Positions 1 through 64,000 of a DNA stretch of 64,000 bases are shown piece after piece. The notes under the pieces were generated by a model, which was not told where the DNA came from, ran no database searches, and was given only the letters and a program-made list of their open reading frames with translations. This stretch comes from a phage. The stretch lies in sequence record PZ019085.1. One strand, written 5' to 3'. Both the position numbers and the translations under genes were made by a program. Each line of letters starts with the position of its first letter. Position 1 is the first letter of the stretch.

Positions 1-504
<504 letters not shown>

Positions 505-1329
505 TTATTGTTTTCTAGGACCAGGAGGGGTTGGTGGAGTCGGGATTGGAATATCGTGAGTATAAGTTTGTTCAACTTCGCCATTCCAATCTTGTGCTTC
601 AACGTCTCTCGGTTTAATTTCTGTATCAACTGATTCAAAAACATTGGCGGCTGTTTGAAGGTCTCGTTCATTAGCATGAAAATCAAGATAAGTCGTTTTA
701 ATAAGACCTTCTGCTGCGCCTACCGGAGGATACATCCATCCATTTACTTCAAATGTTAATGACCACTCTAAACGTCGACGAGATAAATTATCACCGTCTA
801 TTTGTTCATCCATTGCTGCTGCCATCCATACGACTTTAATATCCCTTTCAAATGGAATATCCTGCCCGTATTGCTCAATCATAGTCGTATTAAAATGCGG
901 CTGAAAATATGGAATAATTTGCTCAACGATTTGGAACATATCATCTTCATAACGAGTAAAGATGCTCAGTTCAAAAATCATTTTAATTGGTGATGGGTTG
1001 TATTGGTCTACAATATCCTTAGTCGATTTACTCAAAAGAGAGTTATTCAATATATTCGTTTTAAACGTTGGGTTATAAACGAAATCTACCATTTGGAGAT
1101 TTATACGTGGTAGAATAGTTTCGACTTTAGCCACATCTTCTTGTGAGTTTATAGAGGTCCATTTATTAAGTTTCATCATAAAGTGCTCTTTAGATGCATA
1201 CGTAATAGGAACTCTAATTAATTTATTGCCTGTAGACAATTGACGGTTAACTTGGATATTTGAAAACAAATCGCCCATCATTGTGATATATCGCCTGAAC
1301 GACGAGTTGTAAAAATAGCCAAACATCAT
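505..1329 (-). CDS. 15: tail sheath stabiliser / tail completion protein (T4 gp15-like)
   Basis: 274-aa ORF MMFGYFYNSSFRRYI...; sequence recall and synteny between 16 and 14. Confidence 0.85.
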   Translation of the reverse strand: MMFGYFYNSSFRRYITMMGDLFSNIQVNRQLSTGNKLIRVPITYASKEHFMMKLNKWTSINSQEDVAKVETILPRINLQMVDFVYNPTFKTNILNNSLLSKSTKDIVDQYNPSPIKMIFELSIFTRYEDDMFQIVEQIIPYFQPHFNTTMIEQYGQDIPFERDIKVVWMAAAMDEQIDGDNLSRRRLEWSLTFEVNGWMYPPVGAAEGLIKTTYLDFHANERDLQTAANVFESVDTEIKPRDVEAQDWNGEVEQTYTHDIPIPTPPTPPGPRKQ

Positions 1330-1337
1330 TTCTCCTA

Positions 1338-1355
1338 ACCGGCCTTTCGACCGGT
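1338..1355 (-). promoter_or_regulatory. GNRA-tetraloop stem-loop in the 14-15 intergenic gap
   Basis: minus-strand ACCGGTC-GAAA-GGCCGGT directly upstream of the gene 15 SD; no U-run, so more likely an RNA stability/processing element than a terminator. Confidence 0.35.
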
Positions 1356-1378
1356 GTTTGCTTTATCTTATCTATTTA

Positions 1379-2143
1379 TTAATTCATAAACCCATCGTCA
1401 AATGGTGAATTTTGTCTACCACGGTTGTTAACTACTACATACGGCTCAACGTATTCACTTGCCTCTGAATTGATTTGCTCAACTTCAGAATATTCATCGA
1501 TATTAATGTCATGGATACCGTCAAGATTTCTAACAGGGTTAAGTTCCAAGTCACTAAATTCAGGTATATTGATACCTTCATTTTTCTGAAGCACCGGATT
1601 GATTTCTTCGCCAGAGTAAATAAACTTGCCTGCAGTAATTTTACGAATCGCATTTTTACCTACTTGATAGAATGGGTCATATGGTTCAACCCAGTTAATC
1701 TCAAACAAACTGTTGTCCATTGGGAAGTATATTAAATCACCTTCCTTAGGCTCCTGATTGTTGACCTGGTGTTTGAAAAGACCCGGGTTAATAGATAATG
1801 TAACTTCGTCTTGAACTTGCATTCCGAAGTTGCTGAAGAACGATTTCGCTCCTTCATAACCTTCAAAAGAGTTCAGATATGCAGCAAATTTCCATGCTTT
1901 AGTAAATTTATTTTTAAGGTCCTCACCAAAGATAAGGTCCACGGCAACATATTCACGTGGAACATAAAAACATTCAATACCGCGCATCTGTATGCTTTCT
2001 GCCACTAGAACATCGGCTAATGTCTGGCTATTCTCATAGTTATTAAAATTGACAAATGGATTGAGGATTTCGGTCTCATTTGTCTGAGAATACCCACCAC
2101 GATTTTCTAGTTTGGCGAAAAGATTTTTATCGTAAGTTGCCAT
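1379..2143 (-). CDS. 14: neck protein (T4 gp14-like)
   Basis: 254-aa [23 protein letters not shown]...; T4 gp14-like by recall and synteny. Confidence 0.85.
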
Positions 2144-2144
2144 A

Positions 2145-3071
2145 TTAACCTACCAAAATACCTGCAGGAGGGTCCAGTAAATATAACTCTTCTCGTAAAG
2201 CTTCTTTCTCTAAACGAGCTTCTTCAATTAATCGAACACCATCAACAGTGACGCCACCGGGTAACATCATACCTTGATGTTTAGCAAGAATTTGTCCATT
2301 AAGCTCTTTAGCTAATGCAGTTGCATAATCTTTAACCCAGCGGTTGTTATATGCGCCTTGTTTAGTTGCAGGATCTTCGCCAACTCGACGTCCGACCAAA
2401 TTATGGTCTGGATTATCATAACGTTCAGAAATAGACCATGAATCACGAGGACCTACTTGACCGTACCCTACTGTATTTCCTACCATCTTATGGGTCTCGA
2501 TATAAGAGCGAACATACGATTCAACGATAATGACATCTTTCTGTCTAAAGTTACCAATTACTTTTAATTGCTCGTTTGCAGAGTTAAACCAAAAATCTGG
2601 AAGAGGAGCAATCATATCTTGAAGCATACCCATATAAGATACTAATTGAGAATAATACCCGAGATCAGCGCCAAAAGCGTTCGGCCCGTAGAATTTACCG
2701 CAATTACTACCCATACCACCTGAAACACCGGCCATTCCTAAAAGGAAATCAGTGAACCATGGATAAGTTGCATTACCATCCATTGAAGTAATAGAGCCAA
2801 CGTTTGTTCTTATAATTCTTGTTACAGCAAATACGTTAGAACCACGCATATCAAATACGCCGTGACGGTATTTTTCTTCGTCATCAACAAAAAATACATG
2901 GAAACCTTTATTCAACCCGTCAAAATGGTATTCGCCATAAAGTTCTAACGCCCGTGAAATACAATCATAAATTTGATCTGTAGTTAATTCAACATTTACA
3001 ATAGGAGCGCCTAAACGACGTAATATTACGTCCTTTAATTCTTTAGGGTTTTGTGCATTATAACCTGACAT
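2145..3071 (-). CDS. 13: neck protein (T4 gp13-like)
   Basis: 308-aa ORF; size and position of T4 gp13; start ATG at 3069-3071. Confidence 0.85.
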
Positions 3072-3083
3072 ATAAATCCTTTA

Positions 3084-3097
3084 GGGCCCGAAGGCCC
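3084..3097 (-). promoter_or_regulatory. UUCG-tetraloop stem-loop between wac and 13
   Basis: minus-strand GGGCC-UUCG-GGCCC in the 32-nt wac-13 gap, followed by SD AAAGGA and the gene 13 ATG; no U-run. Confidence 0.35.
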
Positions 3098-3103
3098 TTT
3101 TCA

Positions 3104-4552
3104 TTAAGCTGTAGGAAGTTCAACCCATGCACCATCTTTGCGAACATAGAATTTACCATCTGAAGGAGCATCTTCAATATATCCAGCGTCCTTAAGAGTT
3201 TGGATTTCAGCTTCTGCAGCGGCCAAATCAGTTTCAAGAGTAGCAATTCTAGAAGTTAAACTATTAATTGTCGTATCATGACTTTTAACTGTAGGCAATA
3301 TACCACGTTCTTCAACAGTCGAACCGTTTGGGTTAGTGCCATTTATAAGAGTATTTAATGTGTTTACAGAACCCTTAATTCCTGTGGTATTAGTCCCAAC
3401 ATCAGTTTGAATGTTCTGAATGTCATTACTCATCCCACTGATAGTTCCTTCAAGCTCTCGAGTACGATAAAGCAAAGAGCCGTCTGGTTCCGGTTTCCCA
3501 CCTGAAGCGTCAACACCGACTACGTTATTTAACCATGACACATTAAAACGCAATCCTGACGAAGAATCAGAGCCGACAACAGTGTTCAATGCTCCGATAG
3601 CATCAGTATTGAGTTTAATACGTCCTTGGATTGTAGTAGGCAAATCATCAGCGCCAATGGCAGTTTCTACCGTAGTCAAACGAGGTTTAATACCACCTGA
3701 TTGATTGAGCTCAAGATTAATGTCGTTTATTGCTGAACTATTCGCATTAGTTTTAGTAATAATAGAAGTCGTATTAGGATACCCAATAGACTGTTTAATG
3801 CCATCCAAGTCAGCATTTTGACGCGACAAAGTTAAATCAATACCGGAAAGACGACTAAACACTGGAGTAGTGAAAGAAGTGCGAGGTCCCATTTCTTCGC
3901 GCAAGTGTTCGATTTCAATAGTTAAAGAGCCGACGTCAGAATCGGCAAATTTAGTTTCTAAATCAGTTAATCGAACACCATGGTCAACAATTACGGAGCT
4001 ATTGGTCATAATACGGCGTTTCATACCAGTGCTTTCATTTCCTGGAGTAGGAACCCCATTAATATCTTGACCGGTATATTGTCCTAATTCATTTTTAATC
4101 CAAAGCAGGTCGTTACGAACCGTTCTATAAACTGAATCTGTTTCCTGATTATAAACACCAATATCATCAGTATTCGCATCAATATGTTCATTCAAATCAT
4201 TCAATTCACTAGCATGGGTTTGAACTGTGACTTTAATGACATCGATATCTTGGGTGTTCCGGCCTATCTGTGCAAGAGCATCAACATCCCCAGAAACATC
4301 TAAAATACCTTGAATAGCTTTGATATCTTCATTGGCCGTATTCAAAGAAGATGCTATAGTTTTAATATTAGCATCTAACGCTTCTACGTTACGTTGAACT
4401 TCAACAATAGGACGGTTCATTACACCTTCAGAACCGTATTTTGTGTCAGCACCTGTTATTTCTTCATCGTTTTTAATCCATTCAATACGACTCTGACCCG
4501 CGTCTGGCGGGCCGTCAACATATGGTAAATCTACCAGAGTTATATCAGTCAT
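3104..4552 (-). CDS. wac: fibritin (whisker/neck fibre)
   Basis: 482-aa ORF; N-terminus [25 protein letters not shown] and C-terminal foldon GYIEDAPSDGKFYVRKDGAWVEL match T4 fibritin. Confidence 0.9.
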   Translation of the reverse strand: MTDITLVDLPYVDGPPDAGQSRIEWIKNDEEITGADTKYGSEGVMNRPIVEVQRNVEALDANIKTIASSLNTANEDIKAIQGILDVSGDVDALAQIGRNTQDIDVIKVTVQTHASELNDLNEHIDANTDDIGVYNQETDSVYRTVRNDLLWIKNELGQYTGQDINGVPTPGNESTGMKRRIMTNSSVIVDHGVRLTDLETKFADSDVGSLTIEIEHLREEMGPRTSFTTPVFSRLSGIDLTLSRQNADLDGIKQSIGYPNTTSIITKTNANSSAINDINLELNQSGGIKPRLTTVETAIGADDLPTTIQGRIKLNTDAIGALNTVVGSDSSSGLRFNVSWLNNVVGVDASGGKPEPDGSLLYRTRELEGTISGMSNDIQNIQTDVGTNTTGIKGSVNTLNTLINGTNPNGSTVEERGILPTVKSHDTTINSLTSRIATLETDLAAAEAEIQTLKDAGYIEDAPSDGKFYVRKDGAWVELPTA

Positions 4553-6135
4553 TATTTTACCTTAATGATATAGTTTAAAGAAATATTCCATGGGCGAGTT
4601 TCATTTCCAATTAATTCTGGACGATTCAGGGTATATTTAGAGTTACGCTGAGACGCTGGATCAATTTCATATCCATCGTTAGTAAAATACGAACGGTTAT
4701 CCCAGTCAAGTCCTTTACGAGTACCAACAAAGTTTGAACGACGAGTATTACCGAATGCTCCTGCATCGTCATGTTCACCAAAACCGCCAGCATGCTTATG
4801 ATATGACATTTGTTGTTTTTGCACTTCACCAACATATCCACCGGTACAACCGACCGCCAGACGAGGCTTACCGAATTGGTCATTACCATTAACATTAGGG
4901 TTAGTTAAATGGTTACCACGACCCGAGCCGCGAACAAATAATCCACGCATATCAGGCAAGCCTGGGTTAGAAGAGCTACCACCATATCGTGTCCCAATTC
5001 TGGAAGCATATACTGGGCATTCTGAAGCAGAAACGGTCCCACCGTGACAGAAGCGCCAGTCGGAACTCGGTAAACTATCCGCAGCCCACATTGTAATAGC
5101 GCCAACTGGAAGAATTCGGTCTAATTCATTTTGAGTCACAATACGATTGCCTTGAATATAACCACCGGACATATTGACATTACCAGTTATATTAGCGCCA
5201 CCAGAACCGACCGTCAACGTATTATTAATGCGAAGCGTGCCATTAATAGTTTGTCCGCCTCGTTGGTGGATAACATCGGCATTCCAAGCAAGGGCAGAAG
5301 AACCATCGCCACCTGATTGGCTACCCGCTTGTGTAGTTAAACGAACAACTCCACGTAAAGAAGTTGTAGCGCCACGCCCGTTTAATGTTGCACCGGTCAC
5401 TACAACTGAAGAGTTGTTACTATTTACTTCAGTCTGTGTCCCTAGTTTAACGACACCTTTATTAGTTTCTGATGCTACTGAATTCATAAAGGTATAAGGT
5501 GAAATTGCATAGCCTTCACGCAGGGTGCCTTGTTGTGCTTGAGCAACTGTAGCCAAACGAACAACACCTGTAATAGATTCGGTGGCGTCACTATTATTTG
5601 GAGCAATTTGCGAAATAAGTTTAATTGCTAATTGTTGCGTTTTTAACGGGGTCATTGCCGTTGTATCGTCAGAACCAGCTAATGCCGCGGCAGAAGTTGA
5701 AATTTTAATTACACCATTTGTTGCTTCTGTTGACACTTTTGTCTGAAATACATTGTCTATTTTTTGATTCAATTTAAGCGGAGTAATTGATGCATCGTCA
5801 ATAGCTCCGGTTACTGCTTCATCTTCAGTAGCATAACGAGTTAAGCCGTATTTGGTTTCGGTTGCATTAGGATATTGTAGACGAGCATTCAGTGATGCCG
5901 GAGTAACAGCTTTACTATTATCTAATCCATCAATAACTTCTTGTGGAGTAGCTATTTGAATAATTCCTGGTGTAGTAGTTGTTGCTTCCGGGACACCGTT
6001 AACACCTGAAGGAGAAATAGCAGCTAATGCGGCTTGGACATTAGTGATTGTATCTGGAAAATTCGACCCCGTAGGGTCGAATTCAACGTAAATTGATTCG
6101 TTTGAAACGTGTTGGTATGTATTGTTATTACTCAT
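4552..6135 (-). CDS. 12: short tail fibre (T4 gp12-like)
   Basis: 527-aa ORF; near-collinear with T4 gp12 incl. ...[24 protein letters not shown]... and C-terminal [24 protein letters not shown]. Confidence 0.9.
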
Positions 6136-6791
6136 GAGGCTCTCACAAAGTGGTAGAAAACGGTAGGAGTATCATGGTTATCAAGAGTAACCGTTTGGGC
6201 ACCCAATAAATTCCATGTTCCGTATCCGGATTTTGCTTCAGACAAAATTTCTTGCGAAATTGTTACACCAAACGAAGCATATGTTGGCAACACATGACGT
6301 TGGTTATCTAAATATGTCACCTGAAGTTTATTACCTTCGGTCGGATGGTCTTTATAAGAAGAAATAGCGATTTGATTAGCAATGGCTTCTTGTAAAGCTA
6401 TACGAACTTGTGCCGTTAATTCGTTATCAGTCATACCGATTGTTGCTTTAACAGCAAGTCCAAATACGTTAATAACGACCGGCGTTCCAGTGGTCAAAGT
6501 ATCGTCGAGAACATCACCAGAAAAAGTCCAATAATCAACTTGTGCTGCACCTTCAGGCGATACGCCTGAAGTGTTTGTGACAACAGTACCAATATCAGCT
6601 CGTGCCATATTATGGACATCATTTATTGCAGATTCTACGTTAGCATCATAAAAACCGCGAGCTAACTGAGAAATAGTCACGGAACCTACAGCTTGGTTGT
6701 TTAAAACATCAATTTGAGCTGGATTTTTTCTGTAATTCAAAAAATCAGCATGACGGGAAATAACTCCCGCCTTTGTATTAAGTACAGTCAT
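6132..6791 (-). CDS. 11: baseplate wedge protein (T4 gp11-like)
   Basis: start set at ATG overlapping the gene 10 stop (TAATG), giving 219 aa as in T4 gp11; an in-frame upstream ATG at 6809 is also possible. Confidence 0.85.
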
Positions 6792-8596
6792 TATGCAATC
6801 CTTACCCAACGGTATACAGTTATAGATGGCTGAATATTAGTTATAGAACGCGCTGGAACATGAGATCCATTAGTCTTTGCATGGTCTTCACGATATTTAG
6901 TGTAAATAGGTCCTTCTTCATCTGGGTCATATTGACAACCGCCTATAATTACTGTACCATTATCATCAGAAATAAGAACCTTTTCATCGGTTTGTGTAGC
7001 TGGTAAATCAGCATTTTCTAATGTGATGGTTGTTACACCAACGGTCCCACCTGCGGTATGAGTAGGGTTACCATTGATGTCAAGGTCATTATTATTTAAT
7101 GCAAAATTAGGATCTGACGCGTCATCATTCCAACCTGCTAATACTTTGCCTTGACCCCAAATTTTCCACGAACCAAAACCTAAATAAGTTGCCGGATTAT
7201 TAGGGTTAACCGCATTTTCGTAAATAGTCCCGACAGGATAAATTGTGTCAAATATTGCTGAGATAGTCGAGAATTCACGTTCATATGTAGGAACAGGTTC
7301 TACATTAGGCCAGCCAATTTTATCAAAATCGGTTAATGCAACATCGCCAGTAATTTCAATGTTAGACCCTTGAGAAACATATTTCTCGTCAGTGGCATCA
7401 AGGATTTCTTCCATTTCAAGAAGAGTTCCTAAATCGTTATTAAACCATGTGATGGTAATAATGTCTTGGTCTTCAAATTGACGGTCAAACAGAATTGCGC
7501 TAGGGATATTATCGGTATACTCAATCGCATAATCTGTATACGATTGAGTCCATGTCCCGCCGAGATTAGCGCATGACTCTTCAGAATCAGCATCTACACC
7601 TTCACAACGGAAAATAGGAGTTCCAACAGTACCAGCTAATTCTTGGAGAATACCGTTGAAGCGAACTTCTAATGAATTAGGGTTAGGTGGTTCTGTAGGA
7701 TTAATACCAAATGCTGTAAATGGAATAGACCGGAACGTACTCAAATCAGTGACGTAAATACTTCCATCAATAGACTTTTTAGCAGTCAATTTACTATCTA
7801 AAATGCGAACTTGGCGACGAGTATATGAACTACGCCACTGAGAAACACCATCTAGGAACGTCTCAATTTGTACGGTGTCGCCAACATTACATGGTTGGCG
7901 TAATCTAATATTAAATCCATCAAGTGCAACCAGTTCACCAGGATTAGCGCCTGGAGAACCAAAATCACTATTATCACTGAATACATCACCATAATACAAT
8001 TCGTTGCCACGATGTTTTACGCGAATGTTGTTAACGTTATAAGAGGTCCCGTTAAAAACATCCATGAAATCGGTCTGACCTTGGGTTTCAACCAGATATT
8101 CTCTACGAGCAACATTACTAATGTCAGAGCTAACTATTTTATCAATTTGTTTGTTCTTGATGTATTCCCAACGTCCAGGAGCACAATAAACTAATTCTAA
8201 ATCAGAGAACTGAACGTTAATTTCTACTGGAGATGAAGAACCTTTAATCGTGTCCCCGTTTGCCGGAATTAAAGTAACAGGGTTAATGTTCCAAGTTGCA
8301 AATACGTCACGAGCACGAATAACTTTATTATAGTCTGCAATCGTCCCTTTAGGAAGATTTACTGAAACTCGTCCAGAAGTAGTATTAATTGCATAAGATT
8401 TACCCCAAGCGGCCTTAAGATTAAGACCATCAGCCGCATCATAAGTCTTCCATGCGCCAGCGGCATAAGGAACTTCACCATCACCTAATTCATAATAGAG
8501 TTCGTCAAAGTTCTCGTTTATTTTTTCACCACCTCGACGAAGGTAATCGCCTTGTCCGTCATCAACGACGTTACCAATTTTAATATTTTGTTTCAT
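6791..8596 (-). CDS. 10: baseplate wedge / short tail fibre attachment protein (T4 gp10-like)
   Basis: 601-aa ORF; size and synteny of T4 gp10. Confidence 0.85.
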
Positions 8597-9468
8597 TATT
8601 GAGCGACCCCAATTTTCTGAGTTGAGATAATTTTAACTGCTGAACGTAATCCAATAATATCGGATGTAATCGTCATAGTAGCAAAGTTGTTAATAATACT
8701 AAAGCTAATATTAGCAATCTCGTCGGTTTCATCTACATTACCAACTCGCATTACTGCAAATTCGGTAGAAAGAACTTCTGAGTTAATTGTATCTATTAGA
8801 ATATTTATTTCACATGTTTTTATTTTTCTACCGTCAGCGGATTGGCATGTAACAAGCAATTTAGCCATGTTATAATCTGTGCGATAAAAGAGAGGAATAG
8901 AAACTGTGTTTCCTGTAAGACTCCAAGTCCCATCGACAGGAGATTCTTTCTGCCCAAACATGCTATCAGTAGAATAATTCCATACCGAAGTTGGCCCATT
9001 AATTTCAACACAACGAAGAACAACATGGGTATAAGGGGTGGAAATAACAAGATTATTAAGAACACCTTTAATCGAACCATCAGTTACTTGGATACTTAAA
9101 GGATTGTTAACAGAAATAGACCCATTAGAGTTTATGAATTCTACAGAGTCACCTAATTCAGGACGGTCAATAATAACAATCACACCGCCATCAGAAGCAT
9201 CAATATCATGCATCGTGCCGGGTTTAATAGGAGTTTGATAATCGACCGCCTTTCCTTTTTGATAATAGCCTGTGGCATGAATAGTTTGACCTGTGGGCCC
9301 GGTTCCATCTGCTACAGCCATTTTACGTTGATCGCCAAATGCATTGTAAATAGCGTTGATATCGTCATTTATTTTATTACCACCGTCGAATAAGATATCA
9401 CCTGTTGAGGCATTACCAATTTCGCCGGTATCGATTAATTGTTTAGGAGTTTGCTTAAAAAATGCCAT
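8596..9468 (-). CDS. 9: baseplate wedge / long tail fibre connector (T4 gp9-like)
   Basis: 290-aa ORF MAFFKQTPKQLIDTGEIGNAS...; synteny; start ATG at 9466-9468. Confidence 0.85.
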   Translation of the reverse strand: MAFFKQTPKQLIDTGEIGNASTGDILFDGGNKINDDINAIYNAFGDQRKMAVADGTGPTGQTIHATGYYQKGKAVDYQTPIKPGTMHDIDASDGGVIVIIDRPELGDSVEFINSNGSISVNNPLSIQVTDGSIKGVLNNLVISTPYTHVVLRCVEINGPTSVWNYSTDSMFGQKESPVDGTWSLTGNTVSIPLFYRTDYNMAKLLVTCQSADGRKIKTCEINILIDTINSEVLSTEFAVMRVGNVDETDEIANISFSIINNFATMTITSDIIGLRSAVKIISTQKIGVAQ

Positions 9469-9500
9469 AATTCTGCCTTTTGTTGTCCTATATTATATTC

Positions 9501-9508
9501 TATTTATA
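9501..9508 (-). promoter_or_regulatory. T4-type late promoter (TATAAATA) for gene 9
   Basis: minus-strand TATAAATA about 33 nt upstream of the gene 9 ATG; T4 late promoters are defined by this octamer. Confidence 0.6.
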
Positions 9509-9511
9509 GAT

Positions 9512-9537
9512 ACAAAAATGGGAGCCCGAAGGCTCCC
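9512..9537 (-). terminator. rho-independent terminator downstream of gene 8
   Basis: minus-strand GGGAGCC-UUCG-GGCUCCC hairpin followed by AUUUUUGU, immediately after the gene 8 stop. Confidence 0.6.
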
Positions 9538-9540
9538 TAA

Positions 9541-10545
9541 TTAAAACATAAACAAAATGTTAATTTCTTCTGTTTGGTCCATTGCCATAATAACAGGTGG
9601 TCGGTTTTCCATATAAATCATTTCACCAGAATGACGCTGCAGGTCTCTAGGGTCGTAATAATCCTTTTCTGCTTTAACATTAGGGTCATTTGGATTTTTC
9701 TTAGCTTCTAACGGGTTTGCGATAATTGATATCTGTCTAAAACCCTTGTTACCAGGCAAAGCTGCCTCAGGGAAATAAACAGAATCAAAATATGCTTTAA
9801 ACCGCATCGTATTGGCTTTAACACGGTAAATCAAGCCGTAGTCATCTTGTTGCCAAGTTAAGTTATTTTCATATCCCCAACGGGTGGGGTCTTCTTTAAT
9901 TTCTTCCGGCCATGGAACTACAAGATATTCATTAGTGCAACGGTTAATTGACACATCGGCAGGAATCTCATAAAGATATTCCCAAATATATCCATCACCG
10001 GTTTCGATAACCCCATTAGCATCGCCTCTGCCTTCAGGAGGAGACATAGAACGAACAGACGGAGTCCATTTACCACCTAATTTAAGACATTCATCTTTAT
10101 TATCTAAAGATTCTATTGAACAGAGCCCTACGTCAGGGACATCTAAACAACGGTAAATTAACCAACCAGCTCCAACTTCTGTCGCGTTGTAAGGAGCAGT
10201 ATTACATGCGACTATATCGTTAATTCTAAACGTGTAAGGGTCTGGATATCGCACATCTCCCCAATCACGTCTAGGAATAACAGAATCTAACATTGAAGGT
10301 AAAACTTTAACGGTGCCCATCATATGGGTCCACATATCAGTAACACCAAGAACAGAATCTGTAGGATAAGGTGGGGCGAAGCCCACCTCATTTTCATTTG
10401 ACGCCCAAGGCTCTGAACGTCCAAACGTAATATAAATGGAGTTCTTATCATCTCCATCCCCAACTGAATTATAAAAATTCAGCATTTTCTCTGTTCTAAA
10501 TTTTGATGTAACTATTGCACGATAGATAACACTTGAATCATTCAT
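9541..10545 (-). CDS. 8: baseplate wedge protein (T4 gp8-like)
   Basis: 334-aa ORF, same length as T4 gp8; synteny. Confidence 0.85.
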   Translation of the reverse strand: MNDSSVIYRAIVTSKFRTEKMLNFYNSVGDGDDKNSIYITFGRSEPWASNENEVGFAPPYPTDSVLGVTDMWTHMMGTVKVLPSMLDSVIPRRDWGDVRYPDPYTFRINDIVACNTAPYNATEVGAGWLIYRCLDVPDVGLCSIESLDNKDECLKLGGKWTPSVRSMSPPEGRGDANGVIETGDGYIWEYLYEIPADVSINRCTNEYLVVPWPEEIKEDPTRWGYENNLTWQQDDYGLIYRVKANTMRFKAYFDSVYFPEAALPGNKGFRQISIIANPLEAKKNPNDPNVKAEKDYYDPRDLQRHSGEMIYMENRPPVIMAMDQTEEINILFMF

Positions 10546-13500
10546 CTAATTTAACCTGTGGTGGATTCACGGGGTCTCTTGGATTTCCTACATTATCGAT
10601 TAACCGTTGTTCAACCAAATCTCTAAATCTAGAGAATGTTGTTCCGGACGCATCAAATAATGGGCTCATCAGTTTACGTCGTTCCGATGGAAGTTGACCT
10701 TGAAATATGGAGTTATTGTTTTCAGCGTTATAATCTTCAGGCAATGGATAATCTTGACCAGCCATAGGGCCTATTTCATATATCGCTTTACCTGTAATAG
10801 GGTCAAACTCAACATTTCCTTGTGGGTCTAATTTAGCCACTCGGTCTGCATATTTAGTCGGTAATCCAGAATCCCACTTATAGTTTTTGTATTTATTAAT
10901 AATGGTTTCAACATGTTTAAGTGTTAATCCGGTGTTAATAAACATTGTGAGAAGGGTAATTGCGATAAATCCAAATCCAACCGGATGAACAAAACGTAAT
11001 ACGTCTGATTTCCAACGAGACGATGGAAGTTTAGATTTAATCTTCATTACGTAGTATGCTCTACCACGATTTATGTAATCGATGTTGTTCTGAGAAAGCT
11101 CTTTACCTTTAATACCACGAACAATTTCACCTTCAAAACCAGGGAGTCTTTCAGCTTTAACTTCCTGTCCTTGGATTAAACGACCTAAGAGGTTGTGAAT
11201 TGTTACAGTCCATTGTAATTTACCTTTAGAGTAACTTCTCTCGATATACGTCACATTACAACGTCCTGTAGCGGTGTATATGGTTTGTCCGACCAAATCT
11301 TCTGTCAACGAATCAGATTCAATGATGATATCATATTCGGTCCCGGAACTAGATTCAATTTCAATTTCAACATCTTCGTTATAAAGCACTTTAAACAAGA
11401 ATTTATATGATGCTTCAGTTCCTTTAGTTGAATAGAAGTCATAACTTCTTGATTCAAAGAAACGAGACACTAAATCGCGTTTTTCGGCGTTTAAGTAAAT
11501 GTTTCGTTTATAAATCTCAGACCATAAATATTCCCACGCATGTTCTTCTCGCGGATATTTATTTTTAATAAGATTTAAAAGGTTGTTATAATGGGTCCCA
11601 TAGCCGTCAGAAAGATACTGAATATAAGCCTCACAGAATGCTTCGAAGTTTGTATTATCTAAAAGATAAGACTCCGGCATCATTGTAGTGAGCAATGGAC
11701 GTAAATCTGGGTCCGCGATACCATTCTCTTCCACAGGAGTCCATGTGGTATCTTTTTCTTGGTTTTGTAACGACGCTGTTAAGAATATATTAGTAGGCTT
11801 CCAAATTATAGAAACATTATCTCTAACACGGTAACTAAAATCATAATAAGAAATAATCTCACCTGATGCTTTATAGAAAATCATGCCAGATGCATATTTT
11901 TTAAATCCAGTGAAATCTACGTTAGGCATCACTATTGTACAGTCACCGTCCTTCCAATATTCGTGAACTTCACGGTCTGAAGAACTAAGTGGATGATTCT
12001 CAATAACCTTAGTGTAAAGTAAATCAGAATAAATTACAACGGCCTTGTCTGAGTTATTAATCCAGCAGCGAGTACCAGACTTTCTAGAATAACTAAAGAA
12101 TGGCTCAGCATAGTATTCCATCGGTTGAGGAGTGAACGATTCCCATTGAGAGTCTTCAGTTGAAATAAATGCCATCATATGATAATGTTTATCAGCCAAC
12201 CATTCGCGAGGATACTCATATTTAACAGCACCGATTAAACCGTACTTGACTTGTGTTTTTGGGTCATCAACAATATCCGATTCTAGAAATTTAAAATTAC
12301 TAGATGAAATAGATAACTCAACACCATCAGTAGACATACTGGTGTACCCAGGTTCAATACGACGGCGTTCTTCTTCAGTATTACCAAACACACGTTTAAA
12401 TGTGCCAGCATCATGGTCTAGAACGTAAATACCCTTATCAACAGAATCAACAATAGGAGTTGTCCTCGGGTCGTCATTAAGATTAACAACTTCACCAATA
12501 ATCAGTGCAAATATTTTACCACCGACAGAATCCATTTTATAGCAAACTGCCTTAGGGTTACCTGTGATGTTAAATGTTTCTTGTTCAAACAAACGTTCGG
12601 AATATGTCGGAGATAACGGGTCTGAATCAATAGGGGCATTACTAGTTTTAATAAAACGAACTTTATCTCGAGCAGCAACGTATACATAATCGTCATTGCA
12701 AACGATAGCTTCTGCAATACGTGATACGTTAGCAGGTAATGATGCATAGTTGCCAAATATTTCTACGTCAAATCCTAAATTTAACTGGTCGCCAATTTTA
12801 GCAAATGTTATATCTTGAGAACTAAATCTCACATCATCAGCAGACCAACGAACGTCTGTTGATTTACGGCCGTAAAATAATTTATCATACCCAAGAACAT
12901 ACGTGGTGTAATCTGTCTGGTAATACACTGTTCTTGATATAGGGTACCCTACACGGTCATTAAACAATTTAACCGATTTCCAGGTTTGTCCCTTATCATT
13001 AGAGACTTTAACAACAGGCTGATACCGTTCAAACAAATAAAGAATTCCTTCGGATTCCATCAAATAAACACGGTTTATATCATGACACACCTGTTGAATC
13101 GAACCTTGAATTTCATGATACTCATTTTCGCCAATAATGAAATTTTTAATAGATGAAATATCCGCATAAGCAGGGCTAAATTGGAACGATTCATTCATTA
13201 GAGCTGCCATTATAGTGTCGTTATTAAAATCGACATAAGCCATGTTGTTATTTGTAAATTTTTCTCTAATAAAAGTGTTAGCCAATTGCATTTCAATCAT
13301 ATGTTGAAATGTATACGCGTTAGTCTGAAACGATTCAAATATTTCAGTATATACCCAATCAGACCTCTCGAAGCCTTCAGCGGCAGTTGATACACGAATA
13401 ATATAAGAAGTTAATGGGTCTAAGCTATTTTCGAACCAGTTGCTATTAGGAGTATATCCTAAATTTATCCATCTGTAGCTGGCAGGGGGAATTATTTCCC

Positions 13501-13636
13501 CATCTGCCGTTTTAGTCTCAGCGATTTCTACGAAATAGTAGAAATTAGCACCAACGTCATCCCAGCGTATTTGAACTTGGTTAGCGGACAACTTGGATAT
13601 TCTGAGACTTGTGACTGCTGGCGCTTTTACTGTCAT
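10538..13636 (-). CDS. 7: baseplate wedge initiator (T4 gp7-like)
   Basis: 1032-aa ORF, same length as T4 gp7; synteny. Confidence 0.9.
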   Translation of the reverse strand: MTVKAPAVTSLRISKLSANQVQIRWDDVGANFYYFVEIAETKTADGEIIPPASYRWINLGYTPNSNWFENSLDPLTSYIIRVSTAAEGFERSDWVYTEIFESFQTNAYTFQHMIEMQLANTFIREKFTNNNMAYVDFNNDTIMAALMNESFQFSPAYADISSIKNFIIGENEYHEIQGSIQQVCHDINRVYLMESEGILYLFERYQPVVKVSNDKGQTWKSVKLFNDRVGYPISRTVYYQTDYTTYVLGYDKLFYGRKSTDVRWSADDVRFSSQDITFAKIGDQLNLGFDVEIFGNYASLPANVSRIAEAIVCNDDYVYVAARDKVRFIKTSNAPIDSDPLSPTYSERLFEQETFNITGNPKAVCYKMDSVGGKIFALIIGEVVNLNDDPRTTPIVDSVDKGIYVLDHDAGTFKRVFGNTEEERRRIEPGYTSMSTDGVELSISSSNFKFLESDIVDDPKTQVKYGLIGAVKYEYPREWLADKHYHMMAFISTEDSQWESFTPQPMEYYAEPFFSYSRKSGTRCWINNSDKAVVIYSDLLYTKVIENHPLSSSDREVHEYWKDGDCTIVMPNVDFTGFKKYASGMIFYKASGEIISYYDFSYRVRDNVSIIWKPTNIFLTASLQNQEKDTTWTPVEENGIADPDLRPLLTTMMPESYLLDNTNFEAFCEAYIQYLSDGYGTHYNNLLNLIKNKYPREEHAWEYLWSEIYKRNIYLNAEKRDLVSRFFESRSYDFYSTKGTEASYKFLFKVLYNEDVEIEIESSSGTEYDIIIESDSLTEDLVGQTIYTATGRCNVTYIERSYSKGKLQWTVTIHNLLGRLIQGQEVKAERLPGFEGEIVRGIKGKELSQNNIDYINRGRAYYVMKIKSKLPSSRWKSDVLRFVHPVGFGFIAITLLTMFINTGLTLKHVETIINKYKNYKWDSGLPTKYADRVAKLDPQGNVEFDPITGKAIYEIGPMAGQDYPLPEDYNAENNNSIFQGQLPSERRKLMSPLFDASGTTFSRFRDLVEQRLIDNVGNPRDPVNPPQVKLDE

Positions 13637-15606
13637 TGTGAAATAGGCTCCAAATCTATAGTTAAGTACTGAGGACGTAAGTCATTTTCGAATACGATTA
13701 AAGAACCATCCTTTGTAAAAATAATATCATCTGCAGGGTCTGAATAAAGTTCAATTGTTTGAACTTCAAAACGGTCTGAAGTGAGGTCAATTTTAGCAAT
13801 GTTCCAATAAATCGAATCGGCAGGATAATTCACTTCGCCAATTGAATAGTATTTGTTTCGTCCGTCAGTAACAGTAAGTTTATTAAAATCATTACCTGTA
13901 TAAGGTTGTATATTTTCGTTTTCAACAACATCACCGTCTGCAAATGGACCAATAATAACTTGACCTATGCCACGGTCATTACGGTCAGAAGATACTATGC
14001 GAACACCGTATTTAATAGTTTCGTTTGCATTTTCTGGATTAGGTCTGTGTGAATCAAACGAGAATATATTAGATTCCATCGATCTATCTTTAATCTGATT
14101 ATTGTATTTAATACCGGCCTCAGGCGTTTTATAGAAGTTTTGTACTTCGCGAACCATTTGAATAGTAGCTGAAGAACCAATAATAGAAATATCTGCATCA
14201 TCGACATAAGTTAGCATTTTAGATTTTGCAAACGATGAGTTAAAAATTTCTACATCTTCAATATAATATCGGTCAATTTTATTAATAATTTGCCCTTCAA
14301 GGTATTGCTCTGATTCTTGAAGCTTATTCAAAGCATATGTAACTTTGATATTCATTTTGATAAACAAATAATCAGGCGAAATAACAACAGGTGTAATAGT
14401 CCCTAAGTTATAATCATTCAAATAGTTTTTGATATCATCACGTTGGACAGAAGTCAAATACAATCCAGATTTAGGCTTAGCAGCAATATATGCGTACCCT
14501 GGTTTAGATGAATCTGTGAATGTTTGAACAGCTTGAATAATAGAACCAAACCGCTCAGAGACGAATGTATCATAATCTGAAGCGGTTACACAACGTTGTT
14601 GAGTTTCGCGTTTAATTGTGCCTAATTCGCGGATACGTTCAATATCTTCAGGGTCACCACCACCGTCTGCCCCAACAAAGTCTGGGTTATTGCTAGGGTT
14701 CTCGTTAATATCGATTACCGTGATATTAGCTAATGTATCAGCATAAGAAAATCCTACAGCACCGTTAGCATCTGCGCCATTAGTAGAAATATACTCAATT
14801 ACGATTTTAGAACCCTGAACAGGTTTAAGGCCACCAATATAGTTAGATGTTAACGCGCCTTCTGACGTGTTAATAGAGATTTCGCCTTCACCAAAATAAA
14901 ATTCGGTGTTCCCATCAACCGTTTCACGCATATAATAGATTGTTGATGTAGAATCAGCGTGAACCATCGACTTACGAGTCCAGTTAATCCATTCTGCTCC
15001 GTCAACATACAACTTAACCAAATTACGGTCAATATTCTTATCACGAATAATGATAGGTTTTAATTTATCAAATGTTAATTCAGTGCGAACAATACGTCCT
15101 TGAGCTAATCGAAGACGTGGAAAATATTGGTTATTTTTGTCTTTAACTACAATGACATCTTCAGTAGAAACAAAGTTATATGGGTTAACAGAAGTATCTT
15201 TAGCGTATGCTAAGAAACGAGTGCCACGTGGAATGGTGATATAGTTTCTATTTAACGCATCCGTACATGTGAGCATAATTTCTGTTTGTGCTGCTGATTT
15301 AGATGAAGGCAGATATCCATTATCTTGAGCCGCTTGTACAACAGAACTACGCAAGTTTGCAGTACGCATAAAACTTTCATACACTGCACTATTACTGAAC
15401 TGTTGGATGTAAAGAGTGTTATATGCTAAAAGGTCGCACAATACGTTTAAGCGTGAACCTTCAAAATCATAATCAAGAAATTCATTCTGTCCATGGAGCC
15501 ATTCAATAATGTTTTGTTTGATTTCGGCAAATGTGCCCCCGATAAAAATCTCGGGAATAGCATTCGCTGTTCGGGTTAATTGATAATTTACAGGAGTGTT
15601 TGCCAT
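13633..15606 (-). CDS. 6: baseplate wedge protein (T4 gp6-like)
   Basis: start set at internal ATG giving MANTPVNYQLTRTANAIPEIF..., matching the T4 gp6 N-terminus and avoiding overlap with 5.4; 657 aa. Confidence 0.9.
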   Translation of the reverse strand: MANTPVNYQLTRTANAIPEIFIGGTFAEIKQNIIEWLHGQNEFLDYDFEGSRLNVLCDLLAYNTLYIQQFSNSAVYESFMRTANLRSSVVQAAQDNGYLPSSKSAAQTEIMLTCTDALNRNYITIPRGTRFLAYAKDTSVNPYNFVSTEDVIVVKDKNNQYFPRLRLAQGRIVRTELTFDKLKPIIIRDKNIDRNLVKLYVDGAEWINWTRKSMVHADSTSTIYYMRETVDGNTEFYFGEGEISINTSEGALTSNYIGGLKPVQGSKIVIEYISTNGADANGAVGFSYADTLANITVIDINENPSNNPDFVGADGGGDPEDIERIRELGTIKRETQQRCVTASDYDTFVSERFGSIIQAVQTFTDSSKPGYAYIAAKPKSGLYLTSVQRDDIKNYLNDYNLGTITPVVISPDYLFIKMNIKVTYALNKLQESEQYLEGQIINKIDRYYIEDVEIFNSSFAKSKMLTYVDDADISIIGSSATIQMVREVQNFYKTPEAGIKYNNQIKDRSMESNIFSFDSHRPNPENANETIKYGVRIVSSDRNDRGIGQVIIGPFADGDVVENENIQPYTGNDFNKLTVTDGRNKYYSIGEVNYPADSIYWNIAKIDLTSDRFEVQTIELYSDPADDIIFTKDGSLIVFENDLRPQYLTIDLEPISQ

Positions 15607-15614
15607 TTTAATTC

Positions 15615-15908
15615 CTATTTTATAAAGACTTTTGACGAGGCCTGAGAAACAGTATCCCCGCATGAAATTGGGTCAGCCATTTGAACGGCTTTTTTACCGG
15701 TGACGTATACTTTAGATGTACGAGGTTCAGTAACACCTCCATGAGTCTCGTATGGTTTTTTAATTTCTGTATGAGGTGTTATTTGGTCTCCTGCCACAAG
15801 AACAGGAATACCGCCGGTGAACACTTTAGATTGGGAAGCATTTATTACAGTAGGAGGCCATGCTTCATGACCTGTTGTAACGCACTTGTCGTAACTTAAG
15901 CCAGACAT
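15615..15908 (-). CDS. 5.4: PAAR-like baseplate spike tip protein (T4 gp5.4-like)
   Basis: 97 aa from [19 protein letters not shown]...; length and sequence match T4 gp5.4 as recalled. Confidence 0.85.
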
Positions 15909-15910
15909 TT

Positions 15911-16426
15911 TCACGGCCTCACATAAACATAGTTTCGTAATTGATGAGCCCATTTGCTCCAATTTCCTACTATAGTTTTTGTATAAACCTTAGTAAGAGT
16001 TTTTTGTACTGGAGCCGGTGGAGGTTCTGTACCAGAGTCACTTCTAGAACCGCCTGATGAACTTTCTTCTTGGTAGTTATAAATCATTTCAACCGTATAA
16101 CTAAACACTTTACGAAGATTCTGAGGAGCTCTCCACAAATATAACTGTGTTGATTCATCTTTTGGTAAATCATCCCATGAAGATGCGGTTTCAAAATCAT
16201 CATTTAATCGGTATTTCAATGCATCCGAAGAAAAGCTAAACACACTTTCATATGTTCCATATAAACGATTACCATCTACCGTAATGCCTTGTGTCGGTTC
16301 ATAATCTGTTATATTTATTGACACTAAAGTTTCGGTTGTTTCTAACTGTGGAGTAAAAAGGACGTCAATAGACGCCCCTTCCATGTCTTCTCCTAAGTCG
16401 GTATTTAAAGGAAGTATTTGTGCCAT
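15911..16426 (-). CDS. 5.1: baseplate hub-region protein (T4 gp5.1 position)
   Basis: 171-aa ORF between gene 5 and 5.4; assignment by position only. Confidence 0.6.
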
Positions 16427-16429
16427 ATA

Positions 16430-18163
16430 TTACCCAATATCAATACGAGATCCGTCAACAGTGTATTGTCCTGAAGCTACTGAGCTCATTGTAGACATTG
16501 TTTCTGCCCAATCCCCTGCAACAGTCATATCAACATTACCATTAACAGTCCATTTAACGTTTCCGTTGACGGTGTAATCATGATTCCCTTCGACCTGAGT
16601 TTTAGCATCACCTTTAACAAGAATATCTGCATTTCCGTCAACAACTATTTTGATATTGCCCTTAACGTAAAGAGTTCCATCGCCTTCAACAGTTTTAGTT
16701 TGATTACCACGAATAAAGATTGTGTCATTGCCGTCTATTTGATGGAGGCGGTCTGCCATGTTATAATATATTTCATTAGCACCAACGTTAACAAGTTTAT
16801 CACCAGAAATCAAGAAGTTCCCATCGCCATTAGTAATGTCAAAAAGGTCTTCTACAGTTTTACGAGTACGACGTCCAGACGGAGAAACTTCCTCATATGA
16901 CCCTGTTGGATGAACTAAGCGATAACGTTCATTACCTGGAGTATCGTCAAATTCTTGGATATGACCACTTTCTGTTTCCATAGCATGAACGTATGGATAC
17001 TCACCACGATAACTTGATTCCGGTTCTTTAAAAAGGATACGTGAATCTAATGGAACAGGAGGACCAGCCGGGTCTTCTGGATCGGTATTTCTAGTAACTA
17101 AATCGGCACCAACTCCTGGTGAAGGAGGTGTTTTAACAGGAACACCGTATGATTCCATGTTACCGGTTAAAATAATTGTTGTTACACGTGAAGCGCGCCC
17201 TTTAGTCTGTTGGAACCATAATGAATCGCGTCCGGACTTGTATGCGGTTTTCCAATCACCTGTGGCCATTGCTTTAAGCATAGTATTGAATTTTGCTACA
17301 CCGCCAACGCCCATCTGGAAGCACATGTTTTCTAATGCCATTTGGCGAGATCTGTTCATTTTAGCGTAAACAGGACCTACTTTAGAATTAGAACGAATGT
17401 CTTTCTGCATCTTAGCAAGGTCTTTCTCAAATAACGCTGTTGCTTCTTCTAATGTAATAGTTCCCGGATTTCCTGTTACTTCACGTCCTACTTGATCAGA
17501 TAACAATTTATTAATTCGAGACATATCTCGGGTCTTTTCCATTACGATAAGGTGTCCAATACCTACTGTAGGATACCCGAGATGGTCCCAATACACTTTA
17601 TCACGAAGACCTTCGTCACGACGTAACATTTCTGTTATTGTAAAATTAGGGTCATCATCTTCTGGAATATTTGCTAAATCTGTGTCGTCTGGGTTTATAC
17701 CATAATCCAAGTTGTTATCTTGAATTACGTTAGAGTTCGAATAATAACCAGCTTCACCACCTTGGTTTAACACGTTCGTATCATTACCTAAACGACGCGG
17801 ATACTGACCTGTCGGGTCTGAAAAACCTTCAAGTCTATTAGGCTTTTCACGTACGATTCCGCCGTATGTACCAAGTACAATCCCGTTTGTTTTCCATTTG
17901 TCTAAGAAATGACCATATACTCGAGTTCCTTCAACAGGGCCTGTAACAGAACCACCAATACCTGACATTGACGCAGACGTAATAGGTTGAATAACAGTCA
18001 TCCATGGAAGTTTTTCTGTAGGAATACCTTGTACATCACCTTGTGCCCTCTGTGCCGGATGAAGACCAACGACTCGAACTCGAACTCGCCCTTGTTTTAA
18101 TGGGTCCATTCTGTCCTCGACAACACCCACGAACCAATTAAGGCTACTGCTAATCATTTCCAT
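16430..18163 (-). CDS. 5: baseplate hub subunit and tail lysozyme (T4 gp5-like)
   Basis: 577-aa ORF; lysozyme-like central domain and C-terminal repeats VKGNIKIVVDGNADILVKGDAKTQVEGNHD... typical of the gp5 beta-helix. Confidence 0.9.
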   Translation of the reverse strand: MEMISSSLNWFVGVVEDRMDPLKQGRVRVRVVGLHPAQRAQGDVQGIPTEKLPWMTVIQPITSASMSGIGGSVTGPVEGTRVYGHFLDKWKTNGIVLGTYGGIVREKPNRLEGFSDPTGQYPRRLGNDTNVLNQGGEAGYYSNSNVIQDNNLDYGINPDDTDLANIPEDDDPNFTITEMLRRDEGLRDKVYWDHLGYPTVGIGHLIVMEKTRDMSRINKLLSDQVGREVTGNPGTITLEEATALFEKDLAKMQKDIRSNSKVGPVYAKMNRSRQMALENMCFQMGVGGVAKFNTMLKAMATGDWKTAYKSGRDSLWFQQTKGRASRVTTIILTGNMESYGVPVKTPPSPGVGADLVTRNTDPEDPAGPPVPLDSRILFKEPESSYRGEYPYVHAMETESGHIQEFDDTPGNERYRLVHPTGSYEEVSPSGRRTRKTVEDLFDITNGDGNFLISGDKLVNVGANEIYYNMADRLHQIDGNDTIFIRGNQTKTVEGDGTLYVKGNIKIVVDGNADILVKGDAKTQVEGNHDYTVNGNVKWTVNGNVDMTVAGDWAETMSTMSSVASGQYTVDGSRIDIG

Positions 18164-18738
18164 TATGCAATCTCCATCTCACGAATCAAATCTGTGATAA
18201 ACGAGTTTATATCTTCTTTTGCAACAATTTTTATTTTACGAAGTTTTTCATTATCTAATACTGCCGCTTCATAAGTATCTACTGCAGCTAAAGGTCCTTT
18301 ATATTGCGGATACTTACGAGCTTCATCACCTTTATCGTACCACACTAAAGGCTCGTCCGGATATGAAACTAAATTGTAAAATTTCTCACGATTTTCATTA
18401 ATATGGTAAAGAACTTGGTCACCGCCGGCATTTGCATATTTCTGAATAGAAGCTTGATACGCTGCTTCCTGAGATGTAATCCAACCATAATACGGATCAT
18501 AGTTATCATTACACATCAAAAGAACCCAGTATAATTGTGGGTTTCCATAAATTATGTTTGCTAATTCTTCAGGACGCGGAGAGCCTTTAATATAATAAGA
18601 ACGTAATCTATAATTGGCAGCCACACGCTTAAAGTACTCTTTATAGTTACGAAATATGTCTGTCATAGGAATAGTAGGTGCATTCTTATCAACTGTTTTA
18701 GCACTATATCCTATTGGGTCGAAGAATGTAAATAACAA
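18163..18738 (-). CDS. 53: baseplate wedge protein (T4 gp53-like)
   Basis: 191 aa MLFTFFDPIGYSAKTV... as T4 gp53; initiation codon read from sequence is TTG preceded by SD AAGGAG. Confidence 0.85.
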   Translation of the reverse strand: MLFTFFDPIGYSAKTVDKNAPTIPMTDIFRNYKEYFKRVAANYRLRSYYIKGSPRPEELANIIYGNPQLYWVLLMCNDNYDPYYGWITSQEAAYQASIQKYANAGGDQVLYHINENREKFYNLVSYPDEPLVWYDKGDEARKYPQYKGPLAAVDTYEAAVLDNEKLRKIKIVAKEDINSFITDLIREMEIA

Positions 18739-18765
18739 GATAGTCTCCTTCCAATATGAAATTGG

Positions 18766-18773
18766 TATAAATA
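18766..18773 (+). promoter_or_regulatory. T4-type late promoter (TATAAATA) for gene 4
   Basis: plus-strand TATAAATA 27 nt upstream of the gene 4 ATG. Confidence 0.6.
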
Positions 18774-18780
18774 ATAATAC

Positions 18781-18788
18781 TATTTATA
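18781..18788 (-). promoter_or_regulatory. T4-type late promoter (TATAAATA) for gene 53
   Basis: minus-strand TATAAATA about 43 nt upstream of the gene 53 start; divergent from the gene 4 promoter. Confidence 0.55.
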
Positions 18789-18799
18789 AGGAGGACAAC

Positions 18800-19249
18800 A
18801 TGGCCTACTCTGGTAAATGGGTCCCAAAAAATTTAAAAAAATACCGTGGAGACCATACCAAAATAACGTATCGTTCAAACTGGGAAAAATTCTTTTTCGA
18901 ATGGTTGGATAAAAATCCAGAAATTATTGCATGGGGCAGCGAAACGGCAGTAATTCCATATTTCTGTAACGCAGAAGGTAAGAAACGTCGATACTATATG
19001 GACATATGGATGAAAGATGCATCAGGTCAAGAGTTCTTTGTAGAAATAAAACCAAAGAAAGAAACTCAACCGCCTATTAAGCCCGTAAATCTTACGACCG
19101 CAGCAAAGAAACGTTATATGAATGAAATCTACACGTGGTCTGTGAACTGTGATAAATGGAAAGCTGCCTCAGCTGTTGCTGAAAAGAGAAATATAAAATT
19201 TCGAGTTCTAACCGAAGACGGACTTAGGAAACTCGGATACAAGGGGTAA
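18800..19249 (+). CDS. 4: head completion protein (T4 gp4-like)
   Basis: 150 aa from ATG 18800 with SD GGAGGA; [19 protein letters not shown]...; the longer ORF-track start at 18656 would overlap gene 53. Confidence 0.85.
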
Positions 19250-19251
19250 TT

Positions 19252-20073
19252 ATGAGCATATTCCAAATTATATCTGAAGGCGTACAAGCCCCTAAGATTG
19301 CTCAGTCTATGAATGAAAGAAAATGGATTGAGATAGGATTAGAATATAAGAAAGCTAAAGAGAAAGGAATCACTGCAAAAGCATTTGCAGAATCAAAAGG
19401 AATAAAATACTCGTCGTTTACATCTGCAATGTCTAGATATGCATCATCTATTAAGACCGCACAGAAAATTGAAACGCTTGAATCTAAACCTAAAAATAAA
19501 CTCAATAAGCAAGAACGTCAACTTCTGATGATAAACTCGTTTCGCAGTTCAATACGAGAAAAGATTAGAAATGAAGGCGCAGCAGTAAACAACAAATCAT
19601 CTAAGTGGTTTGTTGAAACAATTAAGAAAAGTGTAAAAGGTCATAAAGTAGTCAAGCCTACGCCAGGCAAAATTTATACTTACGTGTATGATGCTAAACA
19701 TAAAGATACTCTGCCATACTGGGACAGATATCCTTTGATTATTTATTTAGGATTAGGTAAACATAATTTGATGTATGGGTTAAACTTGCACTATATCCCA
19801 CCTAAAGCACGTCAACAGTTTCTTGAAGAATTGCTGAAGCAATATGCTAGCACAACTACTATTACTAATAACACAAAGTTGAAGATAGACTGGAGCAAGG
19901 TGAAAGGATTTCAAGGTGCTGACAAAATGATTAAAGCATACCTGCCAGGCCACATTAGAGGAACAATAACAGAAATAGCTCCTAAAGACTGGGCTAACAT
20001 AATCATGTTACCTACTCAACAGTTTATGTCAAAAGGAAAACGTTTCTCTGCGAATACTGTTTGGAAATCTTAA
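19252..20073 (+). CDS. 2: DNA end protector protein (T4 gp2-like)
   Basis: 273-aa ORF; size and position (4-2-3-1 order) as T4 gp2. Confidence 0.8.
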
Positions 20074-20175
20074 TTCTATTCTCTTCCGTTCGTCTGATAT
20101 TCTGTTGAACCGGATTAATGGAAGAGACCTAAAACCATTATACTGCATTTTTATTAAAGCGTTTTTGAGGTGCTT

Positions 20176-20760
20176 ATGACTCGTCCAGCGAGACAGATTT
20201 TTAACCAAACAAATATAACAAACTTTGTTGTGGATATCCCAGATAGTACACGAACTTCAGGTTTTGTGCTCAATGCCCAAACGGCACCATTACCAGGTGT
20301 GAGAATTCCTGTTGTTGAAACTGTGACAGGCACAATGGGGTTAGGACGTGCAATGCGTGCAGGCACCACATTTGAATATGACCCTTTTATTGTACGATTT
20401 ATAGTTGATGAAGACATGACGTCCTGGATGAACATGTATAAATGGATGCTCAGCACTAATAACTATATAACTGGCCATAATACTGCACACTCTGATGGTC
20501 CTGAGTTTGTTACTTTGCACATTTTAAACAACAATAAGACCGAAGTAGTTTTGACGGCAAATTTCTATAAACCATGGATTTCTGATTTGAGTGAAATTGA
20601 ATTTAGTTACACTGAAGACTCTGACCCTGCCGTTACTTGCGTAGCAACTATTCATTACGCGTATATGACGATAGAAAAAGATGGCGAAGTCATTGTATCT
20701 CAACAACCACGTCAAGCGGTCGAATCTAAATCCATTTCTAGACACCCTTCCTTGCGTTAA
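20176..20760 (+). CDS. 3: tail completion / sheath stabiliser (T4 gp3-like)
   Basis: 194 aa from ATG 20176 (SD GAGG); position between 2 and 1 as in T4. Confidence 0.8.
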   Translation: MTRPARQIFNQTNITNFVVDIPDSTRTSGFVLNAQTAPLPGVRIPVVETVTGTMGLGRAMRAGTTFEYDPFIVRFIVDEDMTSWMNMYKWMLSTNNYITGHNTAHSDGPEFVTLHILNNNKTEVVLTANFYKPWISDLSEIEFSYTEDSDPAVTCVATIHYAYMTIEKDGEVIVSQQPRQAVESKSISRHPSLR

Positions 20761-20813
20761 TCGCTTCTAGCTCCGTATGTTATAATCACTCATAAATTAT
20801 ATGAGGAAAACCT

Positions 20814-21548
20814 ATGGAGCTAATCTTTTTAAGCGGCATCAAACGTAGTGGTAAAGACACCACCGCTGATTACATCAATTCAAACTTTAAATCCGTAAAA
20901 TATCAATTGGCATATCCGATTAAAGACGCTCTAGCAATAGCCTGGGGACGTAGGCATGCTGAAAATCCTGATGTATTCACAGAGTTGAAATACGAATACT
21001 TTGAAGGCATTGGATACGACCGTGAAACACCATTAAATCTCAATAAGTTGGATGTTATTGAATTATTGGAAGAAGCGCTAATTTATTTGCAAAGTCAATA
21101 TTTACCAATTAATAATGTTAAAGTATTATCATCGTTAGAAGGTGGATATTCGTATCTAGATATTAAACCATATGAAGCCCTGCGTGAAGCTATAAATAAT
21201 ATCAACGACACATGGTCAATCCGCCGTCTTATGCAAGCCCTCGGTACGGATGTTGTCGTTAATTTATTTGACCGTATGTATTGGGTTAAACTTTTTGCAT
21301 TAAACTATATGGATTATATTGGAAGCGATTTCGATTACTATGTTGTAACCGATACACGCCAAGTCCATGAAATGGAAACCGCTAGAGCGATGGGTGCTAC
21401 AGTTATTCATGTGGTTCGCTCTGGTACGGAATCCACCGATAAACATATTACAGAAGCTGGGTTGCCTATTGAAGAAGGCGATTTAGTTATTACAAACGAC
21501 GGCTCTTTAGAAGAGCTTTATTCTAAAATTGAAACAATCTTAAGGTAA
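20814..21548 (+). CDS. 1: deoxynucleoside monophosphate kinase
   Basis: 244 aa MELIFLSGIKRSGKDTTADYI... with P-loop; close match to T4 gp1 as recalled (..RMYWVKLFAL.., ..ARAMGATVIHVVR..). Confidence 0.9.
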   Translation: MELIFLSGIKRSGKDTTADYINSNFKSVKYQLAYPIKDALAIAWGRRHAENPDVFTELKYEYFEGIGYDRETPLNLNKLDVIELLEEALIYLQSQYLPINNVKVLSSLEGGYSYLDIKPYEALREAINNINDTWSIRRLMQALGTDVVVNLFDRMYWVKLFALNYMDYIGSDFDYYVVTDTRQVHEMETARAMGATVIHVVRSGTESTDKHITEAGLPIEEGDLVITNDGSLEELYSKIETILR

Positions 21549-21552
21549 TAAA

Positions 21553-22238
<686 letters not shown>

Positions 22239-22251
22239 TTTTCACAAAACG

Positions 22252-22290
22252 GTTTACATAAGGATGATGGTGTGTTACTATCATCCTATC
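22252..22290 (+). promoter_or_regulatory. early promoter with inverted repeat (PeSL-like cassette)
   Basis: GTTTAC -35-like hexamer then inverted repeat GGATGATGG...CTATCATCC around a -10-like TACTAT; upstream of the ipI-like gene. Confidence 0.5.
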
Positions 22291-22315
22291 AAATAAACAG
22301 CCTCAAGGAAATAAA

Positions 22316-22603
22316 ATGAAAACCTATAAAGAATTTATATCACCTGTTGCTAACGTTTCTACTCTGACCGAAGCAACCCTTACTTCTGAAGTTATTAAAA
22401 CAAATAAAGGACGTGAGGGTAAACCAATGATTAGTCTGGTTGACGGTGAAGAAGTAAAAGGTACTGTTTACTTAGGGGATGGATGGTCTGCTAAGAAAGA
22501 CGGCGCTACTATTGTTATCTCTCCGGCTGAAGAGACTGCATTGTTTAAAGCTAAGCATATTTCTGTAGCTCAGCTTAAAATTATTGCAAAAACTCTTCTG
22601 TAA
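22316..22603 (+). CDS. ipI: internal protein I-like (capsid targeting sequence protein)
   Basis: 95 aa starting MKTYKEFISPV, the T4 capsid-targeting-sequence motif (MKTYQEFIAE); ipI position next to 57B; length equals T4 IPI precursor. Confidence 0.7.
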   Translation: MKTYKEFISPVANVSTLTEATLTSEVIKTNKGREGKPMISLVDGEEVKGTVYLGDGWSAKKDGATIVISPAEETALFKAKHISVAQLKIIAKTLL

Positions 22604-22606
22604 GTA

Positions 22607-22645
22607 GTTTACAACACGATAGGACTATGTTATAGTAGTCCTATC
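22607..22645 (+). promoter_or_regulatory. early promoter with inverted repeat (PeSL-like cassette)
   Basis: GTTTAC then palindrome ATAGGACTAT-GTTA-TAGTAGTCCTAT then CAAATCAAATGAG; near-identical copies at 29368 and 30663. Confidence 0.55.
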
Positions 22646-22673
22646 AAATCAAATGAGTAAATGGAGAAATAAA

Positions 22674-22859
22674 ATGAAACGCGCTGAACTGATTCGTAAT
22701 GTTGCTGTAGTAATTGCTTCAATGGCTTTTAGTTTTTCGATGTTTGTAGGATTCATTTGTGGACTACTGACAACAACAGAAAATTCTATCTCATTGGTAG
22801 TAGCATTTCTAATCGGCTTAATCGCTATCGTTATGGATAAAATTGCAAAAGGTGAGTAA
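22674..22859 (+). CDS. small membrane protein, hypothetical
   Basis: 61 aa from ATG 22674 (SD GGAGAAA); hydrophobic core VAVVIASMAFSFSMFVGFICGLL; alternative start at 22653. Confidence 0.55.
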   Translation: MKRAELIRNVAVVIASMAFSFSMFVGFICGLLTTTENSISLVVAFLIGLIAIVMDKIAKGE

Positions 22860-22860
22860 A

Positions 22861-23223
22861 ATGAAATATCACGTATATGCTGATTTTGAAGCAAATCCTT
22901 CTAAAGACCCGGATTGTCGTTTATTCCGTAATCCGTTTGATTCAGCAGCTCAAGCATGGGCCTGGATTAAAACTTGTACTCCTTCTTACACTTTCTTTGA
23001 AGTGGTAGACGATAACGGAGTTCTGCATCCAGAACCTACAGAAACTATTAATTTCCTTCTGTTTGCTGGTTACGACTGTTATCCTCTTGGTGGTATTGAC
23101 GACCTTGTTGCTACAGGAAAAACTGTTGAGGTTCTTCGCGAAATTTATAAAAACGCAGAAGAAAATTTTGACTGGTATCATATTGTTGATGCTCATACCT
23201 TTGAAATGGTGGAACATTCATGA
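22861..23223 (+). CDS. hypothetical protein
   Basis: 120 aa from ATG 22861 (SD GGTGAG); no recognised family. Confidence 0.6.
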   Translation: MKYHVYADFEANPSKDPDCRLFRNPFDSAAQAWAWIKTCTPSYTFFEVVDDNGVLHPEPTETINFLLFAGYDCYPLGGIDDLVATGKTVEVLREIYKNAEENFDWYHIVDAHTFEMVEHS

Positions 23224-23510
23224 TTCTTTATGCTAAGGTAAAATCCGTTGAGAATGGATATGAAAGCGACCGAGCTGCAGCTAAAGCACTAGTCGATTAC
23301 CATGGTATTTTGACCCACTTTGAAGTTGAAAAGGTTTACGTCGACCGTTCATCTTCACAGGTTAAATTACTTTGGGAAGACCGCAAATTTAATAGTGTGA
23401 ACTTTGATTTCTTTATTGAAACAGAAAAAGGTCCTCTTGAATATGATATTTTCAAGAATCCTTTGAAATTACGTTGTATTGAATACAATTACATTAATAT
23501 GGTACGGTGA
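23220..23510 (+). CDS. hypothetical protein
   Basis: 96-aa ORF overlapping the upstream stop (ATGA); no recognised family. Confidence 0.6.
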   Translation: MILYAKVKSVENGYESDRAAAKALVDYHGILTHFEVEKVYVDRSSSQVKLLWEDRKFNSVNFDFFIETEKGPLEYDIFKNPLKLRCIEYNYINMVR

Positions 23511-23514
23511 GTAA

Positions 23515-24030
23515 ATGAATATTCGTTTAGGCAGTACAATTCCTAAGGGCTACGTAATTGATGTCACTACCTATGAAAATGATGGTGACAACTATAAAAC
23601 CAAAACATTGTTTGAAGTGGAAGAGCATGAGCTCCAACAGTTTAAATATCTCTTGAAGAAATTTAAGAGCCGTCATTCTAGCACCAAAGCCGAACGTTAT
23701 TGTGGTAATACACCATTCAGTGATTGCTCGCTTTTAATCTATGAATACTTGGTTGAAGGACTGTTCTCAGACCAGCTTTATCCAGAATTTATTAAAAAGG
23801 TCTTTGATATTGAAGTCGACCTCGGTAATAAATCTGAAGAAGATGAATCACGCGTATTCGACCTGTTCTTTGTGAAAGGCGATGAGATATCTCAAGGTCT
23901 TATTGATATTCTTGGCTACGCTTCTGAATACTATGATTACGATTTCTTGCGTGTAGTTGAACGTGTCGAATTTGCTTATATTGAAAAAGAAATTGTTTTG
24001 CCAACCGTTAAAATGGTTGATTTGCTTTAA
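23515..24030 (+). CDS. hypothetical protein
   Basis: 171-aa ORF, acidic; no recognised family. Confidence 0.6.
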   Translation: MNIRLGSTIPKGYVIDVTTYENDGDNYKTKTLFEVEEHELQQFKYLLKKFKSRHSSTKAERYCGNTPFSDCSLLIYEYLVEGLFSDQLYPEFIKKVFDIEVDLGNKSEEDESRVFDLFFVKGDEISQGLIDILGYASEYYDYDFLRVVERVEFAYIEKEIVLPTVKMVDLL

Positions 24031-24109
24031 GAATTATGTGTTATTATTAATTCATACCCTCTATTACCAAAGGTGCCCTAAAGTGCCTTTCATAATAGAA
24101 AGTTATTTA

Positions 24110-24184
24110 GGCCCTGTAGCTCAATGGGAGAGCTGTCAGCTCATAACTGATAGGTAGCTGGATCGAAACCAGCCAGGGTCACCA
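24110..24184 (+). tRNA. tRNA with CAU anticodon (Met or Ile2)
   Basis: hand-folded cloverleaf: acceptor GGCCCTG/CAGGGTC, D-arm GCTC-AATGGGA-GAGC, anticodon stem GTCAG/CTGAT with loop CTCATAA, T-arm GCTGG-ATCGAAA-CCAGC, encoded CCA. Confidence 0.75.
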
Positions 24185-24187
24185 ATC

Positions 24188-24264
<77 letters not shown>

Positions 24265-24282
24265 ACTTTAAGTGAGGAAAAT

Positions 24283-24627
24283 ATGAAAGGCAATGTTTAT
24301 CTGGTAGTTCATGATTTAACGTTTTATTTTAACGAACGTGAAACAGTTATTTCCGATAGGTTAATTAATTCGCTGTATCAGCATGCCGATTACATCTATG
24401 TTCAAAATGAATTTGGACATTGGAAGTTTCTTAAAAACCGTTCCGGGTTAACTAGTTTTGAATACTTTGACCGTAAAGACCTTTTAAACGAAATCCCATT
24501 GCAACATCGGTTCCAGAAACGCGAATCACTATACTATTGTCGTCATATACCAAATGCTGAATGTGCTAATGAAGCGATTAATCTATGGCGTCGGCGTCGA
24601 GAGCAAATTGATAATATGCCAAAATAA
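24283..24627 (+). CDS. hypothetical protein
   Basis: 114 aa from ATG 24283 (SD GAGGAAA), chosen because the longer ORF start lies inside tRNA-Arg. Confidence 0.55.
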   Translation: MKGNVYLVVHDLTFYFNERETVISDRLINSLYQHADYIYVQNEFGHWKFLKNRSGLTSFEYFDRKDLLNEIPLQHRFQKRESLYYCRHIPNAECANEAINLWRRRREQIDNMPK

Positions 24628-24931
24628 GAAGCCGGGTCGCTACCGGCAAGTCGTCGGACTGATGTTCCCTGAGTAAGGACTGGTCTTAATAAATCTTTAT
24701 GATTTGTTAATATCCCCTTACATCACAGCAGAAACGGCGCACAGAATTATCGATTCGAGGAAATATCTTTGCCGTAAGCCGAGTAGCGTTTTTGACGGAA
24801 CGTTCGGATATGGTCGAGATATGGCCTTTTAAAAATATTGAGTAGCGTCAACTGCTTAATAACCGGGTTCGAATCCCGGCGTTTCGTACAAACACTTGCC
24901 TTAGTAGGTGGAAACCCCGACAAGGTATATA
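24628..24931 (+). ncRNA. candidate structured non-coding RNA region
   Basis: about 300 nt with no ORF of 60 aa or more on either strand, downstream of the tRNAs; contains a tRNA T-arm-like CCGGG-TTCGAAT-CCCGG and a GCCGG hairpin; T4 encodes small stable RNAs next to its tRNA cluster. Confidence 0.3.
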
Positions 24932-24959
24932 GCCCCTTCCGAAAGGTTGGGGCTTTTTT
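24932..24959 (+). terminator. rho-independent terminator
   Basis: GCCCCTTCC-GAAA-GGTTGGGGC hairpin (two internal T:T mismatches) followed by TTTTTT. Confidence 0.65.
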
Positions 24960-24960
24960 G

Positions 24961-24968
24961 TATAAATA
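24961..24968 (+). promoter_or_regulatory. T4-type late promoter (TATAAATA)
   Basis: exact TATAAATA 35 nt upstream of the ATG at 25004, directly after the terminator. Confidence 0.6.
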
Positions 24969-25003
24969 TAGTAAACAATAAACCTACTTTCTAAGGACCA
25001 TCA

Positions 25004-25630
25004 ATGTATACTTTTAATGAATTTTTAGCCGAAACGGAAGTAATCACCGAAGCCGGTGTACGTATGACAAAAGAGAAATGGCAAGCTGCTTACGATGCTA
25101 TTTCTGGTACAAAAACTAGTACAGAGTTTTTCAAAAACGTTCAAGCCATGTATGGTATCGACACTTCCAGCCAAAAAGAATATTACAGAGCTTCTAAAGC
25201 ATTCAAAGATATTGTTAGTGGCGGTGTTTCTGCTAAATCGGGTTCGCCTAAAGTAAAACCTGCTCCTACCGTTCCTAAACCTGCGACCCCTAAAGCAATA
25301 GCAAAACCTGAGCCTAAGCCGGAAGTAAAAGCAACTCCTAAAGCTCCTGCTCTTAAGTTTGATACTTCTAGCCTGGAAAAAAAATATAAACAACTATCTT
25401 CGCTTGTTCGTGATATTGAATCCGATACATCTTCACTCGTTCGTGAATTCAACAGTCTTCGTAATGGCCAACATATCAACAACCTTGATACCCCAGACCT
25501 TTATCGTCTTTATTTGACTATCGAAGGTTTGAAGTATACTCAACCACTTCACGATGCGATTAAAGAAAAACTTCGTCAGGCAGGTCGTTTGGCTGCTGAC
25601 GCTGCTCAGTATGCAAAAACCCGTAAATAA
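25004..25630 (+). CDS. capsid-targeting-sequence protein with Lys/Pro-rich linker (candidate internal/injected protein)
   Basis: 208 aa; N-terminus MYTFNEFLAETE resembles the T4 CTS; central KPAPTVPKPATPKAIAKPEPKPEVKATPKAP linker; late promoter directly upstream. Confidence 0.6.
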   Translation: MYTFNEFLAETEVITEAGVRMTKEKWQAAYDAISGTKTSTEFFKNVQAMYGIDTSSQKEYYRASKAFKDIVSGGVSAKSGSPKVKPAPTVPKPATPKAIAKPEPKPEVKATPKAPALKFDTSSLEKKYKQLSSLVRDIESDTSSLVREFNSLRNGQHINNLDTPDLYRLYLTIEGLKYTQPLHDAIKEKLRQAGRLAADAAQYAKTRK

Positions 25631-25649
25631 TTAAGTTACAATCACTTAA

Positions 25650-25674
25650 GCCCCTTCCTATGGAAGGGGCTTTC
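25650..25674 (+). terminator. hairpin, possible terminator
   Basis: GCCCCTTCC...GGAAGGGGC perfect inverted repeat followed by TTTCGGG (weak U-run). Confidence 0.45.
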
Positions 25675-25708
25675 GGGCATCTAGGGCAGATAAATTTTTC
25701 ACAAAGTT

Positions 25709-25750
25709 GTTTACTTCTCCTTGAGGTATGATACTATAGACCTATCAAAA
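25709..25750 (+). promoter_or_regulatory. early promoter cassette (PeSL-like)
   Basis: GTTTAC...GATACTATAGACCTATCAAAACAAATGAGG upstream of the ATG at 25768. Confidence 0.5.
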
Positions 25751-25767
25751 CAAATGAGGAAAACATT

Positions 25768-26271
25768 ATGAGTCTTTATACTGAACTGAATAAAAAATCT
25801 GAAGAATCGCGTGACGTTGTTTTTAAAAATGTACAAAAGCGTATTTTGGAAAAGATGTATGATGCTGCATCTAAAGGTGAAAAATCATGCCGCTTTCCGA
25901 TGAGATGTTCTACAGATTTATGCTCAAATACTATTGAATGGTTAGAAAGCGAAGGTCTTACTGTAGAGAAAAACCCGGCGACTTCTATTGACGGTGAATC
26001 ATATATTAGTATTTCTTGGGATAAACCACAGGTTAATGAGAAAGACGGTGATTGGGTTGTGGATGTTAAGACTTCTGACGGTGGACGTTCTGTTGAAGTT
26101 TCAGCCGTAGTTAAAGGTACACATGGGCAAAATAGCTGGGGGTGTGGTGGTGAAGAAAAAGAAATTGTTCTTAGTGTGATTGCAAGGTCCACTAGCAATA
26201 AAATTGCCCAGAGCATCATCTATGCTGCGTGCATTGAAGCTGGAAAAATTTGCAAAATTAAAAATAAATGA
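25768..26271 (+). CDS. hypothetical protein
   Basis: 167-aa ORF; several Cys (CRFPMRCSTDLC, WGCGG); no recognised family. Confidence 0.6.
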   Translation: MSLYTELNKKSEESRDVVFKNVQKRILEKMYDAASKGEKSCRFPMRCSTDLCSNTIEWLESEGLTVEKNPATSIDGESYISISWDKPQVNEKDGDWVVDVKTSDGGRSVEVSAVVKGTHGQNSWGCGGEEKEIVLSVIARSTSNKIAQSIIYAACIEAGKICKIKNK

Positions 26272-26310
26272 TGTACAAACACCAAGGACGGTGTTACTAT
26301 AGACCTATCA
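26271..26310 (+). promoter_or_regulatory. early promoter cassette (PeSL-like)
   Basis: ATGTAC...GGTGTTACTATAGACCTATCAAATCAAATGAGAGG upstream of the ATG at 26333. Confidence 0.5.
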
Positions 26311-26332
26311 AATCAAATGAGAGGAAAATAAA

Positions 26333-26560
26333 ATGGCTAAAGTTAGTATTGATGTCGTTGATTATGAATACACCGAAGAAGTTATTCGCAACCGTCACCC
26401 TGAAGTTCGTATCGATTCAGTCCAAGATTCCAAGTTCTGGACAACTGAGCTTAATCTGAGTGGTCCTTATGAAGCCGTTAAGAAGTTCATGGTTGAAGAA
26501 TACTGTGAAGGCATGCACCCGGAAGACGCCGAGTTTTATGTCAATTTGATTAAAAAATAA
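26333..26560 (+). CDS. hypothetical protein
   Basis: 75-aa acidic ORF. Confidence 0.6.
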   Translation: MAKVSIDVVDYEYTEEVIRNRHPEVRIDSVQDSKFWTTELNLSGPYEAVKKFMVEEYCEGMHPEDAEFYVNLIKK

Positions 26561-26595
26561 TTTACAAACTCTTGAGAGCAGAGTATAATGCTCTC
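26561..26595 (+). promoter_or_regulatory. sigma70-like promoter inside an inverted repeat
   Basis: TTTACA, 17-bp spacer, TATAAT; palindrome GAGAGCAGAG-TATAAT-GCTCTC; near-identical copy at 56751-56792. Confidence 0.6.
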
Positions 26596-26606
26596 GTTGG
26601 ATAATA
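26565..26606 (+). repeat. 42-bp direct repeat, copy A
   Basis: CAAACTCTTGAGAGCAGAGTATAATGCTCTCGTTGGATAATAAA; 41/42 identical to 56751-56792. Confidence 0.8.
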
Positions 26607-26630
26607 AACCACCAATTGAAAGGTAATAAT

Positions 26631-27224
26631 ATGAACACACTGAAGAAACTTGTTGAATTCATCCGCACTAAACTGGGTACCGCTATGGCTAAAAATCTGA
26701 CTGTCGAAGAACAGTATAACGCAGCTGCAGATAAGTTGATTACCCAAATCAAAGAACTAAAAACGGCTTCTGTTAAATCTATTAATGAAGAAAAACGTAT
26801 TCGTGAACTTGTTAATGAAAAGAACAAACAAGCCGCTTCTAAGGAACGTGAAATTCGTAAGCTCCTGGCTGAAGGACAGGATGTTACCATGCATGCTAAG
26901 CTTGGTCTTCTGTATCGTCGAACTGCCGAACAACTTAATACAAAAGCTGACGGGTATGCCGCTATGCGAATTGAAATTGCTCGTAAGGTGGTTGAACTTG
27001 ACGATGCTCGTCAGAACCTGGCAATCAAACTCGAATACATTCGTGAAACTCGAGCAGCCAATGCCCTTGGTATCTCTACGGCTGATGATGTAATTGAAAT
27101 CGCTGCACTGACTAAGGTTGATATCGAAGACACTCTGACTCGTGTTGAAACGTTCAATGGCACTCCAGCTGGTGTCGAAACCACTTCTGCTGATGTACAA
27201 GAATATATTAACTCTTTGAAATAA
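26631..27224 (+). CDS. coiled-coil protein, hypothetical
   Basis: 197 aa from ATG 26631; largely helical, charged heptad-like sequence. Confidence 0.6.
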
Positions 27225-27232
27225 AATAATAC

Positions 27233-27254
27233 GGAGGACTCCGGTCCTCCTTTT
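27233..27254 (+). terminator. rho-independent terminator
   Basis: GGAGGAC-TCCG-GTCCTCC hairpin followed by TTTT. Confidence 0.6.
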
Positions 27255-27273
27255 GGATAATAAAGGAGTTAAC

Positions 27274-27870
27274 ATGCGAAACCAAAATAATGATATTGAC
27301 TCAATGTTCGAAGAGTTCCGAAATAAGGTAAATCCACCTACGTCTTTAGTTGATTCATTACGATATGTTGCAACTGGACGTAAATGGTACTGGTCGTCTT
27401 CTTATGAGACCACTGAATATGCAAATCGCCGAAAATCTTTATTAGCCCCAGGTATTATGATTCATGATATCGGAGCTATTGCTAAACTAGTTGCAGACCA
27501 TGATATTAGATTCACCGATTTCGTTGCTCCTACGTGGTCTGTTTGTTGTTTAAACACTGAATTGGAATATATCAGCGAACGCTCTGAAGATTATTATGGT
27601 TTTAGAGATAAGCTTCTGAGGTCTAATATGTTTTATATCGATACAGAAGTTCTAGTCGATAATAAAAAATATTACTTTACGTTAATCGTCGATTCTGAAA
27701 CTATGTATGAAGGCAAGCCCTTGCTTAAAAGAGTTGATGCTTTAAGTGCTATTGATGCGCTTTATGAAACCATGATTGTTAGTCCTAATTTCACTAACAA
27801 TTTAATCCTTGAGCAATTTATTATGGAATGTAGAGAATATGTCAAAGCCAACCCTGTACATGCCAATTAA
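27274..27870 (+). CDS. hypothetical protein
   Basis: 198 aa from ATG 27274 (SD AAAGGAG). Confidence 0.6.
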   Translation: MRNQNNDIDSMFEEFRNKVNPPTSLVDSLRYVATGRKWYWSSSYETTEYANRRKSLLAPGIMIHDIGAIAKLVADHDIRFTDFVAPTWSVCCLNTELEYISERSEDYYGFRDKLLRSNMFYIDTEVLVDNKKYYFTLIVDSETMYEGKPLLKRVDALSAIDALYETMIVSPNFTNNLILEQFIMECREYVKANPVHAN

Positions 27871-28234
27871 GCCCTGGGCATACGAATACAAACGTAAATT
27901 AATCCCAAACGAAGTACTATTTGGCCCTATTTTAGCTTTAGCATTTTTAATCTTTATGATTATAGGAGCTATTTTAGATTCCAATAAAGTTATATCGTCT
28001 GATGCAGCGTTTTCATTAATGTTCGTCGCACCACTTATTGTACCATTTTTATTAATGCCTATTAACTGGGTGGGATATTGGTACCAAGGCCGTCATCACA
28101 GAGCCCGATTAAGAGAATGGAAAGTTCAGTGCGCAAAAGCCCAAGCTCAGTATGATGAAGCTGTTAAAAAGTATGAATATGAAGAAGCTATGGAATTCGT
28201 TAAGGAAATAAGATGCAAAAGCCTCAGCTCTTAA
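27839..28234 (+). CDS. membrane protein, C-terminal EFVKEIRCK motif family
   Basis: 131 aa; two predicted TM helices; C-terminus EAMEFVKEIRCKSLSS related to the C-termini of ORFs 28213, 30721 and 31714; alternative start 27860. Confidence 0.55.
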   Translation: MSKPTLYMPIKPWAYEYKRKLIPNEVLFGPILALAFLIFMIIGAILDSNKVISSDAAFSLMFVAPLIVPFLLMPINWVGYWYQGRHHRARLREWKVQCAKAQAQYDEAVKKYEYEEAMEFVKEIRCKSLSS

Positions 28235-28572
28235 CCGTACGGCCTTCTCTTGGTGAGAACATTCTAATTTTTATTATGAGTATTGGCATGGGATTTGCCT
28301 TTGGATTAGTTGGATTTCTTATTGACGGCGTTGTGTTAGGATTTATAGGGAACACTGGTGGATTCACAGACCAATGGCAGGACTTACGGTATACCCAAGC
28401 CTTTGCATCCATCGCATCATTTTGTACTGTAGTCTATTTTTACTACGATTTTATAAACCATAACAAGAAAAATAAAAAGGTTTACGCTTCTCAAATGGTT
28501 AGTTATAATGAACTTCTAGCTAAACGTGAAAATGAAACAATCGAAAACTTTATTAAGGAATGTAGAAAATGA
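28213..28572 (+). CDS. membrane protein, C-terminal ENFIKECRK motif family
   Basis: 119 aa; TM helices FIMSIGMGFAFGLVGFLIDGVVLGFIG; C-terminus ...NETIENFIKECRK. Confidence 0.6.
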   Translation: MQKPQLLTVRPSLGENILIFIMSIGMGFAFGLVGFLIDGVVLGFIGNTGGFTDQWQDLRYTQAFASIASFCTVVYFYYDFINHNKKNKKVYASQMVSYNELLAKRENETIENFIKECRK

Positions 28573-28874
28573 GTAAGATTATTGAAATTAAAGTACCAGA
28601 GTTTAATGATGCCAAATCCGCTTCAGATGCAATTTATAAACTTCTGAATCAAGCTGAACGTATCGAAGAAGAAGCAACAAAGATCGCAGACCAATATGCC
28701 GTATCATTTTCTGTAGGTGATTATGGTAGCGGTCGTACTTATTATCCTAAGGGTGAAATCGTATCCCAGTGGATGAAAAATGAAATTGAAAATAATGGTG
28801 GCGATGTTAAGCGTGAAGGTAATGGTTACGTTATTACTGAAGGTGCTTGGGTTTCGTCTTCTGCGTTGTGCTAA
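28569..28874 (+). CDS. small protein, GWVSSSxxC paralog 1
   Basis: 101 aa ending ...EGAWVSSSALC; shares GDYGSGRTYYPKGE-like motif and C-terminus with the next two ORFs. Confidence 0.6.
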   Translation: MSKIIEIKVPEFNDAKSASDAIYKLLNQAERIEEEATKIADQYAVSFSVGDYGSGRTYYPKGEIVSQWMKNEIENNGGDVKREGNGYVITEGAWVSSSALC

Positions 28875-28883
28875 GGAATCATT

Positions 28884-29156
28884 ATGTCTAAAGAACAAAC
28901 CGAACTGGCCGAAGCTGTAGCAAAAATCTATGCAGCTATTGAGGCTGCCAAAGAAATTGCTGATAAACAAAACACAACATTCGATTTGTATCCAGCTTAT
29001 GGTATGGGTGGAACCTATCATTCACCCGGACAGCTTAAAGCCGATCTTGAACGTTGTACAAAAAACGGCTATGCTGAATGGGCCGACGTTTACCAATACG
29101 ACTACAACCTGAGCCTTGAAGATGGCGGTTGGGTTGCATCTTCTCACACTTGCTAA
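28884..29156 (+). CDS. small protein, GWVSSSxxC paralog 2
   Basis: 90 aa ending ...DGGWVASSHTC; internal YGMGGTYHSPGQ. Confidence 0.6.
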   Translation: MSKEQTELAEAVAKIYAAIEAAKEIADKQNTTFDLYPAYGMGGTYHSPGQLKADLERCTKNGYAEWADVYQYDYNLSLEDGGWVASSHTC

Positions 29157-29165
29157 GGAAACAAT

Positions 29166-29363
29166 ATGTCTCGTGAATTAGATTGTGCTGTACGTACCGC
29201 AGTAGCTGCCCTGGAAAACCTGTTCCAAATTGCAACAGAAGAACGCGAAGAAGTTACATTGTGGATTGAAGATAACGCAGGTCTGAATCTCCAGAACGCG
29301 ATCTCATTATCCAACAATAGTATCACTGTTCAAGGCTGGGTATCATCTAGTTATTCTTGCTAA
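29166..29363 (+). CDS. small protein, GWVSSSxxC paralog 3
   Basis: 65 aa ending ...VQGWVSSSYSC. Confidence 0.55.
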   Translation: MSRELDCAVRTAVAALENLFQIATEEREEVTLWIEDNAGLNLQNAISLSNNSITVQGWVSSSYSC

Positions 29364-29367
29364 AACA

Positions 29368-29406
29368 GTTTACAACAAGATAGGGCTATGTTATAGTAGT
29401 CCTATC
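29368..29406 (+). promoter_or_regulatory. early promoter with inverted repeat (PeSL-like cassette)
   Basis: GTTTACAACAAGATAGGGCTATGTTATAGTAGTCCTATC; about 90% identical to the copy at 22607. Confidence 0.55.
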
Positions 29407-29425
29407 AAATTAAACGGAGTCCACA

Positions 29426-29665
29426 ATGATTTATTACGAAAGTATTGGAACCGAAGTGGTTGCTAAAACCATTACTCGTGAAAAGTTTGCAAAGATATTC
29501 GATATGCGTTATAAAAAATCTGAACACAAAGGCATCCGATTTGAAGATGCACACTGCACAATTTGCCCTTATAATGAAGACATAAACGGTACAATCGTTC
29601 CATTGGTAGAGGCTTCACATGATGACCTCTGGGATGAATATGATATCGCATGTCGTGAAATTTAA
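29426..29665 (+). CDS. hypothetical protein
   Basis: 79-aa ORF; Cys/His pair ...HCTICPYNED... Confidence 0.55.
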   Translation: MIYYESIGTEVVAKTITREKFAKIFDMRYKKSEHKGIRFEDAHCTICPYNEDINGTIVPLVEASHDDLWDEYDIACREI

Positions 29666-29693
29666 GTTAATGAATTAATCCGAGGAAAATATT

Positions 29694-30650
29694 ATGATGT
29701 TAGTTATTGGTTCTCGTGCACTTCACTATCATGGTCTTATTGATTCTAGCGCTATCAAAAATAGCGATTGGGACTTTATTGCGGACCAAGGTTCTTGGAA
29801 TGCATTCAAAAATCAAATGATGGGTGTATATGTTCACCAAGATAACCCTGATGTCCAAGTTTTCAAATGCTTCCATAATGGACGCGAAACTCATTTTGAA
29901 GCATATATTGTTCCGGCAATCACTAATGTCCGTGAATTAGTCGGTGAACTCACTCCTGAAGATTTCACGTCTTCTTATGACCTTTTAAAATACGCCAAGA
30001 AAAATTTGACTAAAGATCGTTTGACCGGGTTTTACTGGGCAACTCCTGAGATATGTCTTGCAATTAAAATGTCTCATCGTTTCAAGAAAAATAATCCATT
30101 CTTTTTAAAGACTATGAACCATATTCAGTATCTTCGTGGTAAAGGTGTTACACTGAACGATGAACTTACTGAAATTATGCTGAAACGCCAGAAAGAAACC
30201 TTGAATTATGCTCACCCAGTTCTTGACACTTCTAAAAGTGCGTTCTTTAAAGATGACATCTATACATATGACCATGATACTATTCATGAAGCCATTGCAC
30301 TAACAGACCGCCCAGCGTATACATTTTATATGAAAGATGGTTCTGAAGTCATGACCTCACGCGAGAAGTTCGAATCATTACCGGAAATGGTCAAATTGGC
30401 CGGTGTATACGAAGAATCATGTGTACTAGCGTTAGAACGTTCTCAGATTCCTAATGACTTTAAAATTAACCCTGAAGCCAGTTTTATGATGGCATTGGAA
30501 AAAGTCTGTACAAGCATCACCTCTGGTTGGTTCCGTGAATACGCCTGGGAAAACTACAGCAAAGTAGTAAGTATGTACCAAAGCTTAGGACATGATGATT
30601 ACGTTAAACGTTTCAAACAAAATTTCCATATGGTAAAACCTTTCAAATAA
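29694..30650 (+). CDS. putative nucleotidyltransferase-fold protein
   Basis: 318 aa; N-terminal hhhGS...x14...SDWDF (MMLVIGSRALHYHG...NSDWDFIA) resembles the Pol-beta superfamily GS / DxD active-site pattern; remainder helical. Confidence 0.5.
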   Translation: MMLVIGSRALHYHGLIDSSAIKNSDWDFIADQGSWNAFKNQMMGVYVHQDNPDVQVFKCFHNGRETHFEAYIVPAITNVRELVGELTPEDFTSSYDLLKYAKKNLTKDRLTGFYWATPEICLAIKMSHRFKKNNPFFLKTMNHIQYLRGKGVTLNDELTEIMLKRQKETLNYAHPVLDTSKSAFFKDDIYTYDHDTIHEAIALTDRPAYTFYMKDGSEVMTSREKFESLPEMVKLAGVYEESCVLALERSQIPNDFKINPEASFMMALEKVCTSITSGWFREYAWENYSKVVSMYQSLGHDDYVKRFKQNFHMVKPFK

Positions 30651-30662
30651 TTTCGCAAAACT

Positions 30663-30700
30663 GTTTACACAATTATAGGACTATGTTATAGTAGTCCTAT
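30663..30700 (+). promoter_or_regulatory. early promoter with inverted repeat (PeSL-like cassette)
   Basis: GTTTACACAATTATAGGACTATGTTATAGTAGTCCTAT. Confidence 0.55.
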
Positions 30701-30720
30701 TAAAACATGAGGAGAATATT

Positions 30721-31026
30721 ATGAAATTAACAGAAACCAATCTAATCGGTCTTTTAACAATATTTGCATCACCTTTTTACGCAGCCCTTTCTGTTGCAGT
30801 ATTACAAAAGGCTTACGATATGGATGGTGTTCCTGGTTTTGTATTCTTATCACCATTTTTATTATTCGTCGGAGCATTGTTATTATATGCCACGACTAGT
30901 TTCGACCATAACGTCTGGGTCAATTATAAATGCAAATTGTCTGAAGAAGAACACGCAGAAGCTCGTAAAAAAGCTATTGAATCTACCAATCTAGAAAATT
31001 TCATTAAAGAATGTCGAGGAAAATAA
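30721..31026 (+). CDS. membrane protein, C-terminal ENFIKECRGK motif family
   Basis: 101 aa; two TM helices; C-terminus ...ESTNLENFIKECRGK. Confidence 0.6.
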   Translation: MKLTETNLIGLLTIFASPFYAALSVAVLQKAYDMDGVPGFVFLSPFLLFVGALLLYATTSFDHNVWVNYKCKLSEEEHAEARKKAIESTNLENFIKECRGK

Positions 31027-31027
31027 T

Positions 31028-31714
31028 ATGAATAGTTCTAAAGTGTTTAATAGCCAAGCTCGTGCAGTAGGTGGTTTTGCTGGTAAAATTTCTAATGATA
31101 AAATCAAAAACGAAACTATGTTCTTCAACAGCTCATTGGCTTTCGCTTTTGATAATGGTGGCCCAATTACTCGTAGCTTCATCATGAACTTGCCGGATGA
31201 TTGGAACACTGACCAGGTTGTATTTGATTCACGAGTCCACATGCTGATGCCTGGTTGGTATCCTGCTATTCCTGGATATCACCATGATGACGTACCACGT
31301 CCTGATATTCCAGTTGGTCAACACTTTATTACTGCAGGACAACCTGATTATGACAATCCTCGTTACCATTCTGAACATATTCTTGGTCTTGTTAACGCTG
31401 ATGTGTGTCCTACTCATTTTGCAACAGGAACTGCAGAGTTCAGTCAGATTCCTGATGGCGAACTTATCTATCGTCAGTGGCACAAAGAAGTCCTCGAAAA
31501 AATTGAAAAAGGTGAACTAGAGAAATGGGAAGCTCCAGATCGTACTCTTCTTCAGTTTGATTGGCAAACATGGCACACTGGTTCTCGTGCAATTAGTAAT
31601 GGATGGCGTTGGTTCGGACGTGTATCTCGTAATACAGACCGAGTTAAAAAGATTACCAATGAAATTCGTGTCAATGCCCAAGTTTATCTGGAATTCCCTA
31701 TGGAAGGCTGGTAA
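31028..31714 (+). CDS. hypothetical protein with His/Asp-rich motifs
   Basis: 228 aa; GWYPAIPGYHHDD and CPTHFATG motifs, Trp-rich C-terminus; no family recognised. Confidence 0.6.
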   Translation: MNSSKVFNSQARAVGGFAGKISNDKIKNETMFFNSSLAFAFDNGGPITRSFIMNLPDDWNTDQVVFDSRVHMLMPGWYPAIPGYHHDDVPRPDIPVGQHFITAGQPDYDNPRYHSEHILGLVNADVCPTHFATGTAEFSQIPDGELIYRQWHKEVLEKIEKGELEKWEAPDRTLLQFDWQTWHTGSRAISNGWRWFGRVSRNTDRVKKITNEIRVNAQVYLEFPMEGW

Positions 31715-32205
31715 TGATTAACAAAACATATTGGTCTAATATAGACGATGACAATGAAGGTATTTCATACTATTCAGTAGATTGGACAGGATGTCCATCC
31801 TACTTAGTGAAAAATATTTGCCAAGAATTTAAAATCGACCAGCCAGCAGGTATTATCGTGAACAGATACATTAATGGATATCAACCTATCGATGAAGTAA
31901 TACGAACAACTCAAGCTGAGCTTGAAAAGTTTTTCAATAAGTGCCAATGGATAACAGGATGGATTATATTTGTACCGTCTATATGGTTTTTCAGCACTAA
32001 GGTGAGTTCTTTCGGTTTTGTTGATATTATTGCTATCTTATTAGCATCTAGTATCATAAGTGTTGTTGGTGGCATCATTGGTGGCGGTACTGCAGCCATC
32101 ATTATTAATCTTGTTAAAAGTAGTTTACAGGAACGTAAAGACAAGATAAAGGCCAAGAATAATGAAGTTGAACGTTTTATTACCGAATGCAGGAATTTGA
32201 GATGA
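31714..32205 (+). CDS. membrane protein, C-terminal ERFITECR motif family
   Basis: 163 aa; TM segments WIIFVPSIWFF and IIAILLASSIISVVGGIIGGGTAAIII; C-terminus ...NNEVERFITECRNLR. Confidence 0.6.
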   Translation: MINKTYWSNIDDDNEGISYYSVDWTGCPSYLVKNICQEFKIDQPAGIIVNRYINGYQPIDEVIRTTQAELEKFFNKCQWITGWIIFVPSIWFFSTKVSSFGFVDIIAILLASSIISVVGGIIGGGTAAIIINLVKSSLQERKDKIKAKNNEVERFITECRNLR

Positions 32206-32438
32206 GTATAGCAATTTACATTAAATCAGAATCATGTGATTCTTATCTGTATTCCTATGATACCGGAACGTCAGAAGAGAAAATCAAAGAAGATTTAGAA
32301 AGCGACTTGGATATGTTCCGACCTATTTCTGATTATATGGTCCAAATATCTGATAGTGAAAGTCCGTCAACAGAAACATGTGTTGAACTTATTATACAAG
32401 ATATCTTTAAACAATCATGGGACCGAGATGATGAGTAA
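32202..32438 (+). CDS. hypothetical acidic protein
   Basis: 78 aa from ATG 32202 (SD AGGA); overlaps the nudE start; alternative start 32187. Confidence 0.5.
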   Translation: MSIAIYIKSESCDSYLYSYDTGTSEEKIKEDLESDLDMFRPISDYMVQISDSESPSTETCVELIIQDIFKQSWDRDDE

Positions 32439-32886
32439 GAAAAATAAAGTGAAAGAACTATCAGCCGGTATTATTTTCCTTACCGAAGATAAAGAATTAT
32501 TCATGGGGCGTGTAACTGGTTCTCGTCCTAAAGGTTCTTTAGCTCATCGGTGGGATATTCCTAAAGGTCGTGTCGAGCCCGGTGAATCTCCTATCGAAGC
32601 CGCTATTCGTGAATGCGAAGAAGAAACTGGGTTTACACAATATGACCCTGCCTTCCTGAAAGACCTAGGTGAACATCATTACTCAGACAATAAGAATATT
32701 CATCTGTTCCTATATACCATCCCTGTAGAGCACGAGCAATTCAGAAACAGTGTTTGTAATTCCTATCATACATTCCCAGACGGACGACAGATTCCTGAAT
32801 TTGATGCATTCGCTTTAATTAAACCTTCTCAATGGGAGTATGTAATGGGCAAATCATTATATAAGGTGCTCACTACCCTCCTATAA
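32428..32886 (+). CDS. nudE: Nudix hydrolase (T4 NudE / e.1-like)
   Basis: 152 aa from MMSKK; Nudix box GRVEPGESPIEAAIRECEEETGF; immediately upstream of e as in T4. Confidence 0.85.
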   Translation: MMSKKNKVKELSAGIIFLTEDKELFMGRVTGSRPKGSLAHRWDIPKGRVEPGESPIEAAIRECEEETGFTQYDPAFLKDLGEHHYSDNKNIHLFLYTIPVEHEQFRNSVCNSYHTFPDGRQIPEFDAFALIKPSQWEYVMGKSLYKVLTTLL

Positions 32887-32895
32887 GTAATAAAT

Positions 32896-32917
32896 ACCTC
32901 CTATAAACGTGGGAGGT
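32896..32917 (+). promoter_or_regulatory. SD-sequestering hairpin with late-promoter-like octamer in the loop, upstream of e
   Basis: ACCTCC-TATAAACGTG-GGAGGT: the 3' arm contains the lysozyme SD GGAGG; loop holds TATAAACG (6/8 match to TATAAATA); T4 gene e is known to be controlled this way. Confidence 0.45.
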
Positions 32918-32920
32918 ATT

Positions 32921-33409
32921 ATGAATATATTTGAAATGCTTCGTAATGACGAAGGTCTTAGACTGTCTTTATACAAAGACACTGAAGGCTTTTGGACGAT
33001 TGGCATAGGCCATTTAGTAACAAAGAACCCGTCTTTAGCCGTAGCTAAAGCTGAACTTGACAGAATGATCGGACGTAAATGCAACGGTACAATTACCCTT
33101 GATGAGGCTGAAAAGCTATTTAATGAAGACGTTGATAAAGCCGTTCGCGGAATCTTGGGTAATGCTAAACTTAAACCGGTATATGATTCTTTAGATGCGG
33201 TTCGTCGATGTGCATTGGTCAATATGGTCTTCCAAATGGGTGTAGCAGGCGTCGCTGGTTTTACTAATTCTCTTCGTATGCTTCAGCAGAAACGTTGGGA
33301 TGAAGCGGCAGTAAATCTAGCCCAATCTAAATGGTATCGTCAGACACCTAATCGCGCGAAACGCGTAATCTCAACATTTAAAACAGGAACTTGGAAAGCG
33401 TATATATGA
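32921..33409 (+). CDS. e: endolysin (T4 lysozyme)
   Basis: 162 aa [32 protein letters not shown]...; close match to T4 lysozyme incl. catalytic E11, D20, T26 context. Confidence 0.95.
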
Positions 33410-33687
33410 AAACATATAGTGAATTTTTATCAGAATCTATTCTTAACGAAGCTACTGACACATTTGCAACTAAGCTAGGTGCAGCTTTGGTTGAAGCTGA
33501 AAGTCTATTAGCACGTATTTCTGAACTTGCTAGTAAGATAGATACTCGCAAATTTGAACGTACCAGCGATATCGTTAAGCTTGAAGCATTGTTGCGTATG
33601 TGCGATAAACCGGAAGAAATCGCTAAGAATGGCTCGCTAATGAAACAACGTCTTGAAAAATATATTTCAGGCGCTTCAGAAAAATAG
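33406..33687 (+). CDS. internal protein-like (capsid targeting sequence protein)
   Basis: 93 aa [16 protein letters not shown]...; CTS-like N-terminus; ATGA overlap with e stop; position of ipIII/ipII in T4. Confidence 0.65.
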
Positions 33688-33688
33688 T

Positions 33689-33725
33689 GTTTACTTCCTC
33701 CAAGGACTTTGATACTATACATTCA
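33689..33725 (+). promoter_or_regulatory. early promoter cassette
   Basis: GTTTAC...GATACTATAC upstream of denV. Confidence 0.5.
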
Positions 33726-33745
33726 TCAACTACTTGGAGGAAATT

Positions 33746-34159
33746 ATGACCCGTATCAATTTAACACTTGTTTCTGAACTGACCGACCAACATCTTATGG
33801 CAGAGTATCGTGAATTACCACGCGTATTTGGTGCAGTCCGTAAACATGTTCAAAACGGTAAACGTGTAAAGGATTTTAAAATCTCTCCAACATTTATCTT
33901 AGGCACAGGTCACGTAACATTCTTTTACGACAAACTCGAATTTTTACGTTTACGTCAAATCGAGCTAATCGCTGAATGCTTGAAACGTGGTTTCAAAATC
34001 AAGGACACGACTGTCCAGGATATTTCCGACATCCCTGCCGAATTTCGTAATAATTATGTCCCGTCCGAAGCGTCCATTGCGATAAGTCAAGCTCGCTTAG
34101 ATGAAAAAATTGCTCAACGTCCTACTTGGTACAAATACTATGGTAAATCAATTTACTAA
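33746..34159 (+). CDS. denV: endonuclease V (pyrimidine dimer DNA glycosylase)
   Basis: 137 aa [35 protein letters not shown]...; near-collinear with T4 DenV as recalled. Confidence 0.95.
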
Positions 34160-34165
34160 GGAAAA

Positions 34166-34426
34166 ATGAAAATGTATCAAGAATTTATCGCTGAAGCAGA
34201 TGACAAAGGTCCTAAATTTAAAGTTAAAGCTTTCATTGGTGATGCGGAAGACTTTGGCTCATTAAAACGTAATGGGTATTTTTTCTTAGGTGGCGATGGT
34301 AAAGAAATCAACACCTATGCAAAACGTAGTGAAATTGCTTATGTTGTAGCAAGCCCTAAAGTAGATGTTGACGATATTGGATACGATTTTAACAACTTCG
34401 GAATTATTTCTGGCGGTAAAGCTTAA
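34166..34426 (+). CDS. internal protein-like (capsid targeting sequence protein)
   Basis: 86 aa MKMYQEFIAEADDKG...; CTS motif. Confidence 0.65.
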   Translation: MKMYQEFIAEADDKGPKFKVKAFIGDAEDFGSLKRNGYFFLGGDGKEINTYAKRSEIAYVVASPKVDVDDIGYDFNNFGIISGGKA

Positions 34427-34429
34427 ACG

Positions 34430-34459
34430 GTTTACGCTTAAGTATTAATATAGTATAAT
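34430..34459 (+). promoter_or_regulatory. sigma70-like early promoter
   Basis: GTTTAC, 18-bp spacer, TATAAT. Confidence 0.55.
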
Positions 34460-34489
34460 TACTCTATCAAAACAAACAAGGAAACAAAA

Positions 34490-34804
34490 ATGAAAACGTA
34501 TAAAGAATTTATTGCAGAATCCGCCAACCAACGCGTTGAAGGTGGTTATATTTGGATTGAACAAGTTGAGCCGCCGAGCCGCACTTCTACAGGTAAATGG
34601 AAAATTACTGTTGATGGTCCTGGCGGTAAACGTAGGACTCTTAAAGAAATTAACGGGTACTATGAAGAAGCTCTTTCGGATGCAGGAACTTACATGATGC
34701 AAATCATGATTAAAAACCCTGAAAACCGTTTTGCAGCTAAAGTCTTCCGCCGTATTGGTAATAAACTTTATGATGCATACTCTAAAAACTTCCCTAAAGA
34801 ATAA
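34490..34804 (+). CDS. internal protein-like (capsid targeting sequence protein)
   Basis: 104 aa MKTYKEFIAESANQRVEGG...; CTS motif. Confidence 0.65.
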   Translation: MKTYKEFIAESANQRVEGGYIWIEQVEPPSRTSTGKWKITVDGPGGKRRTLKEINGYYEEALSDAGTYMMQIMIKNPENRFAAKVFRRIGNKLYDAYSKNFPKE

Positions 34805-34829
34805 CATAAATTAAAACAATAGGAACAAA

Positions 34830-35159
34830 ATGAAAACATATCAAGAGTTTATCACTGAAGTTACATTATCTGCGGAACAGAAAGCTGCTATCGAAGAAGG
34901 TAAAAATCCCAAAGTAACATATAAAGTAAATAGTAAAGGCGTTTTTGATGACTTGGTTCAAGACCCTGAATTGAAAAAGGCTCTTTCTAAAACTAATGCG
35001 TACTTTGCTCCTAAATTTAACACAGCCGGTGTACTTATTGGATTGGATGTATTCAACTCTAAAGGTGTTCTATCTAATGCCTTTGGTTATGCCGCTAACA
35101 AAATTACCAAAGCCGCATGGGAATCCAATACTAAACAAGCTCAAAAGCCTAGAGTATAA
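34830..35159 (+). CDS. internal protein-like (capsid targeting sequence protein)
   Basis: 109 aa MKTYQEFITEVTLSAEQ...; CTS motif. Confidence 0.65.
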   Translation: MKTYQEFITEVTLSAEQKAAIEEGKNPKVTYKVNSKGVFDDLVQDPELKKALSKTNAYFAPKFNTAGVLIGLDVFNSKGVLSNAFGYAANKITKAAWESNTKQAQKPRV

Positions 35160-35331
35160 TTCTTGCCTAATAAAGGGAAACGCAACCTCTCCTTATGAAC
35201 GTCGAGTCCTCTGAGTGATGTACCTTTTCCAACCTGTAATAAGGTCGAGCGCAATGCGGTAATGGGTTTACATAGCGAGTCGAAGGACATAACATGTGCC
35301 ACGGAATGGCCCAAACCTTAAGAGAAATAAT

Positions 35332-35871
35332 ATGAGAACATTTTTAACTGGTCCTTATCTATCCCTGATGAATGCTTTTACACACCATTCTGATGCTAGA
35401 GTAGAAGAAATTTGTAAGAACGGTTATGCCCCACCATTTGAAGACGTACTCAAGCAGTACTGTACACTTCGTTTAGACGGCGGCAGACAATCAGGTAAAT
35501 CGACCGCAGTAACTAATTTTGCTGTTAATTGGCTGTATGACGGTGGAACAGTTATTGTTCTTTCTAATACTTCAGCTTATTCTAAAATTTCTGCTGGCAA
35601 TATTAAAAAAGAATTTTCTCGTTATTCTAGCGATGATATTCGATTCCGTTTATTTACTGATTCTGTCCGTAGTTTTATTGGCAATGAAGCTTCTAAATTC
35701 CGTGGATTAACGCTTTCTCGTATTCTGTATATAATTGACGAGCCTATTAAAGCTCCTGATATGGATAAGATTTACAACATACATATTAAAACAGTCCAAC
35801 ACTGTTGCAAAAGCAAATATTGCATCGGCGGTATTGCTCGTCCTCAATTTTTTGTGATTGGAATGCAATGA
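35332..35871 (+). CDS. P-loop NTPase, hypothetical
   Basis: 179 aa from ATG 35332; Walker A GGRQSGKST and Walker B-like ILYIIDEP. Confidence 0.6.
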   Translation: MRTFLTGPYLSLMNAFTHHSDARVEEICKNGYAPPFEDVLKQYCTLRLDGGRQSGKSTAVTNFAVNWLYDGGTVIVLSNTSAYSKISAGNIKKEFSRYSSDDIRFRLFTDSVRSFIGNEASKFRGLTLSRILYIIDEPIKAPDMDKIYNIHIKTVQHCCKSKYCIGGIARPQFFVIGMQ

Positions 35872-36176
35872 TGACCACTATTGAAGTTTTTGAATATTGT
35901 TATAATAGCCAAGTATGCAATAAAAGGGCCCTTGTAGAAAATTACGAGATTTACCATTTTAAACCTAAACGATATCGTTTGACTAAAGGTCCGTTCGCAG
36001 GGCAGCAGGTTCTTTGTACTGCTCCTAATGCACGGTTGATGACTAGTATTCCGCATTTCAAAATGGAATTTATTGATGGACCATTTAAGGGATTAATCAC
36101 TCAAAGTTTAATGGCGTTTAATTCCGACCCATTTTTGATTAAAGAAAAAACTTGGATAAATTTATTTTCTAATTGA
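35868..36176 (+). CDS. hypothetical protein
   Basis: 102 aa from ATG 35868 (ATGA overlap with upstream stop). Confidence 0.55.
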   Translation: MMTTIEVFEYCYNSQVCNKRALVENYEIYHFKPKRYRLTKGPFAGQQVLCTAPNARLMTSIPHFKMEFIDGPFKGLITQSLMAFNSDPFLIKEKTWINLFSN

Positions 36177-36182
36177 GGTTAT

Positions 36183-36545
36183 ATGAAAGCATATCAAATT
36201 CTTGAAGGTGCACATAAAGGCACTATTTATTTTGAAGACGGTACTCAAGCTCGGATTATCGTCTCTAAGACTTTTAAAGAAGACGCTATTGTAGACCCGG
36301 AAATTTTCTACGGTTTGAATGCCCGTGAAATTGAAATTGAACATCAACCTAAAGTTAAAATTGAAGGTGGTCAACATCTGAACGTTAACGTTCTGCGTCG
36401 CGAAACTCTGGAAGATGCAGTTAAGCATCCTGAAAAATATCCGCAGCTGACCATCCGCGTATCCGGTTATGCAGTTCGCTTTAACTCTCTGACTCCGGAA
36501 CAGCAGCGCGACGTTATCGCTCGTACCTTTACTGAGAGTCTATAA
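36183..36545 (+). CDS. autonomous glycyl radical cofactor (GrcA/YfiD-like; T4 Y06I equivalent)
   Basis: 120 aa; C-terminal 65 aa [59 protein letters not shown] carry the RVSGYAVRF glycyl-radical motif and match E. coli GrcA as recalled. Confidence 0.85.
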
Positions 36546-36769
36546 TGGCTAAATTGATTATAGAAGGGTCTGATGATGTTTTAAAATGTTTTGCCGCCTG
36601 GTTTAGTTGCTCAGGCGAGCAATCATTCGTTGAAGCATTTAGAACGGGTGATATTACTGGAAAATATCCGTCAACCGATATCACTGTACGCGGATATGGT
36701 ATTAATGAGCCTATCCAATTGGTCGAATATGACCTTGCCACCGATGAGGAAATTCCTTATGTCGATTGA
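36545..36769 (+). CDS. hypothetical protein
   Basis: 74-aa ORF. Confidence 0.55.
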   Translation: MAKLIIEGSDDVLKCFAAWFSCSGEQSFVEAFRTGDITGKYPSTDITVRGYGINEPIQLVEYDLATDEEIPYVD

Positions 36770-37025
36770 AGACATCAAAGGCTACAAGCCGCATACCGAT
36801 GATAAAATCAGTAAAGTGAACGCTATTAAAGATGCAGAAGTCCGTCTTGGATTGATGTTTGATGCTCTGATTGAAGAAGCATATATCTTGAAAGAAAACG
36901 AAACAGAGCAACAAACCAAAGAAGATATGGATGCAGTGCAGGCTCTTAAGTATGCTAAGCAACACCTAAAAGAAGCCAGCATGTGGGCATGTCGTGCAGT
37001 ATTTCGACCTGAGGAAAAATACTAA
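36759..37025 (+). CDS. hypothetical helical protein (T4 vs.4 / Acb2 position)
   Basis: 88 aa from ATG 36759; second ORF upstream of regB, the relative position of T4 vs.4 (Acb2); assignment positional only. Confidence 0.5.
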   Translation: MSIEDIKGYKPHTDDKISKVNAIKDAEVRLGLMFDALIEEAYILKENETEQQTKEDMDAVQALKYAKQHLKEASMWACRAVFRPEEKY

Positions 37026-37240
37026 TGGCCTCTACTATTACCGGGTTATTGGACTTTCAAGAAAAGGTCAACAAAATTTGTAGTGAATACTTAAAGTATC
37101 TTGAAGAAGACCTTGAAGATTGTAAGGAAGAAGGCGAAGAAGACTATGCTGACCAGCGTCGTCGCCAAATCGAAGAGATGAGGCATTTCGCCAATATGGT
37201 ATCTAAAGAATCTTGGGCTTTAACTCCATTTTATCAATAA
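37025..37240 (+). CDS. hypothetical acidic protein
   Basis: 71-aa ORF. Confidence 0.55.
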   Translation: MASTITGLLDFQEKVNKICSEYLKYLEEDLEDCKEEGEEDYADQRRRQIEEMRHFANMVSKESWALTPFYQ

Positions 37241-37244
37241 AGTA

Positions 37245-37285
37245 GTTTACTTCTCCTCTAGATGTGTTACTATAGACCTGTCAAC
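37245..37285 (+). promoter_or_regulatory. early promoter cassette (PeSL-like)
   Basis: GTTTAC...GTGTTACTATAGACCTGTCAAC upstream of regB. Confidence 0.5.
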
Positions 37286-37301
37286 TAGAGGAGAAATCAA
37301 A

Positions 37302-37760
37302 ATGACTATCAATTCAGACGTTTTTATCCGCCGTAATAAACTCCGTCGAATCTTTGAAACGGAGTTCCGCAAAATAAATGCCGGTATAAAAGATGCTGCA
37401 AAGTCTCTTGGACTACCAGGCTTTCATATCAAGTATTCTCAACATCTCTTAGATCGTGCCATCCAGAGAGAAATAGATGAGAACTACGTTTTTGAATTAT
37501 TTCGTAAAGTAAAAAATCATGTTAAAGAAGTTGCAGAATTTTTATCAATGCCGGCACGTCCAGATGTTGATGAAGATTTTGTCGAAGGCGTCGAATATCG
37601 CCCAGGCCGTTTAGAAATAACTGATGGAAATCTTTGGTTAGGACTTACAGTCTGTCGCGAAAATCCAGCATTCAAAATGAAGACTCTTCAATGCAGAATG
37701 GCTATTATTAACAGTAAACGACTACCAGGAAAAGCTTCTAAAGCAGTGATTAAAATCTAG
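37302..37760 (+). CDS. regB: RegB site-specific endoribonuclease
   Basis: 152 aa MTINSDVFIRRNKLRRIFETEFRKIN...; near-collinear with T4 RegB as recalled. Confidence 0.95.
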   Translation: MTINSDVFIRRNKLRRIFETEFRKINAGIKDAAKSLGLPGFHIKYSQHLLDRAIQREIDENYVFELFRKVKNHVKEVAEFLSMPARPDVDEDFVEGVEYRPGRLEITDGNLWLGLTVCRENPAFKMKTLQCRMAIINSKRLPGKASKAVIKI

Positions 37761-37768
37761 AGGTAAAC

Positions 37769-38311
37769 ATGAGAAAAGCACTACTCGCTGGTCTATTTGC
37801 TCTTTCGTTATCAGCACATAGCTCCGAGCATACTTTTAGTAATGTCCAACTCGATAACTTGAATTATGCTTATCAGTTTGGGGAACAGTTTTCTAAGGAT
37901 GGAAAATTTAAAACGCATGAAAATATGCATAAGAAAGGACTTGGATACATAATGGCCGCAATACTATGGCAGGAATCATCTGCCGGTATTAATCTTAAAG
38001 ATAAGAAAGGTCACCATGCGTATGGAATGTTCCAAAATTATCTACCAACAATGAGGGCAAGAATTAACCAGCTTGGTTATAATATGACTGACGCCCAAAT
38101 TAAGAAAATGCTATCTAAGCGGTCTAATTCAGCCAGATGGGCTTATATCGAATTTTCTTATTGGTTAAATATACATAATGGGGATATAAGAAAAGCTATA
38201 TCCTCATATAACGCGGGATGGAAGACAAGTGCTGGAAGTAAATATGCTTCTGAAGTCCTAGAAAAGGCCAATTACCTTAAATCAAATAAACTACTGGAAA
38301 TAAAAGAATGA
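37769..38311 (+). CDS. secreted lytic transglycosylase-like protein (SLT domain)
   Basis: 180 aa; signal peptide MRKALLAGLFALSLSAHS; SLT-like motifs WQESS, AYGMFQ, YNAG; position of T4 vs.1. Confidence 0.65.
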   Translation: MRKALLAGLFALSLSAHSSEHTFSNVQLDNLNYAYQFGEQFSKDGKFKTHENMHKKGLGYIMAAILWQESSAGINLKDKKGHHAYGMFQNYLPTMRARINQLGYNMTDAQIKKMLSKRSNSARWAYIEFSYWLNIHNGDIRKAISSYNAGWKTSAGSKYASEVLEKANYLKSNKLLEIKE

Positions 38312-38655
38312 CCAAAATGTTGGCTTTAATAGTTGGCTTGGTTTCATTTAACGCTCTTGCTAATACTACATATACTGATATAACGGAGTATACAAACAGA
38401 ACGGCGTCTGATTATTGTGGTCAAAGTCAAGAGTGTAAAGTAGATTTTTCACAAAAATTGTTATATGCGTATAAAGACGGAGAAAAAGATGGGGCGTCTA
38501 GTAGGTTCAAGGCGTCTACCTTAATTAAAAGATACTATAAAAAATGGCAAATATTAGAATGCTCGGTGGCGGAACCTAAAGATAAGGCAGCATGCAATTC
38601 TATGGTAGACCGTCTAGTTGACTCTTATAATAGAGGACTTGCAGCAAGTGATTAA
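38308..38655 (+). CDS. hypothetical secreted protein
   Basis: 115 aa; signal-peptide-like N-terminus MTKMLALIVGLVSFNALA; four Cys. Confidence 0.55.
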   Translation: MTKMLALIVGLVSFNALANTTYTDITEYTNRTASDYCGQSQECKVDFSQKLLYAYKDGEKDGASSRFKASTLIKRYYKKWQILECSVAEPKDKAACNSMVDRLVDSYNRGLAASD

Positions 38656-39115
38656 AAACTATATCAAGGGCGATATTGTCGCCCTGTTTTCTAAAGGTAA
38701 TAATATCGCTCATGGGTGTAATTGTTTTCATACAATGGGCGCCGGTGTGGCAGGACAATTAGCAAAGGCTTATCCAAAAATTCTGGAAGCTGATAAACTT
38801 CAAACCGAATTCGGAGACGAGTCTAAACTCGGGACTTATTCGGTTTATGAAAAATATTTTAAGACACATAAAGCTTATTGCTTTAATCTTTATACACAGT
38901 TTGAGCCGGGACCTAATTTTGAGTACTATGCTTTAATGAATTGTATAATAGAATTAAATGAATTCGGAAAAAATAAGATAACAAAGCCTGTAATTTATAT
39001 GCCAAGAATTGGTGCGGGTATTGGTGGCGGAAACTGGGATGTCATCGAAGAGATTTTAGATACGTATTCCACTAAACTAGAAATTGTGATTGTTGATTGG
39101 GAACCATTATTATGA
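38648..39115 (+). CDS. macrodomain protein (TARG1/DarG-like ADP-ribose hydrolase fold)
   Basis: 155 aa from GTG 38648 (SD AGAGGA; no in-frame ATG near the 5' end); motifs AHGCNCFHTMGAGVA and MPRIGAGIGGGNW parallel the TARG1 LAHCIS..MGAGIA and MPRIGCGLD motifs. Confidence 0.75.
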   Translation: MIKNYIKGDIVALFSKGNNIAHGCNCFHTMGAGVAGQLAKAYPKILEADKLQTEFGDESKLGTYSVYEKYFKTHKAYCFNLYTQFEPGPNFEYYALMNCIIELNEFGKNKITKPVIYMPRIGAGIGGGNWDVIEEILDTYSTKLEIVIVDWEPLL

Positions 39116-39324
39116 ATATACATTATCCACATCCATATGACCCAAAGAATAAGGCAGTAATTATTCGTCAATGGGAACGCATTTGTCGTACCAAATGTCC
39201 AATTAATAGTCCACATGATGTAGATAAAGACTACATCGGAACATTCGTTGAATATACCTTTATTGATAAGAAAGGCCATAAACAACATGTAGAAGAATAT
39301 TGCTTAAAGGTGACATGGCTATGA
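39112..39324 (+). CDS. hypothetical protein
   Basis: 70 aa from ATG 39112 overlapping the macrodomain stop. Confidence 0.5.
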   Translation: MNIHYPHPYDPKNKAVIIRQWERICRTKCPINSPHDVDKDYIGTFVEYTFIDKKGHKQHVEEYCLKVTWL

Positions 39325-39527
39325 GTCAAACAAAAATTCTTACAGGTGCTAAATGCGAAAAATGCGAATGGCCTGTAGTTTTTGCTTTATGCAATGACGA
39401 AATGGCTTGTGATTTTGATTATTGGTGTTACTGTTCGAACAAAGGTTGTAGCAATCATAAAGGTGAAGGGTTTTACTCAGGATTTTACCCTTACCCAGAT
39501 TTCGTTAAAGAAGGTGAACCTAAATGA
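39315..39527 (+). CDS. Cys-rich small protein (putative zinc-binding)
   Basis: 70 aa; CEKCEW...CNDEMACDFDYWCYCSNKGCSNH. Confidence 0.5.
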   Translation: MAMSQTKILTGAKCEKCEWPVVFALCNDEMACDFDYWCYCSNKGCSNHKGEGFYSGFYPYPDFVKEGEPK

Positions 39528-39706
39528 AATTAACTAAAGAAGAGAAAGCTAAACTGTTTGAACTTATTCATGACCTATTGGATGAGCAAGCAGCCACCAA
39601 TGCGTACGATGAATATGCTCCTTTAACAGATGAAGAATATCAAGCATTGATGGAATCATTTGACAGGAAAGAACAAGAACTCATTGACTACGTGAATTCA
39701 CTATAA
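39524..39706 (+). CDS. hypothetical acidic protein
   Basis: 60-aa ORF directly upstream of tk. Confidence 0.5.
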   Translation: MKLTKEEKAKLFELIHDLLDEQAATNAYDEYAPLTDEEYQALMESFDRKEQELIDYVNSL

Positions 39707-39715
39707 GGGACTCTT

Positions 39716-40297
39716 ATGGCTAGTTTAATTTTTACATATGCCGCTATGAACGCTGGTAAGTCTGCTTCATTACTTACTGCCGCACATAACTATAAAGAAC
39801 GTGGCATGGGTGTATTAGTTCTTAAACCGGCTATTGATACTCGCGATTCAAAAGGTGAAATAGTCTCTCGTATTGGTATTCGTCAGGACGCCAATATAAT
39901 TACAAAAGACATGGATATCTTTGAATTCTATAAATGGGCTGCGGCACAAAAGGATATTCATTGTGTATTTGTTGACGAAGCTCAGTTCTTAACTACTGAA
40001 AAGGTGTATCAACTTAGTCGTATTGTTGACGTATACAATGTGCCAGTAATGGCATATGGACTACGAACAGATTTTAAAGGTAATCTATTTGAAGGTTCTC
40101 AAGCATTAATGGCTATTGCCGATAAGCTTGTTGAACTTAAAGGTGTCTGTCATTGTGGTAAAAAGGCCACAATGGTAGCTAGAGTCACGGAAGACGGACT
40201 TCCAATTACGGATGGCAGTCAAATTGAAATTGGTGATACCGATAGATATGTGTCATTATGCCGGAAGCATTGGAATGATTTGACAGGGTTGTTATAA
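39716..40297 (+). CDS. tk: thymidine kinase
   Basis: 193 aa; P-loop NAGKSASL; C-terminal zinc site CHCGKKATMVARV...CRKHW; T4 Tk-like. Confidence 0.95.
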   Translation: MASLIFTYAAMNAGKSASLLTAAHNYKERGMGVLVLKPAIDTRDSKGEIVSRIGIRQDANIITKDMDIFEFYKWAAAQKDIHCVFVDEAQFLTTEKVYQLSRIVDVYNVPVMAYGLRTDFKGNLFEGSQALMAIADKLVELKGVCHCGKKATMVARVTEDGLPITDGSQIEIGDTDRYVSLCRKHWNDLTGLL

Positions 40298-40324
40298 ATA
40301 CTAATATCTAACCAAGAGGTATAT

Positions 40325-40537
40325 ATGCAGCAATTAAACGAAAGACAACTTCGTAATCTTACTGTAACCCAATTGGATGAAATCCGAAGAGAATTAGGAC
40401 ATTCTATTTCTCATTTAAACGAGGATATCCGTCAAACTGGTTCTAAAGCTGATTATACACGCAAGCGCAAGCTGGAAAAATACCTCACAGATGTTAAGGC
40501 CGTCCAAAGGCGAAAAATAAATACTGGCCAAAATTAA
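40325..40537 (+). CDS. hypothetical protein (T4 rI.-1 position)
   Basis: 70-aa ORF between tk and rI. Confidence 0.55.
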
Positions 40538-40549
40538 CAGGAGGCCTAT

Positions 40550-40852
40550 ATGGCCTTAAGAGCGATAGCTGTCATGGCGATGCTGGGGTTTTTTGCAGCA
40601 ACAACTCCTAACGTTGGTACTGCGTACACCGACCCATATTTTGATAACTTTATGGAATCAGGGATTAAAAACGTATATACTTTGTTTGAAATTCAAAATG
40701 TCGAGAATTCTGAAAAATTCTATAAGTATATGGCAAAGCATTACAAAAATAGCCCCTGTGACGATGCATTTGAATGTCATGAACAAGGCATAAAAACTGC
40801 CAGACAATTTGCCGAGTTCATGAAAATAAAATTAGAGCCTACATCTATCTAA
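40550..40852 (+). CDS. rI: lysis inhibition regulator RI (antiholin)
   Basis: 100 aa MALRAIAVMAMLGFF...DPYFDNFMESGIKNVYTLFE...; matches T4 RI as recalled, incl. N-terminal signal-anchor. Confidence 0.9.
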   Translation: MALRAIAVMAMLGFFAATTPNVGTAYTDPYFDNFMESGIKNVYTLFEIQNVENSEKFYKYMAKHYKNSPCDDAFECHEQGIKTARQFAEFMKIKLEPTSI

Positions 40853-40859
40853 TTTACTA

Positions 40860-40887
40860 GCCCCTTCCTTACGGTTGGGGCTTTTTT
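40860..40887 (+). terminator. rho-independent terminator
   Basis: GCCCCTTCC-TTAC-GGTTGGGGC hairpin followed by TTTTTT, just after the rI stop. Confidence 0.65.
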
Positions 40888-40897
40888 GCATTTAGCA

Positions 40898-40935
40898 GTT
40901 TACTTCTCCTCAGGTTGTGTTATAGTAGACCTTAC
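40898..40935 (+). promoter_or_regulatory. early promoter cassette (PeSL-like)
   Basis: GTTTAC...GTGTTATAGTAGACC. Confidence 0.5.
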
Positions 40936-40953
40936 TTACTAGAGGAGAACGTT

Positions 40954-41133
40954 ATGACACGTAAAGAAAAGATTTCTAAGTTGATGTTTTTGATTGAAGA
41001 GTACGCTAATGCGGTATCTGATTGGGAAAATGCTCATGGTTGCGAAGATGGAGACATCGACATTAACAGAGCTATGAAAAAGATGGCCGATGCCCACACC
41101 GAATTGCAAATGTATGTTAACGAGATTATGTGA
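40954..41133 (+). CDS. hypothetical protein
   Basis: 59 aa from ATG 40954 (SD GGAGAA). Confidence 0.5.
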   Translation: MTRKEKISKLMFLIEEYANAVSDWENAHGCEDGDIDINRAMKKMADAHTELQMYVNEIM

Positions 41134-41140
41134 GGATATT

Positions 41141-41305
41141 ATGCTTTACGATTATACTGGAAAATCTGAAGACGGTGTACTTGAACTTTTACCTGAAAGC
41201 GCTGAAGATGATATGGTAGTGATGTTTTGTGTCGGTTGTCAATCAATGCGTGATGAAATTTTTAAACGTGAACCAAGAAACTGTTGGCACAGGAGCATGA
41301 GATGA
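41141..41305 (+). CDS. small Cys-containing protein, MLYD paralog 1
   Basis: 54 aa MLYDYTGKSEDGVLELLPESAEDD..CVGC; SD GAGGA; paralog of 41397. Confidence 0.5.
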   Translation: MLYDYTGKSEDGVLELLPESAEDDMVVMFCVGCQSMRDEIFKREPRNCWHRSMR

Positions 41306-41397
41306 TTTACTATCTTGAACCTTGGGCTTGGTTAACAATGGCTATAGGGCCTGTTTTAATTGGTTTATTCTTTTCATGGTTAGCGAGGAAACTGTAA
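41302..41397 (+). CDS. 31-aa hydrophobic micro-protein
   Basis: MIYYLEPWAWLTMAIGPVLIGLFFSWLARKL; SD AGGAG; ATGA overlap with both neighbours; below ORF-track size cutoff. Confidence 0.4.
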   Translation: MIYYLEPWAWLTMAIGPVLIGLFFSWLARKL

Positions 41398-41612
41398 TGT
41401 TGTATGACCCAAGTGGTAATTTTGAAAATGGTGTGATTGTTCTGGAACCTGAGCATCCAGTTGGTGACGTATACCGCCCAGTTGAAGTATGCGAATGTAA
41501 TTTTGTTGCAGGTAATACTGGTGGGATTTCCATTGAGCAAGATGATGATGTTATTTACCTGGATGCAAGCCAAGTAGAAGCGCTTTATAGTATTTTAAAA
41601 CACAATCGGTAG
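41397..41612 (+). CDS. small Cys-containing protein, MLYD paralog 2
   Basis: 71 aa MLYDPSGNFENGVIVLEPEHPVGD..CEC; SD GAGGAAA. Confidence 0.5.
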   Translation: MLYDPSGNFENGVIVLEPEHPVGDVYRPVEVCECNFVAGNTGGISIEQDDDVIYLDASQVEALYSILKHNR

Positions 41613-41650
41613 TTTACGTCTTGGTAGGACTATGATATAGTAATCCTACC
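41612..41650 (+). promoter_or_regulatory. early promoter with inverted repeat (PeSL-like cassette)
   Basis: GTTTAC then GGTAGGACTATGATATAGTAATCCTACC palindrome. Confidence 0.55.
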
Positions 41651-41669
41651 AAAACAAATGGAGAACAAA

Positions 41670-41780
41670 ATGAAACTTTTGCTTATCGCTTATGTTGTAG
41701 TACAATACAATTATCCGATGTTTACTTATAACATGGTAAACGGCATAGTGAATCTTATTGAAACGAGTATGGTAAAATGA
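41670..41780 (+). CDS. 36-aa small ORF
   Basis: MKLLLIAYVVVQYNYPMFTYNMVNGIVNLIETSMVK; SD GGAGAA; first ORF after the promoter cassette. Confidence 0.35.
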   Translation: MKLLLIAYVVVQYNYPMFTYNMVNGIVNLIETSMVK

Positions 41781-41956
41781 CCCGTGAACAAGCTAATAAA
41801 TTGATGGACCTTATCCATGACTTACGTGAAGCCGATTCAGATTTGAATGATGTAGCTTATCATGCGGTAAATGATAACGTAGACTTTTATGAAAATCAGG
41901 TTGATGCTTGCCAGGATGCTTTGGTGAATTTTGTTGAAACTTTAATTGGTGAATAA
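41777..41956 (+). CDS. 59-aa acidic small protein
   Basis: MTREQANKLMDLIHDLREADSDLNDVAYHAV...; ATGA overlap with upstream ORF. Confidence 0.4.
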   Translation: MTREQANKLMDLIHDLREADSDLNDVAYHAVNDNVDFYENQVDACQDALVNFVETLIGE

Positions 41957-41957
41957 T

Positions 41958-42488
41958 ATGAAAACTGTAATTGAAACAACCGAGTTGTTTGGTGATTTAT
42001 GTATCGAAAAACGTGGTCATGTGTATGTTCTGACACAAGAAGATGATGCGGTCACTATTCTTCCTATGGAACTGGACAAGATTTTGAAACTCAATCCACC
42101 AGGCCATGCATCTGTAATTAACATTGACGAAGACCTTCAAGTTCGTTTTTATCATGGACTTTATAGTGGGGTTAATATCGAAACTGAAGACGAATGTTTT
42201 TCTATTAATAATTGGAAAACATTCGTCACTAAGGTGAAAGAATTCATGGAATCTGAAACAGCCAAAAAGGCCAAACTTCAATGGGCTAAATGCCGTAATG
42301 CTTTTATTACAAATCAGGACCGCCCTGACTATACAACAGTCCTAGGCGTTAATCCTTCGTATGAAGATGGTGACGTCGTAGTTATTCGCCAAATTGACGA
42401 CCTTCGTCAACATATCATTACATTAGACAAAGATGAAGCAGTTGCTCTTAAAGCTTATCTTGATTCTATTATCCCGACTTTGAAATAA
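41958..42488 (+). CDS. hypothetical protein
   Basis: 176 aa from ATG 41958. Confidence 0.6.
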   Translation: MKTVIETTELFGDLCIEKRGHVYVLTQEDDAVTILPMELDKILKLNPPGHASVINIDEDLQVRFYHGLYSGVNIETEDECFSINNWKTFVTKVKEFMESETAKKAKLQWAKCRNAFITNQDRPDYTTVLGVNPSYEDGDVVVIRQIDDLRQHIITLDKDEAVALKAYLDSIIPTLK

Positions 42489-42497
42489 GGAATTATT

Positions 42498-42971
42498 ATG
42501 ATTATCAATGAAAACTCTTGGCACTTTAAAATTTATGCCATGTTCAATAGTACATGGCATCGTCCGAAAACGTTGTGTGCTTATTTTTGGAAAACGTTAA
42601 TCCCAGTATTGGCTGTTTCAATTATTGGATTTGCTATTTTAGCAGCAGTCGTAATCATTGGCCAGGAATTTTTAACTAGATTCTTTGTTTTTAGCAGTCT
42701 ATGGACATTAGTTCCGGCCTCAATTGGCGTAGGCATTTTAATGGTAGCAGTCATGGCTTTTATTGCTACCGGGTTGGTAATTGGCCCGTCTTGGTTGTTA
42801 GACAAATATAACGACAGAAAATATTATAAAGAAATTGAGCTCATTGCACAAAACCAAGAACGAATTAAAAATGGACTTGAGCCTATTGAACGTAAGAAAT
42901 CATTAATAGGTGAATACCTTAAAGCTCGTAAAGAAAAAATCTGTCCTACTCTTGAATATAAGGCTAAATGA
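42498..42971 (+). CDS. integral membrane protein, hypothetical
   Basis: 157 aa with about three hydrophobic helices (LIPVLAVSIIGFAILAAVVII, VFSSLWTLVPASIGVGILMVAVMAFIATGLVI). Confidence 0.6.
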   Translation: MIINENSWHFKIYAMFNSTWHRPKTLCAYFWKTLIPVLAVSIIGFAILAAVVIIGQEFLTRFFVFSSLWTLVPASIGVGILMVAVMAFIATGLVIGPSWLLDKYNDRKYYKEIELIAQNQERIKNGLEPIERKKSLIGEYLKARKEKICPTLEYKAK

Positions 42972-43957
42972 TGAAAACAATTATGAAAGGCTACTTTGGT
43001 AGTCACCTTTATGGAATGTCTACTCCTGAATCCGACGTCGATTTTAAAGAAATTTATGTCCCTCATGCTCGTGATATTTTGACCGGTAACGTTAAAGAAC
43101 ATATGAGCAAGAACACGAATAACACATCTTCTAAGAACACAAAAGACGACGTGGACCACGAGTTGTATAGTCTCAAATATTTCTTTAAACTAGCTGCAGA
43201 TGGTGAAACCGTCGCATTAGATATGCTTCACACTCCACCAGGTTTAGTAGTTAAATCTGATTTGCCTGACGTGTGGAAGTATATTCAAGATAACAGGTCT
43301 CGTTTCTATACCACTAACATGAAATCTTATTTAGGGTATGTCCGTAAGCAAGCTTCTAAATATGGTGTCAAGGGTTCTCGACTGGCTGTTCTTCGTCAAG
43401 CCCTTAAACGTTCTAATGAATGGGGACAATACTTTGATAATGGTGCAGTAATTCGTTTATCACATATGAAGAATGTTCTGCCTGTAGGTGAATTTGCTTC
43501 ATGGGTTGAAACCGAAAACGAGAAAACAGGTAAGCAAACATTCTATAATCTGTTAGACCGTAAATTCCAAGACACATTAACCAATAAAGAGTTCAATGCC
43601 ATCCTTGTTAAACTAGAAGAGAACTATGGCGAACGTGCTCGTAAGGCAGAAGCTAACGAAGGTATTGACTGGAAAGCATTGAGTCATGCATGTCGTGGTG
43701 GACTTCAATTATTGGAAATTTACAAAACAGGCGACCTGGTTTACCCACTTCAGGATGCTCCGTTTATTCTCGATGTTAAGCTTGGTAAACATACGTTTAA
43801 AACTGTACAAGAATTCCTAGAAGATATCGTTGACCAAGTTGAACATGCGTCAGAACAAGCTGCCAAGAACGGTATGCAACAAAAAGTAGATATGAGTTTC
43901 TGGGATGACTTCCTTGAACAAGTCTATCTCGAAAATCATAATTCTTACTATAAATAA
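42968..43957 (+). CDS. putative nucleotidyltransferase (Pol-beta superfamily motif)
   Basis: 329 aa; N-terminal GSHLYGMSTPESDVDF fits the G[SG]x9-13Dx[DE] nucleotidyltransferase signature; ATGA overlap with the upstream membrane protein gene. Confidence 0.6.
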   Translation: MMKTIMKGYFGSHLYGMSTPESDVDFKEIYVPHARDILTGNVKEHMSKNTNNTSSKNTKDDVDHELYSLKYFFKLAADGETVALDMLHTPPGLVVKSDLPDVWKYIQDNRSRFYTTNMKSYLGYVRKQASKYGVKGSRLAVLRQALKRSNEWGQYFDNGAVIRLSHMKNVLPVGEFASWVETENEKTGKQTFYNLLDRKFQDTLTNKEFNAILVKLEENYGERARKAEANEGIDWKALSHACRGGLQLLEIYKTGDLVYPLQDAPFILDVKLGKHTFKTVQEFLEDIVDQVEHASEQAAKNGMQQKVDMSFWDDFLEQVYLENHNSYYK

Positions 43958-43988
43958 GTAGATAAATAACCCTTAACTTGAGGTAAAT

Positions 43989-44255
43989 ATGAAAAAACTA
44001 GTAATTGGTTTATTCGCAGTAATGATGGCGTTCTCTGTTGGTGCTACCATGGGTGCAGGAGCTGGTGGTAACCAGTCTTCTGGGCCTTCTAATGGTTCTG
44101 TAAATGCATCACATTCTCAGGGTATTGAGAACATTAAATCAAGCTATATTAATAGCACGGCTGGACAAGCAACTGAAGCATGGTCAAAGGGCCGAGTAGT
44201 TACTCACTCCGTATTCTGTGATATGCCTAATTATGTTGCTAAGTGCGATAAGTAA
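43989..44255 (+). CDS. secreted Gly/Ser-rich small protein
   Basis: 88 aa; signal peptide MKKLVIGLFAVMMAFSVGA then GAGAGGNQSSGPSNGS; two Cys near the C-terminus. Confidence 0.6.
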   Translation: MKKLVIGLFAVMMAFSVGATMGAGAGGNQSSGPSNGSVNASHSQGIENIKSSYINSTAGQATEAWSKGRVVTHSVFCDMPNYVAKCDK

Positions 44256-44260
44256 ATGTG

Positions 44261-44280
44261 GGGACCTTCGGGTCCCTTTA
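44261..44280 (+). terminator. hairpin, probable terminator
   Basis: GGGACC-TTCG-GGTCCC followed by TTTA. Confidence 0.5.
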
Positions 44281-44307
44281 GGGGGTTAAAATATTTTTAA
44301 AAAAGTA

Positions 44308-44345
44308 GTGTACATGCTTTTAGGATATGTTATTATAGACCTATC
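44308..44345 (+). promoter_or_regulatory. early promoter cassette (PeSL-like)
   Basis: GTGTAC...GGATATGTTATTATAGACCTATCGAAACGAAATGAG. Confidence 0.5.
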
Positions 44346-44374
44346 GAAACGAAATGAGTAAATTGGAGAATAAA

Positions 44375-45355
44375 ATGTTCAACGTTCAAATCAAAAAAGG
44401 TATCTATCGTAATAACGAAATCTCTGGTTCTTATGTTGCCACAAAGACATGGTTCCCGGCAAAGCTTAATCCTGAATGTTCCCACTTAGGTGATGGTAAA
44501 ATTTTCGTTATGATTGATGGTTCTGAACGTGGAGTATGGGTCTTCAAATCAGACATCGTAATGGAAGGAGTTGAGACATCACCAGTTGCAGTTGTTGAAA
44601 GCACTGAAGATATGAAAACTCGTATCAACAAACGCTTTAAAGTAATGAACATGATGACGAATGGCATTATCGATGGCAAAATTCGTTCACTCATTATTTC
44701 AGGTGCAGCTGGTATTGGTAAGACGTATTCTCTGGATAAAGCACTTAATAATGCTAATGATAATGGTTTCATCAAATACAAAAGCATTAATGGTAAAATC
44801 TCCGGTATTGGCCTTTACGAACAGCTTTGGCTCAACCGTGATGCAGACAGCGTTCTCTTAATCGACGACGTTGACGTATTCTCGGATATGGACATCTTGA
44901 ACCTTCTTAAAGCAGCATTAGATACCGGAGATAAACGCAAAGTTTGTTGGAGCACTGCGTCATCTTATCTCGATGATAAGGGTATTGATAAAGAATTTGA
45001 GTTTGAAGGTACTATCGTTTTCATTACAAACGTTGATATCGATAAAGAGTTAGAACGCGGTTCGAAACTTGCTCCACACCTTCAAGCTTTAGTATCTCGT
45101 TCAGTGTATCTCGACCTTGGAGTACACTCTAATGAAGAGATTATGGTTCGAGTTGAAGATGTAATATTATCTACTGACATGATGCAGAAACGTGGCTTGA
45201 CTGATGCTGAAACGTACAAAGCATTGTCCTGGATGAAGGCTAATGTATCTCGTCTTCGCAATGTATCATTACGTACCGCTCTTTATGTAGCAGATTTTAT
45301 TTCAACTGATAAAGATGGTTGGGAGGAAATCTCTGAAGTTACTTTACTGAAATAA
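44375..45355 (+). CDS. P-loop ATPase (AAA-like), hypothetical
   Basis: 326 aa from ATG 44375 (SD GGAGAA); Walker A GAAGIGKT, Walker B LLIDDVD. Confidence 0.65.
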   Translation: MFNVQIKKGIYRNNEISGSYVATKTWFPAKLNPECSHLGDGKIFVMIDGSERGVWVFKSDIVMEGVETSPVAVVESTEDMKTRINKRFKVMNMMTNGIIDGKIRSLIISGAAGIGKTYSLDKALNNANDNGFIKYKSINGKISGIGLYEQLWLNRDADSVLLIDDVDVFSDMDILNLLKAALDTGDKRKVCWSTASSYLDDKGIDKEFEFEGTIVFITNVDIDKELERGSKLAPHLQALVSRSVYLDLGVHSNEEIMVRVEDVILSTDMMQKRGLTDAETYKALSWMKANVSRLRNVSLRTALYVADFISTDKDGWEEISEVTLLK

Positions 45356-45493
45356 GCTTATAGGAAGTTCTGAGGTAACAAAAGCCATAAAGATGAATAA
45401 TCATATGGCTTACCTCAAAGAAGGACACCAGGAACCTACTGAGGGCATAGAAATATTTAAAAATAATGTTGTACAAATCAAAGAGGATATGAT

Positions 45494-45781
45494 ATGGATT
45501 TTATGCAAAAAATTAAAGCCGCAGTCGAACTGTATGCTCATCGTATGGTTAGTTCTACGATGCAATATAGCGAGGAGGTTCGCCAGGACTCTTCCTTGAA
45601 AGGAAAAACTAAAGCCTTAATTACCTTAGATCGTCTACAAAAGAATGCCCTAGAGTTGTTCCAGTACGACAAGGATGCATATAAGAAAGAACAGGAAGAG
45701 AAACTTAAATCCGAAAAATTACAGAAAATTCCGAAGTCGGTTTGGTTCAGTGGAAAAAATACCGAAAAAAGTTTCTTTTAG
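45494..45781 (+). CDS. hypothetical protein
   Basis: 95 aa from ATG 45494 (SD AAGAGGA); Lys/Glu-rich. Confidence 0.55.
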   Translation: MDFMQKIKAAVELYAHRMVSSTMQYSEEVRQDSSLKGKTKALITLDRLQKNALELFQYDKDAYKKEQEEKLKSEKLQKIPKSVWFSGKNTEKSFF

Positions 45782-45783
45782 TT

Positions 45784-45822
45784 GTTTACAAGGTCTATGG
45801 TTATGTTATTATAGACCTATCA
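45784..45822 (+). promoter_or_regulatory. early promoter with inverted repeat (PeSL-like cassette)
   Basis: GTTTAC then GGTCTATGGTTATGTTATTATAGACC palindrome. Confidence 0.55.
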
Positions 45823-45839
45823 ACTACTGGAGGTAAAAC

Positions 45840-46367
45840 ATGAACGCTAAAGATATTTTCAACCTGGTAAATTATAACGACGGTAAATTTAAATCTGAAG
45901 CACAAAGCAAGTTCTTTAATGACGTTGCTTATGGTAATCTCATTACCGTGGATGGAGGTCAGATTTTCAAATCTCGCTGGAATTGGATTGCTATCATCGA
46001 TTCAGTTGGAATTGTGGAAGTCTACAAAAACACTAACAAAAAACGTACATTATTCTGGTCTCGTGAAACTAACGAGCAGTACAAAAAGGATAAAGCATCT
46101 CGTTTATCCAAAGTAACCCAGGAAGATATCGAGTTTATCAAGAAAGATATCGAGATGTACGAAAATTTAATCGCTGAAGACCAGGCAGTACTCGATAAGT
46201 TTGATGAAATTAAAGCTTCTCGTGAAATCCCTGACTTCATGAAAGAATCAGTAAACGAACGATACGCTCTCACTTCAGAACGTATTGCAAACTATACAAA
46301 ACAGAAAGCAGAACGCATTAGTACTCTTCGGAAATTTGAAGAACGTTTAAAGACGGTTCACGCATAA
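45840..46367 (+). CDS. hypothetical protein
   Basis: 175-aa ORF; helical, charged C-terminal half. Confidence 0.6.
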   Translation: MNAKDIFNLVNYNDGKFKSEAQSKFFNDVAYGNLITVDGGQIFKSRWNWIAIIDSVGIVEVYKNTNKKRTLFWSRETNEQYKKDKASRLSKVTQEDIEFIKKDIEMYENLIAEDQAVLDKFDEIKASREIPDFMKESVNERYALTSERIANYTKQKAERISTLRKFEERLKTVHA

Positions 46368-46369
46368 AC

Positions 46370-46394
46370 GCTTTACCCAAGGACGGGTTATAAT
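46370..46394 (+). promoter_or_regulatory. middle-type promoter (MotA-box-like + TATAAT)
   Basis: CGCTTTA (one mismatch to the T4 MotA box TGCTTtA) then 13 nt then TATAAT. Confidence 0.45.
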
Positions 46395-46429
46395 GGTTTT
46401 GAGTTCCAATTCAATATGAGGAAATAGTT

Positions 46430-47425
46430 ATGAGCATTACATCTGATGCGGTAAAACATGAAATTAACGGTTTATGTGCTTCACAGATTAAAGTGTGGTT
46501 TAAAGACCATAATGATCGCAGAGCACTTAATTATGAGCAAATTGCTATCCAAGTTCATCAATTACTGACTAGTAAATTTGATTTTCATATGCCATCTGAA
46601 ATCTATACTAATCTGCCGCGAGCACTTATTAAAGCGTGTAAAGGTTATGGAAAATCAATGGCCGATGGAATCTTCAGCGCGCTGAATAAACTTAACGTTC
46701 TGTCGATGATTAACTCTAACAATATCCTGCGTAATCTAGGACGTACTGATTTGTTCGGTCGTGAACAGTGTAAAATGCCTTTGAAATGGATTGTTGCTCA
46801 TCTTAACGAGAACCAAACACGTTTTCTGGCCGTATCAGCACGCTTACAAATGGGCCTAGATCGTCAGATGAACTTTAAAACTCATCCACGTTATTCAGGT
46901 TCAACAGACTTTTATAAATGTGAGCTTCAAAAGGTTGCAGGTAAAACTGTCTTGGTAGTTCGTGTAACGTTTGAAGGACGACGTCAAGGATATTTTGACC
47001 TAATCGGCTCTGGTCTCAAACATTGTGGATTTATCGACGAAGTTGATATCAAGCGAGACGGCACTGGATACCGTATTGGATATGTTTGCACTCTTAAAGA
47101 AGAGATTTCGGGACCAGCACCAGGACTAAAAGATGTTAGATATAAAGACGAGCTCGTTGAAGAAATAAAAGAAGTTGAATATGATATCAACCAAGAAGAT
47201 GCTCTTAAAGACCTTATTGACGAACTAAACCAAGACGTTATTCCGGTTCAGAAATTTGAATCAAAACATGCTGAGCAAATCAAATACTTTGAAGCTTTGA
47301 TTAACGAACTTAATGTAACTATTCAACAGACTGATGATGAAATCTCACGATTAGCAGGCTTAAATGGTAAAAATAAAACGGAACGAGCTAATCTTATTCA
47401 AGTAGTAAAACTTCTTAAGGAATGA
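46430..47425 (+). CDS. hypothetical protein with C-terminal coiled coil
   Basis: 331-aa ORF; Cys-containing N-terminal domain; acidic C-terminal heptad region ...EEIKEVEYDINQEDALKDLIDELNQ... Confidence 0.6.
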   Translation: MSITSDAVKHEINGLCASQIKVWFKDHNDRRALNYEQIAIQVHQLLTSKFDFHMPSEIYTNLPRALIKACKGYGKSMADGIFSALNKLNVLSMINSNNILRNLGRTDLFGREQCKMPLKWIVAHLNENQTRFLAVSARLQMGLDRQMNFKTHPRYSGSTDFYKCELQKVAGKTVLVVRVTFEGRRQGYFDLIGSGLKHCGFIDEVDIKRDGTGYRIGYVCTLKEEISGPAPGLKDVRYKDELVEEIKEVEYDINQEDALKDLIDELNQDVIPVQKFESKHAEQIKYFEALINELNVTIQQTDDEISRLAGLNGKNKTERANLIQVVKLLKE

Positions 47426-47454
47426 TGTACAACCAGGGATGGTTGGAGTATAAT
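47425..47454 (+). promoter_or_regulatory. sigma70-like promoter
   Basis: ATGTAC, 18-bp spacer, TATAAT; spacer motif GGATGGTTGGAGTATAAT repeated at 48438-48456. Confidence 0.5.
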
Positions 47455-47480
47455 AAATTTTTCAACATGAGGAATATAAA

Positions 47481-48455
47481 ATGGCTTTTATTACACGTAG
47501 AGAACTTATCAAAGAATTTACCTCGAACGCATATACCCCAGGACCTAATCCTATCCGTATGCCTGTAAAGACTCCTGAAGAGATTGAGGAAATCTGTTCA
47601 TATTATGGGATTAATTCTCGTATGTTTACTCAATTTGAATGCATTACTAACACACCCGTTAAAGAGTTCATTAAAAATGGTGAGTTCAGCCGTTTATTAG
47701 CCAAACAGAAACTTCGTAATTTTTGTATCGGCGGTGAAGGACAATATTTCGCTAAACAGTTCCGAAATAACCTTAACAATCTGATGGCCATTGCTTCTCG
47801 TATTCGTCCTCAAGCAATTAACATGAAACATTTGAAATATACTTACGATAAGTTAGAAATCATGGTTATCAGTGAGAACGAGTTCACTCTTACATATAAT
47901 CCTAAGAATGATAACGTTGCTCGTGTATTCCACCAAGCACTAGAAGTTTTAGGCGATAATATCCACCAGATTAAAGCGATTTATTCTCGTGAGCTTAATA
48001 TTATTGACCCTATCAAGAATAAGGGCAATATCGCTATCCAGGCTCGTGTATCTATTGGTAAAAAGGTTCCTGCGCCATGGTGGCACAAAGACTCTGAATA
48101 CTATCAAAATCTTAAAAAGGAAAATGCATTGTTTGAAGCATCGCTTACTGGGACCCCAATTGAACAGGCCGAAGTCCTAAGTGCTTATTCTACTTCGGGT
48201 AAATCAATGTTTAAAGGTTTGCCAAATGTGTGCAAACTGTCTGCAGTAAAACTAAATGTTTCTAATGACCTTCTTCCGGCCGAAGATTACCATTACAATC
48301 AAATCAAGGCCACTATGGACCAACTGTCTGTTGAACTTGACAAAGCACAAGCTAAGCTTCGTGATGCTCAAAGTGTTGTAACGAATCTCCAGTTGCAGTA
48401 TTCTAAACTTTTTAACGCAATGAATGCATTAAAATCATGGATGGTTGGAGTATAA
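47481..48455 (+). CDS. hypothetical protein with C-terminal coiled coil
   Basis: 324-aa ORF; C-terminus ...QLSVELDKAQAKLRDAQSVVTNLQLQYSKLFNAMNALKSW. Confidence 0.6.
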   Translation: MAFITRRELIKEFTSNAYTPGPNPIRMPVKTPEEIEEICSYYGINSRMFTQFECITNTPVKEFIKNGEFSRLLAKQKLRNFCIGGEGQYFAKQFRNNLNNLMAIASRIRPQAINMKHLKYTYDKLEIMVISENEFTLTYNPKNDNVARVFHQALEVLGDNIHQIKAIYSRELNIIDPIKNKGNIAIQARVSIGKKVPAPWWHKDSEYYQNLKKENALFEASLTGTPIEQAEVLSAYSTSGKSMFKGLPNVCKLSAVKLNVSNDLLPAEDYHYNQIKATMDQLSVELDKAQAKLRDAQSVVTNLQLQYSKLFNAMNALKSWMVGV

Positions 48456-48456
48456 T
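48427..48456 (+). promoter_or_regulatory. possible promoter inside the 3' end of the upstream gene
   Basis: GGATGGTTGGAGTATAAT, same motif as 47438-47454, overlapping the last codons of ORF 47481-48455. Confidence 0.4.
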
Positions 48457-48484
48457 GAATCTATCTTAACGAGAGGAAAATATT

Positions 48485-49435
48485 ATGACACGTTCACATT
48501 ACATTGAATACTTTGCCGGTCTTATCGCTAACGTTCATGCCCAACGTGCTTCTGGTTCATTAGGATTTGATGTTCCACATCGAGTTGTAGTAAGTGGTAT
48601 TCTTCGAGATTTTGGTACATACACAGGCCAAGAAAATCATATCTGTAAAGATACTCAAAATGCGTATTCTCATTCATTAGGGACACTGCTTCAATGGTTC
48701 AAACGTTCTCGTTTATTATCTTCTACTGTGGCTCGTGATAACATTAAAAACTTTATGAAGCCCAGCTTTATTAAATCTGTGACATCTAAAACCGATTTAG
48801 TTGAATTTACTATTATTAACGATGTTAAAAAGACTCATTTGGCCGATTGGTTATCTACCATTCCTGAAACTAAATTTGCTGATAAATTTGCTTGTGAATT
48901 CAATAACCAAGTGAATATGCTTTTTAAACATTCTCGTAAATTATTCACAGGCGGCGATGATCGTACAAATAAAGTTCATGTTAAAGATTGGGTTACTGCA
49001 GTATTCAAACCAACCGGTAATGGTAACGCATCATTGTCAATTGATATCCAGGTTCCTTATTACTACTCACGTAATCTCGGCACCATGAAAGCTGAAGAAA
49101 TTAAGAAGCACAATAAAACCATTCGTTCGCTGTCTTATAAACTTCGCATGATGTTACAGACTATGGATGTTGTTGAAATGTTCGACGAAACCGAAGATAA
49201 TGGTTCAATGTTATTCAGTTCTCGAATTAAAATTAAACTGAAGAACCCTAACGAGTATAAGCCTAAGCCTATTAAAGAGCCTAAAGCAGAAAAAGTTGAT
49301 AACTTAAGAGAAGAACGCGAATATCTCAAATCCCGTCTGAAAGAAGTCGAAGCCCAGATTGCAGAACAAACTAAATCGTTAAAAGCTCTGAATGCGAAAG
49401 CGGACGGTTTAAGAAATGCCATTGAGGTTTTATAA
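48485..49435 (+). CDS. hypothetical protein with C-terminal coiled coil
   Basis: 316-aa ORF; C-terminus ...KVDNLREEREYLKSRLKEVEAQIAEQTKSLKALNAKADGLRNAIEVL. Confidence 0.6.
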   Translation: MTRSHYIEYFAGLIANVHAQRASGSLGFDVPHRVVVSGILRDFGTYTGQENHICKDTQNAYSHSLGTLLQWFKRSRLLSSTVARDNIKNFMKPSFIKSVTSKTDLVEFTIINDVKKTHLADWLSTIPETKFADKFACEFNNQVNMLFKHSRKLFTGGDDRTNKVHVKDWVTAVFKPTGNGNASLSIDIQVPYYYSRNLGTMKAEEIKKHNKTIRSLSYKLRMMLQTMDVVEMFDETEDNGSMLFSSRIKIKLKNPNEYKPKPIKEPKAEKVDNLREEREYLKSRLKEVEAQIAEQTKSLKALNAKADGLRNAIEVL

Positions 49436-49740
49436 TGAAACTACGTCTTTTAGAGGATATTGATATGAGCACTAATCACAGCTTGGTTAAGTTTATTGAC
49501 GATAGTTCAAAGATTGAATTTGTTCAGCGAGATAAAATCCACAGTGAAGAAGAGTTCGTTCCTCCGGCATGGAACGAAATAATGAAAATGGTTGAACGAC
49601 GTGAAAATGCTGCCAAATCGGCAGCAAAACATCCATGCCCGGAATGTGGAACTATCCAAGTCCAACTGGTTAACTGGACCACTGATAACTTGAAATTGAA
49701 ATGCCGTAAATGCTTCCACAAATTTGAGAGAACATTATAA
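49435..49740 (+). CDS. zinc-ribbon protein, hypothetical
   Basis: 101 aa; CPECG...(17)...CRKCFHKF four-Cys arrangement. Confidence 0.6.
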   Translation: MKLRLLEDIDMSTNHSLVKFIDDSSKIEFVQRDKIHSEEEFVPPAWNEIMKMVERRENAAKSAAKHPCPECGTIQVQLVNWTTDNLKLKCRKCFHKFERTL

Positions 49741-50153
49741 TGAGATATAGCCTTCGTTGTTTTATTGCAGCTTTAGTTTTTGCCATCATTCCATTCATTT
49801 GGAACAGCCAGAATACTTACATGGAAACTAAAGTAATTCCTGTGGAGGTAGTGGAATTAATCTCAGGCCAATCTACAGGAAAATATTCTAAATTAGAATT
49901 TATTGCCGTCTATAAAGATGAGCAAGGACGAGTTTTTGACAGGCATGTATCACCGTCGTTTTATACGCTTCTGAATAAAGGTGATACGATAGCTATAGAA
50001 ATTCGTGAGATGGATATCAAACAAACTACTAAAGATAACTTGATTTGGTTCTTTGGTACAGTGTTGTTGGTTTCTATCTGTATCACAGGTTTTATTACAT
50101 GTATTGTATTTGGCATTGCATATTTAATTGATGAAAGGAAAAATAATGTTTAA
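49740..50153 (+). CDS. membrane protein, hypothetical
   Basis: 137 aa; N-terminal TM LRCFIAALVFAIIPFIW and C-terminal TM LIWFFGTVLLVSICITGFITCIVFGIAYLI. Confidence 0.6.
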   Translation: MRYSLRCFIAALVFAIIPFIWNSQNTYMETKVIPVEVVELISGQSTGKYSKLEFIAVYKDEQGRVFDRHVSPSFYTLLNKGDTIAIEIREMDIKQTTKDNLIWFFGTVLLVSICITGFITCIVFGIAYLIDERKNNV

Positions 50154-50409
50154 AGTGTACGGGTATGACTCTACTATTCATAAATGCATTTATTGTGATA
50201 ATGCGAAACGATTGCTGACTGTTAAGAAACAGCCATTCGAATTCATTAATGTTATGCCAGAAAAAGGTGTGTTCGATGATGAGAAAATTGCTGAGCTTCT
50301 GGTTAAGCTTGGACGTGAATCACAAGTCGGATTGACTATGCCTCAAGTGTTTGCTCCTGATGGAAGTCACATTGGTGGATTTGACCAACTACGAGAATAT
50401 TTTAAATGA
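50146..50409 (+). CDS. nrdC: thioredoxin/glutaredoxin NrdC
   Basis: 87 aa MFKVYGYDSTIHKCIYCDNAKRLL...; near-identical to T4 NrdC as recalled; active-site CIYC. Confidence 0.95.
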   Translation: MFKVYGYDSTIHKCIYCDNAKRLLTVKKQPFEFINVMPEKGVFDDEKIAELLVKLGRESQVGLTMPQVFAPDGSHIGGFDQLREYFK

Positions 50410-50762
50410 CATATTCATTAAATCTTAAAGATTTCCAAGATGTATACGAAGTTTGTGCCAATGAACTTGGTCCTGATGCTCCAACTATTATTGAAGTTTT
50501 AAATGTGCTCCCTTCATCATTAGCTTACGAAGCCAAATCATGGGGTTGGAACGACACTGTCGTTCGTGATGACCTTTACGTCCTGATGAACGATATGATG
50601 GTTAAAAAGTCAGAACCGGTTGCACCAATGGTTACCATTACCGTTGAAGAATATAATCGCCTGCAAGCCATTGAAGAGCTTCTGTGGAACATTGAATGTG
50701 ACCTGCCGTCAGGGCTAGAATCCTGGATTGATTATGAAGAGCTCAATAAACTCCGGGGTTAA
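50406..50762 (+). CDS. hypothetical protein (nrdC.1 position)
   Basis: 118-aa acidic ORF. Confidence 0.6.
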   Translation: MTYSLNLKDFQDVYEVCANELGPDAPTIIEVLNVLPSSLAYEAKSWGWNDTVVRDDLYVLMNDMMVKKSEPVAPMVTITVEEYNRLQAIEELLWNIECDLPSGLESWIDYEELNKLRG

Positions 50763-50811
50763 ACCGTGGTATTCTGCTCGATGGGAGACTGTCGAGCCAG
50801 ACGTCGAAACA

Positions 50812-50840
50812 GTTTACAACGACGAAGAAACGTGTTATGA
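50812..50840 (+). promoter_or_regulatory. sigma70-like early promoter
   Basis: GTTTAC, 17-bp spacer, TATGAT. Confidence 0.5.
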
Positions 50841-50890
50841 TGAACCTACAGTAAACGATATGATTGATTTAGAAATGGGAAGAGATTATT

Positions 50891-51058
50891 ATGCAAGTTA
50901 AATTGTTATACCGTTTATTAAAAAGTGGCGAACATGATTGGTATGTGTTGATTAAAACTGAACCAAATTTTTTCTCCGGACAACCATTTACGGTTCGTCC
51001 TACTAAACGTCAGCTTCGCAAAGCTAAACGTTCTCATCGTAACTTTTATAGAGAATAA
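50891..51058 (+). CDS. 55-aa basic small protein
   Basis: MQVKLLYRLLKSGEHDWYVLIKTEPNFFSGQPFTVRPTKRQLRKAKRSHRNFYRE; SD GAGATTATT weak; below ORF-track cutoff. Confidence 0.4.
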   Translation: MQVKLLYRLLKSGEHDWYVLIKTEPNFFSGQPFTVRPTKRQLRKAKRSHRNFYRE

Positions 51059-51063
51059 TTGAT

Positions 51064-51489
51064 ATGAATATTTCTGAAACTCGCGGTAAATGGTTCAAGA
51101 TTGTTAAAGAAGATGAAGAACTACAAGACAAGTTTCCTGAATTAAAGAAAGATACGATCATCAAGGTAATTGGTACTACTACCGAAGATGGTTATGGCGA
51201 CCATGGCATTATCGAAGTGATGTTGAACACAGGTGAGAAACTTTGCATCTATGACCGTGATACTTCTCTTTGGTGCTTCTGGGAATCCCATTCAATAGAT
51301 GAACTCGAAGAAATTGATTCGGCTGATATTGCAGATGTGCTAGGTAGTAAACTTGGTGAATTCGAAGGTGAACGAATTTCTTATGCATTAGCTAAATTAG
51401 CCGGACAAGAAAATAACGACGGCTATGAAGGTAACCTGATGCAAGCAGCCGCAGAATACATTGAATATTTAGAAAGACGTTTAAGTTAA
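51064..51489 (+). CDS. hypothetical acidic protein (T4 pin position)
   Basis: 141-aa ORF immediately upstream of gene 49, where T4 carries pin; no sequence-level confirmation. Confidence 0.55.
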   Translation: MNISETRGKWFKIVKEDEELQDKFPELKKDTIIKVIGTTTEDGYGDHGIIEVMLNTGEKLCIYDRDTSLWCFWESHSIDELEEIDSADIADVLGSKLGEFEGERISYALAKLAGQENNDGYEGNLMQAAAEYIEYLERRLS

Positions 51490-51494
51490 TAAAT

Positions 51495-51519
51495 ACCCTT
51501 ATCTATTTAAGGTAAGGGT
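51495..51519 (+). promoter_or_regulatory. stem-loop upstream of gene 49
   Basis: ACCCTTA-(11 nt)-TAAGGGT inverted repeat 6 nt before the gene 49 ATG. Confidence 0.35.
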
Positions 51520-51524
51520 TTATC

Positions 51525-51998
51525 ATGTTATTATCAGGCGCAAAATATAAAGAAGAAAAACAAAAATTTTATGACGCACAGAACGGTAAGTGTCCTATTT
51601 GCCACCGCGAATTAGACCCTGATGTTCAAGGTAACCATCTTGACCACGACCATGAATTAAACGGGCCAAAAGCCGGTAGAGTTCGTGGATTACTCTGTAA
51701 TCTGTGCAACGCAGCAGAAGGTCAAATGAAGCATAAGTTCAACCGTTCTGGTCTTAAAGGCCGTGATGTCAACTACCTAGAATGGCTTGAATCTCTTCTT
51801 GATTATTTGAAACAAGATTATTCTGATAATAATATCCATCCTAATTTTGTTCCAGACAAAACTAAAGAGTTCTCAAGACTAGGTAAAGATGAAATGATGG
51901 CTGAGATGCTTCAAAGAGGATTTGAATATAATGAATCTGACACTAAAACACAGTTAATAGCTTCATTCAAAAAGCAGCTTAGAAAGAGTTTAAAATGA
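51525..51998 (+). CDS. 49: endonuclease VII (Holliday junction resolvase)
   Basis: 157 aa MLLSGAKYKEEKQKFYDAQNGKCPICHRELDP...; near-collinear with T4 endo VII as recalled. Confidence 0.95.
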   Translation: MLLSGAKYKEEKQKFYDAQNGKCPICHRELDPDVQGNHLDHDHELNGPKAGRVRGLLCNLCNAAEGQMKHKFNRSGLKGRDVNYLEWLESLLDYLKQDYSDNNIHPNFVPDKTKEFSRLGKDEMMAEMLQRGFEYNESDTKTQLIASFKKQLRKSLK

Positions 51999-53812
51999 AA
52001 ATTGAAAAAGAAATTGAAGGATTAATTCATAAAACTAATAAAGATCTTTTGAACGAGAATGCTAATAAAGATTCTCGTGTTTTTCCAACTCAACGGGACC
52101 TTATGGCTGGTATTGTGTCTAAACACATTGCCAAAAATATGGTCCCGTCTTTTATTATGAAAGCGCATGAAAGCGGAATTATCCATTTCCACGATATTGA
52201 TTATTCCCCTGCTCTTCCATTTACTAATTGCTGTTTAGTAGATTTAAAAGGGATGCTTGAGAATGGATTTAAGCTTGGTAATGCGCAGATTGAAACTCCT
52301 AAATCAATCGGTGTTGCTACTGCAATTATGGCACAAATTACTGCACAGGTTGCTTCTCATCAATATGGTGGAACGACTTTTGCGAATGTAGATAAAGTAC
52401 TTTCTCCTTATGTTAAACGCACCTATGCAAAACATATCGAGGATGCAGAAAAATGGCAAATCGCCGATGCACCGAATTATGCTCAATCTAAAACAGAAAA
52501 AGACGTATACGATGCATTCCAAGCTTATGAATATGAAGTAAATACTCTCTTTAGTTCAAACGGGCAAACGCCTTTTGTAACAATTACATTTGGCACGGGA
52601 ACTGACTGGACTGAACGAATGATTCAGAAAGCAATTCTGAAAAATCGTATTAAAGGTCTTGGTCGTGATGGAATAACTCCTATTTTCCCTAAGCTTGTTA
52701 TGTTCGTCGAAGAAGGTGTTAATCTTTACAAAGACGATCCGAACTATGATATTAAGCAGCTTGCTCTAGAGTGCGCAAGCAAAAGGATGTATCCTGACAT
52801 TATTTCGGTTAAGAATAATAAAGCTATTACTGGTTCTTCAATTCCAGTTTCTCCAATGGGTTGCCGTAGTTTCTTGGGCGTATGGAAAGATTCGACTGGT
52901 AATGAAATTCTTGATGGACGTAATAATCTTGGTGTTGTAACGCTGAATCTTCCTCGAATTGCGTTAGATTCTTATATTGGAACACAATTTAACGAACAGA
53001 AATTTATTGAATTATTCAATGAACGTATGGATTTGTGTTTTGAAGCTTTGATGTGTAGAATTAGTTCTTTAAAAGGAGTTAAAGCAACTGTTGCTCCTAT
53101 TCTTTACCAAGAAGGTGCATTCGGGGTTCGTCTTAAACCGGATGATGATATAATTGAGTTATTTAAAAACGGTAGAAGTTCAGTGTCTTTGGGATACATT
53201 GGTATTCACGAATTGAATATTCTTGTCGGTCGTGATATTGGACAAGAAATTTTAACTAAAATGAATGCTCGTCTTAAGCAGTGGACCGAAAGAACCGGTT
53301 TTGCTTTTAGCTTGTATTCTACTCCTGCTGAAAACCTTTGCTATCGCTTCTGTAAACTTGATACTGAAAAATATGGAAGTGTAAAAGATGTTACTGATAA
53401 AGGATGGTACACTAATAGTTTCCATGTTTCAGTAGAAGAAAATATTACTCCGTTTGAAAAGATTTCTCGCGAAGCGCCATATCATTTCATTGCGACAGGC
53501 GGTCACATTTCTTATGTTGAACTTCCTGATATGAAAAATAACCTAAAAGGTCTTGAGGCTGTCTGGGATTATGCTGCACAACATTTAGATTATTTTGGTG
53601 TTAATATGCCAGTAGATAAATGTTTTACGTGTGGAAGTACCCATGAAATGACTCCGACTGAAAACGGATTTGTTTGTTCAGTTTGTGGAGAAACTGATCC
53701 TAAAAAGATGAACACAATAAGAAGAACATGCGGCTATTTGGGAAATCCGAACGAACGCGGATTTAATCTCGGTAAAAATAAAGAAATAATGCATAGGGTT
53801 AAACACCAATGA
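51995..53812 (+). CDS. nrdD: anaerobic ribonucleoside-triphosphate reductase
   Basis: 605 aa; C-terminal glycyl-radical motif RRTCGYLG and Cys cluster CFTCGS...CSVCG; uninterrupted ORF. Confidence 0.95.
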   Translation: MKIEKEIEGLIHKTNKDLLNENANKDSRVFPTQRDLMAGIVSKHIAKNMVPSFIMKAHESGIIHFHDIDYSPALPFTNCCLVDLKGMLENGFKLGNAQIETPKSIGVATAIMAQITAQVASHQYGGTTFANVDKVLSPYVKRTYAKHIEDAEKWQIADAPNYAQSKTEKDVYDAFQAYEYEVNTLFSSNGQTPFVTITFGTGTDWTERMIQKAILKNRIKGLGRDGITPIFPKLVMFVEEGVNLYKDDPNYDIKQLALECASKRMYPDIISVKNNKAITGSSIPVSPMGCRSFLGVWKDSTGNEILDGRNNLGVVTLNLPRIALDSYIGTQFNEQKFIELFNERMDLCFEALMCRISSLKGVKATVAPILYQEGAFGVRLKPDDDIIELFKNGRSSVSLGYIGIHELNILVGRDIGQEILTKMNARLKQWTERTGFAFSLYSTPAENLCYRFCKLDTEKYGSVKDVTDKGWYTNSFHVSVEENITPFEKISREAPYHFIATGGHISYVELPDMKNNLKGLEAVWDYAAQHLDYFGVNMPVDKCFTCGSTHEMTPTENGFVCSVCGETDPKKMNTIRRTCGYLGNPNERGFNLGKNKEIMHRVKHQ

Positions 53813-54279
53813 ATTATGATAGATTTTATCCTTGCGATTTTGTGAATGGCCCTGGTTGCAGGGTCGTTCTTTTCGTTACAGGTTGTTTGCATAAATGCGA
53901 AGGGTGTTATAATAAATCAACATGGAATGCTAGAAATGGTATTCCATTCACTAGTGAAACACTAGAACAATTAATTGAATGTTTGAATAATGATTATATA
54001 GAAGGATTAACTATAACTGGAGGAGACCCTCTTTATCCTGATAACAGAGACGTTATTCACTCTGTGATTCAAACTATTAAAAATCTTTATCCCAATAAAA
54101 GCATTTGGTTGTGGACAGGATATAAGTTTGAAGATATTAAACAACTAGAAATGCTTAAATATGTTGATGTTATTATTGATGGTAAGTATGAGAAAAATCT
54201 TCCGACCAAAAAGTTGTGGCGAGGATCAGATAATCAGCGACTTTGGTCAAATACCGATGGGGTGTGGAAACATGATTAA
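53809..54279 (+). CDS. nrdG: anaerobic RNR activating enzyme (radical SAM)
   Basis: 156 aa; CxxxCxxC-type cluster GCLHKCEGCYN. Confidence 0.9.
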   Translation: MNYDRFYPCDFVNGPGCRVVLFVTGCLHKCEGCYNKSTWNARNGIPFTSETLEQLIECLNNDYIEGLTITGGDPLYPDNRDVIHSVIQTIKNLYPNKSIWLWTGYKFEDIKQLEMLKYVDVIIDGKYEKNLPTKKLWRGSDNQRLWSNTDGVWKHD

Positions 54280-54393
54280 ATTGAATTATATTATGGATAC
54301 TATAAATGATATGATTTTTCATTTTGGTCCAGAATTTTATTCACAGTGTAGTTTAGTGCTTATCAATGCTTGGTTAACCAATTAAGGGTAAAT

Positions 54394-54609
54394 ATGTATA
54401 AATTTCGTAAAGGTTTAGCTGATTTTCTTACAACTGTAACGTTCTTTTTGTTTATGGCAGTTGGAGCTATTTTTCTTATTCCTTTTACTGTTGTATTTTT
54501 CGTGATTAGTTTAATTTCTCCAGAAAAAGGACTATCTTCTAGCGAGTTTAATGAACGCCTGGATAAAATTACTAATAAGTTGAATGATGTTCTTGATAAA
54601 AAGGCTTAA
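54394..54609 (+). CDS. small membrane protein, hypothetical
   Basis: 71 aa from ATG 54394 (SD AAGGG); TM FFLFMAVGAIFLIPFTVVFFVISLI. Confidence 0.55.
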   Translation: MYKFRKGLADFLTTVTFFLFMAVGAIFLIPFTVVFFVISLISPEKGLSSSEFNERLDKITNKLNDVLDKKA

Positions 54610-54611
54610 TT

Positions 54612-54923
54612 ATGATTAGTTTTGAGCGGTATGTGGTAGAGAGTTGGAAGGGGTTTGATATGTTCGGTAATGACTATTATTTTTACGAATGTAGTCTAAA
54701 TCCTAGTTTTTGGGCTGGACGTGAACGAGATCTCGAAGAAATTAATGCTCGTGCCGAATTGTTAGGTGAACTGCCTACGGTTTATTTTACCTTTGACGCG
54801 TCTGGATTTGTTATCCAGGTTTATTTTCCTGAAGAAAACTCTGGTGAGGATTCTGTTAATCCTCCTTATTGGGCTTATCAAGGAATTATTTCTCGTGGAA
54901 CAAAACTCGAACTTAAAGAATAA
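54612..54923 (+). CDS. hypothetical protein
   Basis: 103-aa ORF. Confidence 0.6.
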   Translation: MISFERYVVESWKGFDMFGNDYYFYECSLNPSFWAGRERDLEEINARAELLGELPTVYFTFDASGFVIQVYFPEENSGEDSVNPPYWAYQGIISRGTKLELKE

Positions 54924-55218
54924 GATTGAAATTTATGGCATCCCTGAAGAAGTAGGACGTTGTCCAGGATGTTATACTGTTACAAAACTTTTAAAGGAAC
55001 TCAATGCTCCTTATACATTTTATAAAGTCCTCACTAATAATGGTAAGATTGAATATGACCGTCCTTTAATCGTATCTCTTGCTAAACGTGCAGGATTCAC
55101 TTCACTTAATATTCGTTATCCTGTCATATTTTTAAATGGTAAGAAACAAAAGAATATTGCAGAGTTTAAAAAGTCCTTGATTTCATTAGGATACGACTCT
55201 GATATCATAGAAGATTGA
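54895..55218 (+). CDS. nrdH: glutaredoxin-like protein (NrdH position)
   Basis: CPGC redox motif and thioredoxin-fold-like length; start uncertain: no in-frame ATG upstream of the CPGC, so GTG 54895 (SD AGGA) is assumed. Confidence 0.55.
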   Translation: MEQNSNLKNKIEIYGIPEEVGRCPGCYTVTKLLKELNAPYTFYKVLTNNGKIEYDRPLIVSLAKRAGFTSLNIRYPVIFLNGKKQKNIAEFKKSLISLGYDSDIIED

Positions 55219-55243
55219 CCAGGTGCCGCCTGGTCTTCTTTAT
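55217..55243 (+). terminator. rho-independent terminator
   Basis: GACCAGG-TGCCG-CCTGGTC hairpin followed by TTCTTTAT. Confidence 0.6.
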
Positions 55244-55326
55244 CTCATTTCTAATATAATCCATTGGAATCTTCACTTCACTATCTCCTTGTGCCCCTCT
55301 CAAATCAAAAATATTTTCATAAAACA

Positions 55327-55370
55327 GTTTACATCCTCAATAGATGTGTTAAGATTAAACCATCTACTAT
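55327..55370 (+). promoter_or_regulatory. early promoter with inverted repeat (PeSL-like cassette)
   Basis: GTTTAC then TAGATGTGTTAAGATTAAACCATCTACTATAG. Confidence 0.5.
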
Positions 55371-55383
55371 AGAGGAAAATAAA

Positions 55384-55566
55384 ATGACAATTGAAGATAA
55401 AGAAATTAAGGTCGACCAGTACTATTCTGTCAACGGTAATGCAGTACAGATAACCAGAGTTTCAAGCCTGGATGTTTGGTACCGTTCAATCAAATATCCA
55501 GAAATTGGTGAAATGCTTTGTGACCGTGGTATCTTCTGTTCAATTGCGAAGGAAATTAAGTCATGA
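55384..55566 (+). CDS. hypothetical protein
   Basis: 60 aa from ATG 55384 (SD AGAGGAAA). Confidence 0.5.
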   Translation: MTIEDKEIKVDQYYSVNGNAVQITRVSSLDVWYRSIKYPEIGEMLCDRGIFCSIAKEIKS

Positions 55567-55811
55567 TTAGTTTAGATTCAAAGAAAGTTGTTCTAACCCT
55601 TAAAGTTAATGACGAGCGACTGGTATTCATTACCATTTCCGATTTACATGTTGAAATTGCTAATGGCGTCCGTACTTATCAAACGACTAAAACACAATGG
55701 GATTATATCCCGATGTTGACGTTCACTCAGCGTTTAGAATCAATCGGTCTCAAAGACCTTTCAGTAAGTGAAGTGAATTTTATCAAACGTGTCGTATCAA
55801 TCAACCTCTGA
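55563..55811 (+). CDS. hypothetical protein
   Basis: 82-aa ORF. Confidence 0.55.
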   Translation: MISLDSKKVVLTLKVNDERLVFITISDLHVEIANGVRTYQTTKTQWDYIPMLTFTQRLESIGLKDLSVSEVNFIKRVVSINL

Positions 55812-55818
55812 GGTACTT

Positions 55819-56112
55819 ATGGGTAAAACATATCGTCGTAAAGATTTGAAAGTTCGCGATTACGACTATTTTGGTAAGCGTAAAGCTCCTGACGGTGTTA
55901 GCCACAAAGATATGGTTGAAAACATTTTCCGCTCAGATAAATGGAAACGTATGAAAGGCGTTGATTCTGAAGTCAAGAATGAAATGAATCGACAACTCCG
56001 CAAAGAAGTTCGTAAGTTGAAAAAAGATGTTTACAGTAAAGAAGATTATGATTATAATACTTCTCATATTGAAGCCAAACGTAAAGCTAACGAATGTTAT
56101 CGTTACAGTTGA
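55819..56112 (+). CDS. basic small protein, hypothetical
   Basis: 97 aa from ATG 55819 (SD GAGG); Lys/Arg-rich. Confidence 0.55.
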   Translation: MGKTYRRKDLKVRDYDYFGKRKAPDGVSHKDMVENIFRSDKWKRMKGVDSEVKNEMNRQLRKEVRKLKKDVYSKEDYDYNTSHIEAKRKANECYRYS

Positions 56113-56119
56113 GGAAATT

Positions 56120-56254
56120 ATGAATATCAAACGAATGCTTTTTAAGCAGGGATTATATACTTTAAATGTTAATCCAAAGGGTGATACAACTAAATGGTCT
56201 GTAAATGACTGGATTAAGTTCATCGATGAAAATGGGACGTGGAACACAAAATGA
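56120..56254 (+). CDS. 44-aa small protein
   Basis: MNIKRMLFKQGLYTLNVNPKGDTTKWSVNDWIKFIDENGTWNTK; SD GAGGAAA. Confidence 0.45.
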   Translation: MNIKRMLFKQGLYTLNVNPKGDTTKWSVNDWIKFIDENGTWNTK

Positions 56255-56451
56255 ATCCTGAAAATATTGTGTCATGGCAACTTCGTGAAGAACGTGCCGA
56301 ATTCTTTGCCAATATGAAACTCAACGGTGTTGAGGATGAAGACTTTTTACGCTGGTTCTGGATTTACAAATACAAAGAATGCCAACATGCTGTGCTATTG
56401 ACTTGCGCAATTATGTACGAAGGCTGGAAAGGCGCTAAAAAGTTCGGTTAA
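56251..56451 (+). CDS. hypothetical protein
   Basis: 66 aa from ATG 56251. Confidence 0.5.
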   Translation: MNPENIVSWQLREERAEFFANMKLNGVEDEDFLRWFWIYKYKECQHAVLLTCAIMYEGWKGAKKFG

Positions 56452-56453
56452 TA

Positions 56454-56490
56454 GTTTATGATGGTAGGAAGATAACACTTCTTCCTACCA
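56454..56490 (+). promoter_or_regulatory. early promoter with inverted repeat (PeSL-like cassette)
   Basis: GTTTAT then GGTAGGAAGATAACACTTCTTCCTACC palindrome. Confidence 0.5.
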
Positions 56491-56506
56491 ATTTGAGGAG
56501 AATACC

Positions 56507-56746
56507 ATGGAACAAGAATTAGACATTATTACATCGAAAAAACGTCTTGAAGTCGTAGTGAATGGCTCAACTATTAAGTTTGTATATGACACTTTAACTG
56601 ATGCTATTACTGTTAGTTGCGGTGGAAAGGCTTTTAGTCTAGATTCTACTGAAAACAAATACCCGTTCTATAAAGGTATCTTTGATATGGGTGTTGATAT
56701 CAGTGTTCGCCAAGCAAACTATTTACATTATCTTATCACGAAATAA
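56507..56746 (+). CDS. hypothetical protein
   Basis: 79-aa ORF (SD GAGGAG). Confidence 0.6.
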   Translation: MEQELDIITSKKRLEVVVNGSTIKFVYDTLTDAITVSCGGKAFSLDSTENKYPFYKGIFDMGVDISVRQANYLHYLITK

Positions 56747-56750
56747 CGCA

Positions 56751-56792
56751 CAAACTCTTGAGAGCAGAGTATAATGCTCTCATTGGATAATA
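56751..56792 (+). repeat. 42-bp direct repeat, copy B (promoter-in-palindrome)
   Basis: CAAACTCTTGAGAGCAGAGTATAATGCTCTCATTGGATAATAAA; 41/42 identical to 26565-26606; contains TATAAT at 56770-56775. Confidence 0.8.
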
Positions 56793-56812
56793 AAATAACC
56801 GAGGAAAATAAT

Positions 56813-57145
56813 ATGTCTACTAAAATAAAAAACGTAGTTAATTCTTTCGCTTTCGATAAAGTTGTTGCTCTTCTAGAAAAAGGCGGTATTGTTACTCCTC
56901 AAGTTCTTGACGCATGGGAATTCCGTCTTTATGAAATCATGCAAAAACACGACCAGAAAATTGGACGTAATTCTATTCGTGAAATTCTAGTACAATATAT
57001 TCTTTCCGAATTTGACGTTGCTGCATTTGGTGTTGAATCTAAAGCTTATCAGAAACATGAAATCTCTGAAAAAACTATCCGTCGTATGAAAAATCAACGT
57101 AAGAAAAAATTCGTTGACCTAAAAATTGTTAAGGCGGTAAAATGA
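56813..57145 (+). CDS. hypothetical protein
   Basis: 110 aa from ATG 56813 (SD GAGGAAA). Confidence 0.6.
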   Translation: MSTKIKNVVNSFAFDKVVALLEKGGIVTPQVLDAWEFRLYEIMQKHDQKIGRNSIREILVQYILSEFDVAAFGVESKAYQKHEISEKTIRRMKNQRKKKFVDLKIVKAVK

Positions 57146-57369
57146 GCGTATTAACAGAAACTTTGATTAATGATCTGCGTCTAGCTGGTTACGAAGTTGG
57201 TACAAATAGTCTAGGTCTTCCTCAGATTGAAGGTCCTGGATTTATTCTAGAATATGAATTTAAACAATGGTGGCTATATGCTACGGTTGACGATGCGTTG
57301 AATATTGATTTCGTTGACCAATTTGATTCGCTGGATGCTGCTCTTGAAGCAGCAAAGGAACTAGAATGA
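57142..57369 (+). CDS. hypothetical acidic protein
   Basis: 75-aa ORF. Confidence 0.55.
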   Translation: MSVLTETLINDLRLAGYEVGTNSLGLPQIEGPGFILEYEFKQWWLYATVDDALNIDFVDQFDSLDAALEAAKELE

Positions 57370-57635
57370 AACTATCTCGAATCGCTATAACTGAAGAAAA
57401 GCTGGGCGAATTTTACGTCGACAACTTTATGAAAGTCACGTATTTTCCATTCGTTAAAGGTGTTGGTTTTTGGGAAACTCATGTATCTCAATTAAACGAA
57501 GGCGACTATAACGAAACACATGAGAACTTTTTAGATTTTCTTTATAATGCCGGTCTTACTGAGCTTTATATCGATATCCATGAGTTCAAACGTTTAATGG
57601 AAAAAGTGTTTCAGGCTTATTGTTTGCTCCGATAG
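57366..57635 (+). CDS. hypothetical protein
   Basis: 89-aa ORF. Confidence 0.55.
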   Translation: MKLSRIAITEEKLGEFYVDNFMKVTYFPFVKGVGFWETHVSQLNEGDYNETHENFLDFLYNAGLTELYIDIHEFKRLMEKVFQAYCLLR

Positions 57636-57642
57636 TATCTCG

Positions 57643-57690
57643 TGCTTTAAGATAGGTCTCTAAATATTATGATATAATAGACCTATGAAT
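57643..57690 (+). promoter_or_regulatory. promoter region upstream of gene 55 (MotA-box-like + palindrome)
   Basis: TGCTTTA (exact MotA box core) then ATAGGTCTC...TATTAT..TATAAT..AGACCTAT palindrome. Confidence 0.45.
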
Positions 57691-57707
57691 TGAGCCAAGA
57701 GGTACTT

Positions 57708-58265
57708 ATGACTGAACAAAAACCTAAAAATAACTATGTGAATAATAAAGAGCTTCTCGCCGCTATAATCGAGTGGAAAAAGGAGCTCTTAAATAATAAA
57801 GACCCAAACAAAATTATTCGTCAGAATGATACCATCGGTTTAGCAATTATGCTTATTGCCGAAGGCCTGTCTAAACGTTTCAACTTTTCAGGATATACCC
57901 AGTCTTGGAAGCAGGAGATGATTGCAGATGGGATTGAAGCCTCTATTAAGGGACTTCATAATTTCGACGAAACTAAGTACAATAACCCACATGCATACAT
58001 AACTCGAGCTTGTTTTAATGCTTTTGTCCAACGTATCAAAAAAGAACGTAAGGAAGTTGCAAAGAAATATAGTTACTTCGTTCATAATGTCTACGACAGT
58101 CATGACGATGATATGGTAGCGTTAGTAGATGAAACGTTTATTCAAGACATCTACGATAAAATGACGCATTATGAAGAATCCGCTTATAAAGCTCCTGGGG
58201 CTGAAAAGAAGGAAGTTGTTAGCGATTCGCCTAGTTTGGATTTTTTATATGAGGATGACAATTGA
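57708..58265 (+). CDS. 55: late sigma factor gp55
   Basis: 185 aa from [27 protein letters not shown]...; near-collinear with T4 gp55 as recalled. Confidence 0.95.
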
Positions 58266-58464
58266 CATCTCTAACTACTTAGAAGAACCTTTTGACGAAG
58301 CAATCCCTTATTTGGTAAAACTGTTGGGTCGTGAATTTAAAATTAATTTTGACATCGACCCTTTGAACCCACATGACGTGTCATTTTCAATAAATGGGAC
58401 TCCAGTTGAGTACGAGTTCTGTATTGAAGAGGATGGACGTTTTTATTTTAATTTAATGAGATAA
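58255..58464 (+). CDS. hypothetical protein
   Basis: 69 aa from ATG 58255 (SD GAGGA) overlapping the gene 55 stop. Confidence 0.5.
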
Positions 58465-58465
58465 T

Positions 58466-58789
58466 ATGACTACCGAGATTATTGAAAATAAAGAAGCAGA
58501 AGATGCAGTAGCTAAAATGCTACAAGAAATCCAAAAGAAAAATGAAGCTGAAGCACGTAAAAAATCCGAAAAGATTCTTAAAAAGAATCGTTTTGAACTA
58601 AACCGTCTTTATGCCCACGCTCAAGAAGCAGCAATTCAAAACAACTTCGAAGCTTACGAATATGCTATTAAGAAATCTCGGGATATTCTACGACAACCAT
58701 ATAATGACAAGTTAATTAAAATCCAGTGGGTTACTACTCGTCAGGCTATTGAGGACATTATTAATGGCACTAGTTCAAACAAAGTTTAA
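58466..58789 (+). CDS. hypothetical protein
   Basis: 107-aa ORF; Lys/Glu-rich helical. Confidence 0.55.
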   Translation: MTTEIIENKEAEDAVAKMLQEIQKKNEAEARKKSEKILKKNRFELNRLYAHAQEAAIQNNFEAYEYAIKKSRDILRQPYNDKLIKIQWVTTRQAIEDIINGTSSNKV

Positions 58790-58970
58790 ACGTCTGAAGC
58801 TGAACGCGGGGTTCACCATTAAATTGGGAGGTCCTCTTTGTGTTAAAATTTCTGAAAAGGAATATCACGACGGTTCTATTACAGAAATTTGTCCGCCTAT
58901 TGTAAAGGCAGACCCAAAACAACTCGTGTGGGTCGATTCATTTCAAGTTAAGAAATGGTGGAAACGATGA
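58764..58970 (+). CDS. hypothetical protein
   Basis: 68 aa from ATG 58764. Confidence 0.45.
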   Translation: MALVQTKFKRLKLNAGFTIKLGGPLCVKISEKEYHDGSITEICPPIVKADPKQLVWVDSFQVKKWWKR

Positions 58971-59009
58971 GAGAAATTGATTTAGGCATTTTCTGAGAGG
59001 TGCTTATGC

Positions 59010-59183
59010 ATGACGAACATCCCGATTTCTGAAAATTTCGATAAAATCCGTAAAGGCAAAGCAGAAAGAATGAGACGTTTTAAAGAGTCTTATGATAAAG
59101 CTAAAGCCGAAGGAACTATTACATACAAGCCCATTCGATTTAAAAGTTCAAATGAGCCTCTGTACGGTGTACTATGTGGATAG
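59010..59183 (+). CDS. 57-aa basic small protein
   Basis: MTNIPISENFDKIRKGKAERMRRFKESYDKAKAEGTITYKPIRFKSSNEPLYGVLCG; SD GAGAGG; terminator immediately downstream. Confidence 0.4.
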   Translation: MTNIPISENFDKIRKGKAERMRRFKESYDKAKAEGTITYKPIRFKSSNEPLYGVLCG

Positions 59184-59207
59184 GAACTCTTCGGAGTTCC
59201 TTTTTTT
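59183..59207 (+). terminator. rho-independent terminator
   Basis: GGAACTC-TTCG-GAGTTCC hairpin followed by TTTTTTT. Confidence 0.7.
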
Positions 59208-59230
59208 GCTTTATAAACGGATGATAGAAT
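59207..59230 (+). promoter_or_regulatory. middle-type promoter (MotA box + -10) for 47/46
   Basis: TGCTTTA then 11 nt then TAGAAT, 24 nt upstream of the gene 47 ATG. Confidence 0.45.
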
Positions 59231-59253
59231 GAATTAACTAATGAGGAAATAAT

Positions 59254-60273
59254 ATGAAAATTTTAAATTTAGGTGATTGGCATTTAGGTGTTAAAGCCGA
59301 TGATGAGTGGGTTCAATCCATTCAGTTGGATGGAATTAAGCAGGCGATAGAATATTCTAAGAAAAATGGAATTACTACATGGATTCAATACGGCGATATT
59401 TTTGATGTGCGAAAAGCAATCACGCATAAAACTATGGAGTTCGCACGTGAAATAGTTCAAATGCTTGATGATGCTGGTATTACCCTACATACTGTTGTAG
59501 GAAACCATGATATGCACTTTAAAAATACTTTAACTCCAAACGCTTCTACTGAGCTTTTAGCTAAATATCCTAATGTTAAAGTATATGATAAGCCTACTAC
59601 AGTAGATTTTGACGGATGTTTGATTGATTTAATTCCTTGGATGTGCGAAGAAAATACTGGTGAAATCTTAGAGCACATCAAGACTTCTTCTGCTGCGTAT
59701 TGTGTTGGGCACTGGGAACTGAATGGCTTTTATTTCTATAAAGGAATGAAGTCTCATGGGCTTGAACCTGATTTCTTAAAGACCTATAAACAAGTCTGGT
59801 CTGGCCACTTCCACACAATCTCTGAAGCTGCTAACGTCAAATATATTGGGACACCATGGACCCTTACTGCAGGCGATGAGAACGACCCACGCGGATTCTG
59901 GGTATTTGACACTGATGTTGAACGTATGGAATTTATTCCTAATGAAACAACATGGCATCGACGAATCACTTATCCGTTTAAAGGCAAAATCAATTATTCT
60001 GATTATACTAATCTAGCCGTACGTGTTATAGTATCAGAAATTGATTCAGAGTTGACTAAGTTTGAATCTGAACTTGAAAAAGTAGTTCACTCTCTTCGTA
60101 TGGTTTCTAAAGTTGATAACAGTGTTGAATCTGATGACGACCAGGAAATCGAGATTAAATCACTTCAAGATATCATTAAAGAATATATTGACGCGATTCC
60201 AGATATCTCAGACGAAGACAGAGAAGCGCTGGTCAAATATTCCAACGAACTTTATATTGAGGCAACACAATGA
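59254..60273 (+). CDS. 47: recombination endonuclease subunit (Mre11-like, T4 gp47)
   Basis: 339 aa MKILNLGDWHLG...; phosphoesterase motifs (GDxHxG, GNHD); length equals T4 gp47. Confidence 0.95.
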   Translation: MKILNLGDWHLGVKADDEWVQSIQLDGIKQAIEYSKKNGITTWIQYGDIFDVRKAITHKTMEFAREIVQMLDDAGITLHTVVGNHDMHFKNTLTPNASTELLAKYPNVKVYDKPTTVDFDGCLIDLIPWMCEENTGEILEHIKTSSAAYCVGHWELNGFYFYKGMKSHGLEPDFLKTYKQVWSGHFHTISEAANVKYIGTPWTLTAGDENDPRGFWVFDTDVERMEFIPNETTWHRRITYPFKGKINYSDYTNLAVRVIVSEIDSELTKFESELEKVVHSLRMVSKVDNSVESDDDQEIEIKSLQDIIKEYIDAIPDISDEDREALVKYSNELYIEATQ

Positions 60274-60527
60274 CTTTAGATGAATTTAACAATGCTGGAC
60301 TCAGGCTTGAAGTTGAAATGGACGTTAAAGATGATGATGGATTCGAGAACACTATCAAGTATTGGATTGAGCCATTACGCGTTGAAGGCAATGAAGTTAA
60401 AGCAGTTCATGTCTGCACCGACTGGGCCATTGAATTTAGCTTTAATATAATGGACAACGATACTCCTGGCTCTATTCTTAAAATGGCCGAAGCGTGTATT
60501 GAGGATGCGTATAATGACGAAGACTGA
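60270..60527 (+). CDS. hypothetical acidic protein
   Basis: 85-aa ORF between 47 and 46. Confidence 0.55.
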   Translation: MTLDEFNNAGLRLEVEMDVKDDDGFENTIKYWIEPLRVEGNEVKAVHVCTDWAIEFSFNIMDNDTPGSILKMAEACIEDAYNDED

Positions 60528-60753
60528 CTATGAAATCCATCGTCATGAATTTAGTATTGGTGACGGTTATATTGGTATCGTTGAATGGACCGAGAATTAC
60601 GAGGAATCAACTCCTCGTTTCTTTGGAACAATGTATGTTACCTGTGAGTACGCACCAGGTGTTGTTATGTATGCAGAACTAGATGAATATTTTGCTGATA
60701 GAGATGACATGTTAAAATATGTAGAGGACTTCATTCGAAGAGAATACATATGA
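60514..60753 (+). CDS. hypothetical protein
   Basis: 79 aa from ATG 60514 (SD GAGG); alternative starts 60499 (TTG) or 60505. Confidence 0.5.
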   Translation: MTKTDYEIHRHEFSIGDGYIGIVEWTENYEESTPRFFGTMYVTCEYAPGVVMYAELDEYFADRDDMLKYVEDFIRREYI

Positions 60754-62438
60754 AATCATTTAAATTAAATCGTGTTCGTTATCAAAATATCATGTCGGTA
60801 GGCGGGAATCCTATTGATATCCAATTAGATAAAGTCCAAAAGACATTAATCACTGGTAAAAATGGTGGTGGTAAATCTACGATGTTAGAAGCCATTACTT
60901 TCGGACTTTTCGGTAAACCATTTCGTGATGTTAAGAAAGGGCAAATCATTAATAGCACGAACAAGAAAGAGCTCTTAGTTGAGCTTTGGATGGAATTCGA
61001 TGGTAAAAAATACTTCATTAAACGCGGCCAAAAACCCAATATTTTCGAAATCTCCGTTGACGGTGTTCGTCTTGATGAATCTGCCAGCAGTCGTGACTTC
61101 CAAGAAGAATTTGAACGTAGCATCGGAATGTCATACGCGTCTTTTAAACAAATCGTTGTGCTTGGGACGGCAGGGTATACCCCTTTCATGGCTCTTAGCA
61201 CCCCTGCTCGTAGAAAACTTGTCGAAGACCTTTTAGAAGTCGGCACACTCGCTGAAATGGATAAAATCAATAAGTCTCAAGTTCGAGAACTTAATTCCCA
61301 GGGACAAGTTCTCGATGCCAAGAAAGACGGTGTTATCCAACAAATTAAGATTTATAACGAGAATATCGAACGTCAAAAGAAATTATCAGGTGATAATGTA
61401 GCGCGTCTACAGAATATGTATGACGACCTAGCCAAAGAAGCTCGTTCATTAAAAGCAGAAATTGAAGAAGCTAACGAGCGACTACTTAATATAGTTCTTG
61501 ACGAAGACCCTACTGAGGCGTTCAACAAGATCGGACAAGAAGCATTCTTGATTAAATCTAAAATCGACTCATATAACAAAGTTATTAAGATGTATCATGA
61601 TGGTGGTACATGTCCTACTTGTGCATCACAGTTGCACCAGGGTGATCCTATTGTCTCTAAGATTACCGATAAGCTTCATGAATGTAATCACTCATTCGAG
61701 CAACTTACATGTCACAGAGATAATCTGAGTGTCCTAGTGGACGAATATAGAGCTAATGTTAAGACTAAACAGGACCTTGCATCTGATATTCGTACCAAGA
61801 AACAAGCATTGATTGCCACTATTGATAAAGCTAAGAAAGTTAAAGCTGCAATAGAACAAGCCTCGGCGGAATTTATCGACCATGCCGATGAGATAGCTTT
61901 GCTTCAAAAAGAACTTGATAAAATCATTAAAACAAAATCGGATATCGTTCTTGAAAAATACCATCGTGGTATTATCACAGATATGCTAAAAGATTCTGGT
62001 ATTAAAGGTGCTATCATTAAAAAATATGTGCCTCTGTTCAACAAGCAGATTAACCATTATCTTAAAATCATGGAAGCTGATTACGTGTTTTCTATTGATG
62101 AAGAATTCAATGAATCTATAAAATCACGTGGTCGTGAAGATTTTAGTTATGCTTCATTTAGTCAAGGTGAAAAGGCACGTATCGATATCGCATTGTTGTT
62201 TACATGGCGAGATATTGCAGAAAAGGTCTCTGGTGTTAAAATCAATACATTAATTATGGACGAAGTCATGGATTCCGCGACTGATTCTGAAGGTATTAAA
62301 GCTATTTCAACAATTCTTAACTCTCTAACCGATGCAAACGTGTTTATAATTAGTCACAGAGACCATGACCCACAAGCTTATGGACAACATCTTCAAATGA
62401 GCAAAGTTGGACGATTTACGGTAATGACTGTTTCATAA
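60750..62438 (+). CDS. 46: recombination endonuclease subunit (Rad50/SbcC-like, T4 gp46)
   Basis: 562 aa; Walker A GKNGGGKST, zinc hook CPTC, signature SQGEKARIDIA, Walker B LIMDE. Confidence 0.95.
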   Translation: MKSFKLNRVRYQNIMSVGGNPIDIQLDKVQKTLITGKNGGGKSTMLEAITFGLFGKPFRDVKKGQIINSTNKKELLVELWMEFDGKKYFIKRGQKPNIFEISVDGVRLDESASSRDFQEEFERSIGMSYASFKQIVVLGTAGYTPFMALSTPARRKLVEDLLEVGTLAEMDKINKSQVRELNSQGQVLDAKKDGVIQQIKIYNENIERQKKLSGDNVARLQNMYDDLAKEARSLKAEIEEANERLLNIVLDEDPTEAFNKIGQEAFLIKSKIDSYNKVIKMYHDGGTCPTCASQLHQGDPIVSKITDKLHECNHSFEQLTCHRDNLSVLVDEYRANVKTKQDLASDIRTKKQALIATIDKAKKVKAAIEQASAEFIDHADEIALLQKELDKIIKTKSDIVLEKYHRGIITDMLKDSGIKGAIIKKYVPLFNKQINHYLKIMEADYVFSIDEEFNESIKSRGREDFSYASFSQGEKARIDIALLFTWRDIAEKVSGVKINTLIMDEVMDSATDSEGIKAISTILNSLTDANVFIISHRDHDPQAYGQHLQMSKVGRFTVMTVS

Positions 62439-62440
62439 AC

Positions 62441-62464
62441 GCTTTAACACGATGTGGTTATAAT
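62441..62464 (+). promoter_or_regulatory. middle-type promoter (MotA-box-like + TATAAT)
   Basis: CGCTTTA then 12 nt then TATAAT; -10 sits inside palindrome ATGTGGTTATAATGACCACAT. Confidence 0.5.
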
Positions 62465-62492
62465 GACCACATCAAATTAAATGGAGAACAAC

Positions 62493-62681
62493 ATGGAGTA
62501 TTCAACTGGTCAACATCTTCTCGTTGTCCCTGAAATTAAAAAATATGTTTTGACCAATACGTTTTCAGGTGAAGAACATATTGTTACTGAACAAATGCTC
62601 AAATCTGCTTTTAAAGATGAGTATAATAAAATAATGTCTAATCGCAATTCCGCATGGACAGTTACCGACTTCTACGAATAA
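62493..62681 (+). CDS. hypothetical protein (T4 45.2 position)
   Basis: 62 aa from ATG 62493 (SD GGAGAA). Confidence 0.55.
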   Translation: MEYSTGQHLLVVPEIKKYVLTNTFSGEEHIVTEQMLKSAFKDEYNKIMSNRNSAWTVTDFYE

Positions 62682-62693
62682 GAGAGAAATAAT

Positions 62694-63110
62694 ATGTTTA
62701 CTACTGCTAAAGGTTTCACTGCTGCTGATCTGAAAGTTACTTCTATCCGTACTGACGCTAACCCACATAACCATAATCGTGTTCGTAAAGCATGGGTCCT
62801 GCATTGTGATGACGCAAGTGCTAAAAAACTCCAATCTTTGCCACAAGAAACTCGTTTTATGATTTATGGTTTTATTGATAATGATGTATCTGATATGTGG
62901 ATTCATCTGATGCGTAAGCACTATAAAGATTCTATTGAAGCCGGCGGAAAAATCGTTCTTGATAAAGATGGTTCTGAGCGTCTGGAAGATCTCTACTGTG
63001 TCGATGCCGACGAACAACTAATTGCAGCTGGCGAAATTGTTGCTTCTAAAATTCCAGAATATATTGAATCACTGCCTGAAGCTATTAAAAAGCAGATGGT
63101 TGCTGCATAA
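62694..63110 (+). CDS. rpbA: RNA polymerase-binding protein RpbA-like
   Basis: 138-aa ORF in the rpbA position between 46 and 45; assignment mainly positional. Confidence 0.65.
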   Translation: MFTTAKGFTAADLKVTSIRTDANPHNHNRVRKAWVLHCDDASAKKLQSLPQETRFMIYGFIDNDVSDMWIHLMRKHYKDSIEAGGKIVLDKDGSERLEDLYCVDADEQLIAAGEIVASKIPEYIESLPEAIKKQMVAA

Positions 63111-63152
63111 TAAATTTGTTATAAACTTTGAATTGTCTTGAAAGGAAATAAA

Positions 63153-63839
63153 ATGAAACTGTCTAAAGATACTATCGCTATTCTGAAAAACTTTGCCTCT
63201 ATTAACTCCGGCATTCTGCTGAGTCAAGGTAAATTTATTATGACTCGTGCTGTTAATGGCACCACTTATGCGGAAGCAAATATCTCTGATGAAATTGATT
63301 TTGACGTAGCACTTTATGATTTGAATAGCTTCTTAAGCATTTTGAGTCTAGTGTCTGATGATGCTGAAATTTCAATGCACACTGATGGCAATATTAAAAT
63401 TGCAGATACACGTTCCACAGTTTATTGGCCTGCCGCTGACAAGAGCACCATTGTTTTTCCTAATAAACCAATTCAATTCCCAGTGGCTTCTGTGATTACT
63501 GAAATTAAAGCTGAAGACCTTCAACAATTGCTTCGAGTTTCACGTGGTCTTCAGATTGATACAATTGCTATTACAAATAAAGATGGTAAAATTGTTATCA
63601 ATGGCTATAATAAAGTTGAAGATTCTGGACTAACTCGTCCTAAGTATTCTTTGACTCTTACCGATTATGATGGTTCTAACAACTTTAACTTCGTAATCAA
63701 TATGGCTAATATGAAAATCCAGCCAGGTAACTATAAAGTAATGTTGTGGGGAGCTGGTGATAAAGTTGCAGCCAAGTTTGAAAGCTCTCAAGTAAGTTAT
63801 GTTATTGCGATGGAAGCCGATTCTACTCACGACTTCTAA
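63153..63839 (+). CDS. 45: sliding clamp gp45
   Basis: 228 aa from MKLSKDTIAILKNFASINSGILL...; near-collinear with T4 gp45 as recalled. Confidence 0.95.
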   Translation: MKLSKDTIAILKNFASINSGILLSQGKFIMTRAVNGTTYAEANISDEIDFDVALYDLNSFLSILSLVSDDAEISMHTDGNIKIADTRSTVYWPAADKSTIVFPNKPIQFPVASVITEIKAEDLQQLLRVSRGLQIDTIAITNKDGKIVINGYNKVEDSGLTRPKYSLTLTDYDGSNNFNFVINMANMKIQPGNYKVMLWGAGDKVAAKFESSQVSYVIAMEADSTHDF

Positions 63840-63914
63840 GTCAAAGCTTTACGTTTATTGTGATACGATTATGGAGGAGAAATCCTCCAGTTTAATGATA
63901 ATGAGGAAAATTAC

Positions 63915-64000
63915 ATGATTACTATCAATTCCAAAGAACACATTCTAGAACAGAAATATCGTCCTTCTTCCATTGACGAATGTATTCTGCCTGCGTATGA
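63915..64000 (+). CDS. 44: clamp loader subunit gp44 (5' fragment, runs off the window)
   Basis: MITINSKEHILEQKYRPSSIDECILPAYD matches the T4 gp44 N-terminus; truncated by window end. Confidence 0.9.
   Translation, partial: MITINSKEHILEQKYRPSSIDECILPAY

Follow-up and report, generated by a model that had tools for sequence, protein, structure and literature searches.

Cys-tailed small proteins encoded upstream of a predicted MenT-like nucleotidyltransferase point to a conserved two-part phage module

Pol-beta nucleotidyltransferases (NTases) in general move NMP onto hydroxyl acceptors. In HepT-MntA, a type VII toxin-antitoxin system, and in GlnD/GlnE, an NTase-fold enzyme covalently attaches a nucleotide to one particular hydroxyl residue of a protein dedicated to it as substrate, the acceptor being a Tyr within a loop of a larger protein. 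ANT(2'')/AadB and LnuA are compact resistance enzymes of ~160-180 aa that have no protein partner. MenT-fold NTases extend tRNA 3' ends with nucleotides. Small proteins whose genes lie immediately upstream control them, and phosphate transfer to an active-site Ser/Thr is possible (PMC10435456, PMC11375011). One of these small proteins, MenA1 (7.4 kDa), spans two MenT1 protomers and induces auto-phosphorylation of the active-site Thr (PMC10435456, PMC11375011). Phages also encode an RNA-ligase-associated Pol-beta NTase, RlaP (PMC7824862, PMC12776372).

The locus compared here with these systems lies in the window, by which we mean the whole stretch of 64,000 nucleotides of phage DNA analyzed (record PZ019085.1). 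By megablast, this window is 97-98% identical to Mosigvirus (RB69/HX01/JS09-like T4-type phages). The relevant features are the following:

28481-28509, + strand: promoter-like site within the e.3 homolog, upstream of A (TTTACG-17-TATAAT, 10/12 matches; consensus match only)
28569-28874, + strand: small protein A, 101 aa, pI 4.7; RB69ORF139c; 'GDYGSGRTYYP' type; phrog_899, E=1.8e-22
28848-28871, + strand: tail of A, W94-V-S-S-S-A-L-C101, with the stop codon immediately after; W, SS and C are invariant columns of the family alignment
28884-29156, + strand: small protein B, 90 aa, pI 4.6; RB69ORF137c; 'AYGMGGTYY' type; phrog_899, E=1.4e-18
29130-29153, + strand: tail of B, W-V-A-S-S-H-T-C, then stop
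29166-29363, + strand: small protein C, 65 aa, pI 4.1; RB69ORF136c; 'MSRELDCAVRTA' type, without the Gly/Tyr motif; phrog_4882, E=1.7e-36
29337-29360, + strand: tail of C, W-V-S-S-S-Y-S-C, then stop
29368-29410, + strand: early-promoter-like box (GTTTACA; TTTACA-17-TATAGT) and strong hairpin (-16.8 kcal/mol, z = -3.96), between C and orf79
29426-29665, + strand: orf79, 79 aa; facultative third gene of the module, outside the tail family
29694-30650, + strand: partner protein with DUF7277 and DUF7275, 318 aa; modeled as a nucleotidyltransferase of the Pol-beta fold, with a resemblance to MenT/AbiEii toxins and ANT enzymes
30663-30705, + strand: second promoter-plus-hairpin copy, near-identical to that at 29368-29410; ends the orf79-NTase unit

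The preliminary description had reported three adjacent, same-strand ORFs of 101, 90 and 65 aa at 28569-29363, and both the coordinates and the tails proved exact. The ORFs lie in one frame, with 9-nt spacers carrying GGAA Shine-Dalgarno-like sequences; their products are all acidic (pI 4.1-4.7), and the translations end in ...EGAWVSSSALC (A), ...DGGWVASSHTC (B) and ...VQGWVSSSYSC (C). A six-frame scan of the whole 64-kb window found the pattern W-x-x-[ST]-[ST]-x-x-C-stop in A, B and C only. The Gly/Tyr-rich internal motif said to be common to A and B is indeed present in both (GDYGSGRTYYPKGE in A, YGMGGTYHSPGQ in B). The likeness of the three is genuine and the ORFs are paralogs: pairwise blastp, each with a one-sequence search space, gave E=2e-7 across 73 residues for A-B, E=1e-3 for A-C and E=3e-4 for B-C. 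The PHROG models assign A and B to phrog_899 and C to phrog_4882. The proposal of a tandem set of paralogs that share a conserved C-terminal tail and have Cys as their last residue is borne out. Against Pfam, NCBIfam and PADLOC, none of the three gave a significant match. Peptidase_S78_2 and E217_Gp32 were rejected as identities for A, the matches being weak, sub-threshold and absent from other members.

The A-B-C site is found between e.3 and e.2 homologs, in a plastic region that has the tRNA genes on one side and the lysozyme gene on the other. In T4, e.3 directly abuts e.2, so A-B-C and the subsequent genes constitute an insertion relative to T4, which has no counterpart at this locus; this agrees with the earlier remark that no T4 function could be recognized in the three ORFs. 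In the annotated relative SA79RD, A, B and C correspond to RB69ORF139c, ORF137c and ORF136c (the ORF137c match was confirmed separately), and in the public annotations examined they are hypothetical proteins. The SA79RD annotation gives a T4 middle-promoter-like site at the counterpart of 28481-28509 and a terminator for the 29368-29410 element. The latter divides the A-B-C unit from the orf79-NTase unit and, being a hairpin plus a promoter, implies that co-transcription of the two halves is not required. The second half, the NTase gene, is context that was absent from the preliminary description and from which the tail probably takes its meaning.

The three paralogs had been called diversifying, a view that the substitution pattern overturns. 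Versus three close relatives, pN/pS was 0.12 for A, 0.12 for B and 0.08 for C, against 0.09 for the neighboring NTase; A, B and C are thus under ordinary purifying selection, resembling neighboring genes. Each type has its own orthologs, at ~50-65% identity, across several phage genera, the holders being T4-like enterobacterial phages (Dhakavirus-like; Klebsiella, Enterobacter and Edwardsiella phages), which implies that the duplication is ancient. Types A, B and C are ancient subfamilies kept by purifying selection. Type B alone gave tblastn matches in 282 phage records.

The family to which they belong is large. A profile search of a 5.8-billion-protein collection returned 60 homologs. When 1.84 billion cluster representatives were searched exhaustively with HMMER, 740 clusters (50% identity clusters) matched at E<=1e-3, 132 of them at E<=1e-10. 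Among the 150 of the 740 matches listed, most proteins had 70-120 aa and the match nearly always reached the last residue. No Pfam model covers this Cys-tailed superfamily, and the two PHROG entries, phrog_899 and phrog_4882, are function-less and split it. Comparison of the family profile with PDB sequences returned coiled-coil noise only. Membership of C is indicated by hhalign against the family profile (probability 95.6%, E=1.2e-8, with a profile that includes one C sequence). A further type, E, which is not in the window, is weakly related via helix and strand in profile-profile comparison, and types A, B, D and E have in common a helix plus a short strand of the pattern hydrophobic-A-D/N-x-x-G-hydrophobic-x-F. 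In contrast, orf79 is not a degenerate member, its hhalign probability versus the tail family being 0.5%.

Homologs from other phages had been proposed as the test that could refute the shared C-terminus, and the tail is kept in them. The exact W-x-x-S-S-x-x-C-COOH end was present in 182 of the 197 sampled members, from very diverse phages, with W, S-S and the terminal C invariant in those 182. Cys was the last residue in 186 of the 197, a few members carrying one extra residue after it, and in 112 of the 197 the terminal Cys was the sole Cys of the protein. Some paralog types have shortened variants such as W-x-x-S-S-C, and type E carries the motif twice, as an internal DW-x-x-SSC-YGE and a terminal W-x-x-SSC. 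Since tails occur on proteins of 41-159 aa, a portable tag on unrelated bodies was considered; it was rejected, as clustering puts almost all tail-bearing ORFs in 1-2 BLAST clusters. The safer statement is that they form a single fast-evolving superfamily, of which the tail is the most conserved part.

At the DNA level, 139 distinct tail sequences were compared. All six Ser codons (TCN and AGY) are in use at the invariant Ser positions, so the constraint acts on amino acids and not on a DNA repeat; both TGC and TGT encode the Cys, and any of the three stop codons may follow. These data bear on the idea that the likeness reflects a DNA-level repeat (a recombination or regulatory element over the ribosome-binding site of the next gene) or a chance likeness of spurious ORFs. 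TGC-TAA-GGAA at the ends of A and B does overlap the Shine-Dalgarno of the next gene, and an SD-like sequence comes after 82 of the 139 distinct tails. However, the codons of both residues are interchangeable and the stop codons vary, C and many other members have no following gene, pN/pS is ~0.1, and the family has 740 clusters. We consider this idea excluded by codon usage and pN/pS, with a negligible probability left to it.

The predicted structure of A gives a second view of the tail. AF2, run with a 36-sequence alignment, models A as a compact fold (mean pLDDT 91.5) with a helix at residues 15-43 (29 residues) followed by a small beta-sheet. The tail is part of the model: W94 is in the last strand and residues 97-100 form a short helix (pLDDT ~90). 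As AF2 builds the tail into the fold, the conservation of W and SS might be structural and not that of a docking tag.

The compact model also bears on whether these proteins could be RiPP-like precursors, with an N-terminal leader and a C-terminal S-S-x-x-C-COOH that is turned into a thioether or aminovinyl-cysteine ring. The appeal of this idea lies in pattern only: an invariant Ser-Ser and a C-terminal Cys at fixed spacing, tandem precursor-like paralogs and a conserved adjacent enzyme. A Ser at -3 from a C-terminal Cys is moreover the spacing used in epidermin-type AviCys formation. But A is predicted to be compact (pLDDT 91.5) and not a disordered leader plus core, and shortened tails such as W-x-x-S-S-C alter the Ser-Cys spacing. 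Nor is there a conserved gene nearby for a dehydratase, a cyclase, an HFCD/LanD flavoprotein, a YcaO protein or a radical-SAM enzyme, the conserved neighbors being the NTase and orf79 only, neither of which has a RiPP-relevant Pfam match. A RiPP-like origin is thus very unlikely.

The protein encoded downstream was assigned by its domains and its model. DUF7277 and DUF7275 are both above the gathering threshold (97.1 and 265.1 bits, versus a cut-off of 27). In an alignment of 33 sequences, G6-S7, D25-x-D27 and E69 are invariant, and these GS, DxD and E residues constitute a Pol-beta-type nucleotidyltransferase signature. The C-terminal domain (DUF7275) is large and helical, and numerous His, Asp, Glu, Cys and Arg positions in it do not vary. 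The best fold matches of the partner were as follows:

MenT1 toxin: 10.0
ANT(2''): 8.7
TglT/MenT3: 8.5
TM1012: 7.6
MenT4: 7.6
LnuA: 7.1

The protein therefore models as a Pol-beta NTase, predicted to be nearest to the MenT1, TglT and MenT4 toxins and to ANT(2''). The enzyme looks active, with an intact catalytic motif. Both the Pol-beta NTase fold and the G[GS]...DxD motif, by which a MenAT/AbiE toxin is recognized, are present. At the sequence level, searches against named Pfam, NCBIfam and PADLOC families and PDB sequences gave no match, and in the 33 members only DUF7277 and DUF7275 matched at E<=1, so that membership in DUF1814/AbiEii is absent.

Several of the systems described above can be set against this enzyme. 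Compared with ANT(2'')/AadB and LnuA, it has an additional, large and conserved helical domain, DUF7275. With RlaP it has in common that it is a phage-encoded Pol-beta NTase (PMC7824862, PMC12776372), and in the jumbo-phage contig L003 Rnl1 and PNKP genes lie no more than a few kb from the module. However, the module of the window is not beside an RNA ligase, the accessible text on RlaP describes no Cys-tailed partners (PMC7824862, PMC12776372), and an identity with RlaP was rejected, since none of the 33 members scanned matched PF10127. The likeness to MenA1-MenT1 (MenAT/AbiE DUF1814) is closer in layout, as both have the gene of a small protein immediately ahead of that of a bi-lobed Pol-beta NTase (PMC10435456, PMC11375011), and A, in its AF2 model, has a long N-terminal helix like that of MenA1. 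In contrast to MenAT/AbiE, the NTase of the window has no sequence match to Pfam NTase families or PADLOC models, and the module is carried by virulent phages and not by bacterial chromosomes, with 1-6 partner paralogs instead of one. The small partners themselves have no sequence or fold similarity to MenA1 (PDB 8AN5), their predicted fold being different and without a match in the PDB.

The association of the two halves was then assessed from both sides. In the window, 330 bp separate the end of C (29363) from the start of the NTase gene downstream (29694). Among the viral loci found via the small-protein motif and having enough downstream sequence, 31 of 31 have a same-strand DUF7277/DUF7275 gene 0.06-1.3 kb downstream, preceded by 1-4 tail-bearing genes per locus. 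Starting from the NTase, 74 of 80 viral loci have 1-6 tail-bearing ORFs. In these 80 loci, 224 of the 1,206 same-strand upstream ORFs bear the tail, compared with 2 of the 937 downstream and none on the opposite strand (Fisher test for upstream enrichment, p = 4e-57). All-against-all clustering of the ORFs showed that the small family, present in 72 of 80 loci, is the sole gene cluster that tracks the NTase across lineages. Relatives of orf79, second to it as a companion, are found in 34 of 80 loci, where they lie after the small genes and before the NTase; other flanking genes vary. The identity of A orthologs also correlates with that of NTase orthologs (Spearman rho = 0.66, p = 6e-5). The same arrangement recurs far from the T4-like phages: a 371-kb jumbo-phage contig has two tandem family members and, two genes on, a close NTase homolog, and a very distant member on an 87-kb contig keeps the small gene-NTase order. 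In one clade (L078, L079 and L106) the NTase motif seems intact although no gene there bears the tail, so the enzyme does not strictly require the small proteins.

The NTase gene is present in 734 phage records. Its carriers are T4-like phages of many hosts, phAPEC8-like phages, Pseudomonas, Stenotrophomonas, Acinetobacter and Aeromonas phages and jumbo phages, with Streptomyces and Gordonia phages as more distant carriers. On the bacterial side, 185,579 species genomes yielded just 5 loci, each in a metagenome bin, and 4 of the 5 have tail-bearing ORFs upstream. The module is essentially phage-restricted, and the data point to the small genes and the downstream NTase being a conserved two-part phage module.

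Linkage of this kind could also arise if A, B and C were independent small effectors that act on host targets alone (anti-defense, host takeover or nucleic-acid mimics), their adjacency to the NTase being that of one mobile cassette. The tail would then be an intrinsic motif, for instance one in which the Cys thiolate and the carboxylate bind a metal, or in which tails pair. Several properties are consistent with this: the proteins are acidic (pI 4.1-4.7), small and encoded in the early region, as is typical of host-directed phage effectors; the tail of A is modeled inside the fold by AF2; the double motif of type E hints at two motifs acting together and at a free carboxylate that is not always needed; and hairpin-plus-promoter cassettes flank the units. 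Against it, the linkage persists, with constant order and orientation, in T4-likes, in jumbo phages of 350-370 kb and in Saccharibacteria-binned contigs. As these lineages have no other common neighbors, simple co-inheritance does not explain the linkage, and we regard independent effectors as rather unlikely.

Our main reading, to which we assign a probability of about 0.5, is that A, B and C serve the MenT-like NTase as dedicated partners and that the enzyme engages them through the tail. In its favor are the linkage seen from both sides, the lack of any other gene that tracks the NTase across lineages, the co-divergence of A and NTase orthologs, the conservation of the tail, the active-looking enzyme and the precedent of the MenT-fold NTases. 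We infer a physical interaction between the small proteins and the NTase, with the tail as the contact; the chemistry and the choice between a substrate and a regulator role belong to the same inferred part. In such a mechanism, the small, acidic proteins, predicted to fold as alpha/beta, would offer their tail to the active-site cleft of the NTase, where the Trp may act as an anchor. The hydroxyls of the invariant Ser-Ser (or the terminal Cys) could then serve as acceptor or pseudo-substrate for nucleotidyl or phosphoryl transfer, and as an outcome either the small proteins would be modified or the enzyme would be gated. That NTases use hydroxyl acceptors and that only the Trp, two Ser and the terminal Cys are invariant favors tail recognition. 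The chemistry proposed for the Ser-Ser tail would, by analogy, be similar to that of HepT-MntA and GlnD/GlnE, although the acceptor there is a Tyr in a loop and the families are unrelated.

Some observations count against this reading. A simple inhibitor would not usually come as 1-6 paralogs in one phage. The closest analogue, MenA1, can do without its C-terminus (PMC10435456), whereas the extreme C-terminus is the invariant element of the phage partners. Counting specifically against the tail model are the placement of the tail within the AF2 fold, the hairpin-plus-promoter between the two units and the clade that has the NTase only.

The same comparison with MenA1 leads to an alternative in which the small proteins are MenA1-like regulators. 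Here, the long N-terminal helix would bind the NTase and produce an antitoxin-like shut-off, by blocking the active site or by inducing auto-phosphorylation, and the tail would not be the contact but would have another role, such as fold stability, oligomerization or metal binding. The layout, a ~7-11 kDa protein whose gene directly precedes that of a MenT-fold NTase, is that of MenA1-MenT1 (PMC10435456). In its AF2 model A has an N-terminal helix of 29 residues, the helix plus short strand pattern is common to types A, B, D and E, and the N-terminal helix of MenA1 is by itself sufficient for activity (PMC11375011). Nevertheless, the family alignment shows a poorly conserved helix and an invariant tail, the opposite of what is expected of a helix interface, and a one-to-one antitoxin needs no multiple paralogs per phage. 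We therefore consider such regulators rather unlikely.

Taken further, the reading of A, B and C as dedicated partners of the NTase would make the module a hitherto unrecognized system of post-translational modification in phages. The NTase would nucleotidylylate or phosphorylate the Ser-Ser or the terminal Cys of a W-x-x-S-S-x-x-C tag carried by 1-6 effectors, thereby switching them on or off during infection. We advance this specific form only tentatively. The closest known kind of system is the pair of a small partner and a MenT-like NTase, and there is a real chance of a tag-directed protein-modification system.

Literature searches found no paper on these ORFs, on DUF7275/DUF7277, on the tail or on the linkage, and a search for phage NTases with a C-terminal cysteine gave nothing relevant. 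PHROGs (899, 4882) and Pfam (DUF7275, DUF7277) list the components separately, with no function assigned, and neither the tail nor its link to the NTase appears in any of the sources searched.

The small family and the NTase are widespread, and both are completely uncharacterized. Seen as one module, they offer a testable hypothesis for several hundred genes now annotated "hypothetical protein", for which the invariant eight-residue C-terminal tail is a very specific handle. If true, tag-directed protein modification would be a logic not described for any NTase family. To our knowledge, MenT-type NTases are known only as bacterial tRNA-blocking toxins. A phage relative with small partners could be a device for host shutoff or counter-defense, could mirror a toxin-antitoxin system on the phage side, or could be a new protein-modification system. 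Each of these options would be of interest for the biology of phage-host conflict, and possibly as a tagging tool.

The tail shared by the three tandem small paralogs (C-terminal W-x-x-S-S-x-x-C followed by the stop codon) is altered in two individual homologs. ORF139c, the counterpart of the first paralog in the RB69 reference (P0002), is annotated at 71 aa and ends in ...SQWYEK, without the tail, and the ortholog of the second paralog in phage mar005P1 (P0046) is 75 aa long and differs at its end. Both cases probably reflect a frameshift, an error in sequencing, or a natural loss of the tail in single isolates. Another paralog of about 74 aa, the E-type, was found at locus L040 (3893-4117), with equivalents in L039-L073, and is absent from the window. 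It carries the motif twice, as an internal invariant D-W-x-x-S-S-C-Y-G-E and as a terminal W-x-x-S-S-C, and looks like a fused double unit.

The gene for the DUF7277 and DUF7275 protein (NTase), which together with the small genes forms the module, is also present in a clade of viral contigs devoid of tail-bearing genes (L078, L079, L082, and L106), where an ORF of 177 to 178 aa takes their place upstream of the NTase. The NTase of L082 is broken into pieces of 55 and 209 aa, suggesting that it is a pseudogene. Several public annotations of relatives look wrong: the NTase homolog of Klebsiella phage VAC36 is labelled "prohead assembly scaffold protein," the HX01 RefSeq record gives "tail completion protein | major capsid protein" under this region of the genome, and the e.4 homolog of phages JK45 and JK42 is labelled "sulfurtransferase." Moreover, JK45 is classed in Tequatrovirus, yet it is 98% identical to the window, which is from a Mosigvirus.

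The plastic region between the tRNA and lysozyme genes also encodes three predicted membrane proteins with a common C-terminal motif of their own:

28213-28572, e.3 homolog, ending in ...ENFIKECRK
30721-31026, unnamed ORF, ending in ...ENFIKECRGK
31714-32205, e.2-like ORF, ending in ...ERFITECRNLR

ORFs with ends like these occur at locus L058.

In the window, genes for tRNA-Met and tRNA-Arg (24110-24264) lie about 4 kb from the module. The module of a 371-kb jumbo-phage contig (L003, 1-5500) is in an RNA-repair and counter-defence neighbourhood, with an Rnl1 RNA ligase, a PNKP-like kinase-phosphatase, and a Gad2-like gene a few kilobases away. The window also holds three near-identical elements, each made of GTTTACA, which resembles the -35 box of early promoters, followed by the hairpin ATAGGRCTATGTTATAGTAGTCCTAT:

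22620, first copy
29368-29410, second copy
30663-30705, third copy

The last two bracket the unit formed by orf79 (29426-29665, +) and the NTase gene (29694-30650, +). These elements resemble the promoter-early stem-loop cassettes that have been put forward as mediators of module shuffling in T4-type phages.

What the first reader, a model, noticed from the sequence alone, without database searches (positions are those of the whole stretch)
29694..30650. Second nucleotidyltransferase-like protein in the nudE-proximal block
The 318-aa protein starts MMLVIGSRALHYHG...NSDWDFIA, a spacing that fits the GS / DxD core of Pol-beta-type nucleotidyltransferases, followed by a long helical domain. It is unrelated in sequence to the 42968 protein. 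Two distinct nucleotidyltransferase-like genes in one early region are notable.
Basis: inference. Interest (0 to 1): 0.5.

Follow-up and report, generated by a model that had tools for sequence, protein, structure and literature searches.

The report
Phage nucleotidyltransferase with tagged small-protein partners
The gene very probably does encode a nucleotide-transferring enzyme, of an uncharacterised family found almost only in phages, and it is nearly always preceded by genes for small acidic proteins that all end in the same tail (Trp-x-Ser-Ser-Ser-x-x-Cys), which suggests an undescribed enzyme-plus-partner system.

Summary
The ORF at 29694-30650 (+) is real. It encodes 318 aa and is the homologue of RB69ORF134c; the window is an RB69-like Mosigvirus.

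- A confident AlphaFold model (pLDDT 92) puts G6-S7, D25-x-D27 and E69 on the elements where Pol-beta-type nucleotidyltransferases (NTases) carry them.
- These residues are 92-100% conserved in 261 diverged homologues.

By sequence it belongs only to Pfam DUF7277 + DUF7275. The helical C-terminal domain has no solved relative and is the most conserved part. The family is large (1,583 clusters at 50% identity; 734 of 50,697 phage genomes) and almost absent from cellular genomes.

New here: the gene is the downstream member of a conserved cassette. One to four small acidic proteins (about 90 aa, PHROG 899/4882) that end in W-x-S-S-S-x-x-C lie upstream on the same strand in 25 of 26 diverged lineages. 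In the window they are at 28569-29363. Searches that started from the small proteins led back to the enzyme in 7 of 7 and at least 26 of 28 cases.

Best reading: an active NTase whose dedicated partners, probably substrates, are these tails. The substrate is inferred, not shown. The main rival is a MenT-like RNA-end transferase regulated by the small proteins.

The parts
29694..30650 (+). NTase gene (318 aa; homologue of RB69ORF134c; Pfam DUF7277 + DUF7275; PHROG 2141)
   Evidence: ORF and translation. Pfam and PHROG. 98% nt identity to RB69-like phages. AlphaFold model with pLDDT 92. NTase structural matches.
29697..29996 (+). N-terminal catalytic lobe (aa 2-101, DUF7277), the Pol-beta-type NTase core
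   Evidence: Pfam DUF7277, E 1e-27. In the model, strand 2-5 is followed by a helix that begins at G6-S7; D25/D27 lie on strand 25-31 and E69 on strand 64-73. This is the canonical placement of the hG[GS], [DE]h[DE]h and h[DE]h motifs (established knowledge of the superfamily).
29709..29714 (+). Codons for G6-S7 (hG[GS] motif)
   Evidence: Conserved in 99% and 97% of 261 homologues.
29766..29774 (+). Codons for D25-W-D27 (metal-binding [DE]h[DE] motif)
   Evidence: Conserved in 99% and 100% of 261 homologues. Also kept in the trimmed actinophage homologues.
29898..29900 (+). Codon for E69 (candidate third catalytic carboxylate)
   Evidence: E in 92% and D in 5% of 261 homologues. It lies in the middle of strand 64-73.
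30051..30608 (+). C-terminal helical lobe (aa 120-305, DUF7275), the most conserved part, with no solved structural relative
28569..28874 (+). Small acidic partner protein 1 (101 aa, PHROG 899), ending ...GAWVSSSALC
   Evidence: ORF. PHROG 899, E 2e-22. Member of the family found upstream of the NTase gene in 25 of 26 lineages.
28884..29156 (+). Small acidic partner protein 2 (90 aa, PHROG 899), with a YGMGGTY motif, ending ...GGWVASSHTC
   Evidence: ORF. PHROG 899, E 1e-18. Alignment A3.
29166..29363 (+). Small partner protein 3 (65 aa, PHROG 4882), ending ...QGWVSSSYSC
   Evidence: ORF. PHROG 4882. These three tandem ORFs are the only ones in the 64-kb window that end with the tail motif.

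Best explanation
The 318-aa protein is a catalytically competent, two-lobed nucleotidyltransferase (NTase) of the DNA-polymerase-beta superfamily. The N-lobe should bind Mg2+ and the NTP through G6-S7, D25, D27 and E69. The unusually conserved helical C-lobe (K125, H128, K139, H194-D195, H198, E240-E241, E248-R249 and others) should close the active-site cleft and define the acceptor.

The enzyme is the downstream gene of a phage-specific cassette. The upstream genes encode one to four diversified small acidic proteins whose only invariant feature is a C-terminal tail, W-x-S-S-S-x-x-Cys-COOH. The proposed mechanism is that this tail docks in the cleft and the enzyme transfers an NMP from an NTP onto a tail serine hydroxyl. 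The variable bodies would then be a set of early phage effectors sharing one enzyme-written tag.

Shown here: the fold, the conserved motifs, the phage restriction and the two-way genomic linkage. Inferred: catalytic activity, that the tail is what the enzyme recognises, the serine acceptor, the nucleotide used, and the biological role.
For: Fold and motifs:
- The AlphaFold model has pLDDT 92 and pTM 0.85.
- Foldseek gives 5uvd (E 6e-4) and MenT1 (E 2e-3), both at probability 1.0.
- The GS / DxD / E residues are 92-100% conserved in 261 homologues.

Linkage, starting from the enzyme:
- In 93 loci forming 26 lineages at 60% identity (T4-like phages, 340-370 kb jumbo phages and about 148-kb gut phages), a small-protein family defined by BLAST alone lies 1 to 6 genes upstream in 65 loci and 15 lineages. 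No other neighbour family is found in more than 5 lineages.
- ORFs ending in the tail occur in 82 of 93 loci and 21 of 26 lineages with a strict pattern, and in 25 of 26 with a relaxed one.
- 182 of the 189 tail ORFs are upstream on the same strand.
- 86 of 88 unique members of the BLAST-defined family end in Cys.
- On the opposite strand only 5 of 11,882 stop-to-stop segments carry the motif.

Linkage, starting from the small proteins:
- Seven of 7 small-protein homologues found by an independent profile search have a DUF7275 gene no more than 1 kb downstream, in otherwise unrelated contexts.
- A DNA pattern for the tail, run on all viral contigs without reference to the enzyme, gave 28 real ORFs. 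At least 26 of them lie on contigs that carry the enzyme.
- T4 lacks both genes at the syntenic site.

Partner-linked residues: actinophage homologues have no tail protein. They keep the core residues but have lost R129, R165, Y172, H174, C272, S277 and R281.

Only the tail is invariant across the small proteins (W, S, S, C). That is the pattern expected of a recognition or acceptor element.

Precedent (established knowledge): Pol-beta-fold enzymes that nucleotidylylate proteins include MntA acting on HepT, GlnE, GlnD and DrrA.
Against: - No biochemical data exist for any family member, and no paper was found.
- The closest structures, the MenT toxins, act on tRNA 3' ends, not on proteins (PMC10435456, PMC7450476).
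- A small gene upstream of an NTase gene is also the antitoxin-toxin gene order of the MenA-MenT and AbiEi-AbiEii systems. The small proteins could therefore be regulators rather than substrates.
- Known protein-modifying Pol-beta NTases mostly target tyrosine, not serine.
- Partner-less actinophage homologues exist, so the enzyme can function without tail proteins. One of them lies between RNA ligase and polynucleotide kinase genes.
Confidence: 0.4

Rival explanations
1. It is a MenT-like RNA 3'-end (tRNA) nucleotidyltransferase used for host shut-off or RNA repair. The upstream small proteins would be inhibitors or specificity regulators (antitoxin-like, perhaps pseudo-substrates) rather than substrates.
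For: - The best structural matches are the tRNA-modifying toxins MenT1, MenT3 and MenT4.
- The order small gene then NTase gene matches the MenA-MenT and AbiEi-AbiEii order (PMC10435456, PMC7450476).
- Some loci have RNA-repair genes nearby: in Streptomyces phage Circinus the homologue lies between RNA ligase, polynucleotide kinase and RNA ligase genes; the jumbo-phage lineage has Rnl1 and PNKP about 4 kb upstream; L100 has an RNA ligase 3 kb downstream.
- Partner-less homologues show that the enzyme has a function independent of the tail proteins.
Against: - tRNA genes lie within 6 kb in only 5 of 34 representative loci, and PNKP in only 2 of 26 lineages. The small proteins are present in 25 of 26.
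- One to four diversified paralogues sharing only an invariant tail is unusual for an antitoxin.
- No match to DUF1814/AbiEii (PF08843) even at E<=10 in 36 members.
- The phage already carries an RNA-repair NTase, RlaP.
- The family's median pI is about 6.2, so it is not markedly basic.
Confidence: 0.25
2. It is a small-molecule nucleotidyltransferase of the ANT/Lnu kind that modifies a hydroxyl on a metabolite, antibiotic or signalling molecule. The small proteins would be functionally separate neighbours or accessory factors.
Against: It does not explain the near-obligatory, same-strand, two-way linkage to proteins carrying an invariant tail. No sequence match to ANT or Lnu families. The C-lobe has no structural counterpart in those enzymes.
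Confidence: 0.1
3. The protein is a catalytically inactive scaffold, or the linkage to the small proteins is inherited gene order with no functional meaning.
For: There are no experimental data. Many of the loci are T4-like phages with conserved gene order.
Against: The catalytic residues are 92-100% conserved over 261 homologues down to about 40% identity. The linkage holds in unrelated phage backbones where no other neighbour is conserved: Phapecoctavirus, Pseudomonas phage SYP, jumbo phages, and contigs with gp32/gp59 or PolB/RecA/DnaB neighbours. T4 lacks both genes at the same site.
Confidence: 0.07
4. It is a cyclic-oligonucleotide or second-messenger synthase (CD-NTase/cGAS-like).
For: It has a Pol-beta-type NTase core. 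In one locus an Acb1-family gene lies directly downstream.
Against: No CD-NTase, cGAS or OAS structure is among the significant matches; OAS1 has Foldseek probability 0.15. No PADLOC or Pfam hit to such families.
Confidence: 0.03

Closest known systems
MenT / AbiEii (DUF1814) nucleotidyltransferase toxins (MenT1 8an4, MenT3/TglT 6j7n, MenT4 6y56)
   Different: No sequence-level match to PF08843. About 190 residues of the C-lobe have no counterpart. The family is phage-restricted rather than chromosomal toxin-antitoxin loci. The upstream genes are one to four paralogues of a different family with an invariant W-x-SSS-xx-C tail. Neither toxicity nor tRNA activity has been tested.
MntA-HepT (MNT-HEPN) type VII toxin-antitoxin systems
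   Same: A Pol-beta-fold NTase encoded next to a small protein that it covalently (poly)AMPylates near that protein's conserved C-terminal motif. This is the best functional analogy for the proposed mechanism (established knowledge).
   Different: The partner here is not a HEPN protein (no Rx4-6H motif). The predicted acceptor is Ser rather than Tyr. The enzyme is much larger than a minimal NTase. Partners occur as arrays of paralogues. The context is a phage early region rather than a toxin-antitoxin locus.
ANT(2'')-Ia / LnuA antibiotic nucleotidyltransferases
   Different: No sequence similarity, a different C-lobe, and no dedicated protein partner.
RlaP (PF10127), the other NTase of this window at 42968-43957 (T4 nrdC.11 homologue)
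   Same: A Pol-beta-superfamily NTase encoded in the early region of T4-like phages.
   Different: Unrelated in sequence beyond the DxD motif. RlaP associates with RNA ligases (PMC7824862). It is present in T4, whereas the DUF7277/DUF7275 gene is not.
GlnE / GlnD / DrrA protein adenylyl- and uridylyl-transferases, and CitX/MdcG holo-ACP synthases
   Same: Pol-beta-fold enzymes that attach a nucleotide or nucleotide-like group to a hydroxyl of a specific protein. For CitX/MdcG the acceptor is a Ser of a small acidic carrier protein. This is recalled knowledge, not tested here.
   Different: None appears among the structural or sequence matches. The analogy is by mechanism only.

Membership tests
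DNA polymerase beta-like nucleotidyltransferase superfamily | Core alpha/beta fold with a mixed beta-sheet, recognisable by structure comparison | tested here: met
DNA polymerase beta-like nucleotidyltransferase superfamily | hG[GS] motif at the junction of strand 1 and the following helix | tested here: met
   The sequence is V-I-G6-S7. Strand 2-5 is followed by helix 6-12. Conserved in 99% and 97% of homologues.
DNA polymerase beta-like nucleotidyltransferase superfamily | [DE]h[DE]h metal-binding motif on strand 2, plus a third carboxylate (h[DE]h) on a neighbouring strand | tested here: met
   D25-W-D27-F lies on strand 25-31 and F-E69-A on strand 64-73. Conservation is 99%, 100% and 92% (plus 5% Asp). 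The spacing from GS to DxD is 17 residues, longer than the textbook 9-13.
DNA polymerase beta-like nucleotidyltransferase superfamily | Nucleotidyl-transfer activity | not testable with these tools
   Needs an enzyme assay.
MenT / AbiEii (DUF1814, PF08843) | Sequence membership in PF08843, including its family-specific C-terminal motifs III and IV | tested here: not met
   No PF08843 hit at E<=10 in any of 36 members. A profile search of PDB sequences found nothing. The similarity is at fold level only.
MenT / AbiEii (DUF1814, PF08843) | Growth-inhibiting toxin neutralised by a cognate upstream antitoxin, with tRNA 3'-end extension | not testable with these tools
   Upstream small genes exist but belong to a different family. 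Toxicity and tRNA activity are untested.
Pfam DUF7277 + DUF7275 (PHROG 2141) | Scores above the curated thresholds for both domains, in that order | tested here: met
   DUF7277 97 bits and DUF7275 265 bits against a cut-off of 27. PHROG 2141, E 3e-150.
CD-NTase / cGAS-like cyclic-oligonucleotide synthases | Structural or sequence similarity to CD-NTases | tested here: not met
HD-domain phosphohydrolase (considered for the C-lobe because of H128, H194-D195 and H198) | HD-domain fold | tested here: not met
NTase plus tail-protein cassette (defined here) | At least one small ORF ending W-x(0-3)-S-[SAT]-x(1-4)-C-stop, upstream on the same strand as a DUF7275 gene | tested here: met
   In the window, three ORFs at 28569-29363 lie 331 nt or more upstream of the NTase start. 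Found in 25 of 26 lineages. Reverse tests gave 7 of 7 and at least 26 of 28.

The most novel reading that the evidence does not exclude
The cassette is a phage-specific protein-modification system of a kind not yet described. One dedicated Pol-beta-fold enzyme, with a new helical domain, writes a nucleotide-derived mark on the invariant W-x-S-S-S-x-x-Cys tail of an array of fast-diversifying small acidic early proteins. Because three serines sit just before a terminal cysteine, further chemistry is conceivable, such as elimination of nucleotidylated Ser to dehydroalanine followed by thioether closure with the cysteine. The mark would activate, target or protect these host-takeover or anti-defence effectors.
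Probability: 0.3. Interest if true: 0.85.

Novelty: new variant of a known kind. Interest (0 to 1): 0.62.

Why it matters
The family occurs in about 1.4% of sequenced phage genomes (734 of 50,697). These include well-studied relatives of model phages (RB69, Aeromonas phage 31) and therapeutic-candidate phages of E. coli, Klebsiella, Acinetobacter and Pseudomonas. Every member is annotated as hypothetical or DUF, apart from one GenBank record that calls it 'nucleotidyltransferase' and a few evidently spurious structural labels.

Showing that it is an intact NTase tied to a dedicated set of tail-tagged small proteins turns two unknown-function families (PHROG 2141 and PHROG 899/4882) into one testable hypothesis. 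The experiment is cheap: co-express the proteins and measure the mass of the small protein.

If the tail is nucleotidylated, this would be a new viral post-translational modification and a handle on a whole class of diversified early phage proteins. If instead the enzyme is a MenT-like tRNA modifier held in check by the small proteins, it would be a phage-borne counterpart of a bacterial toxin-antitoxin and abortive-infection module.

Tried and rejected
- **Sequence links to known NTase families.** Pfam at E<=10 on 36 members, NCBIfam, PADLOC, and PDB sequence searches with a single sequence and with a profile found only DUF7277/DUF7275 and noise.
- **hhalign against the window's RlaP protein.** It aligned only the 9-residue DxD stretch, which is not significant.
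- **A conserved third gene.** The 101-aa and 228-aa ORFs downstream in the window (30721-31026, 31028-31714) are lineage-specific and unrelated to similar-sized neighbours in other phages. Metallophos, a DNA-methyltransferase-like protein, SIR2 and PNKP each occur in 5 or fewer of 26 lineages.
- **Linkage to tRNA genes.** Rejected; tRNA genes are nearby in only 5 of 34 loci.
- **A role in the RB69 arabinosyl-5-hydroxycytosine DNA-modification pathway.** A term search of that paper found no 'ORF134', and the gene does not appear in the part of the pathway gene table that was displayed (PMC13326640).
- **Cellular homologues.** Only 5 hits in 185,579 species genomes. All are metagenome-assembled contigs, and at least four carry the tail ORF as well, so they are probably phage DNA.
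- **Promoter and terminator scan of 27800-31200.** Counts are not above shuffled controls, so no operon boundaries can be claimed.
- **Literature.** No paper mentions the DUFs, the PHROGs or the RB69 ORF.
- **AFDB Foldseek library.** Unavailable.
Full report
**1. What is there**

The window is an RB69-like T4-type phage (genus Mosigvirus). The 957-bp stretch is 98% identical at nucleotide level to many such phages, and the protein is 100% identical to that of phage NHEP29. It corresponds to RB69ORF134c, annotated as hypothetical.

It lies in a block between the homologues of T4 genes e.3 and e.2. In T4 those two genes are adjacent, and T4 has no homologue of the enzyme in its syntenic 25-kb region.

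**2. Is it a nucleotidyltransferase?**

By sequence it matches only two Pfam domains of unknown function and one PHROG:
- DUF7277, aa 2-101, E 1e-27
- DUF7275, aa 120-305, E 5e-79
- PHROG 2141, function unknown

NCBIfam, PADLOC and PDB sequence searches, with a single sequence and with a profile, gave nothing meaningful. Scanning 36 diverse members against Pfam at E<=10 gave no known nucleotidyltransferase (NTase) family.

Structure prediction with a 36-sequence alignment gave a confident model (pLDDT 92, pTM 0.85).
- Foldseek agreed: 5uvd at E 6e-4 and MenT1 at E 2e-3, both at probability 1.0.

The motif residues lie where the superfamily has them. Strand 2-5 runs into G6-S7 at the start of a helix. 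D25 and D27 are on strand 25-31, and E69 is on strand 64-73. In 261 homologues reaching down to about 40% identity, conservation is G6 99%, S7 97%, D25 99%, D27 100%, and E69 92% with Asp in a further 5%.

**3. The C-terminal lobe**

This is the most conserved part of the protein. K125, H128, K139, R165, H194, D195, H198, E240, E241, E248, R249, K270, S274, S277, G278 and R281 are kept in 99-100% of the 261 homologues.

**4. Distribution**

A full HMMER scan of 1.84 billion cluster representatives found 1,583 clusters at E<=1e-3, and the top-ranked hits are about 300 aa with both domains. tblastn finds the family in 734 of 50,697 phage genomes. Hosts include Escherichia, Acinetobacter, Aeromonas, Pseudomonas, Vibrio, Gordonia and Streptomyces.

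Only 5 loci were found in one genome each of 185,579 bacterial and archaeal species. All five are metagenome-assembled contigs. At least four of them also carry the small tail ORFs described below, so they are probably phage DNA.

Nearly all annotations are 'hypothetical protein'. One GenBank record (Pseudomonas phage vB_PpS_SYP) labels the gene 'nucleotidyltransferase', and a few records carry structural labels such as 'baseplate hub subunit' and 'prohead assembly scaffold protein' that look spurious. No paper in the searchable library mentions the DUFs, the PHROGs or the RB69 ORF.

**5. The surroundings: a conserved cassette**

I collected 93 loci: the window, RB69, 80 viral contigs, 5 genome contigs and 6 metagenome loci. 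I called ORFs and clustered all 2,337 neighbouring proteins by BLAST. At 60% identity the enzymes fall into 26 lineages.

One neighbour family stands out. A small protein of about 90 aa lies 1 to 6 genes upstream in 65 loci and 15 lineages. No other family occurs in more than 5 lineages.

Its members have an N-terminal helix, often an F-x-F...YG(M/S)GGTYYP motif, and an acidic variable linker. All end with G-x-W-x-S-S-S-x-x-C, with Cys as the last residue. Within this BLAST-defined family, where no motif was used for selection, 86 of 88 unique members end in Cys and 85 fit the tail pattern. In a 20-sequence alignment the only invariant positions are the start Met and the tail W, S and C.

A six-frame search for stop-terminated frames ending in the tail gave the following:
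- 82 of 93 loci and 21 of 26 lineages with a strict pattern, and 25 of 26 with a relaxed pattern.
- 182 of 189 hits are upstream on the enzyme's strand.
- Among the 77 loci where an upstream start codon could be assigned there are one to four copies, and the median gap to the enzyme is 345 nt.
- Only 5 of 11,882 opposite-strand segments carry the motif, and at least some of those are real family members in inverted orientation.

The 157 unique small proteins found this way have a median length of 89 aa and a median pI of 4.4. BLAST connects 150 of them into one family. They match PHROG 899 or 4882 (function unknown) and no Pfam family.

In the window there are three tandem paralogues, and they are the only ORFs in all 64 kb that end with the motif:
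- 28569-28874, ending ...GAWVSSSALC
- 28884-29156, ending ...GGWVASSHTC
- 29166-29363, ending ...QGWVSSSYSC

**6. Reverse tests**

*Profile search.* A profile of 20 small proteins retrieved 80 database proteins. I looked up seven that lie on long contigs. All seven have a DUF7275 gene no more than 1 kb downstream, and four are directly adjacent with gaps of 29-55 nt. The other genes around them are unrelated: gp59/gp32 in one, PolB/RecA/DnaB in another, PhoH/HNH in a third. Three of the seven belong to one jumbo-phage lineage.

*Pattern search without reference to the enzyme.* A DNA pattern for G-W-x-S-S-S-x-x-C-TAA, run on all 2.9 million viral contigs, gave 32 matches, of which 28 are real ORFs of at least 67 aa.
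- 18 have the enzyme downstream within the stored stretch.
- 8 more lie on contigs already known to carry it, where the stored stretch was too short.
- 2 lie in stretches with at least 2.3 kb of downstream sequence and no NTase (L106, L117); whether their contigs carry it elsewhere is unknown.

Against a background of about 1.4% of phage genomes carrying the enzyme, this is a very strong two-way association.

The cassette is also present in isolated phages of other families. Phapecoctavirus nieznany has three tail ORFs directly upstream of the enzyme. Pseudomonas phage SYP has two.

**7. An informative exception**

Actinophage homologues (Streptomyces phage Circinus gp181, 248 aa; Gordonia phage Yvonnetastic gp16, 260 aa) have no tail ORFs nearby.
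- They keep DUF7275.
- Their N-lobe is trimmed: it retains GS and DxD but lacks the strands that carry E69.
- They retain K125, H128, K139, H194, D195, H198, E240, E241, E248 and R249.
- They have lost R129, R165, Y172, H174, C272, S277 and R281, all of which are at least 95% conserved in the main family.

I read the lost residues as candidate contacts for the partner or tail. This is an inference.

**8. Mechanism**

*Shown:* a Pol-beta-type NTase fold with an intact, conserved catalytic set; a novel, extremely conserved second lobe; phage restriction; an obligate-looking cassette with tail-bearing small proteins.

*Inferred:* the enzyme transfers an NMP from an NTP to a hydroxyl group. The acceptor is the Ser-Ser(-Ser) of the invariant tail, which docks between the two lobes. 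The diversified acidic bodies are early effectors that share this enzyme-written tag.

*Reasons for the inference:*
- Only the tail is invariant while the bodies diverge.
- Arrays of paralogues are served by a single enzyme.
- The enzyme's extreme conservation matches an equally conserved acceptor.
- Specific enzyme residues are lost together with the partner in the actinophage homologues.
- Pol-beta-fold protein nucleotidyltransferases are known: MntA on HepT, GlnE, GlnD and DrrA (recalled knowledge).

I put about 0.85 on 'active Pol-beta-type NTase', about 0.8 on 'functionally coupled to the tail proteins', and about 0.4 on the full statement with the tail as substrate.

**9. Rivals**

*MenT-like RNA-end transferase.* This is the most serious rival: the small proteins would be antitoxin-like regulators or pseudo-substrates.
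- For: the MenT toxins are the closest structures and extend tRNA 3' ends (PMC10435456, PMC7450476), and the gene order matches those systems. A few loci have RNA ligase or PNK genes nearby.
- Against: tRNA genes lie within 6 kb in only 5 of 34 loci, and PNKP in 2 of 26 lineages. Arrays of diversified 'antitoxins' sharing only a tail would be unusual. The phage already has an RNA-repair NTase, RlaP, at 42968-43957.

*Other readings.* Small-molecule (ANT/Lnu-like), cyclic-nucleotide synthase and inert-scaffold readings are less likely.

**10. Comparison with what is known, and novelty**

The protein works like, and belongs to, the Pol-beta NTase superfamily; all structural and motif criteria are met. 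It is not a member of DUF1814/MenT/AbiEii, of the ANT/Lnu families, of RlaP or of the CD-NTases by sequence. Its C-lobe is new.

The cassette with W-x-SSS-xx-C tail proteins was not found in any paper or family description I could search. I rate it a new variant of a known kind. It would move towards a new kind of system if tail modification is demonstrated.

**11. Limits**

- Lineages were defined by 60% identity and are not phylogenetically independent in a strict sense.
- The enzyme-blind pattern search samples only TCN serine codons and TAA stops.

Noticed in passing
window 27809-28234, 28213-28572, 30721-31026, 31714-32205 (all +): Four predicted membrane proteins around the cassette (homologues of T4 e.4, e.3 and e.2, and RB69ORF133c) share a C-terminal motif: ...EFVKEIRCKSLSS, ...NFIKECRK, ...NFIKECRGK and ...RFITECRNLR. 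They look like a second paralogous family with a conserved tail in the same block.
   Followed up: no
L001 (RB69 NC_004928) 4875-5181, compared with window 28569-28874: In the RB69 reference the first small tail protein is split into ORF139c (71 aa, ending ...VSQWYEK) and ORF138c. The window has one intact 101-aa ORF ending ...WVSSSALC. The reference probably carries a frameshift or sequencing error.
   Followed up: partly
window 42968-43957 (+): The 'first' NTase named in the finding is an RlaP-family (PF10127) RNA-repair-associated Pol-beta NTase, the counterpart of T4 nrdC.11. It is unrelated in sequence to the 29694 protein.
   Followed up: yes
L095 5747-6076 (Streptomyces phage Circinus gp182); L096 4859-5221 and 5218-5679 (Gordonia phage Yvonnetastic gp17, gp18): In the actinophages that lack tail ORFs, the genes directly downstream of the DUF7275 homologue encode related acidic proteins with an internal motif: ...GWRASHDGSYLDG..., ...GWYASYEGGSLDG... 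and ...GYYESWSGGAWDG.... This faintly recalls the G-W-x-[AS]-S tail. They could be a displaced or extended version of the partner.
   Followed up: no
L100 6304-6765 and 3036-3371: In one 136-kb metagenomic phage contig an Acb1-family (anti-CBASS nuclease) gene lies directly downstream of the NTase. A tmRNA-like gene and three tRNAs lie 1-2 kb upstream.
   Followed up: no
L002 7195-7974 and 11501-12295; L005 1506-2243; L093 1534-2277; L089 7159-7875: Metallophos (calcineurin-like phosphoesterase, or 'Ser/Thr phosphatase') genes recur within a few kb of the cassette in 4 of 26 lineages. One of these could be a candidate eraser of a phosphodiester-linked mark, but the association is weak.
   Followed up: partly
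window 29369-29397 and 30664-30692 (+): Two identical promoter-like sites (TTTACA, 17 nt spacer, TATAGT, with an extended -10 TG) lie just before the 79-aa ORF that precedes the NTase gene and just after the NTase gene. They resemble T4 early promoters, but the number of promoter-like sites in the region is not above shuffled controls.
   Followed up: partly
L135/L091 (contig IMGVR_UViG_3300046519_000060), L106, L117: A 67-68-aa subfamily of tail proteins ending ...GWQSSSYNC lies without an NTase gene nearby (none within 2.3 kb in L106 or 4.5 kb in L117); the L135 copy is on a contig that carries the NTase, at an undetermined distance. Not every tail protein is therefore adjacent to the enzyme.
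   Followed up: partly
window 31028-31714 (+): The 228-aa protein two genes downstream (RB69ORF132c, PHROG 1843, no Pfam hit) is conserved with the cassette only within the enterobacterial T4-like lineages. It has a GYHHDD motif, and its function is unknown.
   Followed up: partly

Follow-up and report, generated by a model that had tools for sequence, protein, structure and literature searches.

Gene e and the hairpin over its ribosome-binding site

The stretch of phage DNA analysed here (sequence record PZ019085.1; 64,000 nucleotides, hereafter the window) belongs to Mosigvirus (RB69/JS09 group). Its positions 32500-33500 are 99.3% identical to vB_EcoM_TU01, with about 150 further records at 95-99%, and over the 60 nt upstream of gene e the window is letter-for-letter the same as RB69. 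The product of gene e matches wild-type T4 lysozyme (2LZM group) with E = 2.6e-89 over residues 1-161. Gene e is adjoined upstream by nudE, whose stop codon TAA occupies positions 32884-32886, and the gene order nudE, e, internal head protein, denV is the same in the window, T4 and RB69. The coordinates of all features are collected in Table 1. The start of e has been placed differently elsewhere: the RefSeq record of RB69 opens the gene (474 nt; position 65673, L057 5674) with the internal codon Met6 and not with the T4-equivalent ATG, and a mechanical list of open reading frames began the e frame of the window at GTG 32909, within the hairpin described below.

Table 1. Features of the window discussed in the text.
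Feature	Position	Strand	Basis or detail
Gene 1 (dNMP kinase ortholog) start	20754-20843	+	AUG 20814 lies in the region paired with UAGCUCCGUA
T4-early-type promoter-like site	30664..30692	+	Sequence, TTTACA-17-TATAGT with TG; nearest strong one upstream of e
nudE (NUDIX hydrolase)	32428..32886	+	Pfam NUDIX, E = 2e-16; TU01 annotation
AATAAATA, proposed gp55-type late promoter (-13 to -6, A(-13) variant)	32889..32896	+	Conservation, matrix score
Hairpin 5' arm AAUACCUCCUAU	32893..32904	+	Folding; anti-SD CCUCC at 32897-32901
Predicted 5' end of late transcript	32902..32903	+	+1 placed 6 nt after octamer, -13..-6 rule (PMC1524935)
TATAAACG, octamer of the earlier note	32902..32909	+	Positional counterpart of T4 proximal e late promoter
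Hairpin loop AAAC, 4 nt	32905..32908	+	Folding
Hairpin 3' arm GUGGGAGGUAUU	32909..32920	+	Folding; SD GGAGG at 32912-32916
Gene e, T4-type lysozyme/endolysin, 162 aa	32921..33409	+	T4 lysozyme match
denV leader	33686-33748	+	Anti-SD UUCCUCCAAG 33695-33704 pairs with CUUGGAGGAA 33733-33742; ATG 33746
regB leader	37242-37304	+	UUCUCCUCUAG 37251-37261 pairs with CUAGAGGAGAA 37285-37295; ATG 37302
Gene 49 (endonuclease VII ortholog) leader	51488-51527	+	Sequence, folding; AATAAATA 51488-51495, ATG 51525
Gene 55, late sigma factor	57708..58265	+	E = 3.7e-111 to T4 gp55 (PDB 7D7C chain F)

Ahead of e the letters read ACCTCC (32896-32901), TATAAACGTG (32902-32911) and GGAGGT (32912-32917), followed by the ATG at 32921-32923. 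An earlier note, made from the sequence alone, had proposed that ACCTCC and GGAGGT form a stem which holds the Shine-Dalgarno sequence (SD) GGAGG in its 3' arm and a late-promoter-like octamer, TATAAACG, in its loop. The letters and coordinates are as quoted there, and folding does place the SD in the 3' arm. The stem itself is real and far beyond chance, but its length had been understated: the helix is twice as long, with 12 bp, and directly abuts the ATG. Because it is longer than first described, half of the octamer is base-paired; only AAAC lies unpaired in the loop, while TAT and G of TATAAACG belong to the stem. The folding energy of 32890-32925, which the note had put forward as a check, is -16.3 kcal/mol at the minimum (MFE), compared with -4.7 +/- 2.1 kcal/mol for 200 dinucleotide shuffles (z -5.4), none of the 200 being as stable.

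The same 12-bp helix is also the MFE structure in contexts of 91, 111, 191 and 291 nt. In read-through RNAs the computed probability of the SD being unpaired is 0.00, and opening positions 32910-32926 costs about 17 kcal/mol as computed in three read-through contexts. Compared across the window, the cost of opening the e ribosome-binding site (RBS), 16.4 kcal/mol, is the second highest of 80 candidate gene starts, for which the median is 4.8. Rfam, searched over 32600-33200 at E <= 1, returned no family. A 10-nt direct repeat, CCTCCTATAA, occurs on the + strand at 32877-32886 (last codons of nudE and its stop) and at 32897-32906; its upstream copy is not conserved in ESCO47 or in the Mosigvirus loci of IMG/VR. 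The second anti-SD that this copy offers at the end of nudE, CCUCC 32877-32881, was rejected as a part of the device, being used in no MFE structure and not conserved in ESCO47 or L003.

A late promoter candidate whose downstream segment is the anti-SD

The octamer of late promoters spans -13 to -6 (PMC1524935). Immediately upstream of the anti-SD, AATAAATA matches the late consensus TATAAATA at seven of eight positions, the deviation being an A at -13. A(-13) is the commonest natural variant of late promoters: among the 50 T4 late promoters listed by Geiduschek and Kassavetis (PMC2988020), 32 are perfect, 9 carry A(-13) and 2 deviate at more than one position. In RB69 and related phages, moreover, T(-13) shows little conservation (Nolan et al., PMC1524935). 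From the 31 late promoters predicted for RB69 by Nolan 2006 (PMC1524935) we extracted 30 and built a scoring matrix. In these sites, A occupies -13 in 4 of 30 and -12, -9 and -8 in every case; T-7 is kept in 29 of 30 and A-6 likewise, and none deviates at both. The matrix is somewhat circular, the T4 consensus having served to predict its sites in the first place; on it, AATAAATA at 32889 scores 10.2 bits and falls within the top 17 of 127,948 positions, with a full-context score of only 6.9 bits (rank 59). Neither TATAAATA nor AATAAATA is found in the AT-rich window above shuffle expectation, so that motif counts alone are uninformative and the argument is carried by position and conservation.

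As to position, the anti-SD CCUCC fills -5 to -1 of this promoter, and for that reason the late RNA is predicted to start just 3' of it. An RNA begun at the predicted start would be without 9 of the 12 nt of the 5' arm and without CCUCC, and for RNAs begun at 32901-32903 the computations give an RBS-opening cost of about 4.4 kcal/mol in place of about 17. In the predicted late RNA the SD is partly paired with coding sequence (P(unpaired) 0.21). The segment at -5 to -1, CCTCC, is GC-rich and thereby atypical for a class that is usually AT-rich there (PMC2988020). This is perhaps why the HMM scan of Nolan 2006 (PMC1524935) has no late promoter at RB69 e in its list. A literature search for genome-wide maps of transcription starts in T4 or RB69 gave nothing usable. 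We also considered TATAAGTA (32882-32889) as a promoter and rejected it; at -8, where gp55 takes up the base in a pocket, it has G, and the octamer is not conserved.

The window encodes its own late sigma factor (gene 55). Its product is identical to T4 gp55 at N13, L54, R57, F86, H95, Y97 and T99, the residues lining the pockets into which gp55 inserts A-12, A-9 and A-8 (PMC7892883), so the promoter rules of T4 should transfer to the window phage. Taking a late promoter as TATAAATA with at most one deviation and a cognate gp55, AATAAATA at 32889-32896 belongs to the class and TATAAACG at 32902-32909 falls outside it; by the same measure the e leader lacks a second late promoter inside the loop, which is a feature of T4 itself and not of the wider family. 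Judged from sequence, the operative late promoter is probably AATAAATA and not the loop octamer.

Transcription may also reach e from upstream. The promoter-like site at 30664-30692, of sigma-70/T4-early type, corresponds to a predicted early promoter of RB69, Pe:67959 (score 33.8; Nolan 2006, PMC1524935, Additional File 3). All open reading frames from this site to e lie on the + strand, and a scan of the same strand for terminators over this distance gave none that was convincing, with one weak match (31911-31925) located inside an open reading frame. Read-through into e is thus plausible, and the 30664 site is its presumed source.

Next we compared the e loci of IMG/VR (54 loci) and of GenBank phages and obtained 16 distinct leaders, representing about 8 genera. 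Mosigvirus, Tequatrovirus and Marfavirus were assigned by record taxonomy, and the other leaders were typed by exact matches to IME08, CC31, CGG4-1, VR20 and fHe-Yen9-01/phiR1-RT, which we take to represent Dhakavirus, Karamvirus, Gelderlandvirus, Gaprivervirus and Tegunavirus, respectively. When each sequence was folded on its own and the folds were anchored on the SD, a hairpin burying the SD was found in 16 of 16 leaders, its dG ranging between -7.5 and -16.6 kcal/mol. All 16 share an invariant ATAAATAC that borders the anti-SD on its 5' side; the base before it is T, A or G, and beyond that base the leaders can no longer be aligned. The helix of the Marfavirus and CC31-type leaders (CUCCUAUC/GAUAGGAG) excludes the octamer, which is invariant there as well, so that pairing cannot explain its conservation. 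The loop, on the other hand, is not conserved (TATAAATACT in T4 and AAAC in the window; AUACUC, AAUUA, AUUAGA and CUAACC elsewhere), and the pairs next to it are lineage-specific. In the VR20-type leader CCUCC/GGAGG has become CCCC/GGGG, which includes one compensatory change (U-A to C-G) in the SD helix.

A start at the predicted +1 drops 4-12 nt of the 5' arm in 16 of 16 leaders and always the anti-SD core; most of the arm is removed in every lineage except L025, the leader with the weakest stem. MAFFT and RNAalifold applied to the 16 leaders recovered 5 pairs only and no covariation; a 1-nt deletion and the variable loops had put the 5' arm out of register in the alignment, and covariation is thin because the ribosome constrains the SD. 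Among distant metagenomic relatives of e (L027-L037, 57% identity), a mini-hairpin, CUUCCUU-AAAUAA-AAGGAA(A), with an A/T-rich loop lies over an SD-like AAGGA about 30 nt before the e-like open reading frame; it may be an independent or a diverged version of the e device.

A probable promoter-dependent translational switch and its alternatives

We regard it as probable that the leader is a switch, orthologous to that of T4 gene e, by which translation of the endolysin gene depends on the promoter used, with AATAAATA as its late promoter. Early and middle RNAs would begin about 2 kb upstream, run through nudE and carry both arms of the hairpin, which would bury the SD GGAGG and abut the AUG, leaving no 30S binding and no early lysozyme. 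After replication, RNA polymerase with gp55, gp33 and gp45 would fire the late promoter at 32889-32896, and the resulting RNA, begun at about 32902-32903, could not form the hairpin and would be translated. The loop octamer would be what is left of the second T4 promoter and would mainly provide stem pairs. The sequence, the fold with its statistics, the conservation, the statistics of promoter variants and the identity of the gp55 pocket are direct observations; where late RNA starts, that upstream RNA reads through and what this does to translation we infer. That early RNA hides the SD and that late RNA, begun inside the structure, is translatable, as the earlier note had suggested, is supported in silico, conserved and documented in T4, while the promoter to which the note assigned the late start is probably not the right one.

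Some points favour TATAAACG as the operative late promoter, with late RNA beginning downstream of it. The octamer occupies the place of the proximal late promoter of T4 e, TATAAATA. The three bases that gp55 inserts into pockets, A-12, A-9 and A-8 (PMC7892883), are present in it, the Mosigvirus leaders examined all have it unaltered, and variant late promoters can work in vitro (PMC2988020). Its two deviations, however, affect both -7 and -6, which are near-invariant, a combination seen in none of the 30 predicted RB69 sites, and a T4 late promoter deviating more than once is as rare as stated above. Nor does the late-promoter-like quality of the octamer exceed chance: the window has 5 copies of it where 3.6 are expected, and on the RB69-site matrix its score is -0.3 bits, a value reached or surpassed at 1,323 positions of the window. 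The +1 predicted from it, G32915, lies inside GGAGG and halves the SD, leaving a 6-nt leader, GGUAUU, with only GG of it. Among the 16 leaders a loop element of this type is absent outside Tequatrovirus and Mosigvirus, the sequence at its place in other genera being unrelated, and where T4 has TA, the CG of the window gives the stem one more pair, U32904-G32909. Based on its scores, the +1 within the SD and this extra pair, we read TATAAACG as probably a decayed or never-completed counterpart of the second T4 promoter, whose main contribution is pairs to the stem. The assignment of the late start to TATAAACG is probably wrong; we consider it unlikely that this octamer is the operative promoter, and we likewise give it a small chance of having retained promoter activity.

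The hairpin might instead serve mainly the nudE operon, as an element at the end of its transcript that acts as a weak terminator, a processing barrier or a protection of GGAG from RegB. A GC-cored stem of 12 bp placed directly after the end of nudE would suit such a role, and GGAG, a RegB target motif according to the annotation note of RB69 regB, is double-stranded in it. Yet the hairpin has no U-run behind it and was not among the calls of the terminator scan, for which reasons we rejected it as a terminator; in T4, early RNA reads through into e (PMC3014915); and all lineages have the helix built specifically on the e SD, with its stem ending at the AUG. We hold a main role of this kind to be very unlikely. 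Hardly credible at all is the view that the complementarity is inherited sequence with no present function in the window phage. Descent from an ancestor shared with T4 accounts for the leader as such, but the device has been kept across about 8 genera, in which the lysozymes diverge down to 60% protein identity and flanks and loops are unalignable, with a compensatory change on the way, and the helix of the window is among the strongest of the set (-16.3 kcal/mol, against -13.3 in T4).

With AATAAATA as the promoter of the switch, what is conserved at the heart of the device is one late promoter, with the anti-SD as its -5 to -1 segment. The T4 safeguard against premature lysis would then be kept in RB69-type phages, a result of little import beyond annotation; it is useful for annotating late promoters, that of e having been missed in the published RB69 scan, and for engineering the timing of lysis in therapeutic Mosigvirus phages.

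Similar leaders in the window and known systems

The leader of gene 49 in the window has the same layout as that of e, and as the known case of T4 gene 49 (PMC3014915). Its hairpin, ACCCUUAUCU/AGGUAAGGGU (51495-51504 with 51510-51519), has 10 bp and -12.9 kcal/mol (z -3.6) and buries the SD; the corresponding RB69 site is TATAAATA, the predicted late promoter Pl:47792 (Nolan, PMC1524935), where the window has AATAAATA. For denV, the spacer between GTTTAC and TACTAT of an early-type promoter (RB69 Pe:64934) holds the anti-SD, and the denV SD would be free only in RNA from this proximal promoter and not in RNA reading through from e. In regB, UUCUCCUCUAG is contained in an early-type promoter (RB69 Pe:61376) and opening the RBS costs 14.0 kcal/mol. 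Gene 1 has the most occluded RBS of the window (16.5 kcal/mol, fold z -4.2), with UAGCUCCGUA just before TGTTATAAT, an extended -10-like element. The latter three genes rank among the most occluded RBSs, and their masking strands are inside or just before early- or middle-type promoters. Given these resemblances, the device looks recurrent in the genome and not peculiar to e. Whether the e hairpin is one case of a genome-wide rule, by which promoters of every temporal class contain anti-SD strands, is a more tentative matter, and we find it rather doubtful; if true, a gene would be translated only from the RNA of its own promoter. More narrowly, TATAAACG might be a functional gp55 promoter with two deviations, from which an almost leaderless e mRNA would come. 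Apart from these leaders, two TATAAATA octamers stand back to back on opposite strands at 18766-18788, between the divergent orthologs of late gene 4 and gene 53, and match RB69 Pl:80613 and Pl:80684.

Compared with the typical late promoters that depend on gp55 in T4 (TATAAATA at -13 to -6; PMC2988020, PMC1524935, PMC7892883), the candidate e promoter of the window agrees in its 7/8 match with the tolerated A(-13) and differs in the GC-rich unwound segment downstream, CCTCC. The active distal e promoter of T4 is similar in this respect, with CCTTC at -5 to -1. T4 genes 49, soc and I-TevI (PMC3014915 section 29) share with the proposed e switch of the window the principle that the choice of promoter decides whether the inhibitory 5' strand is present; they are other genes, with other helix sequences and leaders lacking sequence homology.

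The closest likeness is to T4 gene e. Its leader, TTTTATAAATACCTTCTATAAATACTTAGGAGGTATTATG, contains two perfect late octamers, the first bordering the anti-SD arm on its 5' side and the second within the loop. Early read-through RNA of T4 e forms an inhibitory structure, and lysozyme made from such RNA is about 100-fold lower (PMC3014915 section 29, citing McPheeters 1986); RNAs from either late e promoter are without the 5' strand and are well translated (PMC3014915, citing McPheeters 1986). The window has the orthologous gene and a homologous leader (AATAAATACCTCCTATAAACGTGGGAGGTATTATG, in T4 TATAAATACCTTCTATAAATACTTAGGAGGTATTATG), with the SD in the 3' arm, the anti-SD at -5 to -1 of a late promoter, and nudE upstream with read-through from early promoters, which is putative in the window. 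It differs in having one plausible late promoter where T4 has two, because the loop promoter TATAAATA of T4 is degenerate there (TA to CG), and in that the remaining promoter is an A(-13) variant. The stems differ as well: 12 bp with a 4-nt loop in the window, 11 bp with an 8-nt loop in T4, and since the T4 loop is longer (2 nt in this comparison), the proximal T4 promoter leaves GAGG intact. The arrangement with two promoters, one of them in the loop, appears to be a peculiarity of Tequatrovirus. Similar leaders with a late promoter in the region of the 5' strand have been predicted in close T4-type phages (Uzan and Miller 2010, PMC3014915, Fig. 5A), and RB69 is in neither of the lists given there of phages without e or without the structure. 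As the mechanism has been shown for T4 and similar leaders in its relatives are predicted in that review, what the earlier note described was already established knowledge: the device in the window is by design the textbook switch of T4 gene e, known in its mechanism and already extended in print to relatives of T4.
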